Virus record (IMG/VR): IMGVR_UViG_3300047510_001751 | Coordinates: 96,001-160,000 of that record | Strand: one strand, 5' to 3' | DNA: 64,000 bases | Origin: a virus | In this document: piece after piece, positions 1 through 64,000 of the stretch | Position numbering within the stretch: the stretch's first letter is position 1 | Layout of the letters: each line of letters opens with the position of its first letter | Position numbers and translations under genes: made by a program | Notes under the pieces: generated by a model | What the model was told of the DNA's origin: nothing | The model's input: only the letters and a program-made list of their open reading frames with translations | The model's database searches: none

Positions 1-1483
1 CATCATTGTCCGTCATCTCTTTAAAATAATCTTGAACAGCCAACCAAGAAAAGATAACTAAACACATTACGAGGTCATCATGAAATCCATCGTCAGCTTC
101 AAACGATTGCTTTTTCTGAATAAATGTGGTAAGCTCAGATATGATTTCGTAATCTCTAAACAAGAGTTTATCATCTTCGATCATCTGCTTCAGGTTTTGA
201 CAACCAACTTTTTTCACAGTGATTGACATCTTAATACCAAGTTGAGTTTTGTTGCCAGAAAAACCTTGACCAACAATCTGTCCAGCACGACCTCTCATTG
301 AACACATTAATACGTTAGGATATTCTAGATCGTAATTAAGAATAGAAGCAACCTGATCACCAACGTCATTTACTTCACACAACACATAGGCATTATTATA
401 TGCTCGGGCAACGTCGTTAATAACGTTGGGAAATAGCATAGGCTTGATTTCGTTGTTTCTATATTTTCCTACGATTTTGTATGGGACTGTTGTAATATCA
501 AATATAATAAAAGCAGAATAATCGCCTCCAATACCTCGGCTAACGTCTGCTGTAATAATGTATTCAGATTTTGAATTTGGAGTTTCATAAATGTCAAGAC
601 CTTTATTAGAACTAATTGGTGTGTCAAATACAAGTGTTCTTAATTTAGAAGCAGCAATAAGAGTATCAACCGATCCTAAAAATTCACACTCAAATTCCTG
701 AGTGAACTGTCGTTGAGAAGTATTTTTAATTGTTTCTTCTTTCCACTTAGCATCACGACCAGGAACTTCAGACCAATGAACCTCAGTCCAGATATAATTA
801 TTCCTTTGGTTTTGAGCGTCTACCCACAACTTATAGAAGTGGTTCATACCATATGGGGTAGAAATAATAATAACTTTAGTTTTTTGTCCCGATGAAATGG
901 TAGGATATACAGACGAGAAGAAATCTTCGGCAATGTGATTTGGAACGAAAGCAAATTCGTCCAAGAAAATAATGTTAAATGACATTCCTCGTACAGCAGA
1001 TGCTGACGTTGAGGCAGCCATAATCTTAGAACCATTCTCTAGTTCCATAGAACCTTTGTTCCACGAGAGAACACCCTGTTGTAACCACTTAGGAAGATTC
1101 TCGTATGCTGTCTGTAATCTTCCTAGTAGGTCACGAGCAGTGGATGCTTTGTTTGCTAGAATACCAATGTTGGAACTATCATTAAACAAAGCATAGTGAA
1201 GCAGATAGGAAACCACAACAGTAGATTTCCCTGTCTGTCTTGGAAGTTTAGCAATGTTGAATCTGTTTTCGTGAAACTTTTTGACTAATTCTTTCTGGAA
1301 GTCATACATCCTAAAAGGAATCAAACCCTCGTCAACCTGAACAATTTTGACATAATTCAGGGCAAAGTATACGGGATCTTCTTTACATTTTAAATATTCT
1401 TTAATTTCTTCTTTAGTCCACTGGTGGGCAACGTTCGCTTTCTTTAAAAGCGGATTGCCCAAATAAATCTGATCACTACTCAT
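1..1483 (-). CDS. gp17: Terminase large subunit (3' end runs off the window)
   Basis: Hand-translated and absent from the ORF track: MSSDQIYLGNPLLKKANV..., Walker A (KLPRQTGKST), Walker B (IIFLDEFAF), nuclease motifs ADVSRG and HDDLVM. Frame is open to the window edge; no intein or intron seen. Confidence 0.97.
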   Translation of the reverse strand, partial: MSSDQIYLGNPLLKKANVAHQWTKEEIKEYLKCKEDPVYFALNYVKIVQVDEGLIPFRMYDFQKELVKKFHENRFNIAKLPRQTGKSTVVVSYLLHYALFNDSSNIGILANKASTARDLLGRLQTAYENLPKWLQQGVLSWNKGSMELENGSKIMAASTSASAVRGMSFNIIFLDEFAFVPNHIAEDFFSSVYPTISSGQKTKVIIISTPYGMNHFYKLWVDAQNQRNNYIWTEVHWSEVPGRDAKWKEETIKNTSQRQFTQEFECEFLGSVDTLIAASKLRTLVFDTPISSNKGLDIYETPNSKSEYIITADVSRGIGGDYSAFIIFDITTVPYKIVGKYRNNEIKPMLFPNVINDVARAYNNAYVLCEVNDVGDQVASILNYDLEYPNVLMCSMRGRAGQIVGQGFSGNKTQLGIKMSITVKKVGCQNLKQMIEDDKLLFRDYEIISELTTFIQKKQSFEADDGFHDDLVMCLVIFSWLAVQDYFKEMTDND

Positions 1484-1721
1484 TCAAACCCCTTTGTATA
1501 TCTTTATCAATAGCATCCATATTATTTAACCTGTTCTCCCATCCTTTACCATCAGTGGTTCCTTTACGAGGATTGATACAAGTATCATCGCCAAACTTGT
1601 CACAAACAAGAGATGCTAATTCTGATTCATCGCCTTTTTTGTTTGTGCCAGTCCAGAAATGTTGCCCGCCGATCCACTGAGCCCCACACTTGGGACATGC
1701 TTTGGTATCCATGAGTATCAC
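1476..1721 (-). CDS. Hypothetical protein with CxxC (CPKCGAQW) and two further Cys, possible Zn-binding
   Basis: ORF track. Stop overlaps the gp17 start; TAAATA late-promoter-like sequence about 20 nt upstream. Confidence 0.8.
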   Translation of the reverse strand: MILMDTKACPKCGAQWIGGQHFWTGTNKKGDESELASLVCDKFGDDTCINPRKGTTDGKGWENRLNNMDAIDKDIQRGLNE

Positions 1722-1799
1722 CTTAAGACGGTTAATATTATATTTAGAATACAGTGTTCACGCTGTAACAATAGTTACTGAAGTTATGTTAAGAAATCC

Positions 1800-2054
1800 T
1801 CACCCTTCGTGCTTGTTATCCATGTAGGAAGCAACAGAATCCATGTAGTCAGCTGCTAAAGTTACCTTTGATTGAACCCAACCAGGAACCTGCATGGTTG
1901 GTGATTGAATAGATGCTTTGAGACGATCACAGCAATGCTTGATCTCTTCAATTTGATTCATGATCATTGCTCCTTCATCATCAAGCTCTTTTCCCATTGC
2001 CACATCAATGTGGTTTTCTGTTAATGATTCTTTGAGTTGTTTAAAAGTTTTCAT
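1800..2054 (-). CDS. Small protein with N-terminal MKTFKQLKE motif, putative internal head protein
   Basis: Start reassigned to the ATG at 2054, 1 nt after the upstream stop. N-terminus resembles the T4 capsid-targeting sequence pattern. Confidence 0.7.
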   Translation of the reverse strand: MKTFKQLKESLTENHIDVAMGKELDDEGAMIMNQIEEIKHCCDRLKASIQSPTMQVPGWVQSKVTLAADYMDSVASYMDNKHEG

Positions 2055-2055
2055 T

Positions 2056-2775
2056 TTAATCCTCCAGTAAAAGTAAATCGAATGCTGCTGTGTAACGACC
2101 ATTATTTGATCTAGTAGTTATACGAACATCAATATCAGATTTTTCGGGAATACGAATTGGGAATGAAAATTCATAATCATATTCTCCTCCAGTGGATACT
2201 TCAAACGAGTGACCTATCCTAAATGATGCTTGACCGAAATAACGAACAAACATATGACCGCTGCCATCAGCAGATGCTTGTGCTGTAGCAACTCCTTTAT
2301 ATAAGTAAGCGGTCTTGCCAGCAGGCACGGTGTAGATTGCCATAAGAGTTTGTGCTTTTGTAGCAGTAATTCTCAATACATCTGTACCATTCTTTGTAAA
2401 GTTTATGTCGCCCACATTATTTGTGGAACCATTTACGAGATACGCTCTAAACACACGCTTGAATGAAACCGTTCCAGCAACAGTAGCGGTGCTTGATAGC
2501 GTAAATGTTTCCGATATTTCGTTGTAGTTAGCATCTAGTCCAAGTACAGTAACTTGCTTTCCATTATCGGAAGCGTTGGCAATAGAAGCAGTAATAATTC
2601 CAGCAGTATCAAAAGCACTCCATGGATAAATGGTGTCGTTTTTATCCCACACAGTTCCTGTAGTGCTTTGAGATAGTGCGGGGACAGCGCCAAACTTATG
2701 AATGGTTGATGCTCCACGGACTTTGCCCCTTGATACATTTAATCTAAAATTTTCGTCCCAATTAAAATTAGCCAT
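2056..2775 (-). CDS. Hypothetical protein, probably beta-rich structural protein (239 aa)
   Basis: ORF track; tightly packed in the late operon. Confidence 0.8.
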   Translation of the reverse strand: MANFNWDENFRLNVSRGKVRGASTIHKFGAVPALSQSTTGTVWDKNDTIYPWSAFDTAGIITASIANASDNGKQVTVLGLDANYNEISETFTLSSTATVAGTVSFKRVFRAYLVNGSTNNVGDINFTKNGTDVLRITATKAQTLMAIYTVPAGKTAYLYKGVATAQASADGSGHMFVRYFGQASFRIGHSFEVSTGGEYDYEFSFPIRIPEKSDIDVRITTRSNNGRYTAAFDLLLLED

Positions 2776-3026
2776 TAGTTTTTATAAGCGACTTTAACAG
2801 CTTTAATACCAGAGCCACCCTCAATAGTGTCTGTGGGATCTTTTTCTACATAGGCAACTTCGCCACCAGCCAAAGTAAAAGTTCCTAAAGTAACAGGAGT
2901 ATCATCAGCATTTTTTAAAGTAACTAAAGCGGCAGAGCCAGTGTTATAAAGCCTTACAACAGTTGCTTTGCCAACATCAGTAGCAGCTGCAAGAGTAGTT
3001 TCCGATCCCAATAATTTGACTAACAT
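2775..3026 (-). CDS. Hypothetical protein (83 aa)
   Basis: ORF track; ATAAATA promoter 20 nt upstream. Confidence 0.8.
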   Translation of the reverse strand: MLVKLLGSETTLAAATDVGKATVVRLYNTGSAALVTLKNADDTPVTLGTFTLAGGEVAYVEKDPTDTIEGGSGIKAVKVAYKN

Positions 3027-3045
3027 TGCTTTATCTTTTATTGAC

Positions 3046-3052
3046 TATTTAT
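3046..3052 (-). promoter_or_regulatory. T4-type late promoter (ATAAATA)
   Basis: tatttat on the + strand just upstream of the 3026 start. Confidence 0.65.
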
Positions 3053-3471
3053 CCTTCGGGTAAATTTTTGCCCATTTCTTTAATCATCTTTTGAAGATCA
3101 GCAGTGCTACCAACAAACATTGTATTGTTAACTGTAGTTGGTCCAGCACCTTTCATTGGAGCATCGAGGTCTTTCATTTTCTTCTGAAGATCAATTAATT
3201 TATCAGTCATGTCTGAGACCTGCTTCATAGCGTTCACAGCGACTTCAAACGCTCGGGGGTGCCCAGACTCCTGAGCAACCTCTAAAGCCCCTTGTACAGC
3301 CTCCTGGCCCTTCTCTATGAGGTCGTAGAGTTGACCACGAGTATATTCGTAATCTTTTTCTGGATCATCTTTTTTGGCAGGAGGTATTTTTTCTGATTTA
3401 ACAATTTCTGTTGTTTCAGTTTCAACTTCAATATCAAATATTTGTTCCATATTTTTTTCAAATTCGTTCAT
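3049..3471 (-). CDS. gp16: Terminase small subunit
   Basis: DYEYTRGQLYDLIEKGQEA...HPRAFEVA...DKLIDLQKKMK and NNTMFVGST motifs; position between gp15 and gp17. Confidence 0.93.
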   Translation of the reverse strand: MNEFEKNMEQIFDIEVETETTEIVKSEKIPPAKKDDPEKDYEYTRGQLYDLIEKGQEAVQGALEVAQESGHPRAFEVAVNAMKQVSDMTDKLIDLQKKMKDLDAPMKGAGPTTVNNTMFVGSTADLQKMIKEMGKNLPEG

Positions 3472-4280
3472 AGTAGATCAATAGTTCCATTAAATCCAAA
3501 GTCATCGTCTGGCATCACAAAAGCATCATCTGCTGAAGTAATTACTCCATCTTCATTATAATCTTCTAATGCTTTTGGACTATACGAGAATCTAGCATTA
3601 CGCTTACTTTCTTGTAGATCGCCAACAGTTTCGTAAATAATAGCCTTACGGATGATGTCAGCCTGATTGAAAGGACCATAGATATATGACTTGGCAGTAA
3701 ATTGAAAAGTCCAAGTAATTGATCTACGGTTAGCGTACTCACCATCCCATGAATCATCAAGATCAATATTGTTTAATACTATAGCAACGTCTTTCTTTTC
3801 ATCCATGTCTGGAATGAAATTAATTGTGACATTGAAATTTGGTTGGAAGTATGGTAGAATCTGTTCGACAATCTGTAGTCCATCATCCTGTGACTTCACT
3901 AGAACTCCTAGTTCAAAATCAATATTGTAAGGAACAGGAACATACTGAACTCTTACTTCATTGCCATTATCAGCAACAACAGTTCTGTATTTTTGAATAG
4001 GACTTACTTTTCTGGCACTATCATAATTAATATTAGTCATCTCGAAATACATACGAGGTAATCTCATATACTCGTATGGTGCTCCTGGAGTAGGATCTGG
4101 GTTCTGCTCGATACGAGCCAAGAACTTATCCTTTGGACCATAAGCAAGAGGAACTTTCTGGACCTCAAGAACTTCTTTGGTTTGAGGATCTTTTCTTTGA
4201 ACCTCGATATTGTTGAATAGTGTTCCGAAGCCAACTACAGTTTTTCGTATTGCTTCGTTATAAAAATGAGTTCCTAACAT
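3468..4280 (-). CDS. gp15: Tail sheath stabiliser / tail completion protein
   Basis: MLGTHFYNEAIRKTVVGFGTLFNNI, VPLAYGPKDKFLARI, LPRMYFEM, PVPYNIDFEL, EQILPYFQP motifs. Confidence 0.95.
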   Translation of the reverse strand: MLGTHFYNEAIRKTVVGFGTLFNNIEVQRKDPQTKEVLEVQKVPLAYGPKDKFLARIEQNPDPTPGAPYEYMRLPRMYFEMTNINYDSARKVSPIQKYRTVVADNGNEVRVQYVPVPYNIDFELGVLVKSQDDGLQIVEQILPYFQPNFNVTINFIPDMDEKKDVAIVLNNIDLDDSWDGEYANRRSITWTFQFTAKSYIYGPFNQADIIRKAIIYETVGDLQESKRNARFSYSPKALEDYNEDGVITSADDAFVMPDDDFGFNGTIDLL

Positions 4281-5158
4281 TAAAAGCTATCCATAAAATT
4301 GCCATACTCTCCAAATGGATTCTTTTCACTAAAATCAAGAATGCCATCTGACTCGTCTTGAATATATTTATTTTGATCGTAATCAGTATTAGGATCTTCT
4401 TGAGTTCTGAACGATTCTACAACCCAATCAGCTTCAGATTCTGAGCCAACTAACATTTCATCTTCAACAAATGTTCCATCTCTAGTAATAACACGAAGAG
4501 TATTTGTTTCGGAATTCCAACTAGAAACTTTAGCAGTAACACCAGATACACTTCCAGTTACAATTTCGCCAACTTCATAAGGAACAATACCACTACCAGA
4601 AACCATCACAATATCAATAGCAGGAGTAAGAATATTTTCAATGAGATCAATATCAGCAATTCCAGTATCAATAGATTCATTGCCCATCTCATAGATCTCG
4701 GCAGTGATCTGATAAAACTGTAGTTTACCAAATTGATGGAATACAGCTTCTACTTCCACGAATTTAATTTCGTAAAGATCTTTGGTGAGAGGGAAGAATA
4801 ATAAGTCACCTTCCAGTGGTCTTATAATACTCTTATAATCGTTAGCTGTTGCTTCTTGAATCCATCTTCTCTGGGATACAATAAATTTAATCTCATCAGT
4901 TACCTTGAGACCAAATTTACTAATAAATTCTGATTGTCCAAATCCTTCTACATTTTGAAGATACATTTCAATCTTGAATTGCTCTTCAAATTTTGAGTAG
5001 ATAATATCGTCTAGTGTATTTTCATTCAGTAACGTTCTTGGTAGATAATAGATATCCGTTCCAAACAGTTTAATCTGTTCGTCAACAAGATCTTGAACGA
5101 GACTTTGCTCGCCCGAATATCCACTATAGTATTCTGGAAAGTAAGGACTAGTAGGCAT
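4280..5158 (-). CDS. gp14: Neck protein
   Basis: EQIKLFGTDIYYLPR, SKFGLKVTDE, PLEGDLLFFP, FEIKFVE-like and NPFGE motifs; synteny. Confidence 0.95.
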   Translation of the reverse strand: MPTSPYFPEYYSGYSGEQSLVQDLVDEQIKLFGTDIYYLPRTLLNENTLDDIIYSKFEEQFKIEMYLQNVEGFGQSEFISKFGLKVTDEIKFIVSQRRWIQEATANDYKSIIRPLEGDLLFFPLTKDLYEIKFVEVEAVFHQFGKLQFYQITAEIYEMGNESIDTGIADIDLIENILTPAIDIVMVSGSGIVPYEVGEIVTGSVSGVTAKVSSWNSETNTLRVITRDGTFVEDEMLVGSESEADWVVESFRTQEDPNTDYDQNKYIQDESDGILDFSEKNPFGEYGNFMDSF

Positions 5159-5159
5159 C

Positions 5160-5990
5160 TTATCCGATCATATCCATTGGAGGTAGGGAGTAATCTGTGA
5201 GCATTCTTGCTTCTAGATCTTTAACTTCATTGTCGCCATCCTCCCAGATCTGACGACCATTTAATGTAATGCCACCAGGCAATTGAACGTTATTATATTT
5301 GATGAGGTTCTGACCCCACTGACGCTTCATTAAGGCAGTGGCGTAACGCTTAACAAAACTATCATTCCATACCTGACCCCATTCTGCTGGATCTAAAGCA
5401 CGATAGCAATCAATAACCAGATAGTTGCCCTCAGTAATTCTATCAACATCAATGTCAAGATATAATCTATCTTGTCTCTTGTTGAAACGAAACTCAACGA
5501 GAGCACCAGTGTTAATGACCATATCGATATCTTCAAAATATCTTTTGATCATGTAGTAGTTTGCTAGGTCAAAGTGACCAAAAGTATAACCAGCAGAAAA
5601 TGAAAAGATATCCATGAGGAAATACTGATTACTAAATCCCCACATGTCATTACGAGCAAAGTTAGAGGTAACACCAAATACCTTTTGTATACCAATTACA
5701 TGATCTGGTACTTCAATGAAATTTTTTCTATTAATCCATTCTGATCCATCTGGATCTGCTGTGTTAGTAAGTTCGTCTGTTTCTTTAAATCTTGTTACAT
5801 CATCGGCAGTAATTTGATGCTTGAGATACATTCTCTCGATGCCATCAAAGTGATACTCTTGGTAATATTGGATAGCAGTATCAATAATATCATCAACTTG
5901 ATCATCATCAATATTAATTTGTAGCACAGGAGCACCTAACTGTCTCTTACAGTAATTAACTAGTTCCTGTCTTGATGATGGCTTTGCCAT
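5160..5990 (-). CDS. gp13: Neck protein
   Basis: SRQELVNYCKRQLGAPVLQINI, KRQWGQNLIKY, LPGGITLNG motifs. Confidence 0.96.
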   Translation of the reverse strand: MAKPSSRQELVNYCKRQLGAPVLQINIDDDQVDDIIDTAIQYYQEYHFDGIERMYLKHQITADDVTRFKETDELTNTADPDGSEWINRKNFIEVPDHVIGIQKVFGVTSNFARNDMWGFSNQYFLMDIFSFSAGYTFGHFDLANYYMIKRYFEDIDMVINTGALVEFRFNKRQDRLYLDIDVDRITEGNYLVIDCYRALDPAEWGQVWNDSFVKRYATALMKRQWGQNLIKYNNVQLPGGITLNGRQIWEDGDNEVKDLEARMLTDYSLPPMDMIG

Positions 5991-6001
5991 TTAATTAGAT
6001 A

Positions 6002-6036
6002 CAAAAAATCCCTACCTGTATTTAGCAGATAGGGAT
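6002..6036 (-). terminator. Intrinsic terminator hairpin with a TAAATA late promoter in its loop
   Basis: Minus strand reads ATCCCTATCTG-CTAAATA-CAGGTAGGGAT-TTTTT, directly upstream of gp13. Confidence 0.65.
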
Positions 6037-6056
6037 ATTGGGTTATATTTATTTAA

Positions 6057-6242
6057 TTATTCTGCTGAAGCTTCTTCTGTCTCTTCTGCTGGAGGATTGA
6101 GAAGAGCTAGGGTTTCAAGACCACCCTGAAGTTTCAGTTTATATTCTTTTGCTTTTTCGAGGTTTGCTTCGAGTTCGAAAATTTGCTTTTCTGCTGTAGC
6201 AAGTTGCTCTTCGAAGTTCTTTTTGAGTTGTTCAGTGTCCAT
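6057..6242 (-). CDS. Small acidic coiled-coil protein (MDTEQLKKNFEEQL...)
   Basis: Start reassigned to 6242 because a perfect TATAAATA lies at 6272-6279. Confidence 0.75.
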   Translation of the reverse strand: MDTEQLKKNFEEQLATAEKQIFELEANLEKAKEYKLKLQGGLETLALLNPPAEETEEASAE

Positions 6243-6270
6243 GTCGTTAATGTAAAATGATGTGACTAAT

Positions 6271-6948
6271 TTATTTATATACCTCCATAAAGTAAACCAT
6301 AGTGTGCCTAACATCAGTTGCCCATCTGGGACCTATTGTTGAAGCATGATGAACATTACCATCGTATATAATTAATCTATTATATTTTGCTGGCAAAAAT
6401 CCAATTTTATTTACATCAGAATGCTCTACCCATGATTGTGATGTTTTATGTAATCCATGTTTATTAAATATTGCTGTTCCATCAGTATCGTCATATTCTT
6501 TATTAAAATATGTAATACTTGCTATAGTATTTGGACCATCTTGATGAGGACCGTAGTAACAATTTTTGTATTTTAAATACGCTTCTGGCGTTATATTAAA
6601 TAAATTATTTGACAACAAAAATGTTTTTTCCGTTGATATATCTACAGGAATTAAATTAAAACATTTGTTTACTATATCTTCTAAAACAGATATAAACAAT
6701 TCTTTTTTGTAAAAAACAAATTGTGACCTACCATCATAATACTCCGTTCCATTGGCAGGAACATCATACGCTCCCGCTAATTTTACAGTTGGTATTTTTA
6801 AAGCTAACTCATGTATTTTATCAGGATACGTCCAAAAATCATCAATAACTAAGTAATCTCCCCACGTATCACTATAAACTTTAACGTCAAAATTATTTAC
6901 GGAAAAAATATCCGAAGTAATTAAATCAGGTAAATTAATATTATTCAT
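6271..6948 (-). CDS. 2OG-Fe(II) oxygenase-like protein (DUF6445-like)
   Basis: VIDDFW, H-x-D (PHQD), ITYFN...GTA, YNRLIIYDG..HHA: a DSBH facial-triad pattern. Confidence 0.75.
   Translation of the reverse strand: MNNINLPDLITSDIFSVNNFDVKVYSDTWGDYLVIDDFWTYPDKIHELALKIPTVKLAGAYDVPANGTEYYDGRSQFVFYKKELFISVLEDIVNKCFNLIPVDISTEKTFLLSNNLFNITPEAYLKYKNCYYGPHQDGPNTIASITYFNKEYDDTDGTAIFNKHGLHKTSQSWVEHSDVNKIGFLPAKYNRLIIYDGNVHHASTIGPRWATDVRHTMVYFMEVYK
6272..6279 (-). promoter_or_regulatory. T4 late promoter TATAAATA
   Basis: Exact consensus, overlapping the stop of the upstream gene. Confidence 0.7.
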
Positions 6949-7535
6949 ACAAATCTAGGACCTAATATCCATCCAACCAAAGATTTTCTATTACCTTTTT
7001 TTACTTTTAAAACTCTATGTTTTAATGAGCTATCAAATACAGCAATAACTCCTCGTTCTTTTGGCACAGTAAATAATTCATTAGTAGATGAAGACATTAT
7101 TTGAACATCACCACCTTCATATTCAGATGGATCCGATAATTGTAATGTAAAAGATAATTTTCTTACATCTCCATTTTGATATGGATTGATAGAATCTGTG
7201 TGCCAATTATAAAATTCTCCTTCGGAATATGTAGTATATTGAATTTGATTTTGATCGAAAGAATGAATATTATAATTAAAATTTTCTTTATTTGCTATTT
7301 TTATAAAATAATCACACATAGCCCCAACCCACGTAGAAGAATTAATAAATTGAATTTTACTTTTTCTTATATTTAAATTTACTCCCTCTCCCGTCATTCC
7401 GTAATCTAATTCATCTTCATTCACATTAAAATTATTTTTTAATTCCTTTTCAATAATATCAACTATATCTTTGGGCAATCCAGTGCTAACCCAATACATA
7501 TCAAATTTTTCTGACGGCGAATTAAATTTAAGCAT
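6945..7535 (-). CDS. 2OG-Fe(II) oxygenase, prolyl-4-hydroxylase/PKHD-like
   Basis: QYTTY..GEFYNWHTD, RKLSFTLQLSDPSEYEGGD, FDSSLKHRV, RKSLVGW. Confidence 0.92.
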   Translation of the reverse strand: MLKFNSPSEKFDMYWVSTGLPKDIVDIIEKELKNNFNVNEDELDYGMTGEGVNLNIRKSKIQFINSSTWVGAMCDYFIKIANKENFNYNIHSFDQNQIQYTTYSEGEFYNWHTDSINPYQNGDVRKLSFTLQLSDPSEYEGGDVQIMSSSTNELFTVPKERGVIAVFDSSLKHRVLKVKKGNRKSLVGWILGPRFV

Positions 7536-8112
7536 TACTGTCCTCCATAAAAGATTTTAATATATCCTGAATATAAATATTACCCTCACCGCCATCATAT
7601 TGAAATACCATAGTCAATCTTCCGTTAGATTCAGATAAACATGTAGATGGTCTAGATCCGTGATGTAAAGATGTTGGAGCAATAACAACTCTACCTGGCT
7701 TGGGTAAAACCGAAATTGTAAAATCTGGGTTTTCTGATTTCGAAAAATATGTATCACCTCCCCAATGTTGCTCCCATTTAGTGTTTAGATATACTATAAA
7801 ACTAATTCCGTATGGGGTATCATAGCAATCTCGATGAGTGTCACAAAAATCTAATTGTTTAAATAAATTAATCAATACTCTATTAAAATTTGGGATATCA
7901 AAAGAAAAATTTTGTTTTAATTTTTCCAAAACCAAATTTACTACAAAATCATCTTTTTCTGGAAAGGCAGTAAAACTAGAAATTCTGTTTGTTATATCGT
8001 TAGTTAATCTATAAATTTGTAATCCATACGCCCACTTTTCTAAATCTTCAATTTCTTCTGGTAAAAAAATGTCATCAACAATAATGACATCTTCAATGTA
8101 ATTAATTTTCAC
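7528..8112 (-). CDS. 2OG-Fe(II) oxygenase (EGLN/prolyl hydroxylase-like)
   Basis: HRD, IVYLNTKWEQHWGGDTYF, PKPGRVVI..HG, RLTMVF. Confidence 0.9.
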   Translation of the reverse strand: MKINYIEDVIIVDDIFLPEEIEDLEKWAYGLQIYRLTNDITNRISSFTAFPEKDDFVVNLVLEKLKQNFSFDIPNFNRVLINLFKQLDFCDTHRDCYDTPYGISFIVYLNTKWEQHWGGDTYFSKSENPDFTISVLPKPGRVVIAPTSLHHGSRPSTCLSESNGRLTMVFQYDGGEGNIYIQDILKSFMEDSNA

Positions 8113-8728
8113 GACTATAAATGCTCCGAAACCATCCAGTTAAAATATATTTGTTTTTTGTAAATACTGTATTGCCTCTATGTAAATGAGTATAAGCAGC
8201 GGGCCAAATGAGAGTAGTACCAGCGGTAGGTTTAACTCTTAATTTTTGATGAAAAAATTCTGTTTCAGCTTCTCCATCAGGCATATCATTTAAATAAATC
8301 ATCCATGCTACATGCCTACTATTAAAAAATTGAGATGATCCCACACGTTCAGTGTGCCAAACATGATAACCTCCCCCAGGCGGGGTTCGCTGCATTTTAA
8401 TTTCCGTACAGGCTAAAGCAGTTGTATTTAAATCTGGATATTCTTTAGAATATTTGTCGTATGCTATTTGTAAATATTCGTAACAAGTATCAGATAATCC
8501 ATTATCTAAAATATTTAAAAATATTGAAATATCATTTCTTCCAGTTATACCCAAATTAAATTGTTTATCACCTGAAGATATTACGGTGTCATCTTCTGTA
8601 GTGTAATTTACATCTCCAAAATTCATTAATTTTTTGTTTGTTGTAAATTCAAACCATTCAATATATTCTTCACATAATTGTTTAGGCAAAAGATTTTCAA
8701 AAATTCCAATATGATCAATTATTTTCAT
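8102..8728 (-). CDS. 2OG-Fe(II) oxygenase, cyanophage prolyl-4-hydroxylase-like type
   Basis: MQRTPPGGGYHVWHTE, WMIYLND...ETEF, IWPAAYTHLHRGN, KYILTGW. Confidence 0.92.
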   Translation of the reverse strand: MKIIDHIGIFENLLPKQLCEEYIEWFEFTTNKKLMNFGDVNYTTEDDTVISSGDKQFNLGITGRNDISIFLNILDNGLSDTCYEYLQIAYDKYSKEYPDLNTTALACTEIKMQRTPPGGGYHVWHTERVGSSQFFNSRHVAWMIYLNDMPDGEAETEFFHQKLRVKPTAGTTLIWPAAYTHLHRGNTVFTKNKYILTGWFRSIYSREN

Positions 8729-8751
8729 AGTTAATTTTTATCTACTAGTAT

Positions 8752-10332
8752 TTAGGTTGTCCCAGAAACAGTTCCTGTGTATGAATATGTATATGCTTGA
8801 TTTGCTCTGACTGCTCTTCCAGCAGCTCCCCCTGTTCCTCCACCTGCTGCACCCCAATCACCTCCAGACGCTCCTGGATTTCCAGCACCACCAGTATTTC
8901 CTGTTGCTCCAGTATTTCCTCGTGCTCCAGAATTTCCTGAAGCACCTCTACTTCCTGCATTTCCTGCCGCTCCAGCAGCACCATTGTTTCCAGGATTACC
9001 GTTATTCCCTCTTCCTCCAGCATTACCAGTGGCTCTTACCGTTTCTGAACTATTCGAACAGTTAGTGTTCCTCCGACTAGTTACTTGTCTTGTCCAAGAA
9101 CCAGGAGCTGTATTTGTTCTTCCAGCGTTACCAGGCGCACCAGCACCACCAGCACCAGCACCAGATCCAGCAGTTCCAGCAATACCTGCGCTTCTTGTCC
9201 ATGTTGTTGGTGAGGCAAGACCAGCGTTTCCTGGAGTGCCAGCAGTGCCAGCAGAACCAGTGCTGCCAGATAACCCAGCATTACCTGTTATTGGTCCTGT
9301 TAAATTATTATATCCTCTTCCAGCGCCTCCAGTTCCACCAGCACCGCCTGCTCCACCAGCACCGCCTGCTCCACCAGCGCCACCAGTTCCACCAGCGCCA
9401 CCTGGACCACCTAATCCATTTTGACCAGGATTTCCTGAATTACCTGGATTACCTCTAGCACCACCAGCACCACCAGTACCAGCTCCACCTGTTGTAGATC
9501 TAGAACCAGAATTAACAGGTCCACCAAGACGCCTGTTACACTGGGTGGGGAAACTAAAGGGAGACCATCTTTGTGTTGTTCTGTCTGGTCTTGTTACTGT
9601 AACATTATTTCCATTTGCTCCAGTATTTCCAGGATTTCCAAATGCTCCAGCCGTTCCAGCAGTTGCTCCATTACCAGCAGCTCCAGTATTTCCAGTATTT
9701 CCATTGGCTCCAGTATTTCCTGCTGCTCCAGTATTGCCAGGAGTGCCACTATTACCCCCTGTACCACCACCACCACCGCCTCTAATGGAACCAGTAGAAC
9801 CACTTACTGTGTAACCAACTACCGAAATCAGAACAGCATCTCCTCCAGGATTTCCTGCTACTCCAGCAGCACCTCCTGTACCTCCCCCACCATAAATGTT
9901 TCCGCCAGAAACTTGAATATTTACATTTCCAGCAACAGTTCCCGTACCAGATGATAGTGCTGTATTTCCAGCTGAAGTAGCTCCAACTGTACCTGTAATT
10001 ACCACACGTTTAGGAATTACTTTATTGTAGTTACTATTCCATTGAGTTAATGTAGAAATAGTAACATTTGTATCAGTTCCAGATTGTGTTACTACAGATT
10101 CTTTTATTGTATTTCTGTATTTACTAGCAGATATTAGAGCATTGGTTGTAGGAACGGCAGCATTTTCAGTAGCATCATAAATGTATGGTGCTACTGTAGT
10201 ATTAGTTGTTTTTCTTTTTAATTCACTATATGAAATTGAACCTGATGTTGTTCCTTTGTAAGTGTTTCTTAAAGCACTTAAGGAAATAGCACCAGATCCA
10301 AAATTAGTTGTGGTACTGGACGTAATAGCCAT
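8752..10332 (-). CDS. gp38-like glycine-rich tail-fibre tip adhesin with collagen-like G-X-Y / GGX runs
   Basis: Follows an S74-bearing fibre. N-terminal GSGAISLSAL; GNIYGGGGTGG..GGDA..IRGGGGGG and C-terminal GGAAGRAV resemble T-even gp38 glycine motifs; long G-X-Y tracts. Confidence 0.75.
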   Translation of the reverse strand: MAITSSTTTNFGSGAISLSALRNTYKGTTSGSISYSELKRKTTNTTVAPYIYDATENAAVPTTNALISASKYRNTIKESVVTQSGTDTNVTISTLTQWNSNYNKVIPKRVVITGTVGATSAGNTALSSGTGTVAGNVNIQVSGGNIYGGGGTGGAAGVAGNPGGDAVLISVVGYTVSGSTGSIRGGGGGGTGGNSGTPGNTGAAGNTGANGNTGNTGAAGNGATAGTAGAFGNPGNTGANGNNVTVTRPDRTTQRWSPFSFPTQCNRRLGGPVNSGSRSTTGGAGTGGAGGARGNPGNSGNPGQNGLGGPGGAGGTGGAGGAGGAGGAGGAGGTGGAGRGYNNLTGPITGNAGLSGSTGSAGTAGTPGNAGLASPTTWTRSAGIAGTAGSGAGAGGAGAPGNAGRTNTAPGSWTRQVTSRRNTNCSNSSETVRATGNAGGRGNNGNPGNNGAAGAAGNAGSRGASGNSGARGNTGATGNTGGAGNPGASGGDWGAAGGGTGGAAGRAVRANQAYTYSYTGTVSGTT

Positions 10333-10333
10333 A

Positions 10334-13300
10334 TTACTTATTCTTTAATGACTGTACTTCTTCTTTGAGTTCTTTAATAGCTTCAATTAGTAGTGGAACT
10401 AATCTTTCATACTGAACGGCAAGATAACCATTATCTCTTTCAATTACTGCTTCTGGGAGAACTTCTTTGATCTCTTGAGCAATAACACCAGCTTCACGCT
10501 TAGTTGTATCCTTGCCTTCCGCTAATTCATTCCAATTATATTTAACACCAGAAATCTGTGTTACTTTATCTAGAGCATTATCAATCGTTTCGATATTTGT
10601 CTTTAATCTTCTGTCAGATGAAGCAAACGCTGTAATATCACCTGTACAAGACAAATCACCTGTATTGCTAATCCAAGCTACGTCAGAACTACCTCTACGG
10701 AATCTTACAACTTCAGTTGAACTTGCTCCAGCATTAATATACCATCTGTTTGAATGGTACTCAAGCTTACCTTCGCTAGCACCAGCATCGCCAGTCCAAG
10801 TAGCAACGTTATCTTGACGGAAAGAGCTAGCTCCTCCTAGACGAAGAACACTGTTAGTTCCGCTAGTAAATGTGAATTGAGCACTACCAGCAAGAGCACC
10901 ATTGTTATTATATTGAACCTGAGTATTAGATCCACCAATATCAAATGTTGCCCATTCAATACCAGAAGCAGTTGATTTAATAAATTTACCAGCTCCACTA
11001 TTAGCTAAGAAAATAGTTGCTCCGTCTCCAGATTGATAAGGAACACTGCCAGCAGCACCGCCAGCAAGATTAGTGGCGGTTGTTGCTGTTGTAGCGTTAC
11101 CACTCAAGGCAGCAGTAATAGTACCAGCAGAGAAGTTACCCGAAGCATCTCTGGCAACAAGATTTGTATTACCAGAGGTTGAAGCAGTAACATTAATTGT
11201 TCTTGCTGTGCCACCATTAAATGTAGTGCCAGCGTCATAAGTTAGATATGTTCCAAGTGATAAAGCAGCAGCAGTTGAAGCAGTGATTGTAATGTTAGCA
11301 CTGCCATTAAAGGATACTCCGTTTATTGTTCTGGCAGTTTGTAGTGTCGTGGCAGTAGAAGCGTTACCACTTAAGGTGGCAGTGATAGTACCAGCAGCAA
11401 AGTTGCCAGAACCATCTCTCTTAACCAGCGTGTTATTCGTATTTAATGAAGAAACTGGGTTATTGCCTGTGTGTAAAATAGTGTACTTAGTTGAAGTACC
11501 AACGGACCATCCACCCCAGAATAAATCGTTAGTAGCACCATCAAGACCAAAGTAACCAGCGTAATCTCCAGATACGTGGAACGTTAAGAAAGCATCTCTT
11601 CCAGCAGTATCATTGAAAATAGTTAATGTTTTATTACCAGAACCAGAACCTTGATCACCAGAAGTAGTGTTAATAAGTACTTGATTGCCAGCCAAGAAAG
11701 TTAAACTTCCTGACATAGTATCACCAGACTTCAATACGTTTAGAGAAGCAGCTCCAGTCAAGGAAGCGGTAATTGTCCCAGCAGCAAAGTTACCAGAACC
11801 ATCTCTTTGAACAGCAGTGCTAGCATTGTTTAATGAGGAGAACGTAATATTACCAGCATTCCAAATTACGTTGCTGTTTAATGTAAGAGCATTAGCGTTT
11901 CCTGCTAAAATATTTAATGATCCACTACCATTGGCTGAGTTTCCGCCAGAAACAGCAAGACGTACATTATAAAGACCAGCAGGAGAACTACTAGATCTAA
12001 AATCAATTACTGGAACAGAAGCAGTTCCATCAGTTCTTCCAAGTGATAATCTAGCAGTGCCAGAAACAGATTCTAGTTTAGCAACATCAAATGTTCCAGC
12101 AAAATCACTGATATTGTAATCATTAATAATTTCATTTGTTTGTGTATTACCAATTCGGAAAGCAGCAGCAATATTACCAGATAATAATCTACCAGTTAAG
12201 ATAGTATAATCTAGAGTGTCATCAATATTATTTGAAGTTGATACATTAAGAAGTTCAAAATCACCAACTTTAATACCAATCGAATCAAATAAATCAATCG
12301 TTAATCCAGATACAAATGGTGCTTCCGAAAGAATCTTACCAGAAATATAAACATCAAAGAATGTTTGAGCAACATAAGATTTTACAGTTAATGAATTATC
12401 AACTGATGTAGATCCCAAGAAAGAAGAAATGTGGGAAGGACCAATGATACCAGAATTAATATTATAAGCATTTTGATAGAAAGTACCTTGTCTGCCATCA
12501 AGTAGGTCGGCATCCATTCCAGTGCCAACACCATCATTAATAGAAGTCCAAACTTTAGCCCAGGTGCTGAATGAAGCAACACCAGAACCAGAACCACGAA
12601 TCCATAGGTTATTGTTATCAGTGAAAGCTAATTGCCTTACGCCACCACCAGAGGCATCAGAACCAGTACCAAATTGACGGAATGTAATTACACCGTGTCT
12701 TGTACCACCATCGGCAAGACCGTCAGCAGTATTGTTTCTCGTATCAGCAATAACACCTTCATTGAAAGTTGATGGAGATGGCGATGAAGATGGGTTATTA
12801 ACGCTTGTTGTTAATCTGAGAGTATTAGCTGATTGACCAGAGATATCAATGCCATACAAACCACTACCTAGTTTATCTGGGCTAATAGAAAGATTAACTA
12901 AATTCTGACCATCTCTATAATATAAACCTTGTTGACCATCGAGTAAGTCGGCATCAAGACCAGAACCAGTACCAGTTTTAAGTTCTACTGAACCATCACC
13001 TGAATCTCCAATGTTAAATTGTGACTTTTTAAACCTAGCAACGCCAGTGTTGCCATATTCATTAGCTTCAAGAGTTTTAGCATCAACACGCTTAATGTCG
13101 ATACCAACATTAGCAAAGTTTTTAACACTTGTATTTGTTTTTGCTTCAAGAACAGCATTAGCACCCAAACCAATTTGAACTGGCATTTGAGTGATAGAGA
13201 AATCTGATGAATAAGCACTACCTCCACTAGTTACTAGTACAGTTGTGATGCTACCACCTTCAATGGTAAAGTTAGCTTTTAAACCACTTCCTGTACCACC

Positions 13301-16300
13301 AGAAACTGCTAGATCAAAATATTGTCCATCAGTAAATCCAGTACCACCAGAAGCGACTAAAATTTTATCTACAAAATTACTTAAAGTAAGTGTAGCATCT
13401 AGTAGAACAGGAGATTCTGGTCTACTAAATTCAATAATGGTATTTTGTGTAATAAGTTGGGTTACTGATGTTGAAAGAGTAACAGTAGTAAATGAAACGT
13501 TATTAACTACTGTTACAAATGTATTTGCTACAGTAGTTCCTGTTGGAACACCTGGAGCTATTACCAAATGACCAATTAAAATTTGGTTATTTAATTTAAA
13601 TTGTAATGTATTTTGATTTGCTGCTGTTTGATCAGTAGTAAAATCAAAATATCTTTCTTCTGCTGGTTTGATTGATTGTACTGCTAAAGCATAAGAAGAG
13701 TCACCTCTCAAGAATGAGAAGGAGTTAGCTTCTCCAGCATTACCAGCAAGTCTGGAAGATGAAATAATACCAGAAGTAATATCTTGTGCTGAAATTGAAG
13801 AAGTGGAAAGTGATACCCAGTTACTTGGATTAGATCCAGAAGTATTAACTGTTCTTATTACAGGTACAGTAACTGGAGAAACGTTAGTAGATTGAATTGT
13901 GTCAGTATCAGCAATCTTGATGTTGTTTACAATATCAATATAAACTCTAGATTCAATTAAACCATTTGCTTCTGCTTGTACACCGCCCACTCCAGGGGCA
14001 GAGAACGAAATTGATGGAGGTGAAGTATAACCAAATCCGCCTTTGTAACCATTATAATCTACGATAGTTACTGTAACTACTCTTCCATTAACGACAGTAC
14101 ACGAAGCTTGGGCTGATACTCCTCCTGGTTGATCTGGAGCACTAATAGAAACTGAAGGAGGATTTAAATCGTCATAACCATTACCTTGGTTAGAAATACT
14201 AATTCTATAAAGAACACCTTGACGATATTCTGTAACTTCTCCTTGGCCAGTAGAAAGGCTGCCAGTAATAAACGCCCCAGTAGCAAACTCTAAGTCAGTA
14301 TTTACTGAAATACCAATAAACTGACTTTCTAAATCATTATTTAAAATATATGATGTGGTTGTTCCAAGTTCAATAGCAATGTCACCAGCAAGTGGACCTT
14401 CTAAAGCAAGTCTTTCTGCTGTAGTTTGAATCGTAAATACGTTGAATGGTCTTAGAGCTGGAATTTGATCTAGAGAAATCTTACCAGAATCAGTAAGTTC
14501 TACAAGGTTTCTTGGAACGGCGTTGGTTGAATATGGTTTGTTGAGGTATTGACCTAGGTTATTTGAAATGTAATCTTTAACAGCTTTCTGTGTTGGAATT
14601 TTACTATCAGAAGAGAAATTACCACCAAGAGTGTTAGAAGCATCGAAACCAGTAACAACAACGTCACCTCCTTTTAGCTTAAGAAACTCAACTTCCGAGA
14701 TCGAAACCGTACCAGTGAAGGTAATGTTACCAGTTCTGTTCTCAATCTTAGCAAAGTAACCTACTTTAAAGTCACCAAGTTCATCCGTACCAGAAGTATA
14801 AACACGACCGTAAGCTTGAGATACTTGCTCAAATGCTTCATTTTTAACGCCACCATTTTCTGGGAGTGCTCTATAGTCGTTACCAGCACCAGCATATTCC
14901 CAAGTGTGGGAAGATGAGTTAACAATTGATGGTCTGTGTAAACGAATTTGCTTGCCAACTAGTTCAGCATTACCAACTGTAATTGCTTGACCATTACTCT
15001 TTCTTTGGAGAAGCATTGCTTCATTAATATCAATAGTCGAAGTAAATGGAGGACCAACAGTAGTTAATCTTACGTTATCAACAAAATATTCAATATCAGA
15101 ATCTTGGTTTTCGTAATCAGCAAATTTAACAATATAGTGCTCAAGAGGTTCTCTTCCGAGACCACCAACAGTAAATACAGTTCTACCTGTAGCAGTTGTA
15201 GTTACATTAGTAATTGTACCAATATCAAATGCGTATGGATCTTTTCTGAATCCTCTAGCTCTTAGAGCATATGTACCAAAGTTGGTAGCTGAGTTTGTAA
15301 CAGAAGCATAACCACCAGTATCAGCATAGATTCCATCCTGAGCAAATAGAACGAATACAGAAACTAACTGAACATATCCATCATTTACAATTCTATAACC
15401 AGTACCACCGAAGGAAATAATGGTAAACTGAGCAGCAACCATCGACTTACCCTGATTTGGGAAAGTAGCTTTTGGATCAGCATTTCCAATTGGTGGATTT
15501 AGACCTGGACGTGGGCAGTTTGGTTGACGTATTTTATCTCCGTCAATTTCACAACCACCACCACCAAGGAATGAAATTACAGAGGCGTTTTGAATATATG
15601 GAGATGCCTCAATGAATGGAAGATCCAAGTAAATAGAATCTACGTTAACTCTCTTATTGTCAGCATCATAGATTGTATTTTCTGGGAATACAACTGTTGG
15701 TTCAAATAAAGTACCGAAACTCTTTTCTACTACGCTACCATTAGCAAGAATATCATCTAAAATGCTAAACGCTGTTGTAATAGTAGTAGCAACGTTAGCA
15801 CATGTTGGAGTATTTGTATCAACAATTGTAGTTGAATCAATGAATTGAGGAGCCGTAGCAAATTCTGGAATATAAACAACGCCAGTGCCATCGCCAGTCT
15901 TCCAATTTCTCATAGCAAGGATTGCTAAATCTCTTGCTTTAGTAAATGCTTGTCTAGTTGGTAGTAGTTCACTTTGTGGAATACCAGTTAAGGCATTTCC
16001 AGTGTAATAAGATTCTCCTGAAGTAACAATACCAGCATTACCACCAAGAATTAAATCTCTTCTGAGAGCACCCAGAATAAATCCAATATCTCTACGGCAC
16101 TTAATAGTGGTAGTAGTTAAGAAATCTCCTTCATTAATAGCAGGAAGTGAAGTTAAATTACCAGCAGCAATAGCAGTTGTAGCAATAGCAATAAGAGTAC
16201 CAATGCTATTACGTACATCAATACATGAATCTGGATTATTGTTATTGTTTAGTTCTCCTTCTACCCCATAACCAAATACAGTTGGAAGATATCCAGGATT

Positions 16301-19300
16301 TGGATCACCTGTAATTGTTAAATCTCTTTCATTTAGCTGATTGGTTACAGCTAATCTCATTACATCTCTTGCTTTGTTGAAGGCAGTGATTGACTGTGAA
16401 GTTTCTCCTACCAATCCATTTGAAAGAGGAATTGTATTAGTTAAGAAATATCTCTTGGTTGCTCTAATAGTATTCTTGTTGCCACCATCATATAAGTCAG
16501 AAGCAACAGCGTCAACGATATAACCAATGTCTCTACGGCACTTGCTTTCGCTAGCAAAATAAGTAGTAGCAGTCTCAGCAGGTAGACCAGTTAGATTACC
16601 AGCACTAATTCTATCTGTGATGAGTGTAGTAAAGTTAGTAATTGCTGTCTGAACATCTGAGCAAGCAGCAGGATCTGTATTAGCTACATTTCCACCGCCA
16701 CCACCGTAGGTAGCAGGACCAGTGCTGACTGTAAGATCCTTATAGTATAAACCGTTATAAACGGCAAGCTTCATCATGTCTCTTGCTTTATTGAAAGCAA
16801 CTACAGACTGTGCTTCTTCTCCTAATAAACCGTCAGAAATTGGTGATCCGCTATTAAAATATTGAAGAACAAAATTTCTCGAATACTTGTTGCTTCCAGA
16901 GAAAAGATCTAGAGCAATAGCATCAACAAAGTATCCAATATCTCTACGGCACTTGAGATTACCACTTGCTTTTCTCACAGCAGGAAGACCTGATGTATTG
17001 CCAGTTTGAAGTGTAGTTGTGAGAATAGAGACAAGGTTGCTAACAGCAGTTCTAACGTTAGCACATGAAGATTCGCTAATGTTAGATAGTGTATCTGGAT
17101 CTGCTGTAATAGTTGTATCCTTAACATATAGCTGATTTGTTAAGGCTTTGTTCATCCAATCTCTTGCTTTGTTGAAGGCAACAATAGACTGTGATACTTC
17201 ACCATCCAATCCATTTGTTAATAGAGTGGTAGCATTTTCAAAATATCTGAGGGTATAATCAATAATTCTTGAGTTACCGCCTGTTTGAATATCATAGGCA
17301 ACAGCATCTACGATGTAACCGATATCTCTACGACACTTAGCTTCTCCAGCAGGAGTTACGCTAGCACCTGTAGTAGTTGGTGGAAGAACATTAGCACCAT
17401 TAATATTGCCAGCAAGTAATCTTGTTTGAGCAATAGTTGCTAGTGTTTCTACGGCAGTTTGTACATCAATACAAGCAGCGGCATTTCCTGATTCTAGAAC
17501 AGCAATATCTGGACCTGGAACACCATAAGAAGCAGGACCAGCAGTTATAGTAAGATCCTTTATATAAAGCTGATTACTTACAGCTTTCTTCATCATTTCT
17601 ACTGCCATAGTAAAAGCAGTATCAGCTTCTGATTCTTCTCCAGATAATCCGTTGGCAATTTTAATACCAGTTTCTGGATCAAAGTATAATTTAGTAAATC
17701 CTAAAGTAAATTGGTTGCCACCATCATAAATGTCTAGAGCAATAGCATCAACAAAGTAACCAATATCACGCTTACACTTAGCTTCGCCAGCAGTTACGAA
17801 AGAATCTCCAGTAGTTGGTGTTGGTAGAGCATTAGCGCCATTAATATTACCAGCAGTAATTCTGTCGGTGATTAATGTGGTGAGTGTTTGTAGTGCTGAT
17901 TGAACGTCAGAACAAGCTGTTGGGTCGGTATTAGAAACTGATCCGCCACCACCACCATAATTAGTAGGACCAGCAGTTACACTAAGATCTATGTAAGCTA
18001 ACTGATTAGTTACAGCTAAAGCACACTGCTCTCTCGCTTCATTAAAAGCAAATACTGATTGAGCAGTTTCTCCTACTAAACCATTAGAAATAGCTAAACC
18101 ACTTCCATCAAAATAAAGTTTTGTGAAAGCAATTGAATACTGGTTTCCTCCAGTTGCCATGTCAAGAGAAATGGCGTCAACAAAGTAACCAATATCACGC
18201 TTACATCTAGCGTCGTCATTACCAGGCACAGTAAATCCTGGGTATTGTGTTTGCATTGAAGCAAAAGCATTATCAATAATTAATGTTCTGTTCTTCTGAA
18301 TTAAACGATAACCATCTTTAAATCTAGATCTAGCGTTAGTTTGAGCATCACCAGGATAGTAAAAATCTGGATAATCTACAGCAATTTGTGCTGCTGCTCT
18401 ATCAATAATTTCTTGACGATTCTGTTGAATTAATCTGTAACCATCCTTAAATCTTGATCTAGCAGTAGTTTGAGGATCATTTGGATAGTAGAAATCAGGG
18501 AATTGAATAGCAATCTCAGCAGCAGCTCTTACCTTAATTTCTTCTTTGTTTGCTTTGATTAAATTGGCAGCATCATAGTATCTGCTCTGGTAATCTCTGT
18601 TTATATTTGGAAGACCAATTAGGTTTCCAGCAGTTAATCTTGTAGTAATAATTGCTGTTAGGTTAGCAATGTATGTTTGTACATCAGAACAAGCAGTTGG
18701 ATCTGTGTTAGGTACTGTAGTGCCACCAGAAGCATAGATAGCAGAACCAGCAGTTACACTCGTATCAGTTACACCAAGCTGGTTAGCAACTGCTTTCTTC
18801 ATCTCATCTCTTGCTGAATTAAAAGCAAGAACAGATTGTGGAATTTCACCAGCTAATCCATTAGTAGTCAAACTACCAGCATTATCAAAATATTGCTTTA
18901 AGAAAGCAATAGAATTTGAATTGCCTCCTAAGAATACATCAAGAGATACAGCATCAATAAAGTAGCCAATATCACGCTTACACTTAGTACCATCTGGATC
19001 GGCAGGAATAGAGCCACCAGAAGAAGTATAAGCAGTGTCAATGATAGCAGTTTTATTTTGCTGAATTAAACGATAAGCATCAGCATAACGGGAACGCTCG
19101 TTAGTTTGTAGATCACCTGGATAATAGAAATCTGGATATTGTACAGCAATTTCAGCAGCAGCTGTATCAACAATAGTTTCCTTATTCTTTTGAATTAAAC
19201 GATAAGCATCATTGTATCTGCTTTGAGCATTAGTCTGAGTATCACCAGGATAGTAAAAATCTGGATGCTCAACGGCAACTTCTGCTAAAGCACGGTCAAG

Positions 19301-22051
19301 AATTTCTTCTCTGTTAGCTTTAATTAGATTTGTAGAATCCTTGTATCTGGCAGCAGAAGCATTAGGACTGATAAAAAGTTCTGGATAAGCGTCTTCAATG
19401 TATCGTGAAGTTTCTTGCTTAATAAACTCTTGGTTTCTAGCAATTAAATAGCTAGCTTCTACAAATCTATCTGTTTGGTTATTGGAAATAATAGCAATGA
19501 AGAGATTTGCTAAGTTATTAATAGCAGCTTCTACGTTAGCACAATAAGGCCAAACAGAATCAATTGTTACATCTGGATCGAAGTATCTAGAAATATTAGA
19601 AAACTGAGGAGAATACAAATCGTCATTTTCATTAATTCTCCATCCTCTCATAGCAAGGACAGCTAAATTTCTAGCAATATCAAATGCTCTAATTGTTTCT
19701 GAAAGTTCGGTAGCAATATAGCCAATGCCAGTACCTAAAACATAATACTTAGCAGCTTCAATAGTGTTATGGTTTCCACCATATTCCATATCACGAAGAA
19801 TAGCACTTACAAAGTGTCCGATATCTCTAATACACTTTGCTTCGTTTGGATTGGTAAATTCAGGAAACTCAGCAATTACTTGCTTATAAGTTTCATCTTT
19901 GATAAACTCAAGATTATTCTTAATTAGATTTCTAGCATCTTGATATCTTCTAGAAATATAAGGAGTAGCTTCAAACTTGTTTGGTGAGTTTAAAAGAGAT
20001 AGAGTTACATAATGTGATACAGGAGAAACTGTAGCATTTGCTGGAGTGTAATTGCTATCAGTAAACTCAGGCATGTTATCTTTAGGGATAACAAATCTTC
20101 TAGATCTACTATCATCATCAATTAGCACACCAACTTTATCAAGGTCGTAAATCCTTTGAATGCCATTTAAGTTTGCTAATTCAGGAGGAAGACCAGAAAT
20201 TCTAACTTCTTGACCTTCGTGAAAATCATGAATATTATCTATACCTTGTAATTGATTTGTATAGAAAATAATACCACCAACTTGAGCTTGTTGAGAAGCA
20301 TCAATTCTTACAATTGGGAAAGTTGTTGTTGTATCAGTTCCATGTTCTACAACTTCGCCTTCTGGTCTGATAGATGAAAGATCTACAATAGTAAAAGTAA
20401 ATTCTTGTGCCCAATCAGATCCATTCCAAGTATATGTAATACCATCATTTGGATGGGTGTATACATCACCAATTGATGGTGACGATGGCCACCCAGTATA
20501 TTCTACGGGAGCTTCAATATAATAACGAACACTTTCACCCTCAGCAAATACACCAACAGAAGTCTCAAAATCAACAGAACCTTTTTGATATGCTGTTGGT
20601 CCTGTAGTCGAATCAAAAGTTACAACTTTAACAGAACCAATAGCACTAGTGTTTACACCGTTAATTGTTTCTCCAACAACTAACTTATTACCGCCAGCAT
20701 TAAAATCAAATACTGCTCTAAAAAGTGTTTTGCCGAAAATTTGATGACCAATAGGGAATCTTCTCTTGAAGTCTCCTCCGTATGTTGGATCATAATATAA
20801 TCTTTGCTTATCATCAAATACACAAGCAAAGTTCCATGTGGATACGGGATTACCCAGAGTGTCTAGTTTATCCCTAAAGACCATACCAGTGATATAGTTT
20901 TTATCGGCAAACTTAAATACGTTTTTACCAGGATTGTTTGGTCTTACAATTACAATTCTAAGCGAGTCACCAACAACCGAACAATCGGGTGGAATAGAAA
21001 TTGGGTTATCTTCTACATAATCACCACCAGCGATAATAACAGTTTCTTTTATATTTCTAGATTCTGTAGCAATTTGACAACCACGTTTGATTGTTCTTAC
21101 GGGAGAAGCTACAGATCTACCATCATTTTCATCATCACCAATTTGCTGAGAAACATAAACACGACCACCAACGTCATTGGTAGCAAGATTTAATACGTAT
21201 TCAGTGGTAGCAATTTTATTTGAATTATCTCCTAGAGGAGGAGTGATAGATCTTGGCCAAGAAAGTTCACCAAAATATGGTTGGTTTGAATCATTTACAC
21301 GGAAACCAACATGCTCTAACTGAACTGTTCCATTGGTTACTATTCCCTCAGTATGTAATGGAGGTGTTGTTCCAGTAATGCCAGTATTTTTTGCTCTATA
21401 TAAATTTCCTTCGAAATAACGGATAGCATTTTTCGTTAACGAAACATTCGAAACCCAAACTTGTTCTGAATTATTATCAAATAATTTAAGATATGGTGCT
21501 CTAATATTAAGATCCGCAGTTACAAAATTTTCTAGGTCTAGATTAAGAATACGAGCAGTATCTGAAATGATAGATGAAGACGTTCTAATAGCACCGTTTA
21601 CATCAATTTCATAATCGATAGTATCCAGTGTACATGTCGCTACAGCACCGCCACCTGTAGTATCACCCTCGGCATTTTGAATTGTGATTGAAGGTGGTGT
21701 GGAATAACCAGATCCTGGATTAGATACAATAACAGCTATAACTCTACCGTTAGATAAAATTGTGCTGGCGGTAGCTTGAATAGAACCGATACCAGCGGGC
21801 GGAGGATCTATAATTACTAAAGGGGGGGAAGTATACCCCGTTCCTTGGGCAGTGACATTAATATTATCTACACGACTTCCTGTTCTATTAACACCAATTC
21901 TTGGTAATTTGGTAGTTGAATCAATTAAAGCTCTAAAAACTTCCTTTTCATCAGATCCTTGACCCGATCTAATTATAAAATTATCGCTACCAATAATATT
22001 AGGCGAATCAGATTTGATGTATTGCTTATCAGAATTAAATTCTAATCCCAT
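10334..22051 (-). CDS. Giant tail fibre (3905 aa): pectin-lyase-like beta-helix, phycobiliprotein-like repeat array, fibre shaft repeats, C-terminal peptidase S74 chaperone
   Basis: C-terminal SDRRLKTNI...REAGVIAQEI..VLPEAV...LAVQYERLVPLLIEAIKEL (S74). YVSQQIGDDENDG..PVRTIK beta-helix cap. LV.RD.SGNF.AGTITA shaft repeats. Confidence 0.9.
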   Translation of the reverse strand: MGLEFNSDKQYIKSDSPNIIGSDNFIIRSGQGSDEKEVFRALIDSTTKLPRIGVNRTGSRVDNINVTAQGTGYTSPPLVIIDPPPAGIGSIQATASTILSNGRVIAVIVSNPGSGYSTPPSITIQNAEGDTTGGGAVATCTLDTIDYEIDVNGAIRTSSSIISDTARILNLDLENFVTADLNIRAPYLKLFDNNSEQVWVSNVSLTKNAIRYFEGNLYRAKNTGITGTTPPLHTEGIVTNGTVQLEHVGFRVNDSNQPYFGELSWPRSITPPLGDNSNKIATTEYVLNLATNDVGGRVYVSQQIGDDENDGRSVASPVRTIKRGCQIATESRNIKETVIIAGGDYVEDNPISIPPDCSVVGDSLRIVIVRPNNPGKNVFKFADKNYITGMVFRDKLDTLGNPVSTWNFACVFDDKQRLYYDPTYGGDFKRRFPIGHQIFGKTLFRAVFDFNAGGNKLVVGETINGVNTSAIGSVKVVTFDSTTGPTAYQKGSVDFETSVGVFAEGESVRYYIEAPVEYTGWPSSPSIGDVYTHPNDGITYTWNGSDWAQEFTFTIVDLSSIRPEGEVVEHGTDTTTTFPIVRIDASQQAQVGGIIFYTNQLQGIDNIHDFHEGQEVRISGLPPELANLNGIQRIYDLDKVGVLIDDDSRSRRFVIPKDNMPEFTDSNYTPANATVSPVSHYVTLSLLNSPNKFEATPYISRRYQDARNLIKNNLEFIKDETYKQVIAEFPEFTNPNEAKCIRDIGHFVSAILRDMEYGGNHNTIEAAKYYVLGTGIGYIATELSETIRAFDIARNLAVLAMRGWRINENDDLYSPQFSNISRYFDPDVTIDSVWPYCANVEAAINNLANLFIAIISNNQTDRFVEASYLIARNQEFIKQETSRYIEDAYPELFISPNASAARYKDSTNLIKANREEILDRALAEVAVEHPDFYYPGDTQTNAQSRYNDAYRLIQKNKETIVDTAAAEIAVQYPDFYYPGDLQTNERSRYADAYRLIQQNKTAIIDTAYTSSGGSIPADPDGTKCKRDIGYFIDAVSLDVFLGGNSNSIAFLKQYFDNAGSLTTNGLAGEIPQSVLAFNSARDEMKKAVANQLGVTDTSVTAGSAIYASGGTTVPNTDPTACSDVQTYIANLTAIITTRLTAGNLIGLPNINRDYQSRYYDAANLIKANKEEIKVRAAAEIAIQFPDFYYPNDPQTTARSRFKDGYRLIQQNRQEIIDRAAAQIAVDYPDFYYPGDAQTNARSRFKDGYRLIQKNRTLIIDNAFASMQTQYPGFTVPGNDDARCKRDIGYFVDAISLDMATGGNQYSIAFTKLYFDGSGLAISNGLVGETAQSVFAFNEAREQCALAVTNQLAYIDLSVTAGPTNYGGGGGSVSNTDPTACSDVQSALQTLTTLITDRITAGNINGANALPTPTTGDSFVTAGEAKCKRDIGYFVDAIALDIYDGGNQFTLGFTKLYFDPETGIKIANGLSGEESEADTAFTMAVEMMKKAVSNQLYIKDLTITAGPASYGVPGPDIAVLESGNAAACIDVQTAVETLATIAQTRLLAGNINGANVLPPTTTGASVTPAGEAKCRRDIGYIVDAVAYDIQTGGNSRIIDYTLRYFENATTLLTNGLDGEVSQSIVAFNKARDWMNKALTNQLYVKDTTITADPDTLSNISESSCANVRTAVSNLVSILTTTLQTGNTSGLPAVRKASGNLKCRRDIGYFVDAIALDLFSGSNKYSRNFVLQYFNSGSPISDGLLGEEAQSVVAFNKARDMMKLAVYNGLYYKDLTVSTGPATYGGGGGNVANTDPAACSDVQTAITNFTTLITDRISAGNLTGLPAETATTYFASESKCRRDIGYIVDAVASDLYDGGNKNTIRATKRYFLTNTIPLSNGLVGETSQSITAFNKARDVMRLAVTNQLNERDLTITGDPNPGYLPTVFGYGVEGELNNNNNPDSCIDVRNSIGTLIAIATTAIAAGNLTSLPAINEGDFLTTTTIKCRRDIGFILGALRRDLILGGNAGIVTSGESYYTGNALTGIPQSELLPTRQAFTKARDLAILAMRNWKTGDGTGVVYIPEFATAPQFIDSTTIVDTNTPTCANVATTITTAFSILDDILANGSVVEKSFGTLFEPTVVFPENTIYDADNKRVNVDSIYLDLPFIEASPYIQNASVISFLGGGGCEIDGDKIRQPNCPRPGLNPPIGNADPKATFPNQGKSMVAAQFTIISFGGTGYRIVNDGYVQLVSVFVLFAQDGIYADTGGYASVTNSATNFGTYALRARGFRKDPYAFDIGTITNVTTTATGRTVFTVGGLGREPLEHYIVKFADYENQDSDIEYFVDNVRLTTVGPPFTSTIDINEAMLLQRKSNGQAITVGNAELVGKQIRLHRPSIVNSSSHTWEYAGAGNDYRALPENGGVKNEAFEQVSQAYGRVYTSGTDELGDFKVGYFAKIENRTGNITFTGTVSISEVEFLKLKGGDVVVTGFDASNTLGGNFSSDSKIPTQKAVKDYISNNLGQYLNKPYSTNAVPRNLVELTDSGKISLDQIPALRPFNVFTIQTTAERLALEGPLAGDIAIELGTTTSYILNNDLESQFIGISVNTDLEFATGAFITGSLSTGQGEVTEYRQGVLYRISISNQGNGYDDLNPPSVSISAPDQPGGVSAQASCTVVNGRVVTVTIVDYNGYKGGFGYTSPPSISFSAPGVGGVQAEANGLIESRVYIDIVNNIKIADTDTIQSTNVSPVTVPVIRTVNTSGSNPSNWVSLSTSSISAQDITSGIISSSRLAGNAGEANSFSFLRGDSSYALAVQSIKPAEERYFDFTTDQTAANQNTLQFKLNNQILIGHLVIAPGVPTGTTVANTFVTVVNNVSFTTVTLSTSVTQLITQNTIIEFSRPESPVLLDATLTLSNFVDKILVASGGTGFTDGQYFDLAVSGGTGSGLKANFTIEGGSITTVLVTSGGSAYSSDFSITQMPVQIGLGANAVLEAKTNTSVKNFANVGIDIKRVDAKTLEANEYGNTGVARFKKSQFNIGDSGDGSVELKTGTGSGLDADLLDGQQGLYYRDGQNLVNLSISPDKLGSGLYGIDISGQSANTLRLTTSVNNPSSSPSPSTFNEGVIADTRNNTADGLADGGTRHGVITFRQFGTGSDASGGGVRQLAFTDNNNLWIRGSGSGVASFSTWAKVWTSINDGVGTGMDADLLDGRQGTFYQNAYNINSGIIGPSHISSFLGSTSVDNSLTVKSYVAQTFFDVYISGKILSEAPFVSGLTIDLFDSIGIKVGDFELLNVSTSNNIDDTLDYTILTGRLLSGNIAAAFRIGNTQTNEIINDYNISDFAGTFDVAKLESVSGTARLSLGRTDGTASVPVIDFRSSSSPAGLYNVRLAVSGGNSANGSGSLNILAGNANALTLNSNVIWNAGNITFSSLNNASTAVQRDGSGNFAAGTITASLTGAASLNVLKSGDTMSGSLTFLAGNQVLINTTSGDQGSGSGNKTLTIFNDTAGRDAFLTFHVSGDYAGYFGLDGATNDLFWGGWSVGTSTKYTILHTGNNPVSSLNTNNTLVKRDGSGNFAAGTITATLSGNASTATTLQTARTINGVSFNGSANITITASTAAALSLGTYLTYDAGTTFNGGTARTINVTASTSGNTNLVARDASGNFSAGTITAALSGNATTATTATNLAGGAAGSVPYQSGDGATIFLANSGAGKFIKSTASGIEWATFDIGGSNTQVQYNNNGALAGSAQFTFTSGTNSVLRLGGASSFRQDNVATWTGDAGASEGKLEYHSNRWYINAGASSTEVVRFRRGSSDVAWISNTGDLSCTGDITAFASSDRRLKTNIETIDNALDKVTQISGVKYNWNELAEGKDTTKREAGVIAQEIKEVLPEAVIERDNGYLAVQYERLVPLLIEAIKELKEEVQSLKNK
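15738..19951 (-). repeat. Eight ~130-150-aa protein repeats with K/R-C-x-R-D-I-G-Y/F/H...GGN and a second C-x-D/N-V motif
   Basis: First-Cys codons at 19832, 18980, 18203, 17774, 17333, 16949, 16538 and 16097; each is followed by a second conserved Cys motif. Confidence 0.95.
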
Positions 22052-22100
22052 GATTGTATCTCTTCCAAGAATTGTTGTTATTACAGGAATTTATTATTAC

Positions 22101-22107
22101 TATTTAT
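22101..22107 (-). promoter_or_regulatory. Late promoter ATAAATA upstream of the giant fibre
   Basis: tatttat on +, 50 nt upstream of the 22051 start. Confidence 0.65.
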
Positions 22108-22113
22108 CAGGTC

Positions 22114-22623
22114 TTACCAAGAAACTGATACAACTTGTATGTTAGAAATCCACTTAACAACGCCAGTTGCTCCATTAGCTTCTACGCTAAAACTAAACTC
22201 ACCAGCGTTACCAGTATCGTAATTTTCTACTGACCAAGTTTGTCCTAATGGAACATCATCTCTAATAATTGTATTTAAAGATGCTAAAGTAGAAACATCA
22301 CCATTAGAGGCACATTTAACTGTTGTTTCTATTTTAGTAGAGTAAATTCCTATACCATTTTGCCCAACAGCAATTATATTAGCGGTAATAAAATTTACTG
22401 TATTATTTTCTAATTGAATATAAGAATTTTGTGTACTACTTTTAGATAAAATAGCAGTATTTAATGCTTTTAAAATAAAATCAGATTTTTTCGTGTCTGT
22501 ATAATTAACATTTTTTAATTCAAACGAGTTAACATTTTGAAGATCATAATTATCAGAAATAATAGTGGTTTGTTTTACTCCAAACCCACCTTCTGAATTA
22601 AAAGTTTTTGTATCTACTGGCAT
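22114..22623 (-). CDS. Virion structural protein (169 aa), hypothetical
   Basis: ORF track; located in the baseplate/fibre operon. Confidence 0.8.
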   Translation of the reverse strand: MPVDTKTFNSEGGFGVKQTTIISDNYDLQNVNSFELKNVNYTDTKKSDFILKALNTAILSKSSTQNSYIQLENNTVNFITANIIAVGQNGIGIYSTKIETTVKCASNGDVSTLASLNTIIRDDVPLGQTWSVENYDTGNAGEFSFSVEANGATGVVKWISNIQVVSVSW

Positions 22624-22628
22624 TTGTA

Positions 22629-25600
22629 TTATCTAATAAAGGTTTTTAAAATAGTAAATTCTATACTGGAACCATCGGAAATAGCATTATCTAATGTAGT
22701 TGTTAGTCTAACATCTCCATTAGAATCGAAATCAAAAGTAGCGTCGTATAAAAGATTTCCCGAAAGTAAGCTTTCGTACTCTATGTTATATATGTTTGCT
22801 CCGTTAGCAATAATATTATAATCAACCATATGTTTTTCGTAAGTTGATAAATCAACAGCTATAATAGTTAACTTACAAGCAGAAGCTAAATCAGGATCAT
22901 ATAAAACATAAGAATTAAAATTATTAGTTCCTTTTAATAAAGTAAATTTATTAGTTTCTAATACAACATTTGCCAAACCAAAATAAGTTAAAGTTCTATC
23001 TAAAATTTTCTCTCCTGTATAAGAACCTTCAGTAAAAGTTTTATTTACGTAGATATCACCAGTAGCACTTAATCTTAGTAAAGCATCATTAGTAACACCA
23101 GATTTTAATCCGATATCTAAATTATTTTTGCCAGAATAAAGCTTTGTTATTGTAGAACTTGTCGAATCAATACCAAAGGTATCACTGGAGTATCTGACAC
23201 CATCGACATTAATGTTTAGGATATTATTATTTGATGTTATAGTATTTGCTGTTTGGAATGTTAGTGCTGTTTTTGTAACACGTAAAGTATTGTCTCCGTC
23301 ATTATAAAAATATAAGATGTTTTCATTAGCTCCAGATGATGATTCTGGGATAATATAGGTATTACCATCAACGTCTCTTACACCACCTAAACTTGTCCAA
23401 GCAGTGCCGTTATATCCTTCGTATTGTGTTGTTGCTGTATTAAATCTAACAGCACCAGCTTGAGGAATTCCTCTATTTGAACTATTTCCTACAGGAAGAA
23501 CAAACGAAGTAGTTGAGTTAACTTTAACTAATTTTCCAGTAAATGGAGTAATAGTAATATCTTCTGTTACGCTAGAAATATCACTATCCGTAAGTTTTAA
23601 TTTGTTGTTTACATTTACTACACTATTAATATTAACGTTATTAATATTATTAAATGTCAAATTACCGTAAATAGTTCTAATAAATTCATAATCATTTGTA
23701 GTTCCTGTTGTATGTGTAGGACCAGCACCACCAGAAGTTAAGTTTGTCGTTATTCTATAAACATTAGTTTCATTATATACTAAATTATTTTCCTCATAAA
23801 CTGTAGCAGGCTCCCATTTTTGAACACCAACTATATCAATTGATGATATAGTATTAGCAGATCTAAATTCAAGTTTATCCTGATCTAACTGTAATGAATT
23901 AAAGTTATTATTGTAAAAATATAAAATATTTTCGTTAGATCCAGCTGAAGTTTCTGGAATAATATACGTGTTGCCATCAACGTCTCTTACGCCACCTAAA
24001 CTACTCCAAGCAGTTAATCCATAACCTTCAAATTGTTGATTGCTTGTATTAAATCTAATAGCTCCAGTTGTTGCTGAACCTCGTTGTCCAGTTGTTCCAA
24101 AAGGAATAACTAAACATGACTGAGAATCAACAACTACATTAGTGCCCACAGAGGGTCTGATTGTTAACCCAGATGATTGGGTTGCTATTAAATTTGAAGT
24201 AAAAGTTAAATTTTGATTTACACTTAATGAAGTATTATTTAAATTAAGAGAACCATTAGAAGAAACTATGGAATTTATACCTTCAAAAACTAGTTCATTT
24301 TCTGTGATGTTTAATGTATTTGTATTATTATTATAGAAATAAAATACATTATCATTTGCTCCTACAGAAGATTCGGCAAGCAAATATGTATTGCCATCAG
24401 TATCTCTAACACTTCCTAAGCTAGACCAAACATTTGTGTCGCCATCGTAACCTTCAAATTGTCTGGTATCAGTATTAAATCTAATAGCTCCAGTTTCAGC
24501 ATCTAGCTGTGGTCTTTGTACCTGAGAACCTACAGGAACAATTAGTGCTCTGTTAGAATCGAGCTTTATATTTTTTCCTGGGGAGGGCTTTAAAATTAAT
24601 GGAGTTTCTAAAAGAGTAGAAATTGTATTATCTACAATAGTTGTAATATCATTTACATTTAATCCATCAAGACATTTAACTTCACCGTTGGTAGTTAGAT
24701 TACCGTTAGAAGATTCAATTGATAAGGTTGTGGCATTATTATCAATAATATTAATTCTACTTGTATTGATATTAATATCGTTAACTACATCAAATTCTAA
24801 AATATTTGATGATGATAATTTTGGTGTTGAAATATCTGTTATTGCTGATAATGTGTCTGTTACGATTACATCTGAAGCAATATTATCAATAAACCCAGAT
24901 GTTCCTGTAAATGATACTGCCTCGACATCTCCAGTTAAAACTTCTACTTTTACTGGATTTGTTACAGATATACCAGTTGCTGTGAATATAAATCCACTAC
25001 CATCACTCGTATCTATAATTTCATATGTTGCTTGGTCAGCAATATTATTAACACCAGATATTACAATTACATCTTCTACATCATATCCTGTTCCAGGATC
25101 ATTTATTTCAATATTAGTAATATTGCCACCACCGATTTCGGTAATTACAATAGTGGCGGTTCCACTTCCAATAGTAATTAAATCATTGATTGAATATCCC
25201 GATCCAGGAGTATTAATTACTGCCGAAGTTACTTCTCCGCCAGTTACTCCAGATACAGAAAATTGACCTCCCGTACCATCAGGAATTGTTAATACGTCAC
25301 CAATTTCATAATTTTGCCCGCCGTTTACAATATTAATACCTGAAATAGTGCCACCCAAAACAGATGTTACTGTTGCTGTGCCTCCAGTACCCCCATCAAT
25401 AGTTAAAATATCATTTACTTGATACTCAACTCCCCCTGAATTAATAATAACTGAAGAAATCTCACCTCCAGGAGTAACCGAAGATATAGATAATATAACA
25501 TCATCTGGCGCTGGCTCTCCAGTCTCTGGATCTAATGCCTGAGAACCAGGAATAGACACAAGTTCTCCTTGAACATATCCACTACCACCAGAATTTATAG

Positions 25601-26759
25601 TTATATTTGATGGAATTCCTCCAGCATCAACCACGTAATCAAAAGTTAAACCAACCCCAGTTGATAAGAAATCTAAGGGATTTGTTGGTTGATTTGTATA
25701 TGTTCCTGGAGTGTAAACGCTACCAACATTATCTACATTAAAAGAAGAAACAACATTTTGTGGTTCTGCTATAATATCTATCGTAGCATTATTGCCAAAT
25801 CCACCGCTTACAGTTGTTGTTGATGTGGTGTATCCAGAACCAACCGAAGTTAAACTAAGTTGATCGATTTCTCCAGCATTTAGTACAGAAATTGAAACTG
25901 ATGCCCCAGTTCCATTTCCTCCTGTGGGACTATAAACTCCATCAAAATAATTAGAACCAGGAATTATATTTTCTATAGTTCCAATAATACCTCCCGTTGA
26001 GGCAACAATATCTAGAGTAAGACCAGAACCTAATCCACCAGTGGTAGATACGTTCTGTGTAGTAACATATCCTTCTGTTCCATTTAAAAATCCAATCTGT
26101 TCAGGAACTCCATTTACTGAAGCAGTAATATCTACTGTTAGACCAGTTCCAGATCCGCCAGTCGTAGGTACATTTAAACCAGAAACATAAGTTTGCCCAC
26201 TGGTTATTAAACTTAATTCGACTACTCTTCCCGTGGGATCATTCGATATTCCTTGAGGAGCAACAGTTAGATCATCACCAATTACATAACTATAACCGCC
26301 ATCAGTAATAATTACATCAGAAACAGATCCATTGACATCTACGGTAATGGTAGCTTTTGCTCCCGTTCCTGTACCACCCAAAACATTTATATCTGAATAA
26401 GTTCCTTCAGCATATCCAGATCCATTATTAGTAATTTGTATATTTGCTGTTGATAAAGATCTTTTTTCAGTGTATAAATTTTGAGCAAAATATGATCCAG
26501 TGGGGGATAATGATAAAACAGGTTTTCCACCACCAGCAAAACCTAGACGTTGAGCGCCATCTTTGTAAATTCCTAAAGTAATATCAGATTCAAATGTCAA
26601 TGATGGCGAAGTTAAAGATCCATCAGCATATTCTGTTTTAAAAACAGTAATGCTAGATTGTCCCGATGTATAATCATACACATCTTGAGCAATTAAATTA
26701 ATCTTTTGCCTTTGAGTTTCAAATGTGTCTGTTTTAGCAACGGATCTAAGAACTGCCAT
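22629..26759 (-). CDS. Baseplate wedge / tail-fibre connector, cyanophage gp9-like (1376 aa)
   Basis: N-terminus MAVLRSVAKTDTFETQRQKIN typical of this cyanophage family. G.GY..GD.L repeats and three copies of GAIRFNT...FEGY...W.SLG.VRD.DGNTY. Confidence 0.7.
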   Translation of the reverse strand: MAVLRSVAKTDTFETQRQKINLIAQDVYDYTSGQSSITVFKTEYADGSLTSPSLTFESDITLGIYKDGAQRLGFAGGGKPVLSLSPTGSYFAQNLYTEKRSLSTANIQITNNGSGYAEGTYSDINVLGGTGTGAKATITVDVNGSVSDVIITDGGYSYVIGDDLTVAPQGISNDPTGRVVELSLITSGQTYVSGLNVPTTGGSGTGLTVDITASVNGVPEQIGFLNGTEGYVTTQNVSTTGGLGSGLTLDIVASTGGIIGTIENIIPGSNYFDGVYSPTGGNGTGASVSISVLNAGEIDQLSLTSVGSGYTTSTTTVSGGFGNNATIDIIAEPQNVVSSFNVDNVGSVYTPGTYTNQPTNPLDFLSTGVGLTFDYVVDAGGIPSNITINSGGSGYVQGELVSIPGSQALDPETGEPAPDDVILSISSVTPGGEISSVIINSGGVEYQVNDILTIDGGTGGTATVTSVLGGTISGINIVNGGQNYEIGDVLTIPDGTGGQFSVSGVTGGEVTSAVINTPGSGYSINDLITIGSGTATIVITEIGGGNITNIEINDPGTGYDVEDVIVISGVNNIADQATYEIIDTSDGSGFIFTATGISVTNPVKVEVLTGDVEAVSFTGTSGFIDNIASDVIVTDTLSAITDISTPKLSSSNILEFDVVNDININTSRINIIDNNATTLSIESSNGNLTTNGEVKCLDGLNVNDITTIVDNTISTLLETPLILKPSPGKNIKLDSNRALIVPVGSQVQRPQLDAETGAIRFNTDTRQFEGYDGDTNVWSSLGSVRDTDGNTYLLAESSVGANDNVFYFYNNNTNTLNITENELVFEGINSIVSSNGSLNLNNTSLSVNQNLTFTSNLIATQSSGLTIRPSVGTNVVVDSQSCLVIPFGTTGQRGSATTGAIRFNTSNQQFEGYGLTAWSSLGGVRDVDGNTYIIPETSAGSNENILYFYNNNFNSLQLDQDKLEFRSANTISSIDIVGVQKWEPATVYEENNLVYNETNVYRITTNLTSGGAGPTHTTGTTNDYEFIRTIYGNLTFNNINNVNINSVVNVNNKLKLTDSDISSVTEDITITPFTGKLVKVNSTTSFVLPVGNSSNRGIPQAGAVRFNTATTQYEGYNGTAWTSLGGVRDVDGNTYIIPESSSGANENILYFYNDGDNTLRVTKTALTFQTANTITSNNNILNINVDGVRYSSDTFGIDSTSSTITKLYSGKNNLDIGLKSGVTNDALLRLSATGDIYVNKTFTEGSYTGEKILDRTLTYFGLANVVLETNKFTLLKGTNNFNSYVLYDPDLASACKLTIIAVDLSTYEKHMVDYNIIANGANIYNIEYESLLSGNLLYDATFDFDSNGDVRLTTTLDNAISDGSSIEFTILKTFIR

Positions 26760-26943
26760 TTCTTATTATCTCTCTGAGAAGCTGTTTGATTTCAGATATT
26801 TCTTCCTTCAAAGTATTTATGTCATCTCTCATGACATTAAATTCTGTTGACAATTTTTTTGTGGGGCGTTCTTTACTTATGATCGCCCCAGTAGTCATGT
26901 CTCTAACTAAACTTGGATGCCCCTCTACAGAAATGTATTTCAT
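26746..26943 (-). CDS. Small hypothetical protein (MKYISVEGHPSLVRD...; C-terminal coiled coil)
   Basis: ORF track; coupled to both neighbouring genes. Confidence 0.8.
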   Translation of the reverse strand: MKYISVEGHPSLVRDMTTGAIISKERPTKKLSTEFNVMRDDINTLKEEISEIKQLLREIIRNGSS

Positions 26944-29900
26944 CAGTATGAAGCAACGGCACGAAGATCTTGAATCTTCGGAATATAAGCTGGGTCTTCA
27001 GTTTTCATAACAATTTTAATAGCAAATGATGTAAATTCTGGTAAATTATTAGCACTATATTTAAATTCTTGATAGAATGATTGCTTTTCAAATTGCCCAG
27101 AAATTGAATTAGATACTGTAGCTAAATCATCATTATCAGGATTGCCATCTACATTGAAATAATTCCAATTAATGTCATCAAAATTAGATTGAGCCGATGT
27201 TTCTTTAATTTTATACAAAACTTTAACATTTTCCGTATCTTTTAAATTAATCGTTAATCTAACATCAATAGAAGTTCCTGGAGAATTGATCGAAACTTCT
27301 TTAGTGACATATTTAGAAACAGCGGAGCTATTCTTAGCATCAGTTTCTTTAACATAATCAACTCCAGTAGTAAATTCCATGGAAGCAACTTCCACATATT
27401 TTTCGTCAGAAGATCTTAAAATATCGCCAACTCTAAAAATATCTGGAGTTTGATTTGCTGAATTTTCTTGTCTAACAAAAGGACTATCTTTAGTAATTTT
27501 ACTAGTATAATCATTATTAATTGGAGCATATGAATTTTCAACAATCATTTCTTTATCTTTGGAATCCCAAATAATTACTCTACCGTTAATTTTGTTTGAA
27601 TAATCTACGTTTACATTTTGTGGATAATAAGCAATTACGTTAGAATTTTCACTAAAGTTAAACTCTAGCTCAGAAATTGCCGAAATTGTAATATTTATTG
27701 TATCAATTATAATCCCATCAGAACCAATTAATGTGGCAGTTTCATTTTGAATAAACGGAGTTTTGGTTTTTAATCTAATTAAAACAACGCTGTTAGTAAT
27801 TTGAACAATTGTACCTTCTGCTTTAGATGTTGTTCCCACCAAAGTTTGGTTTTGTCCAAGCTGACCAGCTGTTCCTACAATGTTTAAAGATAAATTGTAT
27901 AAAGGTAAGAAACGCAATATTTGATTTCTTTTTCCATATCTATTTTCAAACCCAGTAGAATTTTCTACACGAGAAGATTGAGTTTTTACCGAAGATAATC
28001 TTAAATCAATAACAGGAGAAATATTAGAATTGGAAGAAGATAAAATAAATTTATATGTGAGAGATCTATCAATTTGATTTAATGTTTCGTTAATTCTGGA
28101 TGATAATATTTTTTGATTAGTGAAAAACTGCTCTTCGTTAATAAAAGTCTTTTCAAAATCTGTTTGAGAATATGAAACATAATTAGTGGTGTTTGAATCT
28201 ACAGGAACAATGTTAGTTGTCTTGACAAAAGATTCTACATTAGTGCCATCTAGTTTTAAAAATGCTACCTGAGCATAAAGTTTTTCGAATTTTCTATTAT
28301 AAGAAGCGAGAACTTTATTTCCTCCCCCCAAAACGCTAGCCCCAGCTCTATTAGGACCCACAATATTGTATGTATCGATACCCGAATTAGTAATTTTGAA
28401 TAATTCACTATTTAAACTTACCGATGAAATACCGCCAACGTCTTCACAATTTTTAAAGAATACGTAAGATTTTCCTTTATCTTCAAATCCATTATCTCTG
28501 TGAGATACTTTAATAATAGAATTATTATTTTTAAATAATGATGAAGTAGCATTAGTAGCAGACCTTACACTAGTTTCAAATGGAGAAGTATCTAGAAGCT
28601 CGTAACCTAGGTTTTCATTTGTCACCAAAAGCTCGGCATTTCTTGAGGTATCAAATTCTGCTTTATAAAGGTTAAATTTAATATCTTCAAATAAATCTTC
28701 CGTCCAGTTGTCTGTGTTTTGTGATTTGTACACTGATCCTAATGAAGGTTGAGCGGAAACTACGTTGCTAGTAGAAATTTCAGTTTCTCCCAACTTAGAA
28801 GCCCACAACTCATATTCAATAGAATCTGTTTCAACGTTTAAAGCATACTCTGTGTTATTTTGTAAGTAAACTGGATATTTAAAATTAAATCTAGTAGGAA
28901 CAGTAGATGGTGTCACACCGTCTCTATCGACAGCTACACCCATTGAAACCGCTGGGGCATCAATCTCAATTACTGACTCGATTACAGCTCCTCCTGAGCC
29001 CGTACCGACGCCTCTAATAACAACTGACGGGGCTTCGGTATATCCCCTACCAGTTAATGATAAGTTTGTGTTATAAATTTTTCCTTCAGAAACATCAACT
29101 GTACCCGTGGCTGTACTGCCACCTGGCAATTGAGGACTTTCAATAATAATAGTAGCACTTGTATAATTTTCGCCCACCTGAGTCACTTTTAAGTCAACAA
29201 CTTTTCCAGAATCCTTAGCTATAAACACAGACACATTAGTATTGTTTCTGGCATTATACTCTCGAATAGAAGGTATAATTAATTGTTCATTTTGTACAAA
29301 TGATACTCCATTATGATTTTCTAAAATTAAAGTATATACTTGTTCTTTATTTAATTCAAAAGTTGTTGATGTTTCGTCTCCAATTTGAATATTATTTTTA
29401 TCAAATACTTTTAAAACAGGTCCACTAGCGTTGGAATTTTTTCCATTGACGAATTCAGATTTTTTAATGGAGATAGTTTCTACATCTCCTGTTACGTAAA
29501 TTTTTAATAAAGTTTCTGGTCTTAGAGTACATTCAGATCCAGGAACAATATATTTTCCAGGCTTACCAGTATCAACGTTAGTCAAATAAGTTCTAATTGG
29601 AATCGAAGAACTCTTCTTGGCAAAATATAAATCAACGCCAGTAACAAATATACCCCCCTCGTAATTTTCAATTTTAATAGTTTGAGCTAGAGGATTTGGT
29701 TTAATTTCTAAATCAGTATTGCTATTAACAAGCTGAACTCCTTCGTTTGCTTTAAAGAATGCTGTTTCTGTAGATACAATAGAAGGAGGATTTTGTGGAA
29801 TTACACCAGTAGCATAGAATTTAACATCAGCATAAGTATCTACATTTTCTTTAATTTCGTTTGAAGAACTCGAAGTAAATCTAATTGTTTTAGCTCCAGC

Positions 29901-32900
29901 AACAAATCTAATTTCTTCTGAATTTTCGTCATAAGAAATTGTGTCTGGATTACCAGTCCATCTGCTATTTTCAGTTGGTGCTTTGCCAGCAGGAATCAAT
30001 ATAATACCACTCAAATTTCCATTAATGTCAGTTACTAAAGGAGAATTAAATGTAGATAAAGAATTTCCAGGTACACCAGTAAACCTAGTATCAGGAACAA
30101 TCCACTTACCAATATCTCTATTGTCCATAAAGACGTAAACTTTGGTATTTGGTTTTAATCTATTGACAACAAATTTTACAGGAATAGATCTAGCAAAGAA
30201 TTGTAATTCAGTAGAAACACTAGTTTCGTTTACTGTTTTTGAGTTTACTCCTTTAGCTAATTCGTTGTTTTGTGTGCTTACATTTGAAGAGCTAGCAACT
30301 AAAGCATTTGTTACAGATGATTGAATTTCTTCACTATTAATATTGGCAAGTGATTCAATATTGTAGAAAGATTTATTAGTTCCTGTCCAATTAACAATAA
30401 ATGAATTGTGTAAACTAGCAAATGATTCTTTTACATCTTCTTTGGCTAAGAAAATTGTATTTAATTTTGTGTTCGTATCGTTTACTAATGGAGCTACAGT
30501 TGTGTCATACCATTGATCTATAGTGGGAGAAAGCGACCCCTCTCCAACATATTGAATTACAACAAATGGATTTGGATTTAAAGTTTTTGTAGCATTATCA
30601 TTGCCTAAAAATTTTAAGCTCTTGAATGGAAGAGTGATCACTCCATTATTATTAACATATCCAGCAACACTTCTTTGATCAGTTCTCGTATTAACTTCAA
30701 CTAAACCAAAACAATCTTCTTTTGTTTGTGGTCTTAATACAGATTGCTGTGAGTCAATAGCACATCTATAATCAATGGAAGATAGATTGCCTACTTTATG
30801 AGCTTCAAAGTTATCTACAATAAAACCGCTCTTAAATCTATCTAAACCAATTTCATCCTTAACTTGCATATTTAATGCTTGCTGCTCAAGGATACTTAAA
30901 GTAGTATAATATTCTAGTCTTTCAATTCTTTTCTCAAGCTTTCCAATATCCTTCATTGTATAACGTCTATTGTTAACAGGGATAATTCTTACATCTTTAC
31001 TGTTATTTGTGTAAGCAGGAATATGAAGATAGCATAAAGCAATAGCATCATCAACAGGATCTGGTTTCGATGGATTTAATGAAGAATTGCCTTGTTTTAC
31101 GATAAAATCACCTTTCTTAGTTAAGAATACACCATCAATACGATCTAAGTACTGAGTTTCTGTAAATGAAACTGTATATTCTAAATTACTATCGGATGCT
31201 GGGGTTAAGGAAGTTACACCACCAGATCCAACAAAGTTTACATAATCTCTTCCGTTTGGATTGGATAAAATTGAAATGTCTTGGAAACCAGTGACGGTAG
31301 TTTCACTGTCTACTTTTGGTCTAAAATCAATAGCATCCTTGAGTGAAATTACGCCATTAACAGAAGAATTGAATAGTGGAATTTCATCTACAGAAACTCC
31401 AGCTTCGTGTAGATAAGAATCTACAGTACAAAAATCTCCTTGTGAATGTTCAAAATAATCAAACGCAACTACCAATTGTCCAGTTGGGGGATCAAAACCA
31501 GGCTTCAATACAATTCTAGAAACATCGTAGAAAGTATCTCTTTGACCATCATCAAAAGTAAATTTGTATGTAATGTCAGTACCACTTACTAGGTTGCCAT
31601 TGGCATCCACATTAGGTGGGTTTGTTGTTGTGCCTTCGTAAATATATCTTAATTTGTAAGCATCTGAATATGAGAAAGTTTCAATGGTTTCTCCGTCATA
31701 ATCCTGCCCCCTCAAAGGAATTACTCTATCTCCACTAGAAATCACTACAACTCTTTTATTTCTTATAGCAGTTTTTAATCTAGGTCTTGCTTTATCAATT
31801 TCGATAGTAGCAGTTAACTTAAGTTTGGGAAATGTGCCACCTAGAGGAATATCCCCAAAGTAATTTGTTGGTAAATTAATTACAAAAGCTCCAGCAGAAA
31901 CTTGATTAGCACTAATTTCCGATTGAATAATACTTACATTATCTGGAGAAATGTAAACAATATCACCATTATCAACTACAGTAGAAGAACCTCTATCTAA
32001 AACAGTTACAATATAATTATTTTCGTTAAAGTTTACAAACCTTTGTGTTCCTATTGGTAATTGAGCAGTAAATGTTATATTTCCACCACTGGAAGAAAGA
32101 TCAGTAATAAAATCTTTTCTCACATAATACTTGAATTTTGTATCACTAGTATCTTTAATTAAAGAACCAACTTGCTTAGAGCCTGTTGGAAATACTAATG
32201 TGGAACTATTAGCATTTTGAATGTTTGGTCTTAGTCTAATAATAGAAGCATTACTAATATCATCTGGAAGAGCATAATCTAGATAAATTCTAGATTTGAT
32301 AATTCCTTCTGGATCAGTTACGTACTGAACAATATTTCTAATCACATTGTTATTCACATCGGTGAATTGAATAAGATCACCTTGAACTAAATCCTTGGAT
32401 AAATTAGCACCAAAACCATTACACTCAATATATTTTCTTCCTCTATATCCAAAGAAAGTGAAATCTGTTATTTGAGTATATGTAGAATATTCTGTATTTG
32501 AAACGTCAATATCAGCAGTGAATTTGTAATTATTGTATGTCGAAGAAAATGATTTAATATTTTGTGGCGTGTAAGTTAAAACAGAATTTTTATTTAAAAC
32601 TGGAACTACTGTAGCAGCATTTGTTGATATAGATGGTGCTGGGGTTACTGTAACTATGGGTGGAGATGAATAAGTTGAGGAAAGTCCATTTCTATCGACG
32701 ATAGAAACTGAATAAATTGTCCCTCCGTATTCTTTTACTAATACTTTCGATTGATCAATTTCTTGTCCATTTACAACAATTTTTGAAGTTGATGGATATG
32801 AATTTCCTCCATTAGTAACAATAAAGTGAGAAATTGTATTATCTTTAGCAATTTTAAGTGAGTTACCATCTTCATCAAGAATTGTTTCTCCTGAAACAAA

Positions 32901-35018
32901 TGTACCAGATAATGTGGTTACAAATAATGTATTACCAAAAGTATAATTTGCTGTTGTATCTGATTCAATAACACCATAAGCACCACTAGTTCTGCCAATG
33001 ATATATTTGCCTGTAGTAAACCCAGTATCTACTAATGTATCAGTTTTAATTTTAGTGAAAAATACAGGATTAAAATAAGAAAAATTAAATGTAGCATCGT
33101 AAGGTCTGGTGTTAGAACCAGTCCTTCCCTTGGAAATAATAATATCAGTATCGTCGTTAAACCCAGATGCTCTTTTTACCAATGAAAAATCCTTTGGTTT
33201 GGCAATACCAATAATTGGGGTAATAGTTTCGTTGTAGTCAACAATTAATCCATAAACTGATTGACCTGAATTTGATAATGCTTCTACTTCAGTTAAATAT
33301 AAAAATCTTTTTTTCGAAGGACTGCCTTCATCATATTCAAGAAAATAAGAATCTAGTAACGCTTTTTCTCCTACAACAGTAAATTCAATATAAAATTGAC
33401 CGCTTGATTCGGAAACTTCTGGTCTTCTAACCACCGAATGACCAATAACATCAGCATAATCAACAGTTGATGCTAGTCCACCACTTCTGGTTTTAATAAA
33501 CCAAAGTCTAGTTGGAAAATCAGTTTCCAGAGAGGGAAGTTCTCCTGTTACTTGTACGTAAATAGTTTTAATAGCATCACTTAAGGTGAAAGGAATAGAT
33601 CTTCTATTTTTAGTTTGTTTAAAATATAAAGAAGATTCTTCGTTATTTAAACCAATAGTTCCATCATTAAAAACAGAATTTAATAGAATGTTTGGCGTTG
33701 AAGTAATTTCATCGCCAATCGTGTTTAACGGAACAGTGCCATATAAATTAGTAATTTTAAATTGAGATAATCCTTTAGTTTTAATAGTTACATTATCTCT
33801 AACTATAGTATCTCTAGCTTTGTCAACAGTAATATTTTTAGTTTCTTTGTTTACAATTTCAAATCCTTTTACGTAAGCTTTTCCAGAACCTACACCAAGA
33901 ATCATTTTAGCTAAAGCTTCCGAAGGCTCTAGATCATTTACTTTATTAGTTGTAGAATTTAATTTATAAATTCCATTGTTGTTATCTTTTTGGTAGTATT
34001 CTCTTACATCAAAAGCAAAATTATCTACAACATAATCACCAGATTCATCATAAGTTCTTCTGGCGAGAGTTTCTTCTAATAATGTATAATCAGCAGGTTT
34101 AATTTGCTTTTCAATTACTCCAGAATTAATTTGAAGTAATTGAATAAAGTTTTTATCCGTTTGAGCTAGATAATCAAATTTTTGTAGCTCTAAATCTATT
34201 TTTAATCTATGTGCTCCAGGAGAAGAAAAATTAGAATATCCTCTGGAATTATCATACAAAGAGGCATCTTCTTCTGGAGTTACAATAGATTCTTTGATTA
34301 CAAAACCAACTTTTGCTGATGGTTTATCGTAATATTTGTCAATAATTGATATTTGAGTTTTATTTTGTACAAAATATCCATTTACAAAATACACACCCTG
34401 GTTTACTTCCACAGCAGAAGCAAAGCCCATAGCAGGGCTTTGTAGACTAGTTGTTTCTTCTGTGATGGGATTAGTTACAAAAATACTAGTTGGAAGAACA
34501 CTACCATCTGTTCCTACAACTAGTAAAGGAGTATTTACGCCACCAACAACTTCTAGAGTTTCTCCTTGTCTAAAAGTAGTTTCGTTATTGGCGTCACCAC
34601 TTGTTAAATAATTGACAAAAATTGTATCTGCTTCTGTTTCTGAACCATAAGAAGTTTCGATAACAGAAGCAACCACGCCCGAATTAATGCCTCTTAATTC
34701 GGAGCCAATTAATTGTTTAATATCATATTTTTTGTATACAATATTGCCATTCTCGTTAACAGCAACTTCAGATACAGAAGACAATTTAACATAGTTTAGT
34801 TTGTTGTTTAAACCAACTTCACCTGGAATTACTAATTCCCCTTGCTTAAATTGAAACTTTCCGTAATTCTCAATTTGATTTTGAAGAATAGACTGGAGGG
34901 AGGTTAACTCCCTCGTCTGAATTGAATATCCAGGTCTAAAAAGAACTTTATAAAAATTCTTTGAAGGATCAAAATCGTCATAATATGGCGCTACATTAAG
35001 ATTTGTCTTCTGTGGCAT
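26943..35018 (-). CDS. Large virion structural protein, DUF4815-type (2691 aa)
   Basis: PYYDDFD..KNFYKVLFRPG..IQTRELT.LQSILQNQIE; LARRTYDESGDY; RYTMKDIGKLEKRIERLEYYTTLS; NPLAQT. Confidence 0.88.
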   Translation of the reverse strand: MPQKTNLNVAPYYDDFDPSKNFYKVLFRPGYSIQTRELTSLQSILQNQIENYGKFQFKQGELVIPGEVGLNNKLNYVKLSSVSEVAVNENGNIVYKKYDIKQLIGSELRGINSGVVASVIETSYGSETEADTIFVNYLTSGDANNETTFRQGETLEVVGGVNTPLLVVGTDGSVLPTSIFVTNPITEETTSLQSPAMGFASAVEVNQGVYFVNGYFVQNKTQISIIDKYYDKPSAKVGFVIKESIVTPEEDASLYDNSRGYSNFSSPGAHRLKIDLELQKFDYLAQTDKNFIQLLQINSGVIEKQIKPADYTLLEETLARRTYDESGDYVVDNFAFDVREYYQKDNNNGIYKLNSTTNKVNDLEPSEALAKMILGVGSGKAYVKGFEIVNKETKNITVDKARDTIVRDNVTIKTKGLSQFKITNLYGTVPLNTIGDEITSTPNILLNSVFNDGTIGLNNEESSLYFKQTKNRRSIPFTLSDAIKTIYVQVTGELPSLETDFPTRLWFIKTRSGGLASTVDYADVIGHSVVRRPEVSESSGQFYIEFTVVGEKALLDSYFLEYDEGSPSKKRFLYLTEVEALSNSGQSVYGLIVDYNETITPIIGIAKPKDFSLVKRASGFNDDTDIIISKGRTGSNTRPYDATFNFSYFNPVFFTKIKTDTLVDTGFTTGKYIIGRTSGAYGVIESDTTANYTFGNTLFVTTLSGTFVSGETILDEDGNSLKIAKDNTISHFIVTNGGNSYPSTSKIVVNGQEIDQSKVLVKEYGGTIYSVSIVDRNGLSSTYSSPPIVTVTPAPSISTNAATVVPVLNKNSVLTYTPQNIKSFSSTYNNYKFTADIDVSNTEYSTYTQITDFTFFGYRGRKYIECNGFGANLSKDLVQGDLIQFTDVNNNVIRNIVQYVTDPEGIIKSRIYLDYALPDDISNASIIRLRPNIQNANSSTLVFPTGSKQVGSLIKDTSDTKFKYYVRKDFITDLSSSGGNITFTAQLPIGTQRFVNFNENNYIVTVLDRGSSTVVDNGDIVYISPDNVSIIQSEISANQVSAGAFVINLPTNYFGDIPLGGTFPKLKLTATIEIDKARPRLKTAIRNKRVVVISSGDRVIPLRGQDYDGETIETFSYSDAYKLRYIYEGTTTNPPNVDANGNLVSGTDITYKFTFDDGQRDTFYDVSRIVLKPGFDPPTGQLVVAFDYFEHSQGDFCTVDSYLHEAGVSVDEIPLFNSSVNGVISLKDAIDFRPKVDSETTVTGFQDISILSNPNGRDYVNFVGSGGVTSLTPASDSNLEYTVSFTETQYLDRIDGVFLTKKGDFIVKQGNSSLNPSKPDPVDDAIALCYLHIPAYTNNSKDVRIIPVNNRRYTMKDIGKLEKRIERLEYYTTLSILEQQALNMQVKDEIGLDRFKSGFIVDNFEAHKVGNLSSIDYRCAIDSQQSVLRPQTKEDCFGLVEVNTRTDQRSVAGYVNNNGVITLPFKSLKFLGNDNATKTLNPNPFVVIQYVGEGSLSPTIDQWYDTTVAPLVNDTNTKLNTIFLAKEDVKESFASLHNSFIVNWTGTNKSFYNIESLANINSEEIQSSVTNALVASSSNVSTQNNELAKGVNSKTVNETSVSTELQFFARSIPVKFVVNRLKPNTKVYVFMDNRDIGKWIVPDTRFTGVPGNSLSTFNSPLVTDINGNLSGIILIPAGKAPTENSRWTGNPDTISYDENSEEIRFVAGAKTIRFTSSSSNEIKENVDTYADVKFYATGVIPQNPPSIVSTETAFFKANEGVQLVNSNTDLEIKPNPLAQTIKIENYEGGIFVTGVDLYFAKKSSSIPIRTYLTNVDTGKPGKYIVPGSECTLRPETLLKIYVTGDVETISIKKSEFVNGKNSNASGPVLKVFDKNNIQIGDETSTTFELNKEQVYTLILENHNGVSFVQNEQLIIPSIREYNARNNTNVSVFIAKDSGKVVDLKVTQVGENYTSATIIIESPQLPGGSTATGTVDVSEGKIYNTNLSLTGRGYTEAPSVVIRGVGTGSGGAVIESVIEIDAPAVSMGVAVDRDGVTPSTVPTRFNFKYPVYLQNNTEYALNVETDSIEYELWASKLGETEISTSNVVSAQPSLGSVYKSQNTDNWTEDLFEDIKFNLYKAEFDTSRNAELLVTNENLGYELLDTSPFETSVRSATNATSSLFKNNNSIIKVSHRDNGFEDKGKSYVFFKNCEDVGGISSVSLNSELFKITNSGIDTYNIVGPNRAGASVLGGGNKVLASYNRKFEKLYAQVAFLKLDGTNVESFVKTTNIVPVDSNTTNYVSYSQTDFEKTFINEEQFFTNQKILSSRINETLNQIDRSLTYKFILSSSNSNISPVIDLRLSSVKTQSSRVENSTGFENRYGKRNQILRFLPLYNLSLNIVGTAGQLGQNQTLVGTTSKAEGTIVQITNSVVLIRLKTKTPFIQNETATLIGSDGIIIDTINITISAISELEFNFSENSNVIAYYPQNVNVDYSNKINGRVIIWDSKDKEMIVENSYAPINNDYTSKITKDSPFVRQENSANQTPDIFRVGDILRSSDEKYVEVASMEFTTGVDYVKETDAKNSSAVSKYVTKEVSINSPGTSIDVRLTINLKDTENVKVLYKIKETSAQSNFDDINWNYFNVDGNPDNDDLATVSNSISGQFEKQSFYQEFKYSANNLPEFTSFAIKIVMKTEDPAYIPKIQDLRAVASY

Positions 35019-35077
35019 TTTACCCCGACATTATACTAGTATCTCGTAGTATTATTTAGAAGGGTAAAATGTATAAA

Positions 35078-36907
35078 TCAGAACTCAATAACTAGCTTGA
35101 TATCTTCGATTTGGTCAGGGGCTCTTGTGATGAGTCTTCTGTTTTCTACGTAGATAATTTCGCCAGAATTGTTTTCGATTTCTGGAGTAGCAACACCAGA
35201 AGCAAAAGTTACACCAGCAAGAACAGCATTGTTAGCTGTATCTACATTACCAGAAGATAGAGAAGAAACACCAGTTACAGCATTAGCACCATTTGATTCA
35301 AATGCTCTTACTACTCCATTATCGGTATGTAAATCAGGGGATTGGATATACTTAAGAACACCTGATGTGGTGCTTCCAGAATCCAATGTCCAAGAAACTA
35401 CAGTACCAAAAGCAGTGCCACCAGTAACAGTCTGTGAAATAACTTCGTCAGATTGATAATCAGCCGTAGCCCCAGTAATTTTAAGAGCACGTACACCACT
35501 CAGAGTCGAAGTGGTAGCAAAAGTAGTAGTACCAAAAGCATATGGATCCTTGATAATACCAATTCTACGGAAGTCGTTATCTACAGGGAAATCGCCATTT
35601 CCTTCGGCATAAGTCAAACGAATGTTTGTCATTACACGCTTTCCGTTAAGCTCCATTTCCATGTCAGAACCATGACCACCCTGAGGTGAAATGATAGGCT
35701 CTAGAGCGCCAGTAGCAGTGCCACCAACGCTCACAGAAGCTGTTAAAGCACTATCGCTGAATAATCCATAAGCAGTAGCTCCAGAACCAGTACCAGTTTT
35801 TAAAGGAACTGAAGCATAAGTATATCCAGTGCCAGCATCAACTACTGATACGCTAGTTACAGCACCGCCACTAACTACTAATGTAACTTTACCACCAGAA
35901 CCATCGCCAATAATAGGAGCAAAGTGTGTTCCAGTTGGGAGGTTAGCTCCAGCATTTTCAATTAGAGCAACATGTACAGCACCATTTACGGCACCAGCTT
36001 CTACAGCAACTCTAGAAGGCTCTGTAGGAGCTACGATAGGCATAAAGTCAGTTGATAGGAAACGTAGTACGTCATCAGTTGGGATGGTGTACATGTACTT
36101 CCAAACATAGCCAGCGGTTCCCGCCTCTTCGGTGAATAAACCACCACTATAAGTGCCTTGGCCAGCTGAAGGAGTTGTTTTTGGTTCGTTTGTAGCGTTT
36201 TGGCCAGTTGTGTTTGCTGGAGTTTCACCATTATATAAACACTTAAATACTTCGTAATTTGAGTTAATTACATAGAACTTAGCATCAGCAATAGAAGTAG
36301 CACCAGTAGCTGAAGCCTTACCAATTAGACCACCACTACCTGGGGTAGCAGAATAGTCAGGTTTCCACATGTCAAACTTAGGATTGGCAACCAAATCCCA
36401 GTTATAACGTCTAATTACAGTTCTAGCAAATTCCGAAGTAACTCTTTTAGCAGCAATAATGTCATCATAGACATCATACTTTTCTTTTTGGTTGTCTAGT
36501 GGTACTGGGGGAACATCTTCCGTAGCGTAACGATATACCCCAGTTAAAGCTTGGGCACCAGTATCAGCAACACCATTCCAACCTTTTAGTGTAGAACCTA
36601 CAGCAGGAGCAGAGCTAACGGTAGGTCCAATGCTATAAAGTAAAAGGCTATTTTCGTATACTTTTCTTACAACTGCTTTGAATGTGGCAGCGCCATAAGA
36701 AGAGCCAACATAAACCTCATCGCCATCAACAAAAGCGGTGGCATTTTTGTTATAAACTTCTAGGTAAGCATCCCAACGCTGAGGACGACCTACAAAAAAA
36801 TACATTCTAGTTCTTTCGGCGCTGGTGTCTGTACTGCCTTCCGAAAGAGATTCTAGAAACTGTTTAGCATTAAAAATTCTAAACTTATCTGAAATAATAG
36901 CAGCCAT
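35078..36907 (-). CDS. gp8: Baseplate wedge subunit
   Basis: MAAIISDKFRIFNAKQF, YFFVGRPQRW, WKYMYTI, DFRRIGIIKDP, SGEIIYVENR..ITRAPDQIEDIKLVIEF. Confidence 0.93.
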   Translation of the reverse strand: MAAIISDKFRIFNAKQFLESLSEGSTDTSAERTRMYFFVGRPQRWDAYLEVYNKNATAFVDGDEVYVGSSYGAATFKAVVRKVYENSLLLYSIGPTVSSAPAVGSTLKGWNGVADTGAQALTGVYRYATEDVPPVPLDNQKEKYDVYDDIIAAKRVTSEFARTVIRRYNWDLVANPKFDMWKPDYSATPGSGGLIGKASATGATSIADAKFYVINSNYEVFKCLYNGETPANTTGQNATNEPKTTPSAGQGTYSGGLFTEEAGTAGYVWKYMYTIPTDDVLRFLSTDFMPIVAPTEPSRVAVEAGAVNGAVHVALIENAGANLPTGTHFAPIIGDGSGGKVTLVVSGGAVTSVSVVDAGTGYTYASVPLKTGTGSGATAYGLFSDSALTASVSVGGTATGALEPIISPQGGHGSDMEMELNGKRVMTNIRLTYAEGNGDFPVDNDFRRIGIIKDPYAFGTTTFATTSTLSGVRALKITGATADYQSDEVISQTVTGGTAFGTVVSWTLDSGSTTSGVLKYIQSPDLHTDNGVVRAFESNGANAVTGVSSLSSGNVDTANNAVLAGVTFASGVATPEIENNSGEIIYVENRRLITRAPDQIEDIKLVIEF

Positions 36908-36942
36908 TGAAGAATCTCTCTATTGAAATTATTTGTCTGATT

Positions 36943-36956
36943 TATTTATATTTATA
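36943..36956 (-). promoter_or_regulatory. Two overlapping perfect TATAAATA late promoters
   Basis: tatttata at 36943-36950 and 36949-36956, upstream of gp8. Confidence 0.75.
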
Positions 36957-39900
36957 TCAAACCGAGTAAGGAATGACATCATTTCCTGAATCTATAACAT
37001 TAGATCCAGATATTACTGTACAACCAGTAAAGGATGTTGAAGTTTTTCCTGTATAGGAAATAACAGTGTATTGAGTAGAAGAACCTTGGAATAATCGGCC
37101 ATTTGTCGGGAACTTAGAAGTATTGCCAACTACAGTTAAAATATTTGTTACTGAAAGATCAGTTGAAACAGATAATACAACTGGATTTTGAATTGTTGGT
37201 ATTGCTAAATTAAAACGATCTCCAGATAAAGTAATTGCTGAATTTTCTCTTTCTATAAAATCATTTATAGTAACTAATGGATACATCATTGAAAGTTCTT
37301 CAATTGTATTGGCAGTAGATAGCAAACCAGTGTCAACAAATCTATTTCCTTCGTATGTTCCAAAATTAAATCCAGCATTTATTGAATAATATGAAGTATA
37401 AAATTCATCAATTATAATAGCTTTATTTTGTACTTCTACTATTCCGCTGTTTCTGGTCAATACTTCATTTATAGGATCTTCTAAAATTACTTCTCCTGTT
37501 CTTGTAAGAATAACATTATCTAATATAATTGATTCCAAATAATAATCTAAAGTTCCTGTTTTATAGAACCTAGTTACATCAGCATTTTTAGCTAACTTAG
37601 AAGATAATAGATTTGATAATGTGTATACAGTTAATGGAACGTCTAATTCAGTTGTAATTGTATTAGACGATTGAATATATGTATTATCAGCATATAAATT
37701 ATGATTTAATTTTATTTCCCTAGAAATAGGATCAGATAAAATAGTAGTTAATGTAGATACTACAGATAAAGCATTTGCTGCTAATATAGTAATATTAGTT
37801 GATTCCACTAAATTAGTGTTATCTAAACCAATATTAACAAAGTTTGTAATTAATCTATCGCTAGTTACTAAAGAAGTGCTAAGTACACTAGATACAGAGC
37901 TAAAGGTATAATCAACTTCTGTTGTAATTGTGGAAGAAGTAATTATATCTAATTCTAAGTTAATCGATTGTACTGTTGTAATTTCTTTGTCTGTCTCACC
38001 AGACATTTGAACATTAACAGCATTCGATACATTTAATACTCCTGCTTCAGCAAGTGTAGAAACATAACTTTGAGTCGAGTAAATATTTGTGACAATATTA
38101 TATGATGTTGGGGGAATTATAATTATTTCCTTAATAACATCAATTTCTTTTACATTAGGTATTTCAAAGTTATGTTGAGTATTAATTTCTCTCGAAACAT
38201 CCTCTACTACATTTACTTCAGCAATTAATGAAATTGATTGTATTAATACAGTAGGTTGTGGAATGACCGTAGAAGTAACTTCGGTAGTAAATATAGTTGT
38301 AGGTCCAACAGGAACTATAGAAATTAGTTCTGGTAAATGTCTCAAATAATCACCAGCTTGGTGAGTTATTGCTGTTGTTCCAGCAGCTCCTCTCTCCACT
38401 CCAAGAAAACGATCAGAAAGCTTTTTAGCATATCTAACAATTTCCTTGCCGATAAGAAGCCTACTAGCATCAGGGAATCTTCTGGTATCAGGAATATAAA
38501 CAATAGTATCTGTTAAAGATAATGGGGCGTCTAAGAAAGCACCAATATCATTTGTAGCATCGGAAGGAATTTCAATAATAGCATTATTTAAAATTTTATT
38601 AATGTTTAAAGTAATTTCTTTATCAATAGAAGATATTGTGGAAGAAGAAACAATATCTGCTGGAATATCAATAATAGAAGTAATTTCTCTTGATACTGTA
38701 TATTGAAGAGCCTCAGCAATCAAAGTTTTCGAATCAATTAAAATTTCTGTATCAAATTTTTTCTGAGCAGTTGCCAAAATTTTTGGCTTTGGTGTTATAA
38801 TTTGAGTAACAAATCTTTGTAATTCTTGATTATCTACTAACCCACTGAGAGTAATAAGAGAAAAGACTCCGATTGCTGCTGGACCATCACCAGAAATAGT
38901 TATAGTAGAAATTGTACTATACTCAGTTGTAATAGTTACACTAGAAGAAATGTTTAGTACAGTTGATGAATCAATTTTTCTACCAAATTGTTTAATTCTA
39001 TTATATCCTCTAGCTACAACAACCTTGGGCGGTTGAGTATACCCAGAACCCCCATCAATTAATACAATATCAAGTATTTGGCCCCCGTAAGCTATTACCT
39101 CGGCCTTAGCTCCTCCGCCATTTCCGTCAACTGGAATAAAGTAAACTTTTGGTGTTGTGTAATATTGATACGCTGTTGGTTGTAATAAAACACCCTTCTC
39201 AAAATAAAGTTGTAAATCTCTCTTATTATATTCAATATCTGAAACATTCAAGGAACTAATTGAGCCATCTTCAAAATCTACATTAGCAGTAATACTTAAT
39301 CCTTCGCCCCTTGTAATGCCTTCATAATTTGTAGACCTTACTTTAGTATAAATCTGATTTGAAATATATTCTGACGGATTGTAATTTCGTGTGTTAACAA
39401 AATTAGGCAAAGATACTATTTCACGGTAATCAAATTCTCCATCAATTTGAATTTTATCTCCAGGATATAAATTAGCATTTAATACATTTTTTTCCAACCA
39501 AGCATCATCGCCTAATTTAGTATCAAACAACCAAGCTGGAATATTTCTTTTTAATATTCTAGTTCCTTCAGAATCAACTTCGTAACTATACTCAATAGAA
39601 TCTACATTGTTTAATGGATACTCTTTATATTGTGTAGTTACTTGGGGAACAAAAACTGGATCACTTGACAATACATTAATTTCTCCATAATAAGGACCAA
39701 AAACATCGACATAATAATATTTTTGTATATTTGTGGATGCCGATAATTCCCAAGTAATAATATTGTTAAAAGATCCATTATTTTGAACAGGATCGACCTC
39801 ATAGTTTTGGTTGTAATATGTTCCTGTGTAATCAGTAACAAAAATTCTTCCAAAAACAGAAGGATTTGAATCTAATTGATAATAATATAAAGATGTAGTA

Positions 39901-42900
39901 TCGTTTGGAACAATCCAAGAAATTGTTCCTGTAGATTCTCCATTATTGGTAATATTTTCTGTTACAGCGATTTTATTTCCAAATCCATCGTCTTTAACAA
40001 TAGATACAGAACTTGGAGAAGTGATATTTAAATCTAATGTATTATAGGCAGCAATAAAAATAATTGGATTTGGATCTGTAGGTCTTCCTACATCAATAAA
40101 TGAAGTTCCATTATATGAAATATTATATGGGGTAGTCTCAATATTTTGTGGTTCTAACCTATCTAAAATATAGAAAGGTCTTCCATCAGAATTTACATTA
40201 AATGATACTGTGTTTCCTTGTCTAAGTGTTATTGTAGAAGAAGCCAAATTTTGTGTTGGATTTGCTGGATTGGTGACAACCCAATCATTTACATCGACAG
40301 GAAAAGCAACATCATAATTATAACTAGCTGTATCTAATTGTTCAACTAAAATAACAGATTCTGTAAATTCTTCGGTGTTTATAATTTTTAAATCAGGATC
40401 CGACAAATCTATAGTATCAGATAAATTATGATTTATCAAATATACAATAATTTCGTCATTTGATATTTTATTATATCCTCGTATATAACCTAATGTATTT
40501 TCTCCTTCATTTAAAATAATTTTATCGGTAGATAAAAATGTATATAAATCACTAAACGTCTGATAAACGTTATTGCCAACAATCGTTAGATTAATTGAAT
40601 TATAGTAAGTATCTGGCTCAAAATCATAGAACGTTAATGTTTTTGGAAGATCTCTTCCATAAGCCAATATAATAGAAACTTGTTGATAAATTATTTCGCC
40701 AGATTCAGAAATATATTTTTGAAGAGGATTTGTGAATGTAATATTAGGTCCTACAATTTGATAGGCATCTCCCTCTCTTTGTAAAACACCATCAATAATA
40801 ACAAAAGCATATAGTGGCTCATCAATTTTCTTTACTCGATTTTCTATTTCATCTAAAATTAAGTATGGACCACCACCTCTAAATTCAATCAGTTTATTTT
40901 CAATCGTAAATCTTTCGTAATTGCCAATTGTGTAAATAAAACACTTTTCATTTCCTTTTAGTTCAGAGGGAACATCGTTAACATATGGATCTTCTTGATC
41001 TATAGGAGCGGAAGAAAAAACAATCTTATCTGTTACATTAAGATCTTCTGATCTTAAAATATAATATGAATTGCCAAACTGAGTGTCTGCCGAAGACTTA
41101 GCATTTTGAATAACACCATTAAGAGTTACAATTAAATTTTCATTTTGTTCGGTTTTGACGATATTATTATCTTCATAATATAAATCAAATTCTTTCTTGA
41201 TACCATCAAATTGATTAGCTATTGATTTAATTTTTTTAAAATAGCGAGAATTTAAAGAACTATTTTTGAATTTAATTGCTCTTCCGTAAAATCTTTGAGC
41301 AGCAACTTCCTGCCCCTCAACAACTCTAGTTCCAAATGGAGGTTGAGAAAATTCAATATTAGTACCAGAAATAGTATATGATTTTCCTGGCTCTTGTAAG
41401 ACCCCATCCAGAGTTACAATCAATTGCTGAGAATTGTTTAAAAATAATGGTAAACCATTTTTAGCATCAATTAATGTAAATTGTGTAGTTCCCACAACTT
41501 TGCCAGTATTGGGATCAAAATCTCCGTTAAATTCTGGAGATAATGTTACTTCGTAAGCTAATGTTTCAGATGAATCAAAAGTATCTACTGAAACAGCACC
41601 CAATCCTCTTTCTACAAGTAAAGACTCGTATTTTATGTAAGAAGTAGTAATATATTTTTTAGTTTCGATTACTGTAATATTAATTGGACCAAGACTGATA
41701 GAACTATACGTTTCTATAGTTTTTTGTTCGGATGGCATCGTTATTGAGCTATCCGTTTCAATTAATACTTCACCAAATAATTGGAAACCAGCTGGGTGAG
41801 TAGTTTCTTTAATTAAATCTTTCCATATTTGAATTGGAGTTTTAGATTTAATTACATAAGAATAATCTTGATAAAAATAAGAATCTAATAATTTTTGTGA
41901 GTTAGCTCCAATTTTTCCTTTATCAGAAGAATAAAATCCTAGATTATCGTAATACGATCTGATATCAGAATTAAATTCTGTAGAAATTTGAGCAACTAAT
42001 GTAGCAGTTCTATTATTATCTTTTCCTACAATAGTATAATTATCTTCAAATATACCCTCAATGTTCTCTACTTTTAGGAGATTGCTACCTGCTCTCCAAC
42101 CATTTTTTGATACTTTTGCTTTTGCTCCTGTAAATGGTTGAACAATAAATTCTCCAGGGTAAAAATCATAATCATTAAAATCTTTTAATAGAAATGTTGT
42201 AGTTGATTTATATAATGGCGTGGTTGTTTTATCAGCATTAAAATAATATCCATTATTTACAATTGTGATATTTTGAGGTACGCCAATGTTGTCAGATTCT
42301 AAAAAGACATTCAAATCAGATTCAACTATTTTTACTGAAGGTTTTTGATCAAATTTGCCTCCATTTAAAACAATAATTGAAGTTATTTTGCCACCTTCTT
42401 GAATACATTTAAAGTTGTATTCAGAAGATGAATTAGTAATAATTGCTTTTGGTTTTGAATAATTTATTCCAGGTTCAATAATATTAAAACCAACAACAGT
42501 ATTGTTTAAGGTATCGTAAATGGGATCTACGATACACTCGTATACAGAGGAAGGAAGAATACCATCAATAGTTGGTATTCTTTTATAATTTTGTCCAGTG
42601 TTGGTAATTTTTATGCTATTGATTTTTCCAATAGCAAAAGGAGATGTGGTTGTATATGTAATTTGTCCTGAACCATCATATTCTGGTGTAGATGATAGAG
42701 TATAAACAATTTTATTATTAGTTACATAACTTACTGATTTTTCTCCAATTAAAGGATCATCTACAATTTTTAAAAATGAATTATTGGTATTAACGTCGGG
42801 AGATACTTTGATGAAATAAAAATAATTACTAAAATTAATTCTTTTTCTTTCTGTAAAACTATTATTAGATATATTTGGACCAAATCCTAATTTTATAGTT

Positions 42901-45900
42901 ACAAAAGACCCAGGATTTCCTGGGGAAATAGTACTTACAAATTTTTCTTCCGTGAAAATATTGTAATTTGAGCTAGCAGAAAAATCTAAATAAGTGCTAG
43001 CCATTGAAAAATGACTAACATCAAATTTATATTTGTAGTATTTTTGAATCTGTATAATAGGATTAGTTATTAAATTATCTTCAGATCCCTTAGAAAATTC
43101 CAAATTAAATTCTGGCTCTTCTACAGTTTTGATTGTTACCAGTTTAGCTGGTGTACTAGAATCAAAGAAAATAGAACTTTGTAATATTTTTACTGGAGAT
43201 GTTGTTCCGTAATCATAAGATACAAAAATTTGCTTCTTAAATTCATCATATGAAATAATATATGGAGTATTAACTTGATCACCAAATGGTCTGTAATTTT
43301 GATCAAATCTATAATTTCCTTCAAATAAAGAAACTGATAACCCGTCAAAATGATTTGATGGTCTTGTTCCTTTTTGTCCTCTTTCTACTCGAACAAGTTT
43401 TTCTTCTATACTAACGCTACTAATTTTTACAATTTCTTCGTTTAATTTTAAATAATCTCCAATTGATAAATTATTAATATTAGATAATTTTAACAAAGAA
43501 TTACTAGCAGAAAAACCTACGTGATCGACAGCAATGTAAAGTCTTTGCTCATTACCTGTATTAGATAATCTATTAAGATCTTCATCCGATACAGTTAAAA
43601 CATCTCCAGGTAAGTAACCAATACCTTTATTTGTTATAGTTACTTTTCTAACTGGACCATAGCCTAAACCATCAATATTTGAAATTTCTATTGTTGCTCT
43701 GGCATTATTTGGATTACCTGAAAGTCCCAATCCATCTCTTGCTTTCGTAGAATCTTGAAAAATTAATTCTACATCCTCGTAAGTAGCAAACGAATAATCT
43801 GCTCCGCTGTTTAAAATGTCAGCACTTCCTATTCCTTTATCAATAATACGAGAAGAATGTGTTACCGAATTTAAAATAGCTGTTTGATATAATCTTTTTC
43901 TTACAAAATAAGTCGTTTCAGTTAAATTATCATTTGGTAAAACATCAACATTAATTTTATCGCCAATAGCAACATTGTGATTTTCGTTAGTTTCTAAAAT
44001 AGCAACTTTATCGTCTATTTCAAAAATGTTCAGATTTTTGCTTAAAGAAAATTTACTTATAATTTTTGATCTGGAAGTATCTCCTAAGTTACTACTTTTT
44101 AAGAAATATGTGTTGTCAACAATAAACTCTCCACTAATTACTTTTATTTTTAATGAATTTTGACGTAAAATTCCTTCTAAAACTTCTCCTACAGCAATGT
44201 TAGAATTACTCTTGCCTTTGCCGTCAGTTAATGTTAAAATAGATCCTTTGGTAAAGGTAGAGTTTTTATCTAAAATTAATGTTAATACTTCAGTAGAAGA
44301 CGAAATAGGATCAGTTAAATTAAATTCGCCAGAAACATTTCGTAAGACAAATTCATCGTCATTTAACACATCTCCAATTAGTACACCACCAGCTTCATTT
44401 CCATCACTGTGGAGTTGAGTAATTGTATCCCCTTCAAACAAATATGCTATATTGGTAGTTCTTATTTGAATTGCTTTTGTTTGTTCTGATTCTAAAGAAA
44501 CAACATCTTTACCTTCTACCGAAGAAACAATAGCTTCAGCTCCAGAACCTTCCGTTAAAAAGTCATTAATTGAAACAAATGAATTAACAGAGAAATTTTC
44601 TGGTGAGTTGTAAATAGTGGCTTTAGAAACATTACCCGATTTTACGTCTTTAATAAAGCCAAAAAATTCAGCGCCATTTTCTTCAAAATCAGAAGTCTTT
44701 AATCTTTTTACATTTACTGGAATATCATCTTGAGAAATTTTAGAATTGTAATTAGAATCTACTGGCAACGAGTAATAATTGCTTCCCAAAACATAAGGGA
44801 AAATGGGAGTATTATTTGAATCTATTGAAAGGAAATAAGCATATACTCCATTTGGATAATCTGGGGTTACACAAAATCTTCCATTATTTTGATCTAACTC
44901 AAGTTTTCCTGATTGTACACTAGGAATCCATACATAATCATCAATAAAAGATCCTAATGGATATTGAGAAATGGCGGGGCCGTTTAATCTAGAATTTCTT
45001 AATTGATAGCCACTAGATAACCTAGCAATAGAAGAACTACTGTTTACTGGATTAGAATAACCATACGGACCATAAATTGGATTGCCATCATAAGCATACC
45101 CAATAATAGGAGAATGCTTCAATGTAGCGGTTTCTTCATAAACAGAAGTTAAGTTATCACTCAACCTTCTTCTTAAAACTACAGGATTTGCTACTACACC
45201 ATAACCATAATTTTTTGAACTGTCAAAATTTGGGAAAGCACCTGAATTATTTGTGTCTAAAGATGTTTTAACATTTTCATATCTATTTTTTACCCATCTT
45301 TTAATTTTTGCTGATGCTTGGGCACCTTTTCCTATCGGATCAACAAAAATAGTTACGGATCCTCTAGTGTAAAATCTTCCTCCACTAATTCTTCTACAGG
45401 AATCGATTTTTCCTTCGTTGGTTAAAATAGCTTCATACTCAGCAAAATTGCCTTTTCCTAGTTCATCAATAATTCTAATAATCGGAGGAGAAGAATAATA
45501 TTGTCCAGAATTAACAACATTAATACTGGTAATTCTGCCATCAGTAACAACAGCAGAAAGTTTTGCTCCTTCACCAGAAGTAATTCTAATTACAGGATCA
45601 TCTTCATAATTATCATTTGAAATTAAATTTATGGAACCAACAGTTTGCCCAGATAACGTTGACAATGCTTTATTTGGTTGCTCATTAACTAAAACATAAG
45701 GAGGTGCTTCGTAACCATTTCCTTTACTGTCAATATTAATGGTTTCAATGCCACCAAATTTTACTGAATCAAAATCTTTATAACCAAAAATTGGAGAACC
45801 ATCGACTAAAATACCAACATCTCTAGAAGTAGTCTGATATACTTCAGTTGTAGTAATTGGTTGTTTTCTTATTAGCTTTAAATGTTTTTGATCAGATAAT

Positions 45901-47384
45901 ATCTCAGTAGTTTCTAAAGTTAATAGAACAGAAGCAGACGGATATGAAGATGAACAAATGTAATAATACTGCTCGTCCTCATAAATGGCAGAAATATCTG
46001 CATTTAAATCACCTACCTGTGAATTTACTCCAGGAACAATTGAATTTACTTTTGTGAAATCCGTATTTACAAACCAGCGGATTGAATCAGTTTCTGTACT
46101 ATAAATTATTGGATTTCTAGTTTCGACGCCAGAAGTTTTAACCTGGATTAAATCTCCTGTTTCTGAATATGGATACCCTTGTTTTGGTAAAAGATTGTAT
46201 AAAATTCCTAAAGTAATTAAAGAAACTCCAGATCCCTCTATTGTCGAATAGCTGTATACCTTTTGTCCTTCTGTATGTAACTGTTGAGCAGAACGATCAT
46301 CTATTACGAATTGATTGAGATTTTTTTCGGTGTATTCAAAAATTTCCGAACCAATTTGAATTTTTCCTTGTTTTGGAAATCCTTGGGTGGAAAATACATC
46401 AATTCTATTTCCATTACCATAAGAAGGAGAAATTGTACTTCTTAATGTTGTTTTACCAGCAACTTTAAAAGAACCATTCACTGATGAAGGTTCTAAAACA
46501 ATTTCGTAAATCTCTTCGTTATCTACTTTTCCTACGTATGAAACACTATCAACAACAGCAGAAGCGAATGTAATTGATTTATCAAAATCGTCAATAGATT
46601 GTGTAATTATATTGCCAATTAAATTATTTACATTGCCAGAAACTACCTTGACTTTTAAGGCATATTTGTTGACCCAATCAGATGTAGAAGATTTTAATGT
46701 AAAATCCTTGGGATTGTAAACAGATACTGTTTCTTCTGGGTCTTTTGAAATTATCGAGTTAAAAATAAATTTTATAGATCTCTCAGTACCTTTTGCTTTA
46801 TAAAAATCACTAATATTTTTAATTAATGTTCTTTTGTCTACATTGCCCTTGAGATATTTTTCTGGGAATGCACCAAGATACTCCTGCTCAAAGTTTTTAA
46901 CAAAAGCATACAAAAACAAATTGCTAATGTTGAAAACTTCATCTCCAGTATAATGTGGAGCTGATTGTGTAGTGACAAATTCTGAAGATGTGTATAGATC
47001 TCCTAGCGTAGTGTTGCCACTTACACCTCTCGATACTTCTAAAAATTGTGTGTCTGTTCTTTCTTTGTAAAAACAAATTTCATCACCAATTCGTAAATAT
47101 CCATTTTCTACTGGAAAAGATGTAGCATCTTCTACAACAATAGTTGTTACTGAATTGGAAATTGATGAAACTAATTTTGTTTTTTGGTTTAATAAATTAC
47201 TTTCATAATAATTAATATCACGGTATTTTTCGATATTATGAAGTATGTCTAATGGCTTTCCAGTAGATTCTAACTGCTCGTAGTATTTTTCTACGAACGT
47301 GCTAAATTTATCGTATTCAGATGATATAAACCCTGGTAATTGATTTTCAATTAGGGTTGAAATTTTTCTTATCTTTTCGGCCAT
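36957..47384 (-). CDS. gp7: Baseplate wedge initiator (3475 aa)
   Basis: LIKNISDFYKAKGT, HSPIIGYAYDGNPIYGPYGY, LDQNNGRFCVTPDYPNGVYAYF, DSYFYQDYSYVIKS..HPAGF; position between gp6 and gp8. Confidence 0.9.
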   Translation of the reverse strand: MAEKIRKISTLIENQLPGFISSEYDKFSTFVEKYYEQLESTGKPLDILHNIEKYRDINYYESNLLNQKTKLVSSISNSVTTIVVEDATSFPVENGYLRIGDEICFYKERTDTQFLEVSRGVSGNTTLGDLYTSSEFVTTQSAPHYTGDEVFNISNLFLYAFVKNFEQEYLGAFPEKYLKGNVDKRTLIKNISDFYKAKGTERSIKFIFNSIISKDPEETVSVYNPKDFTLKSSTSDWVNKYALKVKVVSGNVNNLIGNIITQSIDDFDKSITFASAVVDSVSYVGKVDNEEIYEIVLEPSSVNGSFKVAGKTTLRSTISPSYGNGNRIDVFSTQGFPKQGKIQIGSEIFEYTEKNLNQFVIDDRSAQQLHTEGQKVYSYSTIEGSGVSLITLGILYNLLPKQGYPYSETGDLIQVKTSGVETRNPIIYSTETDSIRWFVNTDFTKVNSIVPGVNSQVGDLNADISAIYEDEQYYYICSSSYPSASVLLTLETTEILSDQKHLKLIRKQPITTTEVYQTTSRDVGILVDGSPIFGYKDFDSVKFGGIETINIDSKGNGYEAPPYVLVNEQPNKALSTLSGQTVGSINLISNDNYEDDPVIRITSGEGAKLSAVVTDGRITSINVVNSGQYYSSPPIIRIIDELGKGNFAEYEAILTNEGKIDSCRRISGGRFYTRGSVTIFVDPIGKGAQASAKIKRWVKNRYENVKTSLDTNNSGAFPNFDSSKNYGYGVVANPVVLRRRLSDNLTSVYEETATLKHSPIIGYAYDGNPIYGPYGYSNPVNSSSSIARLSSGYQLRNSRLNGPAISQYPLGSFIDDYVWIPSVQSGKLELDQNNGRFCVTPDYPNGVYAYFLSIDSNNTPIFPYVLGSNYYSLPVDSNYNSKISQDDIPVNVKRLKTSDFEENGAEFFGFIKDVKSGNVSKATIYNSPENFSVNSFVSINDFLTEGSGAEAIVSSVEGKDVVSLESEQTKAIQIRTTNIAYLFEGDTITQLHSDGNEAGGVLIGDVLNDDEFVLRNVSGEFNLTDPISSSTEVLTLILDKNSTFTKGSILTLTDGKGKSNSNIAVGEVLEGILRQNSLKIKVISGEFIVDNTYFLKSSNLGDTSRSKIISKFSLSKNLNIFEIDDKVAILETNENHNVAIGDKINVDVLPNDNLTETTYFVRKRLYQTAILNSVTHSSRIIDKGIGSADILNSGADYSFATYEDVELIFQDSTKARDGLGLSGNPNNARATIEISNIDGLGYGPVRKVTITNKGIGYLPGDVLTVSDEDLNRLSNTGNEQRLYIAVDHVGFSASNSLLKLSNINNLSIGDYLKLNEEIVKISSVSIEEKLVRVERGQKGTRPSNHFDGLSVSLFEGNYRFDQNYRPFGDQVNTPYIISYDEFKKQIFVSYDYGTTSPVKILQSSIFFDSSTPAKLVTIKTVEEPEFNLEFSKGSEDNLITNPIIQIQKYYKYKFDVSHFSMASTYLDFSASSNYNIFTEEKFVSTISPGNPGSFVTIKLGFGPNISNNSFTERKRINFSNYFYFIKVSPDVNTNNSFLKIVDDPLIGEKSVSYVTNNKIVYTLSSTPEYDGSGQITYTTTSPFAIGKINSIKITNTGQNYKRIPTIDGILPSSVYECIVDPIYDTLNNTVVGFNIIEPGINYSKPKAIITNSSSEYNFKCIQEGGKITSIIVLNGGKFDQKPSVKIVESDLNVFLESDNIGVPQNITIVNNGYYFNADKTTTPLYKSTTTFLLKDFNDYDFYPGEFIVQPFTGAKAKVSKNGWRAGSNLLKVENIEGIFEDNYTIVGKDNNRTATLVAQISTEFNSDIRSYYDNLGFYSSDKGKIGANSQKLLDSYFYQDYSYVIKSKTPIQIWKDLIKETTHPAGFQLFGEVLIETDSSITMPSEQKTIETYSSISLGPINITVIETKKYITTSYIKYESLLVERGLGAVSVDTFDSSETLAYEVTLSPEFNGDFDPNTGKVVGTTQFTLIDAKNGLPLFLNNSQQLIVTLDGVLQEPGKSYTISGTNIEFSQPPFGTRVVEGQEVAAQRFYGRAIKFKNSSLNSRYFKKIKSIANQFDGIKKEFDLYYEDNNIVKTEQNENLIVTLNGVIQNAKSSADTQFGNSYYILRSEDLNVTDKIVFSSAPIDQEDPYVNDVPSELKGNEKCFIYTIGNYERFTIENKLIEFRGGGPYLILDEIENRVKKIDEPLYAFVIIDGVLQREGDAYQIVGPNITFTNPLQKYISESGEIIYQQVSIILAYGRDLPKTLTFYDFEPDTYYNSINLTIVGNNVYQTFSDLYTFLSTDKIILNEGENTLGYIRGYNKISNDEIIVYLINHNLSDTIDLSDPDLKIINTEEFTESVILVEQLDTASYNYDVAFPVDVNDWVVTNPANPTQNLASSTITLRQGNTVSFNVNSDGRPFYILDRLEPQNIETTPYNISYNGTSFIDVGRPTDPNPIIFIAAYNTLDLNITSPSSVSIVKDDGFGNKIAVTENITNNGESTGTISWIVPNDTTSLYYYQLDSNPSVFGRIFVTDYTGTYYNQNYEVDPVQNNGSFNNIITWELSASTNIQKYYYVDVFGPYYGEINVLSSDPVFVPQVTTQYKEYPLNNVDSIEYSYEVDSEGTRILKRNIPAWLFDTKLGDDAWLEKNVLNANLYPGDKIQIDGEFDYREIVSLPNFVNTRNYNPSEYISNQIYTKVRSTNYEGITRGEGLSITANVDFEDGSISSLNVSDIEYNKRDLQLYFEKGVLLQPTAYQYYTTPKVYFIPVDGNGGGAKAEVIAYGGQILDIVLIDGGSGYTQPPKVVVARGYNRIKQFGRKIDSSTVLNISSSVTITTEYSTISTITISGDGPAAIGVFSLITLSGLVDNQELQRFVTQIITPKPKILATAQKKFDTEILIDSKTLIAEALQYTVSREITSIIDIPADIVSSSTISSIDKEITLNINKILNNAIIEIPSDATNDIGAFLDAPLSLTDTIVYIPDTRRFPDASRLLIGKEIVRYAKKLSDRFLGVERGAAGTTAITHQAGDYLRHLPELISIVPVGPTTIFTTEVTSTVIPQPTVLIQSISLIAEVNVVEDVSREINTQHNFEIPNVKEIDVIKEIIIIPPTSYNIVTNIYSTQSYVSTLAEAGVLNVSNAVNVQMSGETDKEITTVQSINLELDIITSSTITTEVDYTFSSVSSVLSTSLVTSDRLITNFVNIGLDNTNLVESTNITILAANALSVVSTLTTILSDPISREIKLNHNLYADNTYIQSSNTITTELDVPLTVYTLSNLLSSKLAKNADVTRFYKTGTLDYYLESIILDNVILTRTGEVILEDPINEVLTRNSGIVEVQNKAIIIDEFYTSYYSINAGFNFGTYEGNRFVDTGLLSTANTIEELSMMYPLVTINDFIERENSAITLSGDRFNLAIPTIQNPVVLSVSTDLSVTNILTVVGNTSKFPTNGRLFQGSSTQYTVISYTGKTSTSFTGCTVISGSNVIDSGNDVIPYSV

Positions 47385-47388
47385 CTAA

Positions 47389-49191
47389 TTACTCGGGATA
47401 AGCAGTAAATTTACTTCTAGCAATATCTACATCCAAATAAACATTACGTAGGGCATTTATGTCGTTAGACAAAGGTTTTGCTCTAACTTCTATACGATTG
47501 TCGTCAAAACTACCTTTTATGATAGTCAAATTATATAAAAGAACTTCGCCTTTTTCATAATTAATAATCCCCAATGAATCATTGAGTGTGATTTTATCAC
47601 CTGTTATAGAATCTAACTTATATAGGACAATTTTTCCAGCTGAATCTTCAAAATACACAGTATCATTAGGATATTCGCTTACGACAAATCCAGATGACAT
47701 CACAGAAGGTCCTTCACAATCAAGATCAAATTCATTTTGATAACAAATTTCATAGAAAAATGTTGAGTTTAAAGATGGAAAGAAATCTTTCCTCATTATT
47801 ACTGAAGTTTGATTTGAATTAATAGATCTATCAGAATCATCTATTACAGAAATAAACTTACTGTATCTAAATTTACCATTAAATTTTTCGGTATCTGATT
47901 GACGAAGATATTGATCTAATCCAGAAATAACTTTGCTACGAATCTCTTCAGGAGACTGAGTAGTTTTTGATCTATCATAATAAATTTTACTAATCATTTC
48001 GACATAAACAATGGAAGGATCTTCAATATCAGCAGTTACAGATCCAACCATATACGGCTTTAATTTTCTAATTATTTCTTGTTTTGTTGTATTTGAGAGA
48101 AGAGCAGTATTTTTTGGCTTAACAACAATTTTGACTTTGCCATATTCTGGATTTCTTGCTTCTTCTCCGCCATATGTTATAATATCAGCAACTGCTGGAT
48201 AAATGTTTTTAACAATGGCACCATAATCTTGAGCAGTTACCGCTCTGTCCTGAGTTCCAAAATACTTAGGAGCATTGTATTTAATTTCATTAATTGTTTC
48301 AATTTCTTCTCCGCCAGCAGCAGCTACTGTATTTGTATTAAAAATACTTATACTTACTGGATAATTACTGTTACGATTAACATCTTCTAATACACCAGCA
48401 AAAGTAAATGATTTCGAACCATTTGTTAAAGAACCATTAGTAATTAAATAACTAACTTCAATAAATTCTCCGTTATCTAACTTCCTACCTAAACTACCAT
48501 CTCCAAAAAATATTTCGTATCTTTCATCTTCAATTTCTTCTACAAAATATACTTTAGAATCTTTTGTTACATTTAAAATATTATTGGAAAATTCGTAAAA
48601 TTCAAATGATGTGCTGTTTTGTGATTCAAAAACTTTAACTCTAATTGTTGATATATCCGCTCCTGGGTTATCAATAATAAATCTTTGAGACTTTACAGCA
48701 GTATTAACTGTATATGAATTTGTTACTAGACTTCCTTCGTAGATAGGAATATTTCTAAAATTAGCAATGTTATTAACTACAGGAGCTTCTTGATCTTCTA
48801 CAACAACATATTGATATAAATTATTATCAAAAATTGTAGTAAACCCAGTTCCTTTCTTCAGAAAAATAACACTTGGGCTACTTCCAGTAAAAGTAACATC
48901 AAAATTGACGTAAGCAATTGGAGCAGTAATTGATTTTGGTTTGTACCCTAATTGCTTCGCTAGAGCCACCACGTTGTCCCTCAAGGTGGCTGAAGACAAG
49001 AATAGCTCATTTACCACCATGTTGGTGTTAAACGCCGTGTAGTAGGTATTATAAGCGAGCAGATCAATAAGAACGCTCAGAGTCGAACCTTCAAAGTCGT
49101 AATCGGTAAAGTCAGACTGCGCTCTCATGTATTCTATGAGAGAAGTTTTAATCTCGTTAAAATCTAGATTGTTAACTTGAACGTAAGACAT
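47389..49191 (-). CDS. gp6: Baseplate wedge subunit
   Basis: LDFNEIKTSL, DYDFEGS.LSVLIDLLAYNTYY, FLSSATLRDNVV, QDRAVTAQDY. Confidence 0.96.
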   Translation of the reverse strand: MSYVQVNNLDFNEIKTSLIEYMRAQSDFTDYDFEGSTLSVLIDLLAYNTYYTAFNTNMVVNELFLSSATLRDNVVALAKQLGYKPKSITAPIAYVNFDVTFTGSSPSVIFLKKGTGFTTIFDNNLYQYVVVEDQEAPVVNNIANFRNIPIYEGSLVTNSYTVNTAVKSQRFIIDNPGADISTIRVKVFESQNSTSFEFYEFSNNILNVTKDSKVYFVEEIEDERYEIFFGDGSLGRKLDNGEFIEVSYLITNGSLTNGSKSFTFAGVLEDVNRNSNYPVSISIFNTNTVAAAGGEEIETINEIKYNAPKYFGTQDRAVTAQDYGAIVKNIYPAVADIITYGGEEARNPEYGKVKIVVKPKNTALLSNTTKQEIIRKLKPYMVGSVTADIEDPSIVYVEMISKIYYDRSKTTQSPEEIRSKVISGLDQYLRQSDTEKFNGKFRYSKFISVIDDSDRSINSNQTSVIMRKDFFPSLNSTFFYEICYQNEFDLDCEGPSVMSSGFVVSEYPNDTVYFEDSAGKIVLYKLDSITGDKITLNDSLGIINYEKGEVLLYNLTIIKGSFDDNRIEVRAKPLSNDINALRNVYLDVDIARSKFTAYPE

Positions 49192-49584
49192 TTATCGGGT
49201 TCTCTCTAAAAAGAAGGTAATGGATACAGGAACATCATCTCTTCCAGTAATTTCAAATACTAATTCTACATCAAATCCGTTATTATCAAAATTTGGATTT
49301 GTTGATAATGAAAGTATACTAATTCTAGGTTCGTAAAATCTCAACGTATTTTGTATTTCAGTATTTACCAAAGAAGCAGTACCAAAATCTAATGGTTCAA
49401 ATAATAATTCGGACAGAGAAGACCCAATACGAGAATCAAAAAATCTTTCTCCTCTATTTGTCAACAACAAATTAATAATCGCCTGTTTAATGGCAGCCTC
49501 ATCCTTTAATACAGTAAGGTCTCCTGTAATAGGATGAGGCTTAAACGTAATATTCAGATCTTTGAAAGTCTGAAAAGTAGGCAT
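49192..49584 (-). CDS. gp25: Baseplate wedge subunit (gp25 family)
   Basis: FKDLNITFKPHPITGDL, AIKQAIINLLLT.RGERFF, YEPRI. Confidence 0.95.
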   Translation of the reverse strand: MPTFQTFKDLNITFKPHPITGDLTVLKDEAAIKQAIINLLLTNRGERFFDSRIGSSLSELLFEPLDFGTASLVNTEIQNTLRFYEPRISILSLSTNPNFDNNGFDVELVFEITGRDDVPVSITFFLERTR

Positions 49585-49600
49585 AATAGGAGTTTTTTAT

Positions 49601-49608
49601 TATTTATA
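49601..49608 (-). promoter_or_regulatory. T4 late promoter TATAAATA
   Basis: Exact consensus 16 nt upstream of gp25. Confidence 0.75.
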
Positions 49609-49800
49609 TTACTCCTCAAACCTCTCCACAAAGTCATCAAAACCACCAGCACCACCACACGGCTTTGAAAGCCTGTCTTCGGGAACCTGATATTTTTTCT
49701 TGTGTACTTTTCTTAGGTACTTATCTGAAGCAGGGTCTGAAATCAGAGTCATACCTGATTGAATAAACGCCTGACTTTTATCTACTGGACTCATAGCCAT
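49609..49800 (-). CDS. Small hypothetical protein (MAMSPVDKSQAF...CGGAGGFDDFVERFEE)
   Basis: Start moved to 49800, since the TAAATA at 49860-49865 would exclude the 49857 ATG from the transcript. Confidence 0.7.
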   Translation of the reverse strand: MAMSPVDKSQAFIQSGMTLISDPASDKYLRKVHKKKYQVPEDRLSKPCGGAGGFDDFVERFEE

Positions 49801-49884
49801 CTGTTTTCTCCATGAAGGTTTAAACAGAACTTTTAAAGGGGTTGCTATCCCTTTCACACTATTTACACAACCTCAAATAAACAA

Positions 49885-49910
49885 CAAAAAAGCGGCTTTC
49901 GCCGCTAAAA
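49885..49910 (-). terminator. Intrinsic terminator
   Basis: Minus strand AGCGGC-GAAA-GCCGCT-TTTTT directly after the 49912 stop. Confidence 0.85.
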
Positions 49911-49911
49911 A

Positions 49912-50055
49912 TCAATTACCTTGTCCACGATAACGCTTACGAGCATTGTTTCGACTTGTGGAGGCATACTTGGTATGCTTTCCAGCTCCCTGACGGGATT
50001 TCTTAGGTTTGGACTGAATACCAGGATTGCCAGTAAACGAAGGACGCTTAGCCAT
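49912..50055 (-). CDS. 47-aa very basic protein (MAKRPSFTGNPGIQSKPKKSRQGAGKHTKYASTSRNNARKRYRGQGN)
   Basis: Hand-translated, below the ORF track cut-off; followed by a terminator. Confidence 0.8.
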   Translation of the reverse strand: MAKRPSFTGNPGIQSKPKKSRQGAGKHTKYASTSRNNARKRYRGQGN

Positions 50056-50092
50056 AGAATTTAACCTTAACTACCCTCCTAGTATACCCCAT

Positions 50093-50422
50093 TTACTTCT
50101 TCGTGTCAACAAAGACGGAGGTGGCACCAAATGCCGCTACCTGCCCAGCAGGACCGTATTGGCAGGTAAGTAAACTACCAATTACTGCCATGGGTTGCTT
50201 ATTCACGAAAACAGTCGGAGATCCAGTGGAAATCCTATCTGTGTGAACATCAGGTGGCAAGTGGAAGTGGGGTAGAGTCTCATTCCCTACATGGTGTACT
50301 TGCTTGCTATTGATGTAGACGCTTCCAGAAGCCCCTGTAGGGGGCACCGAGTACCCTACAGGTGGCCAAGGTCCATGTCCGCTTGTCATGTCATCTGGGG
50401 TGTACAGAGCAGGTATATCCAT
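50093..50422 (-). CDS. PAAR-like baseplate spike tip protein (gp5.4-like)
   Basis: D.TSGHGPWPP, SVYINSK.VHHVG, H..PP..H...ISTGSPTVFVNKQP. Confidence 0.85.
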   Translation of the reverse strand: MDIPALYTPDDMTSGHGPWPPVGYSVPPTGASGSVYINSKQVHHVGNETLPHFHLPPDVHTDRISTGSPTVFVNKQPMAVIGSLLTCQYGPAGQVAAFGATSVFVDTKK

Positions 50423-51285
50423 TATTCCTCTTCGAAATTATCCCCTTCAATATTTAGAATAGCATTTCTTCTTCTACGTTTTAAAAGAAACTTTAATCTT
50501 TCGTTTGCTGCCTTCTGATTATACTGTACAATCATATAAGCAGTGAAAGGATACACTCCCAATGTTGAAGTGACTGTAACATCAAAGTAAAATCTAAGTT
50601 TTTTGATGTCTGTACCTTTATATGATATAACTTGACCAATACTATTGAAATATCCTTCAAGAATCTCAGATTCTGTCTTATAAGCAGCAGCAACTGTTAA
50701 AGGATAAAACGTGTTAATGTTTACACCAGATGGTAAAGGAATATTAATCTTTTTTAAATCAAATGGTAAATTTGCTGGAAAATTCTCTAAAGGAGCATAA
50801 AAGAACCCGTTACTTGTAAATTTAGTAATAGCATTCAAATATGACACCACAATCTCTCGGTCATACCAGTTTCTCTCCGTGAAATACCCAGAGATCGTTG
50901 CTGCTGGTCCAGGAGTACACACAACCAGAGGTTCTAAGAACAATCCAGGTGCCCAAAATGGTGACACAGGTATCTTGAGTTCTTTGTTTAATGATTTCGT
51001 TGTGTCACTTCCAGGTAACGGATCTTCTAATATACACTTATTTGGACCAAGTATCACAACACTCGTAATCACTTCAAGTGGTGCCGTGGGTATGGCACTC
51101 ACAGTTAATGTGAATGGCTGGTAAGTGCTGATATAATTGGCATTAGGTCCGCCTTCACCATCAGGTAACTTATTTGCTACTGGACGAAACTCAAACGCTG
51201 CTGGAGGCAACGTAGGGTTCGCTGTCGGTGGTCCTGGAAGTGGTGCTGGTCCTACTGTGAGACCATCAACTAGTAACGTTGCCAT
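50422..51285 (-). CDS. Hypothetical protein (287 aa, Pro-rich N-terminus)
   Basis: ORF track; coupled to the PAAR gene. Confidence 0.8.
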   Translation of the reverse strand: MATLLVDGLTVGPAPLPGPPTANPTLPPAAFEFRPVANKLPDGEGGPNANYISTYQPFTLTVSAIPTAPLEVITSVVILGPNKCILEDPLPGSDTTKSLNKELKIPVSPFWAPGLFLEPLVVCTPGPAATISGYFTERNWYDREIVVSYLNAITKFTSNGFFYAPLENFPANLPFDLKKINIPLPSGVNINTFYPLTVAAAYKTESEILEGYFNSIGQVISYKGTDIKKLRFYFDVTVTSTLGVYPFTAYMIVQYNQKAANERLKFLLKRRRRNAILNIEGDNFEEE

Positions 51286-51469
51286 TTTCTAATTTTCTAA
51301 GTCTTTCATCGAGTTCATCCAGAAACTCAACAATATTTACATATTCTTCCCGTTGGGGAGGCTTGTACATCATTTTGAATGGCACTGGAAGTTGATCGAG
51401 TTTAGCCTTGAGGCTCTGGACCAGTTTCACCAAGGAATTCCATTCCTCTAGACTCACTTTGTTGTTCAT
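51266..51469 (-). CDS. Small hypothetical protein
   Basis: ORF track; start uncertain because of a 68-nt overlap with the upstream ORF. Confidence 0.6.
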   Translation of the reverse strand: MNNKVSLEEWNSLVKLVQSLKAKLDQLPVPFKMMYKPPQREEYVNIVEFLDELDERLRKLENGNVTS

Positions 51470-51650
51470 TAGTAACTCTCTCCTTTCTTACCATATTATC
51501 ATAGATCGTCTCCACCGAAATCTCGGGCTTCATGCCAGCATAGAAATTCGTGGCGACCTCTTCAATGCTATCGGCAAATTCATTGAAGCTGTCAAACATT
51601 TTCTCTTGTAATACCCCATCGGGGGTTTTGAAAGTAACTCTGTGTTCCAT
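51402..51650 (-). CDS. Small hypothetical protein
   Basis: ORF track; TAAATA at about 51725-51730 upstream. Confidence 0.65.
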   Translation of the reverse strand: MEHRVTFKTPDGVLQEKMFDSFNEFADSIEEVATNFYAGMKPEISVETIYDNMVRKERVTNEQQSESRGMEFLGETGPEPQG

Positions 51651-51778
51651 AGCGACTTTTTGAGTGATTTTTTCTGGGGGAAATTTTTTGAAATCGAAGG
51701 ATTTGAAGTTTCGAATTTCTTTTAATATTTAGAGGGCTCTGGGAAACGTTTATAGCTTATAACAATGGGTCCCCTTTT

Positions 51779-51902
51779 ACGATTAACTGTTATTATTAAT
51801 AACGAACGATTACGATTAACTGTTTATTCTTTATACTCAAACATACGATTACCTGTTTATTCTTTATATCGTGTAATCCTAATTAATTGTTTATTCTTTA
51901 TA
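51779..51902. repeat. Four ~33-bp-phased direct repeats (ACGATTAACTGTTTATTCTTTATA consensus)
   Basis: Copies begin at 51779 (partial), 51812, 51845 and about 51879, in a non-coding AT-rich stretch. Confidence 0.85.
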
Positions 51903-51911
51903 TTTACAAAT

Positions 51912-51940
51912 AAAAAAAGAGAGTGATAATAATCACTCTC
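51912..51940 (-). terminator. Intrinsic terminator closing the early transcript
   Basis: GAGAGTGAT-TATT-ATCACTCTC followed by T7 on the minus strand. Confidence 0.8.
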
Positions 51941-52001
51941 TAATAAATCTGTGATTCTATTAATAATAGAAACAGATGTTTTTTATGAAATACTTTCTCC
52001 C

Positions 52002-52280
52002 TCAATCTTCAGGAAATTCGATAATCTGAAGATCGCCAATCTTCCGTGCTTTCGCTATCACCGAACCGAGGGAGAATCCCAGGAGATCGGGTGATTTAAT
52101 GATCTCGGCAAGGTGTACAGCAAAGCGGGATGTAGCGTCGAAAGCGTATGCTTTCTCTGTGTTGCTGTGGAAGATGATTTCGACGCAATTCTCGTCGATC
52201 TCGATGTTGTAAATTGCCGAGGATTCGTCAATAGTGAAAGTCCGAAAAATCGGGGCTTTTGAGATAACGAAGGAAGGCAT
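52002..52280 (-). CDS. KTSC-like small protein
   Basis: SSAI..I......I.F.S....Y...SLG pattern; resembles 56578-56805. Confidence 0.55.
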   Translation of the reverse strand: MPSFVISKAPIFRTFTIDESSAIYNIEIDENCVEIIFHSNTEKAYAFDATSRFAVHLAEIIKSPDLLGFSLGSVIAKARKIGDLQIIEFPED

Positions 52281-52349
52281 GGTTTCTGTAAAGAATTGGG
52301 GTTGGGGTGGGGGGCTGGAGTGCCCCCCGTTGCTCGCTATCCTAGCACA

Positions 52350-52646
52350 TCACAGGCGGCTGTTCCGATCCTGTGCCCACATGGCGAGGCGCTTGGTGCT
52401 CGCCTTGCTGAACACCCGATCGGTCTGGGTGATGCTGCCGTCGTCGTGGCTGACACGGTGGCGGTTGGCAGCCTTGGCACACTGCTGGAGGGCACGGCGT
52501 CCCTGGGCGTTGGTCTGGGCGAGGTTCAGCAGCAGGGTGGCACGGTGAGCGCCGATCACCTGGGGGCGGTTGATCAGGATCTGAGCGACTCGCTCGGCGT
52601 CACCCATGAAGGCGGCGAAGCGGGAGGAGGGGATGATCTTGAGCAT
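52350..52646 (-). CDS. Early hypothetical protein (MLKIIPSSRFAAF...)
   Basis: Start set downstream of the promoter at 52692-52719. Confidence 0.7.
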   Translation of the reverse strand: MLKIIPSSRFAAFMGDAERVAQILINRPQVIGAHRATLLLNLAQTNAQGRRALQQCAKAANRHRVSHDDGSITQTDRVFSKASTKRLAMWAQDRNSRL

Positions 52647-52691
52647 GGATCTCGGTGGTAGTGGGGGGCGGTGGTGCCCCCCGATGTCGTA

Positions 52692-52748
52692 ATTATAGCG
52701 GATCGGGGGTGGCTGTCGAGGGTCGGCAGCCAGTTCCCGAAGTGGCAC
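52692..52748 (-). promoter_or_regulatory. sigma70-like early promoter TCGACA-N16-TATAAT with upstream pseudo-palindrome
   Basis: -10 at 52692-52697, -35 at 52714-52719, GCCAGTT-CCCG-AAGTGGC at 52729-52748. Confidence 0.7.
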
Positions 52749-52934
52749 TCAGTGGCGGTCGGAGATGTTCCAGGTGCCCCAGCCTCCATGCTGGCGCTCG
52801 TGCTCCAGCTGGCGGGTGTCGATCGCTTCGAGGCGCTGGGCGCTGCTGTACTTTGCCCAGCCTTCGGCGGTCTCGCTAGCGAGGCAGCTGCCGTAGCAGG
52901 CGTTCCAGATCAGGTTCGCTTCGTCGATGGTCAT
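52749..52934 (-). CDS. Early hypothetical protein (MTIDEANLIWNACYG...)
   Basis: ATG directly follows repeated leader cassette A. Confidence 0.7.
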   Translation of the reverse strand: MTIDEANLIWNACYGSCLASETAEGWAKYSSAQRLEAIDTRQLEHERQHGGWGTWNISDRH

Positions 52935-52968
52935 CGGTCGGTGTCGGTGGTTGACTTGATCAGTATAG
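52932..52968 (-). promoter_or_regulatory. Repeated -10/leader cassette, copy A (CTATACTGATCAAGTCAACCACCGACACCGACCG-ATG)
   Basis: Near-identical copies B, C and D each end at a start codon. Confidence 0.85.
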
Positions 52969-52974
52969 TGCCCC

Positions 52975-53151
52975 TCAGGGCATCTGGCAGCTGCCAGGTG
53001 TGACAGAATTGTAGGTGGCACAGCGGGCAGCGGTTGCTTGGTTGACCGCTGCCACGGTGTCAGCAGCGAACCCGATGGCAGCACCGCCCACGGTGGCGAT
53101 GGGAGCGTAGAAAGCAGCACCGAGGGCGAGGAGGGCGATGGTCTTGATCAT
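52975..53151 (-). CDS. 58-aa exported or membrane peptide (MIKTIALLALGAAFYAPIATVGG...RCATYNSVTPGSCQMP)
   Basis: Hand-translated; follows cassette B; hydrophobic N-terminus and two Cys. Confidence 0.7.
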   Translation of the reverse strand: MIKTIALLALGAAFYAPIATVGGAAIGFAADTVAAVNQATAARCATYNSVTPGSCQMP

Positions 53152-53182
53152 GGGGTGTCGGTGGTTGACTTGATCAGTATAG
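53149..53182 (-). promoter_or_regulatory. Repeated -10/leader cassette, copy B
   Basis: gtgtcggtggttgacttgatcagtatag is identical to copy A. Confidence 0.85.
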
Positions 53183-53214
53183 CATGGAAAGGGGGCAGAT
53201 GCCCCCCTGGTGGT

Positions 53215-53490
53215 TCAGAACATCTCCCCGATCGGCATGATGTCGGGGGTGGGATCGTAACCGTCGAAAATCGCCTTTACGATGTCATCGTAGGATCGCT
53301 GGCTGAGAATACCCTCCACAGCGATCTCCTCTGCCCATTCATAGAATCCACCCGAGAGAAAATCACAGGGGAACAGATACGGATGGGTTTGATCCATCAA
53401 GTCTTCGATCTTACCCAGCTCGGTGTTCAGATCGGTGGGGATCTCCCAAGCTTCGTCGATCTGAACGGTGTCGGTGAAGGCGTAGGTCAT
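53215..53490 (-). CDS. Acidic early hypothetical protein
   Basis: ORF track; follows cassette C. Confidence 0.75.
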   Translation of the reverse strand: MTYAFTDTVQIDEAWEIPTDLNTELGKIEDLMDQTHPYLFPCDFLSGGFYEWAEEIAVEGILSQRSYDDIVKAIFDGYDPTPDIMPIGEMF

Positions 53491-53524
53491 CGGTCGGTGT
53501 CGGTGGTTGACTTGTTCAGTATAG
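53488..53524 (-). promoter_or_regulatory. Repeated -10/leader cassette, copy C
   Basis: 36/37 nt identical to copy A. Confidence 0.85.
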
Positions 53525-53565
53525 GGGCAGGAGAGGGGGGCTGTGTGCCCCCCGTGTGTAGGTTG

Positions 53566-54294
53566 TCAGGCTGGCACAGCTGCCCGAACCTTGACCTTCT
53601 GGACCTTACGATTCGCCCTCGATGCCTTGCCCCACTCGCTGCCAGCGGGTTGGGTGCCGTGAACCAGCAGAGCGAAGGGACCATCCTCAAAGCAGGAGCG
53701 ATCCTTTACATCAACCTTGAAACCTGCTGCCATAGCGTCATCCTCAGTCATGAACACTTTAGCATAACGAGGGAACACACCTTCGTCGATGAGATAATCA
53801 AACTTGCCACCATAGCTGGCGGTGAAGTAGAAATTATCTGGCAGGTTGAGTCCTACAAACAGGGGCAGATTCTTGCTGTAGCAGTAGAACTTGATCGAAG
53901 GATTAGCGTGAGCAACCAACAACCAAGCGAGCAAATACTCAGCAGAGAAGAAGTCACCACTCTCGTGAATCCTCACTTTAGTGATAGATTTAGTGAGATT
54001 CTGGCGGAGTTCGGTGTTGATGAGACCAGCACAGTTACCCTCCTTGAGAGCTTCACGGATCGCCTGAAGGTTACGCTGGCGGGATTCATAAACTTTCGTG
54101 TACTGTACTTCACTGCTAGCAGCAAAACAGCGAAACTCAGTTTGAGGACCATCCCAGATCTTGCGTTTGCCGTTAGAATCAATCCGAACCATAGAGAGGC
54201 ACTGATTAGCACCTGGGCAGGTTGTGCCTGCTGGCAGGTTGAAAATCAGGGTGTGCTTGTCGAGCTTGTCGTTGCCTTTAGAGAAGCTGAGCAT
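53566..54294 (-). CDS. Gp88-family (radical-SAM-like, Cys-cluster) protein
   Basis: FNLPAGTTCPGANQC...CFAASSE, RIHESGDFFS.EY..AW..VA...P.IKFYCYSK. Confidence 0.8.
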   Translation of the reverse strand: MLSFSKGNDKLDKHTLIFNLPAGTTCPGANQCLSMVRIDSNGKRKIWDGPQTEFRCFAASSEVQYTKVYESRQRNLQAIREALKEGNCAGLINTELRQNLTKSITKVRIHESGDFFSAEYLLAWLLVAHANPSIKFYCYSKNLPLFVGLNLPDNFYFTASYGGKFDYLIDEGVFPRYAKVFMTEDDAMAAGFKVDVKDRSCFEDGPFALLVHGTQPAGSEWGKASRANRKVQKVKVRAAVPA

Positions 54295-54325
54295 CGGTCG
54301 TCTGTGGTTGACTTGTTCAGTATAG
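54292..54325 (-). promoter_or_regulatory. Repeated -10/leader cassette, copy D
   Basis: catcggtcg...gtggttgacttgttcagtatag. Confidence 0.85.
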
Positions 54326-54381
54326 GGGGCAGGTGGTGCCCCCTGGTGGTGCTGGTGGACAGTGCCCCAACTGGCACAGGG

Positions 54382-54573
54382 TCAGAAGTCTACTGCCCAG
54401 TGTGGGTCATTCTTTATATCAACCCAGAAGAAGTTTTTCCCATTGTGAGAACGAAGGAACACACGGTTCTCTTTAATTTGCTCCACAATACACTCTGGGT
54501 TGTTGTTCATCAGGTTAGCGAATCTGTTCTTCGCTTTGTTAGATTTAGGAGTGACAAAAGCGAGGTCAAACAT
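54382..54573 (-). CDS. Small early hypothetical protein (PKSNKAKNRFANLM motif)
   Basis: ORF track. Confidence 0.75.
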   Translation of the reverse strand: MFDLAFVTPKSNKAKNRFANLMNNNPECIVEQIKENRVFLRSHNGKNFFWVDIKNDPHWAVDF

Positions 54574-54582
54574 GTTAGAAAC

Positions 54583-54762
54583 TCACAGAACGTAGTAACC
54601 TTGAGCAGCAAACAGTTGGGGTTGATTCTGTTGCCAACCCACCAGCATCTGCTGGAGTTGTTGATCAGAATAGTTGTTCACCCAGAGATACTCAGCGGTG
54701 GGTTGAGTGTTCACAATCCGAAGGAAATTAACGATGGTTTGAATAGCTTTGAGGCGATTCAC
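54583..54762 (-). CDS. 59-aa early protein (GTG start; MNRLKAIQTIVNFLR...)
   Basis: Hand-translated; follows a CATACT -10 and a related leader at 54763-54791. Confidence 0.6.
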   Translation of the reverse strand: MNRLKAIQTIVNFLRIVNTQPTAEYLWVNNYSDQQLQQMLVGWQQNQPQLFAAQGYYVL

Positions 54763-54797
54763 GTTGTTTGTTTCAACTGAGGTCAGTATGGCACCCC

Positions 54798-55055
54798 CTA
54801 GGCACGTTTGGGGGTGTTAGTGGACAGTTCAGAAAGTGTCACATCACATACCCAATAGTACGCTTTCTCTGTGCTAGAACTCACAAACAGCAGAAACTGT
54901 TGGGTATATTTTAGGAGGGTTTCTCGCCCACCTGAATTATACCAATCGCTGACACGGTTAGCAACAAACAATGTCACACCTACGATGATAGCAACCACTG
55001 TTGCTAGATTATACATCAGGGTGGACACGAAAGACTTCACAAACTCGTTGTTCAT
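54798..55055 (-). CDS. Small membrane protein
   Basis: ORF track; one hydrophobic helix (LATVVAIIVGVTLFVA). Confidence 0.7.
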   Translation of the reverse strand: MNNEFVKSFVSTLMYNLATVVAIIVGVTLFVANRVSDWYNSGGRETLLKYTQQFLLFVSSSTEKAYYWVCDVTLSELSTNTPKRA

Positions 55056-55111
55056 GGTTGTTGTTAAGAATTGTTTGGTGGGTTGAGTATATTTCCCTCA
55101 ACCACACACCA

Positions 55112-55206
55112 AGCATAGCAACAACAACCCCACCAGTCAAGGGGCAGTGGACACTAGACAAACTGGCACACAACCCCTTGACAAACACTAAAATACCCTC
55201 TAGATT
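55112..55206. promoter_or_regulatory. Divergent sigma70-like promoter pair around one pseudo-palindromic motif
   Basis: Minus: TTGACT(55140-55135)-N17-TATGCT. Plus: TTGACA(55178-55183)-N17-TAGATT. Motif at 55147-55170. Confidence 0.7.
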
Positions 55207-55460
55207 GTAGTCTAGAGGGTATAATATACTACTCTTGAGTAGTATAATCTATATCTACTACTATACTATAATCATCATACTCTAATTCTTTATTCTTTAT
55301 ATCATATTCTTCTAATTCATTCTTTATATAATCTTGAAAGGTTAATGTATTAGACATATGATTAAAGATTAAAGTTTAATTTTGAAATTATCTTAAAATT
55401 GAAAAAAGTGAAAAATCTTAATTATTGAGTTTTTAAGATTTTTCACTTTTTGGGATTCTC
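55194..55460. other. Structured AT-rich non-coding block
   Basis: Inverted repeats at 55194-55221 (11 bp), 55225-55246 (10 bp) and 55403-55451 (19 bp perfect); ATTCTTTATA twice. Confidence 0.75.
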
Positions 55461-55635
55461 AACTTTCCAGCAATTCTGGATAATAGTCCTCCACCTCAGT
55501 CATCAGCTCTTCATCACTATACTTATCATAACCTTCATCAAGATAATCATAACACAGTTGTGTCATAGTCTTGAGATCCATGTCATCAATCAGTTGTTGA
55601 ATGAATTGATCTTGAAGTTCAGAACGATTAGTCAT
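55459..55635 (-). CDS. 58-aa acidic early protein (MTNRSELQDQFIQQLIDDMD...YYPELLES)
   Basis: Hand-translated; ATGA overlap with the upstream gene. Confidence 0.8.
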   Translation of the reverse strand: MTNRSELQDQFIQQLIDDMDLKTMTQLCYDYLDEGYDKYSDEELMTEVEDYYPELLES

Positions 55636-55760
55636 TTCCGAAGGGGGGAGTTGTTGTAACGTCGAAAGGCAGTGGTGATGATTAGAAGGGTGCTCAGCAC
55701 CCCCACAAATCCTAGAACAGTGATAGCATCACCTTGAAAACCGAGTGTGTCAACAGTCAT
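55632..55760 (-). CDS. 42-aa single-pass membrane peptide (MTVDTLGFQGDAITVLGFVGVLSTLLIITTAFRRY...)
   Basis: Hand-translated; start overlaps the upstream stop. Confidence 0.75.
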   Translation of the reverse strand: MTVDTLGFQGDAITVLGFVGVLSTLLIITTAFRRYNNSPLRK

Positions 55761-55927
55761 CATACATCATAGCAAAGGTACTGAGCCATTTCATCCTTGT
55801 AAGAGTCAATCTCATCATCATTCAACCAAGGCATAGTCAACACAAAATTGAAGTGTTCAACCATCCAAGCATTGAGTGTCATGTGTTCATCATGACGGCT
55901 GATGATGTTGCTGTTGAAGTAATCCAT
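55760..55927 (-). CDS. 55-aa early protein (MDYFNSNIISRHDEH...)
   Basis: Hand-translated; follows the promoter at 55952-55980. Confidence 0.7.
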   Translation of the reverse strand: MDYFNSNIISRHDEHMTLNAWMVEHFNFVLTMPWLNDDEIDSYKDEMAQYLCYDV

Positions 55928-55951
55928 GGTGGATCTCTCAGGAACAAATTA

Positions 55952-56009
55952 AGAATAACATGGGTGGGGGCTGGTGTCAACCCCCTTGTGCCACTTAATC
56001 AGATGGCAC
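55952..56009 (-). promoter_or_regulatory. Early promoter TTGACA-N17-TATTCT plus upstream motif
   Basis: -35 at 55975-55980, -10 at 55952-55957, motif at 55987-56009. Confidence 0.8.
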
Positions 56010-56178
56010 TCGTGCCCTTGCTCACCCACAGGGCAAGCCTCATGGTGCTAGCCTTGCCCACCTGCTCCTTGCTACGACCCGCTGCCATAGCAGCAGTCCG
56101 AAGGGCGGGACGACCCGAATCGGTCTTGGTGGCGGTCAGCACGTTACGAGCGGCTTGGAGCAGTTGCTGTTGGGTCAT
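55999..56178 (-). CDS. Basic early protein (MTQQQLLQAARNVL...)
   Basis: Start moved to 56178, downstream of the CATACT at 56224-56229. Confidence 0.65.
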   Translation of the reverse strand: MTQQQLLQAARNVLTATKTDSGRPALRTAAMAAGRSKEQVGKASTMRLALWVSKGTSAI

Positions 56179-56339
56179 GATCCTCTGGGATAGTGTTGGT
56201 CGGGGTGTTCCCCCGATGAACATAGTATGGCACCCACCAGAGCCACCTGGAAGCCCCTCTGTGCCACCTCTAGAACTGTCACAGTGTCACAGGCTCAAAT
56301 ATTCTGAAGTGTGCTAGGAAGGGCTTCTGGACTAGGTAT

Positions 56340-56364
56340 AAAAAAAGGGGCTCATTGAGCCCCC
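56340..56364 (-). terminator. Intrinsic terminator
   Basis: GGGGCTC-AAT-GAGCCCC followed by T7 on the minus strand. Confidence 0.85.
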
Positions 56365-56373
56365 GAGTATACC

Positions 56374-56538
56374 TTAGTCCCAATCCCCATAGTCATCGTA
56401 ATCCTTGAATTTAGACTGACGTTTATTCCTTGTTGAATAACGTTTCTGATTTTGGACATCATAACCAAAATCTTCAAAGTCTTCTTCAAGGGTCAGATCC
56501 TTAACAGAATCTGTGTACTTACGAGTGCTTTTTGCCAT
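56374..56538 (-). CDS. 54-aa protein (MAKSTRKYTDSVKDLTLEEDFEDFGY...)
   Basis: Hand-translated; followed by a terminator. Confidence 0.75.
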   Translation of the reverse strand: MAKSTRKYTDSVKDLTLEEDFEDFGYDVQNQKRYSTRNKRQSKFKDYDDYGDWD

Positions 56539-56577
56539 TTTTAACTGAAATTACTCCTGTTTTCGGTTATTTATTGC

Positions 56578-56805
56578 TCAAACGGTCACAATTTGAAGAG
56601 TTTGGTCTTCTTTGAGTGCTCGATTGAACAAACGACCCACACTTTGGTGGTTTTCGATAGCATTTTCCACAGTTTCTACAAAATTACCGTTCATATCACG
56701 GTAGTTATAGCTATTACCACTCTTAAATGTAATAGTGACAATGTTATCACTATCTACACTAACAGTCTGAATAGCAGTAGAATCAATGTTGTTAATGGTT
56801 TTCAT
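56578..56805 (-). CDS. KTSC-like small protein
   Basis: STAI..V......V.ITFKSGNSYNY......SVGRLFN matches the KTSC pattern as I recall it. Confidence 0.6.
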   Translation of the reverse strand: MKTINNIDSTAIQTVSVDSDNIVTITFKSGNSYNYRDMNGNFVETVENAIENHQSVGRLFNRALKEDQTLQIVTV

Positions 56806-56814
56806 GTTTATCAA

Positions 56815-56932
56815 TTAAAGGTTAAAGTTTAACTTTGAAGTTTTTGGAAAATCTCAAAAACCTTAAATTTCAAGTTTTTGAGTTTTTTAAGTTTTTGGGA
56901 TTTCTCGATTTCTGAGATTTCCGAACTTCATG
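56815..56932 (-). other. Structured 5' leader homologous to 55362-55460
   Basis: Shared 26-nt and 14-nt flanks; 9-bp stem at 56853-56882. Confidence 0.65.
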
Positions 56933-56937
56933 AATAC

Positions 56938-56995
56938 AGTATAGGGCATTTGCCCAGGGTTGTCAAGGGGGCTGTGCCAGTCCCTGAACTGTCCT
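56938..56995 (-). promoter_or_regulatory. Consensus early promoter TTGACA-N17-TATACT plus upstream motif
   Basis: -35 at 56961-56966, -10 at 56938-56943, motif at 56973-56994. Confidence 0.9.
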
Positions 56996-57002
56996 CCGAG
57001 AC

Positions 57003-57271
57003 TTTTCCACAGGGCTGTGGAAAACTTTGAGTGTCTTAGAGTGGTATCGGTGATACTGTCAAGCCCCTGTGTGCCACTTTGAGAACTGGCATATTTCGGC
57101 TTGACTTTCGAGTGGTGGCGGGCTTAGACAACAACACCTCCGTAGATTTCCATGCTTTCAGCAACATTTAACGAAAGCATTTGTCAGCGATTCAAAACAC
57201 TCAACTATGTTTATTTTAACATTTATTAATAACATAGTTTTCCACAGGTTTTTCCACAGGGTTGTGAAAAA
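57003..57271. promoter_or_regulatory. Cluster of five DnaA-box matches flanking an AT-rich stretch; putative origin or DnaA-titration site
   Basis: TTTTCCACA at 57003, 57238 and 57250; TGTGGAAAA at 57016; TGTGAAAAA at 57263. Confidence 0.6.
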
Positions 57272-57314
57272 CTCAAAGGTATCGTTGACAACAACCTAGT
57301 AATATCAATAGTTC

Positions 57315-57797
57315 TCATAATGCGGAAACTAAGAGTGTTTTCTCATTAACTTGCTTATACAATTCAATTAAATCATTTTGATACCAGTATCGTTTATCAT
57401 GATTGCCCATCTGTTCTTTCATTTGAATACGAATCTCTTCCCATTGTTCAATAGTAGTATTCATATCAACTTCATCAACGTAATTAATTACAAATCCAAT
57501 AAACTGATGAATATAGTCCATTACATGATGAAAGTCTGTATCTCTCCAATACTCACAAAGAATAGTATTAATTGTTTGTGGAGTTTTAAGAAGATCAATA
57601 AGATGATAGATCTCAATACGTTCAAACTTATATTGATAGGTAGAAGAATACCCATTATCTTCATACCGTTTAACTGTATCTTTCCAATCTTTTAGTTCAC
57701 GATCATAAAGACGAAAAGGATTGTAGTCTTGATAAGAAAGTTCATTCGTGATCATTTCCCATTGAGGGAGGCTGAGCCAGATGTTACGACGAGACAT
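57315..57797 (-). CDS. Hypothetical protein (160 aa)
   Basis: ORF track; TATACT at 57821-57826 and an A/C-rich leader directly upstream; motif at 57856-57876. Confidence 0.8.
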   Translation of the reverse strand: MSRRNIWLSLPQWEMITNELSYQDYNPFRLYDRELKDWKDTVKRYEDNGYSSTYQYKFERIEIYHLIDLLKTPQTINTILCEYWRDTDFHHVMDYIHQFIGFVINYVDEVDMNTTIEQWEEIRIQMKEQMGNHDKRYWYQNDLIELYKQVNEKTLLVSAL

Positions 57798-57887
57798 GTG
57801 AAGTTGTTTGAACTGAAGTTAGTATATGGTGTTTTGTGTGGTGATGGTGGTCATGTGTGCCAGTTTAGGAAGTGGCTGGTGGTAGTA

Positions 57888-58457
57888 TTATTCCGCTGTT
57901 CCTATATTAACATCAAACACTACTACCCAACGAGGTGTAGTAATAGGTGTAGTCCAATGGAGAATCTTACCTGGGAAGATCATCACATCACCTTCTTTAC
58001 ATTGTGTCGAAGATACAATACCATCAAAGAGAGGATAAGTATTTGATGAATTGTTTGTTGGTAGGAATTTGGTTGGATTAGGTTCTTCTAGATGTAGGAG
58101 ATAGATCCCTGTGAAATCTGATTGATAATGCCTATGAGGATTACAGACTTCATGGGGATCATAATAATTCCACCAGATAGTTTTTACATTAGATTTGACC
58201 AGTTTAACCTTGTTTAGATTAGAATCAAATTCTTGTAGCATCTGGTTAAATGGATTCCAGATAGCATCAGTTACAAACTCTTTGTGGAATAGATCAAAAT
58301 TAACTAGACCACTGGTTGTAATACCTGTACCATTAACTTCACCACGATGAGCACGTTCTTTATCCTTTTCGAGTTTAGGAAGAAGAATATCTTTGTGTTG
58401 TTGGTGATTAGGTACAGATTGATAGAAGAAAAACTCTGGTGTGAATGTGTGAATCAT
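57888..58457 (-). CDS. Putative 2OG-Fe(II) oxygenase (TIGR02466-like)
   Basis: WWNYY....NPHRH..SDFTGIYLL, EGDVMIFPGKILHWT, RWVVVFD. Confidence 0.85.
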   Translation of the reverse strand: MIHTFTPEFFFYQSVPNHQQHKDILLPKLEKDKERAHRGEVNGTGITTSGLVNFDLFHKEFVTDAIWNPFNQMLQEFDSNLNKVKLVKSNVKTIWWNYYDPHEVCNPHRHYQSDFTGIYLLHLEEPNPTKFLPTNNSSNTYPLFDGIVSSTQCKEGDVMIFPGKILHWTTPITTPRWVVVFDVNIGTAE

Positions 58458-58699
58458 TTTGCTTTTCTTTCTTTGTAATCTTTTTTAAGTTCATGCTCAT
58501 TGTAATACAAGAACACTTCATCAGGATACTGACCAATCCATTCAATGTATTCATCACCAATGGCAATGGCATCATCCATACGATTATCTTCCATGAGTTC
58601 TTGGAAGCGATCTTGCATGTATAATAAGATCTGGTCTGATTGCTCAGACACAGATTCATATTCTCTTTCTTGAAGTTGTTGTAGTTCGTGTTCGTTCAT
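58454..58699 (-). CDS. Small acidic hypothetical protein
   Basis: ORF track; 4-nt overlaps with both neighbours. Confidence 0.75.
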   Translation of the reverse strand: MNEHELQQLQEREYESVSEQSDQILLYMQDRFQELMEDNRMDDAIAIGDEYIEWIGQYPDEVFLYYNEHELKKDYKERKAK

Positions 58700-58932
58700 A
58701 CAATCTCCACGGTAATACGATTTGATAAGTGATCATACGAGACAAACTTGTATGGTTGAGGGAGAGATTCTTGAATTGCTTTGGCGAAGTCATTTGGAAA
58801 ATGCCCATGATAACGCCAAAAGAGATTAGCTTCTCTTAACGAGAGGGATTCTTTAGGTGATGGTCTGTAGGTGGACTCATCTAATTGTGTCAGACAAAGA
58901 AGTTGCTTGACATGATCTGCTACGATGTTCAT
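58696..58932 (-). CDS. Small hypothetical protein
   Basis: ORF track; coupled to neighbours. Confidence 0.75.
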   Translation of the reverse strand: MNIVADHVKQLLCLTQLDESTYRPSPKESLSLREANLFWRYHGHFPNDFAKAIQESLPQPYKFVSYDHLSNRITVEIV

Positions 58933-59147
58933 TTGACGTACATGGCTTTAGTGTTTGCTTGAAGAAAATCAACTGCTGCTTTGAACAGGTCATAATCATT
59001 AGGCAGGAGTTCCATCCAGTCAATTAAATCAAATGAATCCCAGTCTACTGTACCATCTGGATTCATGTCACAAATAACTGGTGTACCCATTTGATCAATC
59101 ATAATAGCTTGACCATTAATTACGAAATACATTTCGTCGTGTTCCAT
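58929..59147 (-). CDS. Small acidic hypothetical protein
   Basis: ORF track; promoter directly upstream. Confidence 0.75.
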   Translation of the reverse strand: MEHDEMYFVINGQAIMIDQMGTPVICDMNPDGTVDWDSFDLIDWMELLPNDYDLFKAAVDFLQANTKAMYVK

Positions 59148-59171
59148 GTTCCTCCGTTGTTGTGTGATGAT

Positions 59172-59200
59172 AGTGTAGCAGGGTTTCAGGCAGGTGTCAA
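59172..59200 (-). promoter_or_regulatory. Early promoter TTGACA-N17-TACACT
   Basis: -35 at 59195-59200, -10 at 59172-59177. Confidence 0.8.
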
Positions 59201-59203
59201 GCG

Positions 59204-59464
59204 TTATGCTTCATACTCTTTGATGACCACATTCTTTTGTGCTGGATACATTTCTTGTTTGTGTAGCACAAAATCAATAAACTTCTCCACACGATCCAAA
59301 CAGGTATCATGTGATTGCATCATCATTTCTTGTGAATACATCAATGGAAGAATTAGATCTTTGTTACAATCAATCCAAATACCGAGTCGTTTGATCTGAG
59401 CATGATACCAAAACACATTCGATTGACCCAAAAGTGATGGACGTTGCTGAATTCTCAGTTTCAT
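59204..59464 (-). CDS. Small hypothetical protein
   Basis: ORF track. Confidence 0.7.
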   Translation of the reverse strand: MKLRIQQRPSLLGQSNVFWYHAQIKRLGIWIDCNKDLILPLMYSQEMMMQSHDTCLDRVEKFIDFVLHKQEMYPAQKNVVIKEYEA

Positions 59465-59754
59465 GGCTGTGTTTCAGTTGGTGCTTGTGGGGCTACTGGA
59501 GGGGCTGGAGGGATTTGTGGCGTGGGTGGCAGCTGAGTTGCTGCTGGAGCCTGTTGTAGGGGCTCCTGGATGGGTGTGGAGAGCTTTTCTTCTAGTTTCT
59601 GCTCCAACTGTGTTAGTTTCTGCTCAATAGCAGGCTGTGGCTCCTCTGGTTTGTAGTCTGGTTGAGTTTGTGCTAGTTTCCAACCAGCAGCACCAGCACC
59701 AAAGATACTAGCCAGTGCTGCTACTGTTGAAATAGTAGATTGAAACTTACTCAT
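59461..59754 (-). CDS. Small protein with N-terminal membrane anchor and Pro/Gln-rich tail
   Basis: ORF track. Confidence 0.75.
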   Translation of the reverse strand: MSKFQSTISTVAALASIFGAGAAGWKLAQTQPDYKPEEPQPAIEQKLTQLEQKLEEKLSTPIQEPLQQAPAATQLPPTPQIPPAPPVAPQAPTETQP

Positions 59755-59938
59755 TTTTGTTGTTAATGATTGCTTTCAGTTCATAGATGGCGTTGCTTAC
59801 AGTCGCCTCAAGATAACCATAACAATAGGGATAACCATGCTCATTTTGAATGGCAGGGTTCTTTGTCACCTTAAGAGCATCCTCAAGACCTTCCAGAATG
59901 GTTTCCAGATGCCAGGTGGTGACTTTGGTGGTGCTCAT
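59747..59938 (-). CDS. Small hypothetical protein
   Basis: ORF track; TAGACT -10 at 59962-59967 with a related leader; motif at 59996-60018. Confidence 0.75.
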   Translation of the reverse strand: MSTTKVTTWHLETILEGLEDALKVTKNPAIQNEHGYPYCYGYLEATVSNAIYELKAIINNKNE

Positions 59939-60110
59939 GTCTGTTGTGTGAACTGAGATCAGTCTACAACGCTCAGGTCATCCAGCAGATCCTCTGGGAC
60001 AGTTTCAAAACTGGTCTCCATCCATTGATCCTCAGCATTCCGTAAGATATTCTTACGAACGCTGTAATCATCATAATAGTATTCAGTTGTTTCAAAATCA
60101 GAAAAATAAG

Positions 60111-60329
60111 TCATGATTCGTGGGAATGATTACCGTTTACAAGTTCAAGTTCGTGTTGTTGATTTTTATAGACGAGCATACAAACATCTCGTCTTGGATC
60201 ATCAGGAAAATGGCGAACACATACAGTCATGTATTCGTCACAGGTAAATTTTACTTTACCATACAATCCTCTATAATATACCTCTGTTCCTTCTGGCAGC
60301 ATATTCGTACTCAGTAACTGGTGTTTCAT
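60111..60329 (-). CDS. Small hypothetical protein (SH3-like beta composition)
   Basis: ORF track. Confidence 0.7.
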   Translation of the reverse strand: MKHQLLSTNMLPEGTEVYYRGLYGKVKFTCDEYMTVCVRHFPDDPRRDVCMLVYKNQQHELELVNGNHSHES

Positions 60330-60534
60330 TTACACTGCTGCCAACATTATCAGGATACATGGTTTGTACAATGTACAATGCTTGGTAATAGCTTGCTGCT
60401 ACCACATACACATCAGCATCAATGGTGCTTGGTGCTTCATCTGGAGCATCTTGTAAAGGTAATGATACCTCCGCAAGATACACATGCCCATTTCTTAGGC
60501 TATTATCAAAATCAACAACCATATCAGACATCAT
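60271..60534 (-). CDS. Small hypothetical protein
   Basis: ORF track; 3' end overlaps the next gene. Confidence 0.65.
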   Translation of the reverse strand: MMSDMVVDFDNSLRNGHVYLAEVSLPLQDAPDEAPSTIDADVYVVAASYYQALYIVQTMYPDNVGSSVNETPVTEYEYAARRNRGIL

Positions 60535-60694
60535 ATTCTTTGTTTAATTGAGATGATAGTTCAAAACGTATTTCTTCAAGCTCTTCACGAAGATGCTTGA
60601 TTTCTTTTTGAAGACCAATGATCTCACCTTGCTGTGTCTTGATTAACTCAGCGTACTCTACGATAAGAGCTTCTGCTTGTTCTAGACTAGTCAT
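60524..60694 (-). CDS. Coiled-coil peptide (MTSLEQAEALIVEY...)
   Basis: Start moved to 60694, 1 nt after the upstream stop. Confidence 0.7.
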   Translation of the reverse strand: MTSLEQAEALIVEYAELIKTQQGEIIGLQKEIKHLREELEEIRFELSSQLNKEYDV

Positions 60695-60695
60695 G

Positions 60696-60812
60696 TTAGT
60701 TCCTAGAGGACAAATGATATTTAGTGTGTTCAATGTTACTGATTTGTGACTCTCGTTGTAGTGTATATTGTGCTACACCAAGAGCAATCAAAGCAATCAT
60801 GATTGATTTCAT
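60696..60812 (-). CDS. 38-aa peptide with hydrophobic N-terminus (MKSIMIALIALGVAQY...)
   Basis: Hand-translated; fills the gap and overlaps the upstream stop (ATGA). Confidence 0.55.
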   Translation of the reverse strand: MKSIMIALIALGVAQYTLQRESQISNIEHTKYHLSSRN

Positions 60813-61018
60813 CCCATACCTCGTGGAAATTGATGCTTACAATCAGGACACAGCCAATAGGCAATACGATCTTCGTGAATAGGTTCTACACCAATCACTC
60901 GTGAAAAGAAATACGGAGCTGAATAGTATTGTCGATACTCTTTGGGGATAGGTTTATCCACCCAGTTTGCCCCACATTCAGGACAGTTCCGCATTTTGGT
61001 AATACATGTGTATTTCAT
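60809..61018 (-). CDS. Zn-ribbon protein (CPEC...CPDC)
   Basis: Two CxxC pairs. Confidence 0.75.
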   Translation of the reverse strand: MKYTCITKMRNCPECGANWVDKPIPKEYRQYYSAPYFFSRVIGVEPIHEDRIAYWLCPDCKHQFPRGMG

Positions 61019-61138
61019 TTACATAAACTCCGCCATGTAATAATCAACAGTCACCTCAAGTTCCGCGGCTTTCTCCTCAATGGCAGCCATGAATGCGGAA
61101 TCAATGTCCAGTTGATCGTGCTTTTGTTGTTCAGTCAT
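61019..61138 (-). CDS. 39-aa peptide (...KAAELEVTVDYYMAEFM)
   Basis: Start moved to 61138, overlapping the upstream stop. Confidence 0.65.
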   Translation of the reverse strand: MTEQQKHDQLDIDSAFMAAIEEKAAELEVTVDYYMAEFM

Positions 61139-61304
61139 TGGTTTCAAGAGCTTCCCAAGCAGTAAATAGTTTAGCATGGAGTTCGTTTCCGTCAACTTGT
61201 GTGTGATTTTCGAGATGAACTTGGACAAGTTTGTTGAGGTATTGGAGAGAACCGATAAGATAGTTAAGTTCTCCAGCACTGAGACGTACATCAACCTCAG
61301 GCAT
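61131..61304 (-). CDS. Small hypothetical protein (MPEVDVRLSAGELNY...)
   Basis: Start moved to 61304, overlapping the upstream stop. Confidence 0.65.
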   Translation of the reverse strand: MPEVDVRLSAGELNYLIGSLQYLNKLVQVHLENHTQVDGNELHAKLFTAWEALETND

Positions 61305-61488
61305 CGTATCCAGCATAGCGTAGCATGGCTCGGCGGGCATCATAAGCAGTCAACTCATTGGGGTAGACTCCAAGGCAGTGGCGAGTCTCACGATCAATGA
61401 TCTCCCACTTGCTGGTGCCAATCCTACCACGAACGATCATGGGGTTGTCAATGCCCAGGGGGTAGGGCTTCTTGGTGGTGGTGCTCAT
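61297..61488 (-). CDS. Small hypothetical protein
   Basis: ORF track; promoter upstream. Confidence 0.7.
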   Translation of the reverse strand: MSTTTKKPYPLGIDNPMIVRGRIGTSKWEIIDRETRHCLGVYPNELTAYDARRAMLRYAGYDA

Positions 61489-61513
61489 AGGGATCTCCCT
61501 TGACTACCCTCGT

Positions 61514-61546
61514 ATCATAGCACAAAAAAGGGGCTGGTCAAGCCCC
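61514..61546 (-). terminator. Terminator overlapping a promoter (TTGACC-N16-TATGAT)
   Basis: GGGGCT-TGACC-AGCCCC followed by T6 on minus; the -35 lies in the loop. Confidence 0.7.
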
Positions 61547-61554
61547 CGAATCAT

Positions 61555-61776
61555 TTAAAATTTTAATGTATACAAATGTGTATGATCATGATAATGTTGG
61601 GATGCTGTAGTTGTATCAAAATGTGTCAATTCATAATTGTTTTCGACACACCATTTCTTCACTCGATTGTAGACAGTATTTGCTTTTTCGCATGTGCTCT
61701 CACCATATTGTATCAGTTCGTTGTTGTCTTGATCAAGATAGTGAAGCTCGAAATACCAATGAAAGGGAATTGCCAT
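61555..61776 (-). CDS. Small hypothetical protein
   Basis: ORF track. Confidence 0.65.
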   Translation of the reverse strand: MAIPFHWYFELHYLDQDNNELIQYGESTCEKANTVYNRVKKWCVENNYELTHFDTTTASQHYHDHTHLYTLKF

Positions 61777-61847
61777 TGTGGTAATTTGATCTGATTTAGT
61801 TTACCAATGTTGTTGGTGGTTGTCAACCGACATAAGTTAATTTAATA

Positions 61848-63872
61848 CTATTCAGCGTTTCCTATTAGATAATATGGGGTTGACCTAAAACCAAGAGCAT
61901 CTGATATACTGCCATACTTCTTCTGACCAGCTTTCTTTCCAGATTTATAGAGACCAGCTGGCTCTAGTGTAAAAATCTTAGATCCTTTCTTTGTAATTAG
62001 ACCATATATGGTCATTGCTATTTGTTTCTTAAAATAATGATTTAATTGTGATGTGCCACCACTCATGAAAAACCACAACGCTTCTAGTTTTGCTACTCTA
62101 TTCTCTTGATGAGTGACCTTAGAGTATTGTTTTATTGCTCTTCTTTGTTTACCTGATTGTGTCTTTGATCCATAATTATAAGCATCTCTAGTTGATTTTG
62201 GTAGTAAGCTTTCAATCTTTTCATTTGATATATCTCTACCAAATTGACCTAAAGCAGCCCAGATTTCTTTGATTTCTTTTTCATCACTATTAGAAGATCC
62301 TGTTATGCTCTTGTCTATTAATAACGAATTTAATGTCACTAAGTACAATCCATAGATGTTATTCTTTAATGTATTGTCAGCAATGTTTTTGGGTAATAAA
62401 CTGTTGATAGACAATTTTATTTGCTCTTGATCTCTAGACTCATTGATAATTGTTTGTTTGTTTAATACTTGAGGAAATTTGTTACTTGGAACCGTGACAC
62501 CAATGGCAGCCATAGCAGCAGCAAATGCCATCTTTCTCTTTTGTATTATTTGATTGAATATAGTTCTTGTGCCTGGATACTTTTTCAATATATCTGCTAC
62601 CAGAGTAAAACCAGCCCCACCTGTGTATGCTCCAATAACTCTACCTTCTCTATTAGTTGGTAAAGCATTCCATGTCATAGAAGCAGTGACAAGACTATAA
62701 TGTTCATCTGTTAATACTATGTTTCTATCCTTTAATCTTGGTATGTTTTGTGATAGATTTGAATAGTTAAAACTAAAATTTACAGCGAAAGTTTCTATAG
62801 TATGCTTGTAATCTATTTTATTAATTGTAACAAGTGTTTCAATCTCTTTCTTCAATGTGTTTGGATCATTGATACCAGAAAAGTAATCAATTATCTCAGT
62901 ATATTCATCAACTAATTCATCCAACTCAGGTGGAAGATTTTGTGACATTCCAGTAAGATATACTGTTGGATTTTCTGATATACTTTTCTTCAATGAAATT
63001 GGTATGACAGCTTTTGTTGTTATCAGTCTACGGGTTAATAAATTAAAACTGGCGGCATTTGAAACTTCTCCACTAACAATCTTATCAGTTTCTTTCTTAT
63101 ATGAATCGATTGTTGATTTAAATGAGGATGTTTTGATAGCATAAATGTCTGCTGGGTTGAGCATGTCAGCTCTAGTATTAATTCCTTGCTCAGCAATGAT
63201 TCTCAAACATGCTTCAGTCAGTGGAATGTCTTTAACAAGTCTAACATGATAACTTGTTGAATGACAATAAATGTATGAGGCATATCCTCCTTGTATTATA
63301 TTTTTGCTTTTTAGTGCTTTGGCTGTCCAGAAAGCACTCTTGACCCAGCTCAAAGCATCTTCGTTCTCGCCAGAGAAAATGTATAACTTATTTTGGAGAG
63401 AAGATTTTGATGTTGACCTACCACCAACCAAAGATGATTTTTTATTTTTAAATGTATCTATTTTCTTAACTAATCCTTCTTGTTTCTTTTTAAATGATGC
63501 TAAATCTCGTAAGTCTTTTTTTGTTCTTGTATCAACTTTCTTTCTTGTGATTGTCTTTATGCTTTGCTTCAATTGATGTAATTCTTCTAATGTAGATAAT
63601 ATAGAAGAATTGAGCAATGGTAATGCTTCGTGTATAGATCTCAGATGTTTCTTTTGTGTGTCGCTTAAACTAGATGAGATTAGAGGATATGAAATATATC
63701 TATTGTATTTTGTGTATTTGTCTTCACACAAAGCATCTATTAATCCGTCTATTGATGGCTCTTGTCCTCTGGTTTCACATACAGCAAAATAAGCCAAGGC
63801 AAAACAATGAACCATTTCCTTGGCTGTAGTGTCTCTGCTTAAACTAAAATCACCCTGATATCTTTCTCTCAT
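61848..63872 (-). CDS. 674-aa basic hypothetical protein, possible PD-(D/E)xK nuclease-like fold
   Basis: KEMVHC...NPADIY...IPISLKK pattern; ATAAATA at 63893-63899 upstream. Confidence 0.55.
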   Translation of the reverse strand: MRERYQGDFSLSRDTTAKEMVHCFALAYFAVCETRGQEPSIDGLIDALCEDKYTKYNRYISYPLISSSLSDTQKKHLRSIHEALPLLNSSILSTLEELHQLKQSIKTITRKKVDTRTKKDLRDLASFKKKQEGLVKKIDTFKNKKSSLVGGRSTSKSSLQNKLYIFSGENEDALSWVKSAFWTAKALKSKNIIQGGYASYIYCHSTSYHVRLVKDIPLTEACLRIIAEQGINTRADMLNPADIYAIKTSSFKSTIDSYKKETDKIVSGEVSNAASFNLLTRRLITTKAVIPISLKKSISENPTVYLTGMSQNLPPELDELVDEYTEIIDYFSGINDPNTLKKEIETLVTINKIDYKHTIETFAVNFSFNYSNLSQNIPRLKDRNIVLTDEHYSLVTASMTWNALPTNREGRVIGAYTGGAGFTLVADILKKYPGTRTIFNQIIQKRKMAFAAAMAAIGVTVPSNKFPQVLNKQTIINESRDQEQIKLSINSLLPKNIADNTLKNNIYGLYLVTLNSLLIDKSITGSSNSDEKEIKEIWAALGQFGRDISNEKIESLLPKSTRDAYNYGSKTQSGKQRRAIKQYSKVTHQENRVAKLEALWFFMSGGTSQLNHYFKKQIAMTIYGLITKKGSKIFTLEPAGLYKSGKKAGQKKYGSISDALGFRSTPYYLIGNAE

Positions 63873-63890
63873 TGTAGAAGCGATTTTTAG

Positions 63891-64000
63891 TTATTTATTT
63901 TTCTTTCTGGTTCTTGTGGGTTTATTCAGTTTTTCTCTATGTTTCTTTAGTGCTTCGATAGCTTGCTCATCAGTCTTGTGATCACTGATTTGAAAGCCAT
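63891..64000 (-). CDS. 3' end of a gene entering from beyond the window (...GFQISDHKTDEQAIEALKKHREKLNKPTRTRKKNK)
   Basis: Open frame to a TAA at 63891-63893. Confidence 0.55.
   Translation of the reverse strand, partial: GFQISDHKTDEQAIEALKKHREKLNKPTRTRKKNK

Follow-up and report, generated by a model that had tools for sequence, protein, structure and literature searches.

Does a T4-like cyanophage, which brings its own replisome, make use of the replication initiator of its host, and if so where would that protein dock? The question is raised by a short non-coding gap that contains a cluster of cyanobacterial DnaA boxes. T4-like cyanophages are among the most abundant marine viruses, and we know of no study that has mapped the site and mode of replication start in these phages. 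They lack the MotA system that is the basis of the best-understood T4 origins (PMC2984593, PMC3016281). The first-pass annotation of the locus had proposed that the boxes either borrow host DnaA to open an early phage origin or titrate DnaA away from the host chromosome. Our main reading, to which we assign a probability of about 0.45, is that they belong to an early origin or control module resembling T4 oriE/oriF, at which host DnaA would dock.

The window analyzed here is a 64-kb stretch (bases 96001-160000) of a 190,248-bp T4-like cyanophage genome that is ~98% complete; all positions below are window coordinates. The genome contains psbA, has baseplate-wedge genes at 47389-49584, and gave DNA matches to Synechococcus myoviruses only. 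The virus is a T4-like phage of marine Synechococcus. The box-bearing gap (56806-57314) is 509 bp of non-coding DNA, and its box module lies ~8 kb from the baseplate-wedge genes. Minus-strand early ORFs flank the gap, with a small KTSC-like gene on one side (56578-56805; weak Pfam KTSC match and phrog_4357) and an unassigned 160-aa ORF on the other (57315-57797), next to which lies a 2OG-Fe(II) oxygenase gene (57888-58457). A T4-type RNase H is encoded in the phage genome. A search with the Pfam gp59 N-terminal model gave no match in this genome; it gave none in control genomes either and is thus uninformative. Cumulative GC skew was monotonic both here and in Syn9, as nearly all genes are encoded on the same strand, and skew therefore provides no origin signal.

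As first annotated, the gap holds five matches to TTWTNCACA, four of them exact copies of the cyanobacterial 9-mer TTTTCCACA and one with a single mismatch. Cluster A (57003-57024) is a perfect inverted pair, TTTTCCACA-GGGC-TGTGGAAAA, in which a plus-strand box (57003-57011) faces its exact inverse (57016-57024) across the GGGC spacer; the operator and promoter that serve the KTSC-like gene lie downstream of the pair. Cluster B (57238-57271) reads TTTTCCACA-GGT-TTTTCCACA-GGGT-TGTGAAAAA; its two exact plus-strand boxes are in tandem (57238-57246 and 57250-57258, spacer GGT), and the inverted third box (57263-57271, after GGGT) has one mismatch to the cyanobacterial box and fits TTWTNCACA. All five exact copies in the window fall within 56663-57258. 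When one mismatch was allowed, 31 copies were found in the window compared to 29.9 by chance, and the signal is therefore the clustering of exact copies. Genome-wide, the exact 9-mer occurs 8 times versus ~2.4 expected from composition over 190,248 bp. Four of these copies lie inside 256 bp and the remaining four are isolated singles; other intergenic gaps of the same early region contain no boxes. One of the singles is the exact copy at 56663-56671 (plus strand), which had been counted as a sixth box. It lies inside the KTSC-like gene, over codons E-T-V-E-N, and is missing from all seven homologous genes compared. On these grounds we rejected it as a member of the element, and it is probably a chance occurrence.

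The 9-mer is indeed the published cyanobacterial DnaA box, to which DnaA binds in vitro in Cyanothece (PMC4674748; Ori-Finder, PMC2275245). The phage genome encodes no DnaA DNA-binding (C-terminal) domain, and thus the binder would be host DnaA. For a host comparison we used one complete marine Synechococcus genome, MIT S9451, chosen via psbA. Over 2.6 Mb this genome contains 16 exact boxes, no more than a reversed-word control, and the region upstream of its dnaN contains degenerate boxes only, beside an AT tract. The sites in the phage thus match or surpass those of the presumed host origin in quality; they are consensus-grade and, as predicted from their match to the consensus, high-affinity in type.

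Among relatives, S-PM2, Syn9, S-CAM1, Sf-FR1 and many IMG/VR contigs, together spanning several cyanomyovirus genera, have this 9-mer at the syntenic position. Flanks, copy number and orientation vary: there are three direct boxes in Sf-FR1, two in S-CAM1, two direct and one inverted in S-PM2, and in Syn9 one direct box followed by a tandem inverted pair (one exact, one with one mismatch). The orientation of the tandem pair relative to the AT-rich block described below is flipped between the Syn9 group and the S-PM2 group. Two clusters laid out in this way are also present in a close relative, L120, with two direct boxes and one inverted box in the place of cluster A. A 35-nt tandem-box query in blastn matched 154 phage records, 103 of which are named Synechococcus phage or Cyanophage. 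The more distant contigs with box clusters have baseplate and early-region genes in common with this phage, so the location is broadly syntenic. GenBank entries for a "tRNA-Leu" and a "tRNA-Asn" over the S-PM2 copy of the module were not supported by ARAGORN.

On the minus strand, the KTSC-like gene has a long leader (56815-56935) built of phased A/T-tract repeats with GAGATTT and AAAACTT units. Similar repeats are found at the same place in Sf-FR1, S-CAM1 and S-PM2; the leader is context and lies outside the box module proper. A sigma-70-type early promoter, TTGACA-N17-TATACT (56938-56966, minus strand, 11/12 consensus matches), precedes the KTSC-like gene cluster, and a pseudo-palindromic operator of the TGTGCCAG...CTGTCC type (56973-56995) adjoins its -35 hexamer. 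The operator arrangement GGCACA..GGGG-TTGACA recurs at several promoters and is generic to the early promoters of this phage, in which an operator precedes most early -35 hexamers. On the far side of cluster A is a promoter-like TTGACA-N17-CTAAGA(C) on the minus strand (57033-57062), directed at the cluster; its non-canonical -10 is not conserved in L120, and the consensus scan made no call there. The -35 of this element (57062-57057) is the mirror image of that of the plus-strand core, and a shared operator (TGTGCCACTTTGAGAACTGGCA, 57070-57092) lies between the two back-to-back hexamers. In 102 related modules the operator has been kept on the upstream side of the core.

The core, TTGACTTTCGAGTGGTGGCGGGCTTAGAC (57101-57129, plus strand), is promoter-like and has the form TTGAC-N15-GCTAAG, with a family consensus of TTGACtTTCGaTaGGT.GCgtGCTAAG, then cCAACatctcc. 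A possible plus-strand promoter had been suggested at 57101, and this proposal needs correction: the -35 (TTGACT) and upstream operator are typical of the early promoters of the phage, but the -10 position is atypical (TTAGAC here and TAAGMC in relatives) and the consensus scan did not call the core as a promoter. The spacer of the core is conserved, which an ordinary promoter would not need, suggesting that the core is more than a promoter. Downstream is a variable plus-strand region (57130-57202) of loose 10-11-bp units (CCGTAGATTT type). The units are of CAGAGyACCTT or CCGTACATTA type and number one to several per module; the words CAGAG, CTCCG, ACCTT and CATTT are enriched in the region. 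In this window the units are weak and irregular. The distance from core to first box ranges from 43 to 127 nt among relatives. A local hairpin within the variable region (ATGCTTTC/GAAAGCAT, 57153-57182) has a z of -2.1 and is not kept in L120.

The variable region ends at an AT-rich block (57203-57239) with a 9-bp inverted repeat (AACTATGTT...AACATAGTT), which is a candidate DNA unwinding element. The inverted repeat has a fold z of -3.8, reached by 0 of 200 shuffles, and both this repeat and the local hairpin, which the initial annotation had pointed out, are real. The 40-bp window at 57202 has a dG of -41.2 kcal/mol, and 0.5% of genome windows are less stable. The family motif of the block is CCTATrTTTTTTAA, extended as CCTATrTTTTTTAAyCATTT. 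Neither the core nor the AT-block motif occurs a second time in the genome. In relatives the block is also found directly 5' of the boxes, and anchored displays together with a 102-copy consensus give the module order as operator, core, 10-11-bp units, AT-rich block and boxes. The boxes make up the outer part of a single-copy conserved module. Beyond cluster B, the consensus scan identified a further promoter-like site, TTGACA-16-AATAGT (57285-57312, plus strand), antisense into ORF 57315-57797. An AT-rich tract at 55180-55450 that has its own plus-strand promoter was set aside as not being a copy of the module.

To view the module independently of its boxes, we scanned IMG/VR with the core alone and obtained 91 distinct modules. 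At least one exact box lay within 200 nt downstream in 45 of these, compared to a chance expectation of ~0.003 per module; the remaining 46 had none, and 11, 18, 13 and 3 modules had one, two, three and four boxes, respectively. Boxless modules carry other repeats, indicating that the slot after the AT block holds alternative cassettes. Classified by cassette, 96 modules comprised 49 with DnaA boxes and one mixed, 25 with a CTWWTGAGAAYC / ATTGAnnnTCAAT repeat, two rarer types with 7 and 4 members, and 10 others. CTWWTGAGAAYC occurs three times in the box slot of S-RSM4 and S-WAM2, and further non-box repeats are of the GGGTAGTATCC and CACCGAGGGG types. The module is present without boxes in the named phages S-WAM2, ACG-2014e, S-CAM4, S-MbCM7 and Sf-CH1b. 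S-RSM4 has the core and an ATTGA-type cassette, and its whole genome is free of exact boxes; in the Prochlorococcus phages P-SSM2 and P-SSM4 both the core and a box cluster are missing. ORFs that overlap the cassette repeats confounded a crude ORF clustering of the genes neighboring non-DnaA-class modules. Because about half of the modules are boxless, DnaA cannot be essential to the module. The boxes are an exchangeable add-on to a conserved promoter and AT-rich cassette.

The arrangement of the boxes is constrained among the 45 box-bearing modules of this core-found sample. Of these 45, 41 have a first box that is directed away from the AT block; tandem boxes are separated by 3 bp (28 pairs), and convergent boxes by 4-5 or 14-15 bp, two distances that differ by about one helical turn. 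The order seen in cluster B, two direct boxes and then an inverted one, is the commonest (12/45). Fixed direction and spacing follow the logic of a DNA face and not that of an RNA.

We favor a reading in which the boxes are predicted high-affinity sites for host DnaA and constitute the exchangeable outer cassette of a cis-acting early-region module. The chassis would comprise back-to-back early-type -35 elements with a common operator, the core, the 10-11-bp units, the AT block and two to four boxes. Host RNA polymerase would transcribe from the plus-strand core into the AT block, which the transcript would prime or open. DnaA positioned just beyond the block could then help keep it open, or could stall polymerase there, and the first round of phage replication would thereby be coupled to the state of the host initiator. 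Since cyanomyoviruses are without motA and asiA (PMC2984593), an early-type promoter would have to serve. From the anatomy of the module we infer that DnaA would bind, that a transcript would start at the core, that an R-loop or unwinding would follow and that the site would act as an origin; the promoter and AT-rich cassette of the module are the best candidate for the replication start of this virus. The DnaA origin suggested at first pass is partly supported, by the published box, its syntenic conservation, the absence of a DnaA domain from the phage and the adjoining AT block and promoter-like core. Weighing against it are the roughly half of modules that are boxless, a box orientation that is not of host type and the lack of DnaA-trios. 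Generalized further, the idea becomes doubtful: many Synechococcus T4-like phages would have a single early origin on the promoter and AT-block chassis with interchangeable initiator-site cassettes, the commonest of which would recruit host DnaA and sense the replication, growth or light state of the host, sister lineages having swapped in sites for another factor.

The main rival, which we consider unlikely, is that DnaA predicted to sit at the boxes is a roadblock or regulator of transcription and that the module is an insulator or switch instead of an origin. In E. coli, DnaA represses, activates and terminates transcription. From the end of ORF 57315-57797 at its stop codon it is 44 bp to the start of cluster B, which also lies downstream of the plus-strand core; DnaA bound there would stop minus-strand read-through from the 2OG-oxygenase operon as well as antisense transcription on the plus strand. 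Cluster A would tune the early promoter that serves the KTSC-like genes; it lies ~40-60 bp upstream of the -35 of this strong promoter and just downstream of another -35 and operator, between promoter elements of the same direction. Boxes directly 5' of an operator and TTGAC promoter in two relatives, L022 and L120, are consistent with such control, and variable orientation and alternative cassettes fit the generic role of a bound protein. An insulator, however, leaves unexplained the constant contact with the AT block and the conserved 50-bp core, and an intrinsic terminator is neither needed nor seen at the locus. The other intergenic gaps of the early region, moreover, are without boxes. 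It is improbable that a different protein, of phage or host, binds the 9-mer as the site of a phage regulator or initiator, its identity with the DnaA box being coincidental. The unrelated repeats in the same slot elsewhere are necessarily read by a factor other than DnaA, but the 9-mer is identical at 9/9 positions to the box of host-family DnaA in nearly every copy and across many genera. Its tandem pair has the 3-bp spacer of oriC (PMC8287927), and no DnaA-like domain is available from the phage.

A DnaA sink, in which replicating phage genomes would soak up or inactivate the initiator in the manner of datA and halt host initiation, is distinctly improbable. Perfect-consensus boxes, better than those upstream of host dnaN, would suit a sink, as would their amplification with each genome copy and a phage-encoded replisome (PMC2984593). 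Yet there are only 5 boxes per genome and none in half of the relatives, and they hold a fixed position in one module beside the AT block, where a sink could be anywhere. In addition, host initiation should hardly matter to a lytic phage once its copy number is high. The tie between box position and one module in ~45 relatives argues for a role in cis, and against the simple form of the decoy put forward initially stands the finding that the boxes are always tied to that position and not spread over the genome. Highly improbable, finally, is an RNA-level element in which the inverted boxes act solely as transcript hairpins for termination, processing or stability. Although 9-bp stems can form at both clusters in the window, their folding is no stronger than that of shuffled sequence (z -0.9 to -1.4), and no U-tract terminator was called at the boxes. 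The inverted partner is absent from 10 of 22 tabulated box-bearing modules; where it exists, both arms keep the identical 9-mer, with no covariation. Searches of the whole window with Rfam (gathering thresholds) and ARAGORN gave no matches, and 95 ungapped core sequences yielded no consensus RNA fold. The comparative data thus contradict an RNA-only role, the objection that had been anticipated for this locus, and the boxes are DNA sites and not an RNA hairpin.

The literature that we searched contained nothing relevant on DnaA boxes in cyanophages, and we know of no T4-like phage reported to use DnaA. Plasmids and some temperate phages commonly have clusters of DnaA boxes next to iterons and AT-rich DNA, and origins made of a promoter and an unwinding element are the norm in T4; what is new, and was in none of the papers searched, is the combination, in which boxes for the host initiator are an exchangeable cassette of a T4-like phage module. 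If DnaA does dock there, this would be the first case known to us of a T4-type phage with its own replisome using the host initiator, and phage replication would be coupled to the cell-cycle or light status of the host. The module is a short, conserved, single-copy candidate for an origin or control element, and its natural variants with other sites offer a ready-made comparison.

Among known systems, T4 oriF (uvsY) and oriG consist of a promoter and a downstream AT-rich unwinding element, and the transcript forms a priming R-loop (PMC3016281). The cyanophage module is similarly a compact non-coding unit of ~100-200 bp in which a promoter-like element would fire into a melt-prone AT block (57203-57239, among the least stable 0.5%), and this phage likewise brings its own replisome along with an RNase H of T4 type. 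The T4 promoters, in contrast, are MotA-dependent and of middle mode, and cyanomyoviruses are without motA/asiA (PMC2984593). T4 origins also lack host-initiator sites, whereas the cyanophage module has predicted ones and an atypical -10. T4 oriE combines an early-mode promoter with evenly spaced 12-nt iterons (PMC3016281). Its early-type, host-sigma promoter context and its short direct repeats have possible parallels in the cyanophage module, where the repeats lie between promoter and AT block; the cyanophage repeats, however, form loose 10-11-bp units whose number varies from about one to several, no counterpart of RepEA/RepEB was identified in the cyanophage, and DnaA boxes are absent from T4. 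For Syn9, a single theta origin has been predicted (PMC2984593).

The bacterial basal unwinding system is composed of a DnaA-box pair, a spacer, DnaA-trios and an AT-rich region (PMC4674748, PMC8287927). Cyanobacterial oriC and the phage module have in common the same 9-mer, a tandem pair with a 3-bp spacer and an adjacent AT-rich region; the pair at 57238-57258 consists of consensus boxes in tandem at a spacing within the ≤3 bp of published box pairs (PMC4674748, PMC8287927). The phage pair nevertheless faces away from the AT block, which adjoins its opposite side. Furthermore, the phage clusters contain only 2-3 boxes, lack linkage to dnaA/dnaN and are optional among relatives. DnaA-trios, sought as (NAN) x ≥3 at 0-16 bp 5' of a TGTGG-oriented box, were found at 0 of 5 boxes (chance 0.25 per site), and a host-like unwinding mechanism is therefore unsupported.

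The datA locus of E. coli, which titrates and inactivates DnaA, is ~1 kb long, requires an IHF site and works in trans, on the pool of DnaA-ATP. Like datA, the phage locus is a cluster of high-affinity-type DnaA boxes outside a chromosomal origin, but its boxes are fixed in cis beside an AT block and a promoter-like core. Phages lambda and P1 and iteron plasmids recruit host DnaA beside their own iterons and an AT-rich region. These replicons rely on a dedicated initiator (O, RepA) and the host replisome, whereas T4-like phages bring their own replisome. Even so, the cyanophage module resembles them as part of a mobile replicon that places DnaA boxes beside iterons or AT-rich DNA and carries exchangeable initiator-site cassettes.

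An operator-like motif accompanies most early promoters of this phage. The motif is a pseudo-palindrome, GTGCCA-N-TTTGAG-N-CTGGCAC, with a G/C-rich run after it, and it adjoins the -35 element in most early promoters. Two copies occupy window positions 56973-56995 and 57070-57092, and others precede the promoters at 55140, 55178 and 55980; where promoters form a divergent pair, they share the motif. It is also conserved upstream of the promoter-like core of the module, the non-coding element that carries the DnaA boxes, among related modules (n = 102).

In modules that lack DnaA boxes, the slot following the AT-rich block, which holds the boxes in this phage, is filled by three copies of an unlike repeat, CTWWTGAGAAYC, frequently in the form ATTGATTCTCAAT. 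Repeats of this type occur in S-RSM4 (L342:1560-1665), S-WAM2 (L211:700-800) and many IMG/VR loci (e.g., L256, L292 and L293), and may mark the involvement of a phage-encoded or second host factor. The GenBank record for S-PM2 (AJ630128) places tRNA-Leu and tRNA-Asn directly on the module copy of that phage (L003:1458-1614, corresponding to AJ630128 19177-19333). ARAGORN detected no tRNA in the 3-kb S-PM2 locus, and therefore both annotations appear to be spurious.

The leader of the KTSC-like gene that borders the module consists of phased A/T-tract repeats (GAGATTT, AAAACTT and AATCTTAAG units) spanning about 120 bp (window 56815-56935). Its position is kept among relatives, with a counterpart of about 160 bp in S-PM2 (L003:1170-1330), and the repeats probably make the DNA intrinsically bent or give the leader a structure.

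Another sigma-70-like promoter on the plus strand, TTGACA-N17-TAGATT, lies within window 55180-55360 and points opposite to the direction of the genes, into a very AT-rich tract. This tract has a GC fraction of about 0.22, and no 40-mer in the early region is less stable than one that lies in it. It is not homologous to the box module and carries no DnaA boxes. Elsewhere, a single 3475-aa ORF on the minus strand (window 36957-47384) adjoins the baseplate-wedge genes and presumably encodes a giant structural protein of the baseplate or fibre.

In Synechococcus MIT S9451, the presumed host oriC upstream of dnaN (L204:1120-1480) has only degenerate boxes (GGTGGAAAA, TGTGCAAAA, TTTTCCACG and TGTGGAAGC) together with an AT tract of short length. 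Exact boxes occur as two small pairs away from this region, at 207.0 kb and 2434.8 kb of the genome.
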